Of a stretch of 24,054 bases of DNA, positions 1 through 24,054 are shown one piece after another. Below the pieces are notes generated by a model. The model saw nothing but the letters and a program-made list of their open reading frames with translations. It searched no databases and was not told the origin of the DNA. The DNA is from a virus (Duplodnaviria > Caudoviricetes). The position numbers and the translations under genes were made by a program. The first letter of the stretch is position 1; every line of letters starts with the position of its first letter. Location: positions 1-24,054 of the IMG/VR virus record IMGVR_UViG_3300044724_000207; one strand, given 5' to 3'.

Positions 1-791
1 AAGTTAAAGATACCGTTAGCAGTAACGTTAGCTTGTTGAGCACCAGTTTTTGCTTGGCTGTTTACAGTTCTGATAACTTCTCTATTGATTTCTGCAAGGA
101 TTTCAGTAGATAGAATGTTAGCAAGTTCTGTTTCAGCGTCAAGACCGTGGATTGCTTTAAGGTCTTGAGCAAGTTCTAGTGTGTACTCAGCTTTTAACGC
201 ACGTGACTTAGCAGTAACAGTTTGTCTTTCAATGGTGAAACCCATTTCGTTGAAAGATGAACCGCCTGTACGTCCTAATGCTTCAGCGTCTACAGTTGGC
301 ATTCCGCCAGCAGCTAGGTTACTCAAACGAGCACCTTCACTGTCAACACCATTCCAACCAGATGCGTTATCTGAATCGTGAGTTCCAGAAGAATCACCTG
401 AGAATTGTGTTTCTGCTTCGTTGAATAAAGCTTCACGGTTTGAAGTTGAACCACCTTGGTATCTTGACTTCATAGCGAAGATAAGACCTGTTGGGCCGTT
501 CATAGGTTGTACACCACATACATCGTATGCGATTAGGTTAGGCATAGCACGTCTGACCAAGCTGATTAATACTGGGTCAAAGTTATTTACTGAACCTGTT
601 GCGTTAGCAGGAGCAGCAGCGTTTTCACTTAAGAAACCCATAGAAGCAGAACGCTCTTCAGCGATTGCTTTTTCTTGGTTCTCAAGGATAGCGGCAGTTA
701 CCGCACGGCGATGATTATCTTTAATCTCGCCAGCAGACTCTTCGTTTAGAACTGGAGCCCACTTTTCAATCAAATTATCGTAAGATTGCAT
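1..791 (-). CDS. gp23: T4-like major capsid protein (N-terminal part; runs off the left edge)
   Basis: Not in the ORF track. Manual translation from ATG at 791 gives MQSYDNLIEKWAPVLNEE...FDPVLISLVRRAMPNLIAYDVCGVQPMNGPTGLIFAMKSRY...EMGFTIERQTVTAKSRALKAEYTLELAQDLKAIHGLDAETELANILSTEILAEINREVIRT, which contains hallmark gp23 motifs. An AAGGA RBS lies upstream and the gene follows gp22. Confidence 0.98.
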   Translation of the reverse strand, partial: MQSYDNLIEKWAPVLNEESAGEIKDNHRRAVTAAILENQEKAIAEERSASMGFLSENAAAPANATGSVNNFDPVLISLVRRAMPNLIAYDVCGVQPMNGPTGLIFAMKSRYQGGSTSNREALFNEAETQFSGDSSGTHDSDNASGWNGVDSEGARLSNLAAGGMPTVDAEALGRTGGSSFNEMGFTIERQTVTAKSRALKAEYTLELAQDLKAIHGLDAETELANILSTEILAEINREVIRTVNSQAKTGAQQANVTANGIFN

Positions 792-807
792 TGTTTACTT
801 CCTTTAA

Positions 808-1863
808 TTATCTTTTAGGGGTTTGTTTACGGATAGTTTGGAGGTATTGTTCCATTACAGAAGATACTTCAGTTGTACTGTCTGCGTCTTCTACAATTTC
901 TTCTACTTCGTCACTTCCAACTATTTGTTTTTTAAAGTATGACTCTTTGACTGTCTTAACTTTGTCAGCGAATTGTTCTTCACTTTCAAAATCAATATCT
1001 TCAACGAGTGACTTTAATTTCTCAACTTGAGTTTCTGCAAGGTCACCTGACGCTTCACGAATAATCGTTTCACGTTTGTAAACTTCCAGTTCCTCAGTAG
1101 TGTCTAGAACTTTCTGAGTAGTTTCGTTGAGTTTAGTCTCAAGTTCTTCTACAGATTCAGCAAGTTCGTCAACTAGGTCAACCTTGGACTCAGGAACGTC
1201 AATGTAAGATTCTACGAATAGGTCTTTCATTTTGTCCATAAAAGTCTCAGCAATTTCAGTACGTAAACCGTTCTGGATTGCTACTTGATTTTCTTCCATC
1301 CAAGTTTCAACTACATAGTTAAGGTAGCTATCTACTTTTTCTACAAGTTCAGCTTTAGTTGAAGATACTTCTTCATCTAACTCTTCCTTGTACTGTTTTT
1401 CAAGTCTATCAACTTCTTCTGATAGTTTTGATTTTACAGCTGTTTCAAACAATATTGCAGTTTTAGCTTTAAACTCATCACTGAGTGTTGCTTCAGACTC
1501 AACTAGTGCGTCTAATTCAGCAGAAGTATCAACTTGTGTTTCCACGAGTTCGTCATTCTCTTCCATATCTACTGATTCATTGTAACTGGCATAAAGTTTA
1601 TTCATCTCTGTTTTAGACATTTTCAACATTTTGTCAGTCATTGCACTAATCATACCTGCTTTAGTTTTTGGAACAGGAGATTTTTTTACTGCTTTTGCTG
1701 CCTTATCTACAGACGCAATTGACTCTTCTTCGTCAGTTGCATTTGCATCAGGTTTCCCTTTAGGCATTGGAGCAGTACTTTCGTCTACGAGAGTTTCTTC
1801 CACTATTTCATCGTTAATAGATTCATTGTGGAGTTCAACCTCTTGTTTTACTTCTTCGGTCAT
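808..1863 (-). CDS. gp22: Prohead core scaffolding protein
   Basis: Very acidic coiled-coil 351-aa protein with motifs LSDEFKAKTAILFE and KVDSYLNYVVETWMEEN. It lies between gp21 and gp23. Confidence 0.93.
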   Translation of the reverse strand: MTEEVKQEVELHNESINDEIVEETLVDESTAPMPKGKPDANATDEEESIASVDKAAKAVKKSPVPKTKAGMISAMTDKMLKMSKTEMNKLYASYNESVDMEENDELVETQVDTSAELDALVESEATLSDEFKAKTAILFETAVKSKLSEEVDRLEKQYKEELDEEVSSTKAELVEKVDSYLNYVVETWMEENQVAIQNGLRTEIAETFMDKMKDLFVESYIDVPESKVDLVDELAESVEELETKLNETTQKVLDTTEELEVYKRETIIREASGDLAETQVEKLKSLVEDIDFESEEQFADKVKTVKESYFKKQIVGSDEVEEIVEDADSTTEVSSVMEQYLQTIRKQTPKR

Positions 1864-1873
1864 GTTTGTCTCC

Positions 1874-2536
1874 TTACATGCTAGATTTGATTAACGAGAG
1901 GAAATTTTTAAACTCACGTACACTTGTCTCATACAAGACAGGTTTCGGAGCGGTTTTAATTTCAGTCTCCATTTCTTCAATTACTTGAGGTTTAAGAACA
2001 CCGTTATTCCAAACCCAATCTACACCTTCCATTATACCATTAACAAATGCTTCTGGTGCCGATGGGTCTTGTACTATGTCAACAGTACTAAGAATAAAGT
2101 CGTCTTTGACGTACATAGCGCCATTCTTTTGCTCAAGACTACCCATACCACGAGTTGACACTCCTAGTTGGACACCACCATCAAGTAGACCTTTAACAAT
2201 CTTACCCATTGGTGTTTCCAATATTTGTGCCTTTCCGACCACATCATTTCCCTGAAATTTCAGTTCAGTGATAAGGTGCGAAACTTTGTCTAAGTTAACT
2301 GTCGGCCCTTCAGGGTGGTTGAGTTCCCCTACTGCCCGTTTCTTAGAAACTTGTTCTTGGTCATATTTTGCTACCGCTTTTTCCATAATGGATTTAGGGT
2401 AGATACGACCATTTCTGTTCTTTTTGTCTGCTTGTGCGAAAACGCCTTCAATGATGTAGTTCTTCTCACCATTTTCTTTCTTCTCAATTAAACACTTGAG
2501 AGAATCGTTTTCTGTAAATTCTGTAATTAACTTCAT
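1874..2536 (-). CDS. gp21: Prohead core protease
   Basis: Motifs IEGVFAQADKKNRNGRIYP, GELNHP, LGVSTRGMGSL and DIVQDPSAPEAFV are typical of T4 gp21. Confidence 0.97.
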   Translation of the reverse strand: MKLITEFTENDSLKCLIEKKENGEKNYIIEGVFAQADKKNRNGRIYPKSIMEKAVAKYDQEQVSKKRAVGELNHPEGPTVNLDKVSHLITELKFQGNDVVGKAQILETPMGKIVKGLLDGGVQLGVSTRGMGSLEQKNGAMYVKDDFILSTVDIVQDPSAPEAFVNGIMEGVDWVWNNGVLKPQVIEEMETEIKTAPKPVLYETSVREFKNFLSLIKSSM

Positions 2537-2763
2537 TAGGTTAATTCCTTTATAACTTTTTGTGCAGACCTTTCTGCGTCCTTTTGTGATTTGAAGGCAT
2601 CTAATTTATCGCCATCAACATATGCCACAAAAGGAAGGTTTCCCTTCTTCTGTTTGTATATCTCTACGGATATACGTTTAATCTTCTTATTGTATACCAG
2701 TTCACCTTGGTCAAGTTTCTTACGTTCTTGAATAGATTCTAGTATTTGTCTATAAGTTTTCAT
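2536..2763 (-). CDS. Small basic protein in the gp68 (prohead core) position
   Basis: 75-aa ORF whose stop overlaps the gp21 ATG, preceded by a perfect late promoter. The assignment rests on synteny only. Confidence 0.6.
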   Translation of the reverse strand: MKTYRQILESIQERKKLDQGELVYNKKIKRISVEIYKQKKGNLPFVAYVDGDKLDAFKSQKDAERSAQKVIKELT

Positions 2764-2771
2764 AATAGTAT

Positions 2772-2779
2772 TATTTATA
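2772..2779 (-). promoter_or_regulatory. T4-type late promoter (gp55 sigma factor), TATAAATA
   Basis: Plus-strand tatttata at 2772-2779 reads TATAAATA on the minus strand. It is intergenic and 8 nt upstream of the ATG at 2763. Confidence 0.85.
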
Positions 2780-2806
2780 CAAATTAATATTTACGGAGTA
2801 CATATG

Positions 2807-3583
2807 TTAAAAAAATCTATCCCATATTTCCTTAAAATCGTCTGGTTTTTCAAAATAATCCCACATATTATCAACTGGATGTGGTATTTTTCTCATTACT
2901 GGACGTTCTAAGGGGTCTAAACTATCGTCTAACTTATCACTTAGTCGGACAATTGAGTGACTATCTTCCGCTAATTCTTCGTATGATATCCATTTATCAG
3001 TTGTTTCTTCGCAATTATTGTTATATCTTACTAACGAATCATACCAGATTGGGAAGAAATCGTGAGCAAACTTATCAAAGTTTCCTACTAATGTCTTTCT
3101 TTTATTGCTTATATAATCCGCAGATTCTTTATTATGTGCGTGAAACATATTTACATCGTTAATCGCTACACATAAAGCGGTTGACATAAACCACTTTAAC
3201 TTATCTTTACGGTATAAGGATATTACTTCCCACCCTTCATTTTTCAACTCAGATACGTGTGCATACTCTTTTTCATTCCAAATATTTGAAATAGTAAAGG
3301 GTAATTTATTAGTTTTTAACTCTTCACTAATATCCTCATAGTTAGAACCAAAAGGATGTTCCGTACCATAATGGTCTAAAGATAATCCTGCAAAAGGTTC
3401 TATGGGATTCTTAATATGAGTATAGCAGTCTGGAGTGTCTAAATTATTCATTAGACCATAAACCTGCATATAACAATTACCCCAAAGAGGTTTCCAAGAT
3501 TCATCTTGTTTAACCAAGTTGTCCATAATAATATTGTGAGCGAAGTACGAACCTGTCCTCGCCATCGTATTTAATATAATCAA
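2807..3583 (-). CDS. PAPS-dependent sulfotransferase-like protein (Stf0/NodH-like P-loop fold)
   Basis: Likely start is the TTG at 3583, just after the gp67 stop (MIILNTMARTGSYF, ~258 aa). It has a 5'-PSB-like RTGS loop after a hydrophobic strand, a 3'-PB-like ISLYRKDKLKWFMS and a downstream ISYEEL motif. The track's extension to 3637 overlaps gp67 and is probably spurious. Confidence 0.7.
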   Translation of the reverse strand: MIILNTMARTGSYFAHNIIMDNLVKQDESWKPLWGNCYMQVYGLMNNLDTPDCYTHIKNPIEPFAGLSLDHYGTEHPFGSNYEDISEELKTNKLPFTISNIWNEKEYAHVSELKNEGWEVISLYRKDKLKWFMSTALCVAINDVNMFHAHNKESADYISNKRKTLVGNFDKFAHDFFPIWYDSLVRYNNNCEETTDKWISYEELAEDSHSIVRLSDKLDDSLDPLERPVMRKIPHPVDNMWDYFEKPDDFKEIWDRFF

Positions 3584-3587
3584 TGTC

Positions 3588-3926
3588 TTAGTTTTCTTCT
3601 GAGTCTTCTTCGGTGTCTTCTTCGTATTCCACTTCATCGTGGTCTGAGATTTCTACATTTTCTAAATCTTCAACTTCTGGCAACGTGTCCTCTTCGTCTC
3701 CGATTATACCTTCTTCGTCATCTAAAAGGTCTTCGTCAGCGTCATTAAAGATTGCTTGTGCAGTCGCAATACGTTGTGCTTCTAGTGCGTCTGCCATTTT
3801 ATCCGTGACAATACTATGGAATGAACCTTCTGCTTTGTTAAGGTCACCTGTAGTAATCTGATTGATAAGTTCTGCAACCGCAGTAGGTTCTTCGGTCTGA
3901 ACTTCTTGATTATCTAATTCACTCAT
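3588..3926 (-). CDS. gp67: Prohead core protein (gp67-like), highly acidic
   Basis: 112 aa with a D/E-rich C-terminal half, immediately downstream of the portal gene as in T4-like phages. Confidence 0.7.
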   Translation of the reverse strand: MSELDNQEVQTEEPTAVAELINQITTGDLNKAEGSFHSIVTDKMADALEAQRIATAQAIFNDADEDLLDDEEGIIGDEEDTLPEVEDLENVEISDHDEVEYEEDTEEDSEEN

Positions 3927-3929
3927 TGT

Positions 3930-5435
3930 TTATTCCTCGTCTTGGTCTTGAACAGAGTTTTCTGCTTCGACCTGTTGTTTCATTTCTTCAATGTCTTCGT
4001 CAGACATCATCATTACGTTTTTCATTGCCCACTCACGTGAGAAATATTCACCAACATACTGAGATATTTGGTCTAAAGTTTGCAGTCTATTTTGTAATAT
4101 TTCTGAGTCCTTTAGTTCAGTAAAGTGGTTATCTTTTTGGAAGTCTACAGTAATTGCATTCTTCCACTCTTCCCAATCCTGTTCAGTAATAATACCTTTA
4201 AGGATAAGTTGTTTCTTGAGAATACCAGTAAACAACATTGAGAATCTTCTACGTAGACGGTCAATAAACTTCTGGAACTTAACTTCGTCCCTAGAAATCT
4301 CTGTTGACCTACCTAGTGTAAATTGTGCTTCTTGTTCCAGACGATTGACTGGTACGTTCAATGAACGATACAATCTCTTCTGGAAGTATAAAATATCGTC
4401 AATCTGACCAAGGTTCTCACCGCCTGGCAGAGTAGTAATCTCTGTTCCTCTACCACCCTCTCTACGAGGTAACCAGAAGTCTTCCAACATTGACATATGT
4501 TTACGGTCATCTTTAAGTTGACCAGTACTTGAATCATATACAATCTTGTTTCTATAACGAGACATAATGTCACGCATATAGGTTTCTGATTTATTACGTG
4601 GCATATTACCCACGTCAATATAGAATATTCTACGTTCTGGGGCACGAGCAAGACGATAGATGACCAAAGAGTCTTCTAACATTCTTAATTGGTTAATTGG
4701 TTTTAGTGCCTTATGTAAATAGGATACAACCTGTCTCTTACTAGGGTCTAATAGACCACTAGACACATATGATACTGAATCTGGAGAAAGTCTTACACCT
4801 TGATTAGTTCCTGCTTTCTCTTGATAGATATAAAATTCTGAGACCTTCTCAACAATCTTTGCACCTGTTATTGGGTCTTTCTTGTGTTTTATTTCTTTTA
4901 CTTTACGAATCTTAGCAGCATCAATTGTTCTAATTTCTTGGATACCTGCTTTAAGATTTGATTCATTAACTACGAGGTGGTGATAAACACGACCATCAAC
5001 ATAGAATGAACGGAATATGTCATGACCTAAATCAGTGAATTTCAACATACCATAAATGTTGTTGAATTCTTCAATCATTTGTTTTTTGATATTATCTGGT
5101 GCTTCTACTTTATCCAGATTAATTTCGCACGAGGTATCCATCTCTCCACCAACGATAGATTCATTGACGATATCCTCAATAGCAGCGTCTACTTCAGGGT
5201 GTGACGCAACACCACGATATTTGATAATTAATTGTTGATTATCTTTTGCCTGACTTCCTTCCATGTCAATATATTGACCATAGTGAGAACCAGACGCAGT
5301 AACGTATCCTGCTCCGTCTTCATCGGTAGGAGCAACTATAGATTTTAGTTTGTCTTTTTCTTTTGGTTTTTGGTCTGACGCTCTCTTGAGTTCAAACCCA
5401 AATAGTTTAAGAATACTATTATCTTGTTCTGCCAT
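3930..5435 (-). CDS. gp20: Portal vertex protein
   Basis: Motifs HPEVDAAIEDIVNE, YLHKALKPINQLRMLEDSLVIYRLARAPERRIFYIDVGNMP and MLEDFWLPRREGGRGTEITTLPGG. Confidence 0.98.
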   Translation of the reverse strand: MAEQDNSILKLFGFELKRASDQKPKEKDKLKSIVAPTDEDGAGYVTASGSHYGQYIDMEGSQAKDNQQLIIKYRGVASHPEVDAAIEDIVNESIVGGEMDTSCEINLDKVEAPDNIKKQMIEEFNNIYGMLKFTDLGHDIFRSFYVDGRVYHHLVVNESNLKAGIQEIRTIDAAKIRKVKEIKHKKDPITGAKIVEKVSEFYIYQEKAGTNQGVRLSPDSVSYVSSGLLDPSKRQVVSYLHKALKPINQLRMLEDSLVIYRLARAPERRIFYIDVGNMPRNKSETYMRDIMSRYRNKIVYDSSTGQLKDDRKHMSMLEDFWLPRREGGRGTEITTLPGGENLGQIDDILYFQKRLYRSLNVPVNRLEQEAQFTLGRSTEISRDEVKFQKFIDRLRRRFSMLFTGILKKQLILKGIITEQDWEEWKNAITVDFQKDNHFTELKDSEILQNRLQTLDQISQYVGEYFSREWAMKNVMMMSDEDIEEMKQQVEAENSVQDQDEE

Positions 5436-5448
5436 TTATGTTCCTCAT

Positions 5449-5481
5449 AATAAAGAGGCAAGGGATAATTCCCTTACCTCT
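5449..5481 (-). terminator. Rho-independent terminator after gp19
   Basis: Minus strand reads GAGGTAAGGGA-ATTA-TCCCTTGCCTC-TTTATT: an 11-bp stem with one G:U pair, a 4-nt loop and a U-rich tail, located between gp19 and gp20. Confidence 0.75.
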
Positions 5482-5496
5482 CTATATATAACTAGA

Positions 5497-6024
5497 TTAA
5501 CTAGTTGTGTTAGATTCCCAGTATTGAATCTGGAACTCAACTGTAAACTCTTCAATAGTGTCTACAGTCTCATAACTTACATCGATTGGTGCAACGTTAG
5601 TTGGGAAACAACCACGGAAGTTATAAGTTTTAAGAGTTTCACCATCTCTATCTAATTGTTCAACTATCAAGTCTGCTTGATAATCAATAGGGTTAGTTAA
5701 ACCAGTATTAGCACTATGTGCATTGATACCGTTCATCCAACGTTCCATAGAATCACGGATTGTGAAATCCGTATCATTAATGATGGTTACAGTCCAAGGT
5801 TCAAAAGTCCTGTCACCAGCTACTTTTAACTGACGACCACGGAAAGGTACATCTACAAAGTTCATTATTGAGCCTGGCAACTGAGCAGTCTTACAAAGGA
5901 AAGACGTAAGTTCTACGTCTCCCCCTGCATAGCCTGGAAAGTTGACAGTCGCTTTAAACAGATTAGGACGAGCACCGCCCCCTCTGAGTTTTGACTTAAA
6001 GTCGTCTACGCCTAATATTGCCAT
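5497..6024 (-). CDS. gp19: Tail tube protein
   Basis: Motifs GGARPNLF, VPFRGRQLKVAGDRTFEPWTVTIIND and IEEFTVEFQIQYWE. Confidence 0.97.
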   Translation of the reverse strand: MAILGVDDFKSKLRGGGARPNLFKATVNFPGYAGGDVELTSFLCKTAQLPGSIMNFVDVPFRGRQLKVAGDRTFEPWTVTIINDTDFTIRDSMERWMNGINAHSANTGLTNPIDYQADLIVEQLDRDGETLKTYNFRGCFPTNVAPIDVSYETVDTIEEFTVEFQIQYWESNTTS

Positions 6025-6037
6025 TTTTCCTTACTCC

Positions 6038-7807
6038 TTATACTGTGCCAACTACTTCTTCAAACTCAACACCAGTTCTAACTGCAACAAAATTCAATGT
6101 TACGAAGTTAATAGAACGGGCAGGTTTGATGAAGATAGATGCGATGAATTCATTACGGTCAACCACAGCAGCAGTGTTATTCGTAGCGTCACAGACAACA
6201 CGGAAGTCCGTGATACCTCTTCGACCTTGAATTTCACGAAGAAACGGTTCTACAATGTTTACGAACTCGGCACGAGTAAACTCGTCATTGAATTCAAACA
6301 TTACATTACGTCCTGCAATTGCAATTGCTCTTTCAATTCCAAGGAACAATCTACGAACATTGATTCTGTCAAACGCAGAAGGTCTTGATTCGTTAGTTTT
6401 GTCACCAAAGAGCATAATGCCTTCGCCTGGAATGTTTGCAATTGGGTTGATACCAGCCTTATATAATGTATCTCTTTCTGCTTTAGTCGGAGATAGAATG
6501 ATGTCAGTAATACCAACATATCTACCACGTCTAGAACCAGCAGGAGAGAACCAAGGTGCTGCTACTAAGTCAGTAGCTGCCATTAATCCAGCTGTTGAGG
6601 AGTTAGCAGGAATCTTGATGTATTTGTCATTATACTTGTCAAATACTTTCAAGTAGTTGTTATCCTGTATTAGATACGAAGACTTCGTGTAAGTGTTATT
6701 ACAAGCTAGGACACCAGTATTAGTGCCTACAGTAATTACAGCGTTACGTGAAGGTGATGCGACAGCAACACAATCTTTACGAGTTGTGCCTGCAATACCT
6801 ACTAAATCATTTACGACAGTAGTTGCAGTTGCGTCTGCAATAGATTCTGGAGCAATTAAGAAATCTACTTCAATGTTGTCCTTATCTTCAAATTTATCGA
6901 AACCACGAAGTACATCGTCAGTTCCTAATGAAGAAGAGGTCACACCAGAAGCAAATGACCAAGTGCTTTGAGTTGCACTGAAGTTTTGTCCAGTTGCAAA
7001 GTTCTCACCAGAAGTTGTAGCGTTGTTGCCCCAGTTAGAACCTACAAAGTCACTCAGACTATCTGAGTCACCAGTATGGAAGTCACCAGAGTATACCCAA
7101 TTAGAACGATTCTTAAGAACGTCTTTATAGTAGTTTGAAGTTCCGTCACTCGCTTTTGCGTTTTTAGCAACAGACAAGAATGGGAATGTTTCAAGAATTG
7201 TTCCAGCAGTACCAGAAATTTCACCGTCTTCGTCAATGACTGCAACGTGAATTTCGTCATTAGACCCACCAAGGTCTGATACGAATTTAGATGTGCCTGG
7301 GGCAGCATCAAATTCAGATTTATATGCCCAATTGTCAAAGTTCAATGAAGAACCACTTGCACTGTCAGTTCCGATAACGGATACTTTCAATGAGTTACCA
7401 ATTGTGCCTGGGTACTTGGCAATAAACGCACCGTCAGAACTATCAAGAGATAAGTTCTCAAATGCGTCTAAGTTGTTGATTGCTTGTGCAGTCAAACTAC
7501 CTAGGGATGAATGGTTAGCAACAGCGTTAACGCCATCACTATCCTGCTCACGTACAACATACAGTGAGTTTGAGTATTTTAAAAAATAAGCAGCAGAATG
7601 GAAATCTACCGTATTTTCATTGGTTGGTGCTGAGAAGGTACTTACTAGTCCAGATTCGTCTGAGACCAGAGTCGCAACTCCGACAGGCCCCCAACCGAAA
7701 TTCCCCACGAATGCACCAGTAGAAGTTTGAACGTTAGGCACTACGCCCGTCAGGTCAATTTCTTTTACTGTTACAGCAGGAGAAGCAGAGGGTGTAAAAA
7801 GAGCCAT
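6038..7807 (-). CDS. gp18: Contractile tail sheath protein
   Basis: Motifs SPAVTVKEIDLT, FGWGP, PWFSPAG, FGDKT, SAFDRINVRRLF, FEFNDEFTR and IFIKPARSINFVTLNFVAVRTGVEFEE. Confidence 0.98.
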   Translation of the reverse strand: MALFTPSASPAVTVKEIDLTGVVPNVQTSTGAFVGNFGWGPVGVATLVSDESGLVSTFSAPTNENTVDFHSAAYFLKYSNSLYVVREQDSDGVNAVANHSSLGSLTAQAINNLDAFENLSLDSSDGAFIAKYPGTIGNSLKVSVIGTDSASGSSLNFDNWAYKSEFDAAPGTSKFVSDLGGSNDEIHVAVIDEDGEISGTAGTILETFPFLSVAKNAKASDGTSNYYKDVLKNRSNWVYSGDFHTGDSDSLSDFVGSNWGNNATTSGENFATGQNFSATQSTWSFASGVTSSSLGTDDVLRGFDKFEDKDNIEVDFLIAPESIADATATTVVNDLVGIAGTTRKDCVAVASPSRNAVITVGTNTGVLACNNTYTKSSYLIQDNNYLKVFDKYNDKYIKIPANSSTAGLMAATDLVAAPWFSPAGSRRGRYVGITDIILSPTKAERDTLYKAGINPIANIPGEGIMLFGDKTNESRPSAFDRINVRRLFLGIERAIAIAGRNVMFEFNDEFTRAEFVNIVEPFLREIQGRRGITDFRVVCDATNNTAAVVDRNEFIASIFIKPARSINFVTLNFVAVRTGVEFEEVVGTV

Positions 7808-7867
7808 AACTTTTTTCCTTTAATATTAATTATAAGTTTTCATAATACGGTAATGTTCACATACCTT

Positions 7868-7875
7868 TATTTATA
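7868..7875 (-). promoter_or_regulatory. T4-type late promoter TATAAATA upstream of gp18
   Basis: Plus-strand tatttata at 7868-7875, just after the gp17 stop and 60 nt before the gp18 ATG, which has an AAGGA RBS. Confidence 0.85.
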
Positions 7876-7877
7876 CA

Positions 7878-9497
7878 TTACCAATCTTCTACGCCTATAT
7901 CTACACCTTCAAAGGTGTGCCATCCCATAGATTTTTGTTGTTCTTCCTCTCTAACTTGGTCTAAACCGTCATCAATAAACCCTACAGGAGGTACATCGTC
8001 TTCAATTTCTTTCATTTTCTTTGCAAACATCATTTCTTTTAGGTTGATATCTGTCATATCTGCAAAGAATTGAGACGATACAAAGTATCCAAATAGGACT
8101 AAATTCATCATTAAATCGTCATGATTACCGTCAGACGCTTCATAAGATTGACCTTTAGAGACAAAAGTAGATATCTCCATAATAGTATTCTCATCAACAA
8201 TCTGTAGTTTTTGGTTTTCTAAGATATCTTTGATTGCAGAACAACCAAGTCGTTTCACTTTACGATTCATTTCAATACCAATACGGTCTGCTTTAATTGC
8301 AGATTCCATATGGATATTATCATATTCTAAGTCTTGATACAATCCATTACAAACTAAAGTCCCTTGGTCATTAGATTCAATTACGACATATGCCTCGTTA
8401 TAGACTTTTGCGTACTTATATATAATATTAGGCAAGAGTATTGGAGATATAGTATTATTGCGATAGATAGCAACCTGTTTAAAGGGTCTTACGCTGATAT
8501 CAATTACCGTTGCGGTAGAATAATCCTGACCTCTTCCCTTTGATACGTCTACAGTCATGATATAATCGTGGTCTTTGTTTGGACGGTCATATATTAATAA
8601 GTCGCCACCCTCAAGAACTTCTTTTGGGTTAGACGCTCTAAATGATAATAATGTTTCGGCATTGATTAGGGTATCCCCTGTCCCATAAAAAGTGTTTCCA
8701 AACTCTTGGTCAAACTGTAATTGAGACGTATTCGCAATTGTTTGTGATTTCCACTTCTCGTCTCTGCCTGGCACGTCCCACCAGTTAACAGTAAAAGGAA
8801 CAAACTCATTTACCTTCTGAACTGCACCTTCCCATATCTTATGGAAAGTATTACCAATACCGTTTGCGGTAGAAGTAATAATAACTTTGGTATCTTTACC
8901 TGCGGAGATAACTGGATAGGTAGAAGTATAGAACTCGTTTGCACGTTCAACAAAAGCAAACTCGTCAAGGAATAGTAAGTTAACAGACATACCACGAATA
9001 GAACTACCAGAGGTTGCACTTGCAATAATTCTACTATTATTACTAAACTCAATAGAACCTTTGTTAAGTGCTTTACAGCCTGGCTGTAAAAAGAATGGTA
9101 AGTTCTCTAACATAAGAGTGATACGTGCTAACATTTCTCTTGCAGTCGCACCTTTGTTAGCAAGTACAGCAATAGTTTTCTCACTATGAAAACAAGCATA
9201 CCAAATAATATATCCTACCGAACTAATAGATTTACCAGATTGACGACACGCAAGAACAATAGAGAATCTATTATTATTGAAGTGGTTAAACATTTTTTCT
9301 TGATAAGGATAAAGATTAAAAGGAACTAATCCTTCATCAAGAGAGATAACTTTGAGGTATTTCTTACAGAAATATGTAGGGTCTTTAGAACACTTTAAGT
9401 ATTCTTTAACCTCTTCTTCGGTAAAATTGTGTTGAACTCCATCACGCTTGACATTGATATTGCCAAGATAATGGTCATTCGTCTGTTGGTTCTGCAT
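7878..9497 (-). CDS. gp17: Terminase large subunit
   Basis: Walker A-like ACRQSGKS, Walker B LLFLDEFAFV, coupling motif IITSTANG, and nuclease acidic motifs VDVSKGRGQDYS and GNHDDLMM. Confidence 0.98.
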   Translation of the reverse strand: MQNQQTNDHYLGNINVKRDGVQHNFTEEEVKEYLKCSKDPTYFCKKYLKVISLDEGLVPFNLYPYQEKMFNHFNNNRFSIVLACRQSGKSISSVGYIIWYACFHSEKTIAVLANKGATAREMLARITLMLENLPFFLQPGCKALNKGSIEFSNNSRIIASATSGSSIRGMSVNLLFLDEFAFVERANEFYTSTYPVISAGKDTKVIITSTANGIGNTFHKIWEGAVQKVNEFVPFTVNWWDVPGRDEKWKSQTIANTSQLQFDQEFGNTFYGTGDTLINAETLLSFRASNPKEVLEGGDLLIYDRPNKDHDYIMTVDVSKGRGQDYSTATVIDISVRPFKQVAIYRNNTISPILLPNIIYKYAKVYNEAYVVIESNDQGTLVCNGLYQDLEYDNIHMESAIKADRIGIEMNRKVKRLGCSAIKDILENQKLQIVDENTIMEISTFVSKGQSYEASDGNHDDLMMNLVLFGYFVSSQFFADMTDINLKEMMFAKKMKEIEDDVPPVGFIDDGLDQVREEEQQKSMGWHTFEGVDIGVEDW

Positions 9498-9822
9498 CTA
9501 TAACTACATTCTTTTCATTCTGTATAAGTCGCTGTAAGTCTGTAGTAGTTCCTACAAATAGATTGTTTGTAGTATTACCCAGTTGTTTGGGGTCGTCTTC
9601 TTTGTTTATGTCTTTGTTTTTCTTATTCAAATCCATAAGTTTATCATTTACGTCTGCCATGTTTTTCATCATAGTAGATAATACTTCAAACGCACGAGGG
9701 TGTTCACTCTCTCTTGCGACTTCAATCATTAGTTCCATACTCTCTTTACCCTTCTCTAGTATTTCATAGTAGGTGTCACGAGAGTATTCATAATCATCTT
9801 TAATTCTTTTTTCTTCACTCAT
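9475..9822 (-). CDS. gp16: Terminase small subunit
   Basis: Motifs DYEYSRDTYY, ESEHPRAFEV and TNNLFVGTTTDLQRLI; overlaps the gp17 start. Confidence 0.93.
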   Translation of the reverse strand: MSEEKRIKDDYEYSRDTYYEILEKGKESMELMIEVARESEHPRAFEVLSTMMKNMADVNDKLMDLNKKNKDINKEDDPKQLGNTTNNLFVGTTTDLQRLIQNEKNVVIDAEPTDE

Positions 9823-10604
9823 TATACTGCACTATCCAAATCGGTTTCTATAAATCCATAGTCACTGTCAGCACTTACAGACGTGGGGTCAGGAGTTATC
9901 TGTAAGGTCTTAATATACACATCACTATCAGCTAGTCCTGCGTCTTGTAAGAATAAGTTATTACGCACATCACGAATAATAGATTTATTGCCTTCTGGCC
10001 CGTATAGGGCAATCTTCATTTCAAAGTCTAAAGTATATATAATCGTTCTACGTTGTTCTACCGCACCTTCAAAATCGTCTGAGAATGCAACACTTGATAA
10101 TGTGATAGGGACATCTTCGGTCAATGTGTCTATATCAGAGAAAGGTTTGATTGTCAAAGTATATTGTGGTGCAAAGTATGGTAGAATCTGTTCTACAATT
10201 TGTAATGCGTCATCTTGTGACTTTGCATATATGTTCAACTGAAATGAAATAGTATATGGTGTTGAAGTATAAAGTTGTCTTCTAGATGTAACACTATTTT
10301 CTACTACAGTTGATATGTTGTTTGTCTTAGGTAATTGTCTGGTTGCGTCATATTGCATATTCGTAATCTCGAAGGACATACGAGGCAACTTGATTGCGAC
10401 CCTACGTTCTGCATCTTCACCACTATTCATCGCTTGTAATCTAGAGATAAAGTTTCTCTTAGGTGCATAAGATAATGGAACTTTTACTTGAGAGATAGTT
10501 TCACCAGAACTGTTCTGTCTTAGAACATACAAGTTATTAAACATAGAACCAAATACGGATACCGCAGTTCTTACTCTCTTATGATAAAACCAAGTACCAA
10601 ACAT
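9822..10604 (-). CDS. gp15: Tail sheath stabilizer / tail terminator
   Basis: Motifs FGSMFNN, KVPLSYAPK, LPRMSFE, QIVEQILPYFAP and RRTIIYTLDF. Confidence 0.95.
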   Translation of the reverse strand: MFGTWFYHKRVRTAVSVFGSMFNNLYVLRQNSSGETISQVKVPLSYAPKRNFISRLQAMNSGEDAERRVAIKLPRMSFEITNMQYDATRQLPKTNNISTVVENSVTSRRQLYTSTPYTISFQLNIYAKSQDDALQIVEQILPYFAPQYTLTIKPFSDIDTLTEDVPITLSSVAFSDDFEGAVEQRRTIIYTLDFEMKIALYGPEGNKSIIRDVRNNLFLQDAGLADSDVYIKTLQITPDPTSVSADSDYGFIETDLDSAV

Positions 10605-11473
10605 TATTGTATATCTCCGAACGGATTACTTTCAGAGAAGTCTAAGAAGTCTGATTCAAAGTCATCAAAGATAGTATTTTGTGCGTCTGCTTGTATTTTC
10701 TGAAGTTCTTGTACAAACGTTGGAGAAGCTTTCGCACCAGACGTTTGACCAATAACTTGAGTTACTGTACCAAAAGTATGGAACTTACCATCAGAAGCAC
10801 CAACGTGTGCAAGTTGTAGAACTTTATCTGAATCAGACCAATCAACAATTTCACCTTTCATAGTATAATCACCAAATACTTGATGTACAGTTTCACCAAG
10901 GTCATATCCTGCCGCTGAATCCATAGTCAGTTCAACTTGATATGCAGATTCTACTTCAACTTTCTGTATTGCGTCAATACCAGTATCAAAGTCTTCGTCA
11001 TTGTATTCAAACAATTCACATTGCATACGGAATGTAGGAAGATTTTGTAATTGATAGAACGGAGTTTCGGTCTCTACCCTACGAATTTCAAATATAGATT
11101 GGGATAGTGTTAGATAGATTAGGTCTCCTTCACGAGGACGGAAATTCTTTTCTGCAAGACGAGAACCTACAAGATTCTTCCATCTCTTTCTGGAAACAAT
11201 AAAGTTTGCTTGGTCTCTGAGTTCAATACCAAATTTAGTAAATAGGTCACCCTCACCTTCAAACGCTTCGGTGTTCTCAATATACATTTCCACTTTATAA
11301 GAAGAACCGAAACGTGACGGAACATCATCAAGAAAGACATTATCTTTATTGATTATTTCTCGTGGAAGGTAGTATACATCCTGTCCATACATTTTGAGTC
11401 CTTCAATAATGATGTCCTCATATAATGATTGTTCAGAACGAACTCCTTGTTTGAAATATGGATTCGTTGCCAT
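10604..11473 (-). CDS. gp14: Neck protein
   Basis: Motifs YGQDVYYLPR, FEGEGDLFTKFG, RPREGDLIY, PFYQL and C-terminal DFSESNPFG. Confidence 0.95.
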   Translation of the reverse strand: MATNPYFKQGVRSEQSLYEDIIIEGLKMYGQDVYYLPREIINKDNVFLDDVPSRFGSSYKVEMYIENTEAFEGEGDLFTKFGIELRDQANFIVSRKRWKNLVGSRLAEKNFRPREGDLIYLTLSQSIFEIRRVETETPFYQLQNLPTFRMQCELFEYNDEDFDTGIDAIQKVEVESAYQVELTMDSAAGYDLGETVHQVFGDYTMKGEIVDWSDSDKVLQLAHVGASDGKFHTFGTVTQVIGQTSGAKASPTFVQELQKIQADAQNTIFDDFESDFLDFSESNPFGDIQ

Positions 11474-11477
11474 TTAA

Positions 11478-12272
11478 TTATCCCATAAAGAAATCTGGTG
11501 GTATATCATACTCGTTATAGATTCTTTGTCTAATCACTTCTATTTCTTGTCTTGCGTCTTCTAGTATTTGTCTACCATTCAATGTAACACCGCCTGGCAA
11601 TACCATTCCTTCAAATTTAATAAGGTTTTGTCCCCATTGTTCTTTAATAAGTGCAGTTGCATATTCCTTTAAGAAGATATTATTATATATTTTACCATTG
11701 TTATTTGCATCAGTTGTGAAATACATTTCCATTAGAATCTTATCACCTACTTGTAAATCACCTTTAGTTCCAGAAATATCTCCGAAGATATTTAAGGTGT
11801 TGCCTGCACGAGTAAACTGAATTTGAGGAGTTCCTGTTAGTTTCATATCAATAGTAGAAAGATACTGTTGCATTTGTTCATAGTATGCAAGGTCTCCAAT
11901 ACCAGTATTTAAATCCCACATATCGTTGAGACGCATTTGATATTTAACGTCAAAGAAGTTAACACCACTTACTTGGTCATCAACAGGAAATACACGAACA
12001 ACATTTAGAATATTATTGGGGTCTGAGATACCTTGTATGGTATCAATATCAAAGTCAATATACCCACGGTCAATAATAAGTTGTGTCATTTCCATTGGAA
12101 CATATGCACGGAAACTACCTTCTGCACCATATTCACCAAACAATTGTAATGCGTCATTTACACGGTCATCAATCTGTTCGTCATCAACATTGATTTCGAT
12201 AACAGGGTGTCCTAGTCTACGTAGACAATAGTCTATAAATTCACTTCTGGTTGCTATTCTTGTATATGCCAT
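11478..12272 (-). CDS. gp13: Neck protein (head-tail adaptor)
   Basis: Motifs YCLRRLGHPVIEINVDDEQIDDRV and KEYATALIKEQWGQNLIKFEGMVLPGGVTLNG. Confidence 0.95.
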   Translation of the reverse strand: MAYTRIATRSEFIDYCLRRLGHPVIEINVDDEQIDDRVNDALQLFGEYGAEGSFRAYVPMEMTQLIIDRGYIDFDIDTIQGISDPNNILNVVRVFPVDDQVSGVNFFDVKYQMRLNDMWDLNTGIGDLAYYEQMQQYLSTIDMKLTGTPQIQFTRAGNTLNIFGDISGTKGDLQVGDKILMEMYFTTDANNNGKIYNNIFLKEYATALIKEQWGQNLIKFEGMVLPGGVTLNGRQILEDARQEIEVIRQRIYNEYDIPPDFFMG

Positions 12273-12286
12273 TTATCTATTTATCC

Positions 12287-15200
12287 TTAGTTTAACAACG
12301 TGCCTGCGTTGTTATATACATTAATTCTATAGTGAGCACCTTCTTGACCGTCAAGTAGGTCAGCGTTTAATCCACTTGAAGCACCGTCTACAGTCTTAAT
12401 TGCGGTTAGAAGTTCACTTGCAGTAGAATATGTCTCACTAAATGAGATAACACCAGTAGTATTATTATACGCTATGTCACCAGTTGCGGAGATAAGTCCT
12501 CTAACTTGTGCGTCAGTTCTTTGTGTAAATGATACTACACCAGTAGTAGAGTTATATGCAAGGTCACCACCTGCACTAATCTTACCACGAATCTCTGCGT
12601 CACTCGGCCCAGTATATGTGATTACACCAGTGCCAGAGTTATAAGAAGCAGAACCAGCTCCACCTGCGTCTGTTAGAGAGATTGAACCTCTTGCATCAGC
12701 AGTAGTAAACTTAGTTACACTAAATTGACCAGTACCACTATTATATGCAAGGTCTCCACCTGCGGAGAACATTGCACGAATCTCTGCACTTGTATGTTGT
12801 GCAGAATCAGTAAATGAGAATTGACCAGTTCCAGAGTTATAACTTAAATCACCACCAGCAGAGAATAATCCTCTAATCTGAGCAGGACTTCTATCCGATT
12901 CAGTAAAGGACATTACACCAGTTGATGCATTATAACTTAGGTCTCCACCTGCACTAATAGCACTTCTTGCTCTTGCGGTTGTGTGATAGAGATTAGTATT
13001 CTCTGTCAAGTCCGCAGTAGTGAATGGGTCAAGTGTAATTACGTCAGTAAAGTTACCAGTAGACGTATTGATTGTTAATGTTCCACCAGTACTATCAAAG
13101 TCTACACCAGTAATACCAGATACACCAACTGTTCCAACACTATCAACAAAACCATTTGCGTCAACAGTTATAACAGGAATTGCAGTATTTGAACCATAAG
13201 TTCCTGCACTTACTGTAGTTTGTGCGTCACGATTTACTTCACCAGTAAATGTTCCACCTGCAAAGTTACCACTCGCATCACGAGCAATAATTGCAGAAGC
13301 AGTATTTGCACTTGTGGCAGTGGTTGCAGAGTTCTGAACTTTACCTGCGGTACTAATAGTTGCAAGTTTACTATCAGCAATATTAGCACTTGCATTAATA
13401 TCTGCGTTTACGATACTGCCTGGGTTGTATGCAGTTGTAAGTGTTACGTTACCTGTTCCGTCAAAGGATACCGCACTTGCAGTAATATCACCTGTTAAGG
13501 AGAAGTCTCTACCAGTTGCAAGAGCAGAAGCAGTTTGAGCATTACCTGTTACCGCACCAATCAGACTACCTTCAAACGTATCTGCAACTAGAGTCGCAAG
13601 ACTAAATGAAGAGTCAGCGGCATTAATTGTTCCTGTAGGTGTTGAGTCATACTCGTCAATGATTTTCCACTTTTCGTCAGTGACATCAAACCATAGACCC
13701 ATATGGGTATAACCGACACCACTTGTACCAGTGTTTCGGTTTGTGAAGAAACCAGTATCTACATTAACAGGAGAAGCAGTACCAGACCATCTATCACCAC
13801 TATCGTGACCTGTAGTCGCACCAAACTCAACCGAGATATTATCGGCAGAGTGAATAAGTTGTGGGTCACCAGTAATATTCTGTTTTGTAAGAATAGGAGA
13901 TGTAAACGCACTATCTGTTCCAAGTGCAACAGCAAAGGTATCTACACCACTTGCACCAGTTCCTACACCATCAATTCTTACATAGTAAGTTTGTGCAGTA
14001 GTTCCTGTAAAGTGACCTGCAAAGAAGGCATCGTCAAGACCAGTACCAGTAAAGACTGTTCCTGCTTCACCAATCGCATCACCTTCGTTAAGACGATAGA
14101 TTGGAGAACCCTGAGTTACATTAGATGTACCTACAGTGGTCTGACTACCTAAAATTGTTAAGTTACCGTCAACCTGTAAGTCTGTACCAATGTGTGCTGA
14201 AGTTTGAACACGGAAAGAACGAACCGAGTGGTTCTGTTGATTGACAAGTAAAATACCGTTATCTGAATCACCAGTTTTAACAACCCAACCCAAACACATA
14301 GGGAAGTTTGGATATGTCGGAGATGCATTCTGGTGTGAACCAGGCGTAGTCACGGATACGAAGAAGTTCGTTCCGTCACTCAAGTGTGCAGTATTAACAT
14401 TAGTCAACTGACCAGCAATCAAACAGTGACCATAAGAGTTGTTTGAAATATCTTGAGCAGCAATACCTTGAGCGTTATATGCGTTTACGTCTGTTGCGTC
14501 TGCAAGACCAACAGTCGGAACGTCAATAATACCTGAAGTATAGTTACCACTAAAGTATAATGCATTACCTTTCTTAATGGTTGCACCAGTATTGTTAAAT
14601 ACACGTTGGTGTTCTTGAGTACCAACCTCGTGAACCATTCCAGTAATATCATCATTATAGTTTAGTGTCTTATGTTTGTTATCGTAGTATAATAGACCTT
14701 CACTATATGGTTGATGTGAATCAAAAGTACTTGTATCAAACTGAACGTGTAAAAGTGAAGCAGAGTCAGCTACTATTTGTGATGTTTTAAGTTTATTCTC
14801 AACACGTAGGTCATCAAAATGTTCACTTTGTGGGTCAACAAGGATTACACCGTTGTTTGCATCAACAGTTAAAACACGACCAATATGGAAAGGATAACCA
14901 GTATCAACTGTTACAGGTGTTTCTGTTACCACACCTGCGGAGTCTGGAGATAGGAATAGAACATTACCTGCTGTCATTCCACTAGTGTTTACGTCACGAA
15001 CTAGACCATATCTTGTTACCCAACCGTGAGCACCATCAGGAATGTCCATAGTCGCAAGACCAGTCGCTTGACCAGTTGACGATGTGTTTGCACGTGCAAG
15101 AGATACTTGTGGGTGTTTACCGTGTGCAGTTCCAGAAATATAGACTGCATCACCATTGTCAATCTGAGCACCAGTTAAGTTATGGACATATAAGAATATC

Positions 15201-18200
15201 TCTTGTCCAATATTAAGAGTTACGTCAGGATTCGGATTGTTCTGAGTATCCATAACAACAGACAAACCTTTTTGGTGGTCTGAGTCAAAGAATACTGTTC
15301 CTGCGGTATTTGAATGTCTTGATGTTAAAACATTAAAGTTGATTCCATCAACAACCGCAGAGTCTAATGTGGTCTTCGCAAAGGTTACGTTATCAGTAGT
15401 TCCTACAGGTTGACCAATAGAAATTGTTCCACCTGCATTGATAGTAACACCAGAACCACCATTGAAATGCGCTCTTACTTCTGTCGCACTCGGCCCTGTA
15501 TAGGTAAAGACACCTGAACCACTGTCATAGGTAAGTGAACCGTCACCACCTGCGTCATTGACTAAGAGAGACGCTTTTGCATCACTGTCTGCTCTTGATG
15601 TAGTATAATAGAGGTTAGACCCTTCTGATAAGTCTGAAGTAGAGTTTGCAACAAACTTCGCATCAATATCACTATCTACACGAGATTTTACGTAATAGAG
15701 ATTTGTTCCTTCAGAAACATCTGAAGTGGATTTGGTTGCAAGTCTAGTATCAAAGTCTGTATTACTACGTGCAGTAGTATAATATAAATTAGACCCTTCT
15801 GTCAAGTCTGTTGTAGATTTAATTCCAAATCTAACATCAAAAGCACTATCATCACGTGATTGTGTATAGTATAAATTAGACCCTTCTGCAAGATTTGTGG
15901 TTGTCTTGGTTGCAAGTCTTGTATCAAAATCAGTATTCGCTCTTGCAGTCGTATAATACAGATTACTACCTTCAGTGATATCTGAAGTAGTATTTGCAAG
16001 AGTTGTAAACGAAAGGTTGCCAATACTCGCACTATCTGATATAATATTAGTAATCGTACCAGTAGTAGTTGTGAGGGTAGTAATACCTGCACTATCAATT
16101 TGTGATGTCAGTCTAGTTAAGAAGTCACTATCAAAATTTGCTTGAGAGTAGACGTTCTCAACATCAATTGAGAATACACCAGTAGAAGAATCGTAGGATA
16201 GGTCACCTGTTGCACTAAAGTGTGCCCTTACCTCAGATGAACTCGGCCCTGTATAAGTGAATACACCTGTTGAACTATCGTATGATAATGAACCATCACC
16301 ACCAGTATCGTTTACTAGTAAAGACGCTTTTGCGTCACTATCTGCACGAGCAGAGGTATAAAATAGATTAGTTGAACCTTCTGCAATATCGTCTAGGTCT
16401 TTAGTTGCAAGTTGAGCGTCCCATCTTGCAGTTGTATAATAGAGATTGGTTGACCCTTCGCTGAGTTTATCTGTATCAGCAGAGTCTAAGTTTCTATCAA
16501 AATCACTATCTACACGTGCTTGTGTATAATAGAGATTTGTCCCTTCGGTTAAATTTGTAGTTGTATATGGGTCTAAAGTAATTGTTGTGAGGAATGTATT
16601 TCCGTCAGCAGTATTAATAGAGATATTTCCGTTTGCAGAATCAAACGAGAATGATGATACAGCTGCAACATCTACAGTAGTTGCACTATCTAATTGACCT
16701 TGGTCATTGACTCTGAATACTGGAATTTTTGTGCTAGAACCATATGTGCCACCAACAACATTAGTATTAGTAATAGAAATGGTATCGTTTGCACTATCGT
16801 ATGTGATTCCTGTTCCACCGTCAAGGGCAGCACCTAAATCAGAATCAAAGTTAGACTTTGTATAAACCTGTTCTACATCAAAGGTAAAGTTACCTGTTGC
16901 AGAATCATAAGTTAAGTCTCCACCAGAACTAAACATTCCACGGATAGTTTGGGTAGATGTAGTATCACCCAATGCGGAATCAAATCTCGCACGAGTATAA
17001 TACAGGTTAGTCCCTTCAACTAAATTAGTTGTAGTATATGGGTCAAGAGTTGCAGTAGTGACAAACGAAGCACCATCAGCAGTTCCGATAGTTAGATTAC
17101 CATTAGAAGAATCAAAAGCAAACGAGGTTACACCTGCAACCGCAACTGTTCCTGCACTGTCAAGTTGTCCTTGTGCATTTACAGTAAAGACTGGTATTTG
17201 ACTTGCAGAACCATATGTTCCTGCACTAACTCCTGTATTAGTAATAGAGATAGTATCTGAGGCAGAATCATAAGTAATACCTGTTCCACCATCTAGAGCG
17301 TCACCAAGGTCACTATCAAAGTTTGCTTTAGTATATACTTGTTCTACATCAAAAGAGAATGTTCCTGTTGAGCTATCATAAGATAAGTCACCAGAAGAAG
17401 CAAAGTATCCACGAATAGACGCAATAGAAGTTGCATCACCTAGTGCAGAGTCAAATCTTGCACGAGTATAGTAGAGATTACCACCTTCGGTAATATCACT
17501 TGTAGTATTTGTAAGAGTAGTAAAAGTTAAATTTGTTATACTTGCACTATCAAAGGTTGCATTCGTACCAGTAAGAGTTGTATTGGTCAGAGTTGTAATA
17601 TCACCAGTAGTGATATTTGCAGTAGCAATACTTGCATTATTTGATGTTAAATTAAAAACTTGTTGTAGAGTTGTAGTATCTGAATCAAGTAGTCTATGCC
17701 ATTCACCTGCGTGAGCAAAGTATCCACGACCAGTTGCGTGAACGTGAGCATACATACCGTGATAAACAGAAGCACTAGGAAGGTCACCCTCTGTAGAGTA
17801 AACATTACCATAAAGAAGTTTACCAGTTGTTTCTAAATCTTTATCACCTAATGTCCAACGACCAACACCTTCGTCCCATAGGAACGATACGTTTGCTAGG
17901 TCACCACGTTCAATCTCAATACCACCATTCTCTGAAGGTGTTCCTGTTGCATTTGAATTAAGAACAATAGTATTGTCTGCAAGTTGAATAGTTTCGGTGT
18001 TTACTACTGTTTCTGTACCTGTAACGGTTAGATTACCGTCAAGTACAGTATTACCTGTAACTCTAAGAGTACCAATGTTAGCACTATCAAGAGTCGCTTG
18101 ACTTCCTATTAGATTTGTGTTTACAAGATTAGGAATGGTTGCACTATCAATAGTCGCACCATTGTTTATGGTTAGACCTTGATGGAATGTTTCACTAACG

Positions 18201-18724
18201 TCTGTTCTTGCGATATCAGAATCATTAAATGTAAATAGACCAGTTTCACTATTAAAACTTAGAATATCTGTATTATTACTGGTAAGAGAAATATTTAGTG
18301 AAGTCTTAGTGTTATCATTTGTATCAACAATTACAAACTCACCATTACTATCTTTTAATTGTAGTGTTCCAAGAGTAATTGTATTACCAGTAAGATACAG
18401 GTCTTTCCATTTTTGGTTTATTGTACCAAGACTACGTACTCCATCGGAATCTGGAATAAAGTCACCTGCAAAATTCTCGTTATTAAAACTAAAATTATAT
18501 GCACCTTGACTACTATCATATGTGACATTAATGAACGCATCATTTTTAAGTTTAGTTATTTCATACTTATCTGTTGAACTTCTGTAAGCAAGAATTGAAC
18601 CGTCAGATTCTACTTCGCTAGATACGTCAACACCAGCTAGATTATCAATAGAAAAAGAACCAGAAGTCACCCTTTTAATAGGTGTTCCGACTACAATTTT
18701 CTTTATGTAAATCTTCTCAGACAT
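12287..18724 (-). CDS. Giant repeat-rich virion fibre protein (2145 aa)
   Basis: T/S/G/D-rich protein with many EG(S/T)NLYYT repeats, GGDL(S/T/A)Y(D/N)SxTG repeats and AGTYGS..IPV units, and a C-terminal SGLNADLLDG fibre motif. It lies directly upstream of gp13. Confidence 0.8.
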   Translation of the reverse strand: MSEKIYIKKIVVGTPIKRVTSGSFSIDNLAGVDVSSEVESDGSILAYRSSTDKYEITKLKNDAFINVTYDSSQGAYNFSFNNENFAGDFIPDSDGVRSLGTINQKWKDLYLTGNTITLGTLQLKDSNGEFVIVDTNDNTKTSLNISLTSNNTDILSFNSETGLFTFNDSDIARTDVSETFHQGLTINNGATIDSATIPNLVNTNLIGSQATLDSANIGTLRVTGNTVLDGNLTVTGTETVVNTETIQLADNTIVLNSNATGTPSENGGIEIERGDLANVSFLWDEGVGRWTLGDKDLETTGKLLYGNVYSTEGDLPSASVYHGMYAHVHATGRGYFAHAGEWHRLLDSDTTTLQQVFNLTSNNASIATANITTGDITTLTNTTLTGTNATFDSASITNLTFTTLTNTTSDITEGGNLYYTRARFDSALGDATSIASIRGYFASSGDLSYDSSTGTFSFDVEQVYTKANFDSDLGDALDGGTGITYDSASDTISITNTGVSAGTYGSASQIPVFTVNAQGQLDSAGTVAVAGVTSFAFDSSNGNLTIGTADGASFVTTATLDPYTTTNLVEGTNLYYTRARFDSALGDTTSTQTIRGMFSSGGDLTYDSATGNFTFDVEQVYTKSNFDSDLGAALDGGTGITYDSANDTISITNTNVVGGTYGSSTKIPVFRVNDQGQLDSATTVDVAAVSSFSFDSANGNISINTADGNTFLTTITLDPYTTTNLTEGTNLYYTQARVDSDFDRNLDSADTDKLSEGSTNLYYTTARWDAQLATKDLDDIAEGSTNLFYTSARADSDAKASLLVNDTGGDGSLSYDSSTGVFTYTGPSSSEVRAHFSATGDLSYDSSTGVFSIDVENVYSQANFDSDFLTRLTSQIDSAGITTLTTTTGTITNIISDSASIGNLSFTTLANTTSDITEGSNLYYTTARANTDFDTRLATKTTTNLAEGSNLYYTQSRDDSAFDVRFGIKSTTDLTEGSNLYYTTARSNTDFDTRLATKSTSDVSEGTNLYYVKSRVDSDIDAKFVANSTSDLSEGSNLYYTTSRADSDAKASLLVNDAGGDGSLTYDSGSGVFTYTGPSATEVRAHFNGGSGVTINAGGTISIGQPVGTTDNVTFAKTTLDSAVVDGINFNVLTSRHSNTAGTVFFDSDHQKGLSVVMDTQNNPNPDVTLNIGQEIFLYVHNLTGAQIDNGDAVYISGTAHGKHPQVSLARANTSSTGQATGLATMDIPDGAHGWVTRYGLVRDVNTSGMTAGNVLFLSPDSAGVVTETPVTVDTGYPFHIGRVLTVDANNGVILVDPQSEHFDDLRVENKLKTSQIVADSASLLHVQFDTSTFDSHQPYSEGLLYYDNKHKTLNYNDDITGMVHEVGTQEHQRVFNNTGATIKKGNALYFSGNYTSGIIDVPTVGLADATDVNAYNAQGIAAQDISNNSYGHCLIAGQLTNVNTAHLSDGTNFFVSVTTPGSHQNASPTYPNFPMCLGWVVKTGDSDNGILLVNQQNHSVRSFRVQTSAHIGTDLQVDGNLTILGSQTTVGTSNVTQGSPIYRLNEGDAIGEAGTVFTGTGLDDAFFAGHFTGTTAQTYYVRIDGVGTGASGVDTFAVALGTDSAFTSPILTKQNITGDPQLIHSADNISVEFGATTGHDSGDRWSGTASPVNVDTGFFTNRNTGTSGVGYTHMGLWFDVTDEKWKIIDEYDSTPTGTINAADSSFSLATLVADTFEGSLIGAVTGNAQTASALATGRDFSLTGDITASAVSFDGTGNVTLTTAYNPGSIVNADINASANIADSKLATISTAGKVQNSATTATSANTASAIIARDASGNFAGGTFTGEVNRDAQTTVSAGTYGSNTAIPVITVDANGFVDSVGTVGVSGITGVDFDSTGGTLTINTSTGNFTDVITLDPFTTADLTENTNLYHTTARARSAISAGGDLSYNASTGVMSFTESDRSPAQIRGLFSAGGDLSYNSGTGQFSFTDSAQHTSAEIRAMFSAGGDLAYNSGTGQFSVTKFTTADARGSISLTDAGGAGSASYNSGTGVITYTGPSDAEIRGKISAGGDLAYNSTTGVVSFTQRTDAQVRGLISATGDIAYNNTTGVISFSETYSTASELLTAIKTVDGASSGLNADLLDGQEGAHYRINVYNNAGTLLN
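16500..17500 (-). repeat. Diverged 471-nt (157-aa) tandem duplication inside the giant fibre
   Basis: The EG(G/T)NLYYT(R/Q)AR(F/V)DS anchor recurs at ~17488, ~17017 and ~16546, 471 nt apart. The intervening GDL.YDS.TG...EQVYTK.NFDSDLG.ALDGGTGITYDSA.DTISITNT...GTYGS...IPVF...GQLDSA...TLDPYTTTNL block occurs twice. Confidence 0.85.
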
Positions 18725-18735
18725 TAAAATTTCCT

Positions 18736-19101
18736 TTATTTGGTGACCGAAGGTGAGACTTCAATCTGTCCCTCAAGGACTCTTTGAACTATAGTATTTG
18801 AATCACTATCTACATAAGATACTTCTACGTCATAGACGTAACGACCACGAGTTTTTAACGCATCGGTTTGGGTATTGGTCAATGACAAATTAATAATGCC
18901 ATCTTCTGGAGGGGTTATTACGGCAGCATTAAAGGAGACCGTATCTGGGTCACCAGCTGAATCAGCGTAGTTTCTTTTCATCTTCGCTGCTATAGACCTA
19001 TTGGTCAAATTAAATGCACTACCACTATCGTGAATTAGATGTATTTCGATTGCTACATCTGTTCCTTGTAAAATAGTAATATCTTCGTAATTTGGAATCA
19101 T
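18736..19101 (-). CDS. Small virion structural/adaptor protein (BppU-N-like beta-sandwich)
   Basis: The pattern DITILQGTD...FNLT...AKMKRNY...GIINLSLTNTQT..L..GRYVYDVE...RVLEGQIEVSPSVT resembles small proteins that often precede fibre genes in aquatic T4-like phages. The family assignment is from memory only. Confidence 0.6.
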   Translation of the reverse strand: MIPNYEDITILQGTDVAIEIHLIHDSGSAFNLTNRSIAAKMKRNYADSAGDPDTVSFNAAVITPPEDGIINLSLTNTQTDALKTRGRYVYDVEVSYVDSDSNTIVQRVLEGQIEVSPSVTK

Positions 19102-19137
19102 CGTGGAATACCCATATAAAACAGTTTCTTCTGTCTT

Positions 19138-19145
19138 TATTTATA
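19138..19145 (-). promoter_or_regulatory. T4-type late promoter TATAAATA
   Basis: Plus-strand tatttata at 19138-19145, in the intergenic gap upstream of the 121-aa gene and the giant fibre. Confidence 0.85.
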
Positions 19146-19166
19146 AGGATTCCATCGTCTAGTGGA

Positions 19167-19841
19167 CTAGAATTCGGACATTATTTCCTCAATTACGTCA
19201 TCTTGAAGTCCTAGAGACATATCACTACGGTCAAAGATATAGGATACCGTGATTCTCCAACAGTCAGTTTCGGCAGCGTGATAGACTCTTTTATACCAAG
19301 GTTCGTGATATGCACCAAAATATCCTGCTTTACATTGCCATCCTTTTTTATCTTGCATAACAACTTCTTTACCAGTATGTCCATCAACATATCTAAAAAC
19401 ACCGTCACCTGTCTCCGACCAAGAGAAAATAATGTTATATGCAGAAGCATTTGCATTATTATGCCACGAAATAAATCCATCTGGAGGATACATTTGAGTT
19501 AATGCATTGTTTCGTGTAGATAAAAGAGAACAAAGTTCTGTATTATATTCACTATATCGTGTGATAAATCCTGCCGCTTCTGGATTACTTTCACGACCTT
19601 CAATGTGATGTAATCGGTCAGCTTTCAGTGCATATGAATGTCCTGCGTCTGGAAATCCTTCGTGTGCAGTATCTTGAGCAATAATCTCATCACGATATTT
19701 TTCAGACATAAAATATTTTCTGTCTTTTGGTTCACCGTGTAATTTTAGATTTCTTGCAACAACATCCTTGTTTTCATAATACCATAGGAAGTTATTAAGT
19801 GCTTTTAACACATCTGGGTTTTTAATAGGAATGTCTTTCAT
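19167..19841 (-). CDS. Cupin/2OG-Fe(II) oxygenase-like protein
   Basis: The double-stranded beta-helix pattern YPPDGFISWHNN...YHAAETDCWRITVSY gives H-x-N, a distal His and a distal Arg. The canonical HxD is replaced by HxN. Confidence 0.55.
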   Translation of the reverse strand: MKDIPIKNPDVLKALNNFLWYYENKDVVARNLKLHGEPKDRKYFMSEKYRDEIIAQDTAHEGFPDAGHSYALKADRLHHIEGRESNPEAAGFITRYSEYNTELCSLLSTRNNALTQMYPPDGFISWHNNANASAYNIIFSWSETGDGVFRYVDGHTGKEVVMQDKKGWQCKAGYFGAYHEPWYKRVYHAAETDCWRITVSYIFDRSDMSLGLQDDVIEEIMSEF

Positions 19842-20584
19842 ACTATAAGTTTATCCTTCTGGAGTGAACCAGAGTAATGTCTTAGGATAGGTGGTTTGTC
19901 TTCAATAGACTTTAGACCTTCATATCCGTATTGAGTAAAATAATTCCAACGAATATCATCGTGGAAGATACCTATTTTTAATTCTTTATATTTAGGGTCT
20001 TTTTCGGTTAGATACCAAAGGGTTGTTTGGTCAAAGTGTTTAAGGTCTCTATCAAATTGTTCACTATCAAACTCTTTGGGTTTCCACATACCACTATGTT
20101 GTTTGTTAAACAATTCAAACCAGTCTTCCATAAACTCACGAACTAATTGATTACCACTTCGGTAGAGACATACACCCCCACATAAAGTAAACTTTTCCAT
20201 CTTACCTGCATATTTGAATTCACGAATCGCATAATACTTTTCACGTTCTGGAGTTAGTTCGTGAAAAACCATATCACGGTCACCTAATTCATCCCACACC
20301 TTTGCGATATCTTCGTGTTCACAATCCATATCTGCGTCAACATACATAGTTATGTCATAAGGAGATTGCGACATACCCCATAGTTTTGCACGATAATGGT
20401 CGTCACAAAAGATAACTTGGTCTGCTTCGTCCGCACGTTCATCAATAAAACGTTCTTCGGTGACCAGACATATTTGTGCTTCTGGATACCAGTCTTTGAT
20501 TGATTCTATAAGATTGACTGCGTAAGTATAAAAGTTAGAGTTTCTGGACGCAACAATTACAAAACCTTTACTTGGTATTTTCAT
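19838..20584 (-). CDS. GT-A fold glycosyltransferase (GT8-like / nucleotide-diphospho-sugar transferase)
   Basis: N-terminal GFVIVAS...AVNLIESIK, DxD motif in SPYDITMYVDADM, GGVCLY, DQTTLW (GT8 DQxxLN-like), RWNY and C-terminal ILRHYSG. Confidence 0.8.
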   Translation of the reverse strand: MKIPSKGFVIVASRNSNFYTYAVNLIESIKDWYPEAQICLVTEERFIDERADEADQVIFCDDHYRAKLWGMSQSPYDITMYVDADMDCEHEDIAKVWDELGDRDMVFHELTPEREKYYAIREFKYAGKMEKFTLCGGVCLYRSGNQLVREFMEDWFELFNKQHSGMWKPKEFDSEQFDRDLKHFDQTTLWYLTEKDPKYKELKIGIFHDDIRWNYFTQYGYEGLKSIEDKPPILRHYSGSLQKDKLIV

Positions 20585-21017
20585 CTTCTAGTGCATCCTT
20601 CACAATCATCATAGCGTATAAATTTACTTCTGGAATAGACTTAGAACGTCTGAGTTTTGATTTCAACAGACGATTCTTTGAGTTTTTAATTTCTGCAATC
20701 TCAAAAGTTTCTAGTTTATACTCAAAAAGTTTCTCTAGTTTTTTTGCACGTTCTTGTTCAAGTTTCTTTGCTTTCTCAAGTTCTGCCTCTGCTTGTTTTT
20801 TTGCCAGACGTTTTTTACTTGATTCATCAATTGATTCTTCACCAAGAAACTCAATTACTTCATTGAACAGTTCATTCTCCGAACCGTCATCATTTAGTTT
20901 GTTAAGTTTGTGAACTTGACGAATTTGACGATTGTCAATTTCTTCTTCACTAATTGCATTCAATATTTCTTTTTTGGGTGTTTCCCAGAATGCATTATCT
21001 AACCATTTTCTTGCCAT
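20568..21017 (-). CDS. Hypothetical protein, charged/helical (149 aa)
   Basis: Clear GGAG RBS; overlaps the GT start by 17 nt. No catalytic motif recognised. Confidence 0.7.
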   Translation of the reverse strand: MARKWLDNAFWETPKKEILNAISEEEIDNRQIRQVHKLNKLNDDGSENELFNEVIEFLGEESIDESSKKRLAKKQAEAELEKAKKLEQERAKKLEKLFEYKLETFEIAEIKNSKNRLLKSKLRRSKSIPEVNLYAMMIVKDALEDENTK

Positions 21018-21051
21018 TGCAAATCTCCTATTTCAATTATATATATTAACT

Positions 21052-23718
21052 TTATGCAGTTCTCTGATAAAGGGTGTAAGTTGTAATTGTAGAACTTCCA
21101 GCATCAATCGTTGTTCCTACATAGTTTCCTACAAAGTTTCCTGTAAAGTCTCCAATAAAGTTACCTTGGTAGTTTCCTTCAAAACTTGCTAAACTTGTAC
21201 GAGTTCTACTATAAGCACTTGAACGAACTACTACAGAAGTTCTTTGGAAGTTATCAGTAAAGTTATTCGTAGAGTTTCTGGTTGAAGTTCTAGTATATGT
21301 AGATACTCTTGTTCTTTGATAATTATCACTGTATATAGAAGTTCTAGTTCTACTATATGCTTGAGAGTATACAGACGAACGATTTCTCTGATAATCGTCA
21401 GTAAAACTTCTAGAATAATCACCAGTATAGTCACCTACAAAGTCACCTACAAAGTCAGTTATTGCATCTCTAGTATAATCTTGAGAGAAATCACGAGCAT
21501 AATTTCCTTCAAAGTTTTGTATGAAATCACCAGTAAACGGCCCTGTAGTTGAATCACGAGTAGAAGTTCTAGTATATGCTCTTGCGTAATCACCAACATA
21601 ATTACCTAAGAAATTACCAGTATATGTGGTAGCACGGTTTGTTGCACGAGTTCTAGTAAAGTTACGTGAATAGTTCCCTTCGAAACTTCTTGTAAAGTCA
21701 CCTATAAAATTAGTTTGTCTATCTCTGGTGAAATCAGTAGCACGAGTTCTAAGAAAGTTACGTGAATAGTTACCAGTATAATTACCAGTATAATCTGCAA
21801 CATAATCAGTTACACGAGTTCTTTGATAATTGGTTGCACGAGTTCTAGTAAAGGTGTTTGCATAGTTACCAGTATAATCAGCCACATAGTTTGCTACAGT
21901 TGTTCTTGTATAATCAGTAGCACGAGTTCTAGTAAAGGTGTTTGCATAGTTACCAGTAAAGTCAGCGACATAGTTTGTAACACGAGTTCTTGAATAGTAA
22001 TATACAGTACCACCTTTTGTTTGTCTGGTAGAAACAACTGTGAAATCACCAGTATAGGTTACTGTTCTGTTTCTAGTAAAGGTGTTTGCATAGTTACCAA
22101 CAAAGTTACCAACATAGTTACCTACAAAGTCACCAGTAAAGGTTGCTGTTCTGTTTCTAGTAAAGGTGTTTGTATAGTTACCAACAAAGTTACCAGTATA
22201 ATCACCAAGGAAATTACCAGTAAAGGTTGCTGTTCTGTTTCTGGTATAGTCAGCAGAATAAGCTAGAGCGTAGTTTCCTACAAAGTCTCCAACATAGTTA
22301 CCTGTAAAGTTACCAGTAAAGGTTGTGGCATAACTTTCTACTCTAGTTCTAGCATATGCTTGAGCATAGTTACCAACAAAATCACCAACAAAATCACCAA
22401 CATAATCAGTAACTCTGGTTCTTGTATAATCTAGAGAGAAATTACGCTGATAGTCACCTACGAAGTTACCTGCATAGTTTCCTACAAAATCTTCTAATCT
22501 AATTCTTTGATAGTTTTGACTAAAGTTTCTTGCATAGTTACCAACATAGTTTCCTACGAAGTTACCTGCATAGGTTGTAATCCTAGTTCTAGAATATACC
22601 TGAGAATATGCACGTGCATAGTTTCCAATATAATTTCCTAAGAAATTTCTAGAATAGTTACCAACATAGTTTCCTTCAAAGTTTCTTGAATAATCACCAA
22701 TATAATCCCCAATGAAACTTCTAGAGTAATCTCCAATAAAATTACCTGCGAAATCTCCTGTAAAGTCTCCTATGTAGTCACCAAGGAAGTTTGCACTAAA
22801 GTTTCTGGTATAATTACCAACAAAGTCTGTATTCGCAGTTGAAGTTCTGAGTGAAGTTCTAACAGAATCTATTTCAGTATTTCTTGTAGAAGTTCTGGTA
22901 TAATCCGCATCAGTTAAATCATAACGACTATCTGTTGCAGTTCCTCTGGATGACCAAGTTCCTGAATCGGTGGGAGCACCTTGAACATTAGTTCTTAATT
23001 GATATGTACCTACTCCACTGGTGCCATTCATTATACGAGATTGGACTCTTGACCCAAACGTATATTTAATTTCGGCATCCGTCATTTCTTGGAGACCTTG
23101 GAACGAACCAGTTAGACCAGACGAACGTTTAACTGCAACAGGTCTTACGGCAGTTGGAGGAGTCATTGAAGACTTTACATATAAATTGTATTGTGTACCT
23201 GATTGGTTTGTTTGCAATCTGTCAAAAAATACACCTGATTTATAGGTTGAGTATGTTCCGTCTGGAGCAGACGAACCTAATTTGTATATGCCTGGGTATT
23301 CAGATGTTGCAATACGAGAAGTAAGTCTGTCAGTAAGTGTATCTAATTCCGCAGAATCTAATTCGTGAAGTTCTGGAGTTCCACCATTATCAACAAACTC
23401 AGTCGGATATCTAAATGCCGCTGAATCTCCACTAAAGTCTGCAACACCTTCTTTTTGATATAAAGATGTTGTTGTGGAAACAACAGGAACATTACCAGCT
23501 GCAAATCCGTGTGTGCCTGGGGCATCGTCATAGGTAGTATCGGTATATGTACCGATTAAGGTATTATTAGTACTTACTTGGGTTAGGGTTGAGACATCAC
23601 TAGAATCCAACGCAGAAAGGTGCAACCCTGCTTGATACGCAAGGTAGTTCTCCTCTGTTGTTGTTATCTCCTTGAGGTCTCCATTAGTGCCTTCAAGTTT
23701 TAGTGTCGTAGTTCCCAT
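21052..23718 (-). CDS. Tetrapeptide-repeat fibre-like protein (888 aa); predicted giant beta-hairpin inserted in a globular domain
   Basis: aa 1-270 are non-repetitive. aa ~272-868 have a 4-residue period, with [FY]-x-G-[ND] and [FY]-x-R-x-R units. The protein ends TYTLYQRTA. Confidence 0.8.
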   Translation of the reverse strand: MGTTTLKLEGTNGDLKEITTTEENYLAYQAGLHLSALDSSDVSTLTQVSTNNTLIGTYTDTTYDDAPGTHGFAAGNVPVVSTTTSLYQKEGVADFSGDSAAFRYPTEFVDNGGTPELHELDSAELDTLTDRLTSRIATSEYPGIYKLGSSAPDGTYSTYKSGVFFDRLQTNQSGTQYNLYVKSSMTPPTAVRPVAVKRSSGLTGSFQGLQEMTDAEIKYTFGSRVQSRIMNGTSGVGTYQLRTNVQGAPTDSGTWSSRGTATDSRYDLTDADYTRTSTRNTEIDSVRTSLRTSTANTDFVGNYTRNFSANFLGDYIGDFTGDFAGNFIGDYSRSFIGDYIGDYSRNFEGNYVGNYSRNFLGNYIGNYARAYSQVYSRTRITTYAGNFVGNYVGNYARNFSQNYQRIRLEDFVGNYAGNFVGDYQRNFSLDYTRTRVTDYVGDFVGDFVGNYAQAYARTRVESYATTFTGNFTGNYVGDFVGNYALAYSADYTRNRTATFTGNFLGDYTGNFVGNYTNTFTRNRTATFTGDFVGNYVGNFVGNYANTFTRNRTVTYTGDFTVVSTRQTKGGTVYYYSRTRVTNYVADFTGNYANTFTRTRATDYTRTTVANYVADYTGNYANTFTRTRATNYQRTRVTDYVADYTGNYTGNYSRNFLRTRATDFTRDRQTNFIGDFTRSFEGNYSRNFTRTRATNRATTYTGNFLGNYVGDYARAYTRTSTRDSTTGPFTGDFIQNFEGNYARDFSQDYTRDAITDFVGDFVGDYTGDYSRSFTDDYQRNRSSVYSQAYSRTRTSIYSDNYQRTRVSTYTRTSTRNSTNNFTDNFQRTSVVVRSSAYSRTRTSLASFEGNYQGNFIGDFTGNFVGNYVGTTIDAGSSTITTYTLYQRTA
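21115..22905 (-). repeat. 12-nt-period coding repeat with a superimposed 84-nt (28-aa) period
   Basis: Recurrent atagttacc/aaagttacc/aaagtcacc units. Near-identical blocks start at 21841/21925 and at 22062/22146/22230, each 84 nt apart. Confidence 0.9.
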
Positions 23719-23723
23719 AACTC

Positions 23724-23730
23724 TATTTAG
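23724..23730 (-). promoter_or_regulatory. Possible variant late promoter CTAAATA overlapping the upstream stop codon
   Basis: Minus strand reads GCC-TAAATA-GAGTT-ATG; the TAAATA core is 5 nt before the ATG of the 888-aa gene. It is not a perfect consensus. Confidence 0.4.
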
Positions 23731-24054
23731 GCAGTTCTAACGTAGAGTGTATAAGTTTCTATATTAGTGCTACCTGACCCAATTTGTTCTCCTGTATAGT
23801 TACCTGTAAAGGTTCTATTATAGTTTCCAAGGAAGTTTCTACCATAATTACCAATAAAGTTACCTACATAGTTTCTAGAATAGTTTCCTTCAAAGGTTGC
23901 GGTAAAGTCTCTGGTATAATTACCTGTAAAGTTTCCAACAAAATCACGAGTATATCCTTCACCACCAAGGTAGTTGGATTGACGTGTTCGAGTAAAGTTT
24001 CTTGAATAATTACCTACAAAAGTTCTTGTAAAGTTTCTTGCATAATTACCTTCA
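23727..24054 (-). CDS. Second tetrapeptide-repeat protein, C-terminal fragment (paralog of the 888-aa protein; runs off the right edge)
   Basis: Not in the ORF track. Manual translation gives ...EGNYARNFTRTFVGNYSRNFTRTRQSNYLGGEGYTRDFVGNFTGNYTRDFTATFEGNYSRNYVGNFIGNYGRNFLGNYNRTFTGNYTGEQIGSGSTNIETYTLYVRTA*, with the same repeat alphabet and the same TYTLYxRTA terminus. Confidence 0.88.
   Translation of the reverse strand, partial: EGNYARNFTRTFVGNYSRNFTRTRQSNYLGGEGYTRDFVGNFTGNYTRDFTATFEGNYSRNYVGNFIGNYGRNFLGNYNRTFTGNYTGEQIGSGSTNIETYTLYVRTA

Follow-up and report, generated by a model that had tools for sequence, protein, structure and literature searches.

The 888-aa stalk protein encoded in the tail region of an uncultured T4-like phage carries a long array of four-residue words that, as read from sequence comparison, match in mirror order about a midpoint, lie on two arms of equal length with mirrored insertions and deletions, and are joined to a threefold base. 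The mirror-matched arms very probably fold back antiparallel, with the outgoing arm paired to the returning one. The complete arrangement favoured here, which is rather likely, is a three-repeat base with a long two-stranded fold-back stalk leaving one of its hairpins, a single chain being placed on the end of a three-chain fibre.

Genomic context of the stalk gene

The window, i.e. the whole stretch of 24,054 nt that was analysed, carries a minus-strand T4-like structural module encoding neck, sheath stabiliser, terminase, sheath and tube proteins, and further genes of this module encoded the portal, protease, scaffold and major head proteins. The features relevant to the stalk gene were as follows (source in brackets).

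21052..23718, minus strand, stalk gene, 888 aa, paralogue B of a pair (ORF list)
22906..23718, minus strand, base domain, aa 1-271, hairpin-helix-beta module in three copies (AlphaFold2 model of P0169, hhalign)
22033..22905, minus strand, outgoing arm, aa 272-562, words [T/V/A/S][G/R][N/D/T][F/Y/R] (sequence indexing)
21994..22032, minus strand, tip or turn STRQTKGGTVYYY, aa 563-575 (midpoint 570 predicted from the anchors)
21115..21993, minus strand, returning arm, aa 576-868 (sequence indexing)
21535..21546, minus strand, one-residue bulge TGPF in the returning arm, aa 725-728 (phase track)
22825..22842, minus strand, two-residue phase slip in the outgoing arm, aa ~293-298 (phase track)
21181..21192, minus strand, matching two-residue phase slip in the returning arm, aa ~843-846 (phase track; 295+845=1140)
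21055..21114, minus strand, C-terminal strand TTIDAGSSTITTYTLYQRTA, predicted to rejoin the third base repeat (conservation, P0169 model)
23727..24054, minus strand, 3' end of upstream paralogue A (873 aa in contig L001, with a globular insert)
12287..18724, minus strand, 2145-aa fibre gene before the neck genes, ending RINVYNNAGTLLN (candidate partner)

An identical 888-aa protein was encoded by contig L001, in which a large virion-type gene, a 483-aa tail-fibre-like gene and the 873-aa paralogue A were located upstream of the stalk gene. Downstream of the stalk gene were three small conserved genes, a gene of the type assembling L-shaped fibres, the 2145-aa fibre gene and the neck genes; the stalk gene was flanked by a PHROG tail-fibre gene on one side and by neck and tail genes on the other. 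The slot of the 2145-aa fibre gene before the neck genes corresponded to the place of wac in T4.

Directly 3' of the stalk gene in most sufficiently long loci was a 149-aa gene with a WLDNAFWE motif (window 20568-21017, minus strand), which among annotated phages was found in C48C1 only, as was the stalk gene; its product is a putative chaperone or partner. Two more genes trailed the stalk gene in the inspected loci. The first (248 aa, 19838-20584, minus strand) possessed a DxD motif (YVDADM), and by eye its product presumably resembles GT-A glycosyltransferases; the second (224 aa, 19167-19841, minus strand) encoded a protein taken, likewise by eye, to resemble 2OG-Fe(II)/cupin enzymes. Neither protein matched a family or a PDB entry, and both might modify the fibre. 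A 276-aa ORF (2807-3637, minus strand) between the portal-side and prohead genes, presumably sulfotransferase-like by eye, had no PHROG match.

Mirror pattern in the 888-aa protein

The repeat extended from aa 272 (nt 22905) to aa 868 (nt 21115), as first annotated, and was composed of words with T/V/A/S, G/R, N/D/T and F/Y/R in slots 1 to 4, respectively, giving a stalk rich in Thr, Val, Tyr and Phe and without any His in aa 272-868. The KGG of the tip was located at aa 568-570 (nt 22017-22009). The first-pass annotation had proposed that the chain turns here into one giant antiparallel hairpin, such that the centre of an R-x-R motif meets a Gly of the other arm. Recounting at i+j=1139/1140 gave 16 of 18 centres opposite Gly, with every listed centre and partner right, and the two exceptions, 406 and 578, faced Q734 and V561. 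The other details of that indexing were also confirmed: the TGPF insertion starts at aa 725, Gly occupied 34 of the 66 slot-2 positions of the N arm as compared to 14 of 67 in the C arm, and R275, R279, R287 and R291 at one end faced G864, G860, G852 and G848 at the other, all sums being 1139. At TGPF the phase changes from 3 to 2, and it does so in the C arm alone.

A count of 16, taken as the best over all registers, was reached in none of 2000 unit shuffles and none of 2000 block shuffles. The single sharp register peak that had been expected was absent when this protein was considered alone, since register 1167 scored 15/18, register 1107 14/17 and the parallel offset -157 13/16; the near-equal registers are due to a 28-residue super-repeat near the centre. 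With a pairing matrix trained on 68 other proteins, 1139 was the top register of the 888-aa protein, a score equalled by 0 of 2000 shuffles; register 1167 scored 20.2 against 23.9 for 1139.

The super-repeat, together with the nearly equal scores of neighbouring registers and of one parallel offset in this protein, would fit arms that do not pair at all, the mirror being a by-product of repeat expansion or the stalk a parallel solenoid whose coil has 28 residues. This is very improbable: the best parallel matrix score was 11.1 versus 23.9 for the best antiparallel one, tandem duplication cannot hold distant arms equal over 183-458 residues or mirror their indels (see below), and the C-terminal strand is back at the base in the model. 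An inverted repeat in the DNA was also considered as the source of the mirror and rejected, as only palindromes of 14 and 12 nt were found.

Register tests in homologues

Base-domain searches yielded protein sets of 123 and 103 members as well as 62 loci, and a profile of the base found 565 cluster representatives. Two anchors flanking the stalk, the D of TATD and the Y of TYTLY, were both present in 168 of 326 sequences, 77 of them non-redundant, and the register was fixed from them as D+Y-4 (1140 in the 888-aa protein), leaving no free parameter. In 76 homologues this register was the best among 41 offsets, scoring 100 of 114 within the first 60 residues versus 17-65% at the other in-phase offsets. 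Over 1117 in-phase rungs of these homologues, which share ancestry so that the pooled events are not independent, RxR was opposite a Gly word in 129 of 141 cases (60±5 in 1000 shuffles, maximum 78), Gly-Gly rungs numbered 33 (116±6 in shuffles) and Arg2-Arg2 rungs 19 (85±6 in shuffles). The RxR word was found on either arm, with 93 and 36 cases by direction. Words with a single Arg were opposite Gly in only 229 of 453 cases.

A held-out set was taken from 118 new proteins of the profile search, of which 22 lacked the C anchor, 11 lacked the N anchor and 5 were redundant, leaving 80 complete and non-redundant homologues. Here RxR was opposite Gly in 47 of 59 cases versus 26±3 in shuffles and Gly-Gly rungs were 36 versus 59±4, with a two-unit shift of the register still giving 40/53. 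Six-residue words were mirrored modestly (126/418 at the predicted register and 75-104 at ten other shifts). The homologues lend strong support to antiparallel pairing of the arms about aa ~570 and to an Arg-opposite-Gly code.

The proposed pairing code

The Arg-opposite-Gly code of the first-pass annotation was retained as regards pairing in homologues but not as regards the RxR centre as the key site, because the centre points to the other face. Coupling above shuffles was 0.21-0.25 bits for slot 2 with slot 2 and for slot 2 with slot 4, as compared to 0.06-0.07 bits for slot 2 with slot 3. Since slots 2 and 4 share one face of a beta strand, the Gly would be partnered by both Args, one straight across from it and the other diagonally placed, and since the coding lies on this face the true register would be 1138 or 1140. 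A single Gly was present in 724 rungs (558 expected) and two Gly in 35 (118 expected), whereas rungs with three Arg occurred once (44 expected) and those with four large residues 22 times (52 expected). The wider rule is that a rung has about one Gly and almost never three Arg.

In the mechanism proposed, a pair of words forms a rung, with the slot-2 and slot-4 residues from the two strands making up one face and Thr, Val, Asn and Asp lining the opposite one. Aromatic and Arg side chains would fill the space of the first face as a stack in which Gly gives room, so that an RxR word would require a Gly word opposite, and the order of words would set the register and keep a repetitive chain from slipping. 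The geometry of the Trp/Arg ladder in the thrombospondin type 1 repeat provides a chemical parallel. In this repeat, Arg side chains surround the rings of aromatic residues across antiparallel strands (PMC12000326). The analogy is in chemistry only, as that repeat is a small three-stranded domain stapled by disulfides.

Arm lengths, indels and variants

Among 16 aligned orthologues, the 13 with a residue in the tip column (three gapped there were left out of the count) had arms of 183-458 aa differing by no more than 5, and a repeat centred on a turn, as predicted for relatives, was accordingly seen in these 13; GGKGGxAYNY was found at the same midpoint in several orthologues. Indels read from the alignment were common to both arms (14/14, 4/4 and 5/5 residues). 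In the 888-aa protein the phase slip at aa ~295 was opposite that at ~845, and mirrored slips were also observed in homologues L013, L017, P0027, P0066 and P0094, others carrying one-sided bulges. Together with the homologue counts, the equal arms and shared indels largely refute an absence of pairing.

The stalk varied widely in size, with anchor spacings of 136-2027 across 157 proteins and short natural members of ~390-420 aa. The protein of C48C1, the only annotated phage with a homologue, has 3347 aa (L063 19980-30023) and folded into 254 rungs, its turn being occupied by a small domain, with a score of 88.6 versus 29.8±5.6 in 20 shuffles with a program that favours the pairing code by design; five large gaps on the return arm coincided with non-repeat inserts. 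A stretch of ~74 aa including non-repeat sequence was present twice exactly near aa 1970-2110 of this protein, possibly an assembly duplication. For paralogue A and P0057, both with large inserts, the crude folding program gave no gain over shuffles. Blind location of the tip was weak, being within 5% of the centre in 1 of 17 proteins and within 10% in 7 of 17, with 60 of the 77 proteins not usable, and the least periodic window fell within the central fifth in just 33 of 77.

Other word alphabets were also observed, such as YIGNPNIN on both arms and GVRDVNF against GPQPQNF (P0011-P0023, P0312 and L038 3148-4491), and a six-residue YAGPTN against an eight-residue YLGEASGAVN breaks simple equal-step pairing. 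Pro-rich stalks were represented by GNPNINY in P0011-P0023 and GPQPQNF in P0312. Pro occurred 149 times in 5255 four-residue words, on both parities, and its parity did not discriminate between a ribbon and a barrel.

Base domain and structure models

In the AlphaFold2 model of P0169, residues 1-270 and the last 18 residues were confident, with mean pLDDT of 76-98 in the base blocks and of 94 and 97 in the last two blocks, which comprise the C-terminal strand. Three base repeats were located at aa ~4-90, ~101-186 and ~191-268, with hhalign probabilities of 83%, 85% and 93% between repeats. The last hairpin is closed by a short loop in repeats 1 and 2, and by the whole stalk plus the C-terminal strand in repeat 3. 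The C-terminal residues T880, Y881, T882, L883, Y884 and R886 were near-invariant, and W255, placed in a strand, was the sole invariant Trp. As the last ~18 residues close the base in the homologue model, the ~600 residues between are predicted to be a loop insertion.

A beta-ribbon of ~300 residues per arm and ~100 nm had been proposed for the stalk. Folding back about aa ~570 agreed with the data above, but beta form and length did not gain support from AlphaFold2 (pLDDT ~30), which in two runs on short homologues rather than on the 888-aa protein gave no confident stalk, pLDDT being <50 at residues 270-394 and 267-406. In the P0169 model, strands leave the base at residues 250-279 and 382-415; in the low-confidence model of P0148, beta-bridges were symmetric about a sum of ~670, where the anchors predict 671, the pairing being taken from bridge symmetry and not from contacts. 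That these bridges are only scattered, and that Pro-rich variants are present, would fit arms in mirror register but irregular, for instance a double strand of coiled or polyproline-like form, or ribbons of several copies bundled side by side. We regard this as improbable, because the strict two-residue alternation of coupling, the richness in Thr, Val, Tyr and Phe and the modelled strands leaving the base suit a beta structure. A two-stranded stalk of beta type is considered probable.

The best fold matches of the base were MABP beta-prisms, namely MVB12B (3tow) and the MACPF proteins 8b6v, 2qp2 and perforin-2 (6sb1), with Z of 6.9, 6.6, 6.3 and 5.4, rmsd of 3.5-6.1, 113-124 aligned residues and 6-12% identity, Z values that the tool calls common. 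The MABP likeness in the model probably reflects a common threefold beta arrangement. The MABP domain of perforin-2 likewise has one hyper-extended hairpin (PMC7593815), far shorter and without a pairing code. Base repeat 3 with the C-terminal strand aligned in one model to T4 gp11 (1EL6) with Z 3.2, rmsd 3.5, 48 aligned residues and 40% identity; 1EL6 was absent from the matches listed with the other base model.

No Pfam family was found for the 888-aa protein and no Gp10_C or collar hit in it or in 62 homologues; hhalign gave 0.1% against one Gp10_C sequence, and HMM scores for Gp10_C or collar profiles were within those of shuffles. PHROG returned one weak match (E 0.003) and NCBIfam a composition-level match only, whereas the profile hit no PDB sequence below E 0.3, and structure searches of PDB and BFVD by Foldseek returned no match at E<=0.001. 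In the ESM Atlas, the base matched unnamed viral clusters only and the stalk had no hit. Atlas clusters of 310-351 aa matched the base structurally with TM 0.51-0.54, a size that fits base-only relatives without stalks.

Comparison with known fibre proteins

The first-pass annotation had not recognised this architecture among described phage fibres. The out-and-back topology is in fact known in the needle of T4 gp37, while no description of the family was found; full-text searches of the literature, covering few subscription papers and no supplements, returned none of this family or of phage C48C1. The gp37 tip consists of collar D10 and needle D11, the needle being a stem-and-tip insertion in the collar domain, and its stem has 50 residues each way in a homotrimer with seven iron-His sites (PMC6957217). 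Both proteins share a chain that exits a collar-type domain, runs along a stem, turns and returns so that the C-terminus completes the collar, as well as Gly opposite an aromatic residue across strands (PMC6957217). In the stalk protein, the stem-and-tip insertion is present, with the C-terminal return to the base predicted in the homologue model, whereas iron-binding His motifs are lacking (no His in the stalk; 0.3% His in 77 stalks). It further differs by ~295 residues each way (~1000 rung residues per arm in C48C1), by its tetrapeptide code and by its three-repeat base, the gp37 stem being non-repetitive.

By analogy, the fold-back hairpins of three chains could pack as a six-stranded needle in which aromatics replace the iron-histidine core and the code is partly between chains. 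The same insertion-in-collar topology in gp37, where Gly packs on Phe of another subunit (PMC6957217), would agree with this, as would the alignment of repeat 3 to gp11 and the blindness of covariation to intra- versus inter-chain pairs. However, the base already has three repeats per chain, arguing against a further trimer, and a narrow barrel would bury the Arg that lies on the aromatic face; free edges would accommodate Pro more readily than a closed barrel would, yet it is found on both parities. Such a needle is unlikely, though less so than irregular arms, and the single-chain ribbon is preferred.

In T4 gp10, gp11 and gp12, the flower motif comprises a helix followed by small sheets with large loop insertions (PMC3004832). 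These proteins are homotrimers with one motif per chain, whereas the stalk protein has three copies in one chain. By eye and via the match to 1EL6, the gp11 end GTWNLLGAQTVT-loop-TVFYHFERTA was comparable to GTWVAKGTATD-stalk-ETYTLYVRTA of the family, and descent from this motif is no more than plausible. The gp38 of phage S16 is a single chain that caps the gp37 trimer through a pseudo-threefold helical attachment and carries the likely host-binding end, with three Trp-tipped helices, a beta-helix and a polyglycine sandwich, and its gene adjoins a fibre gene as does the stalk gene (PMC6851490). No glycine runs were found in the stalk protein, and neither a Trp-tipped three-helix anchor nor a beta-helix was evident. 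The stalk protein would act in the manner of a needle or adhesin, yet on the features tested it belongs to neither of these families.

Candidate fibre partners and possible role

In loci with the paralogue pair, a fibre ending in [IV][YF][DN]xxGxxLN was located just upstream, and the downstream fibre ends likewise; in L038 and C48C1, where a single paralogue is visible, the motif was found downstream only. Two motif-ended fibres and a threefold base suggest, by analogy with gp38 on gp37, one chain capping each trimeric fibre. Whether a single chain caps a fibre is evenly balanced in our estimate. Loci with one paralogue (L035 4169-7973 and L038-L043) had a different fibre set upstream, which in L035 comprised a fibre with an S74 chaperone, a 312-aa unknown protein and a protein ending in Gp10_C.

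Under the favoured arrangement, the stalk would be an insert in one hairpin of the three-repeat base, and the pseudo-threefold base would stand in for a trimeric collar and cap a trimeric fibre, probably the 2145-aa one. The stalk would carry a variable tip, and in relatives also side domains, at a distance from the virion so as to find or bind the host. Host recognition is suggested by the variability of the tips and by the side domains, and host binding at the stalk tip itself has about an even chance. The stalk could, with the scales similarly level, be a new structural class of fibre acting as a natural, programmable ruler, i.e. a single-chain, two-stranded beta-ribbon of ~100 nm here and up to ~330 nm in C48C1, kept in register by four-residue words as RNA stems are by base pairs, with compensatory swaps and paired indels, and capping a trimeric fibre with exchangeable tip and side domains. 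To our knowledge, no free ribbon of two strands and 100 nm has been described before, and it may need partners for stability.

Long repetitive chains usually cannot hold a unique register; the pairing rule of this family is readable and appears to solve register keeping, and word swaps and their rescue are testable as for RNA stems. The family is tractable, with short natural members and, in C48C1, one deposited phage genome. If true, this reading adds a fibre type to marine T4-like phages, which are abundant and for the most part uncultured, places the part that probably binds the host midway along the gene and offers a protein scaffold of tunable length.
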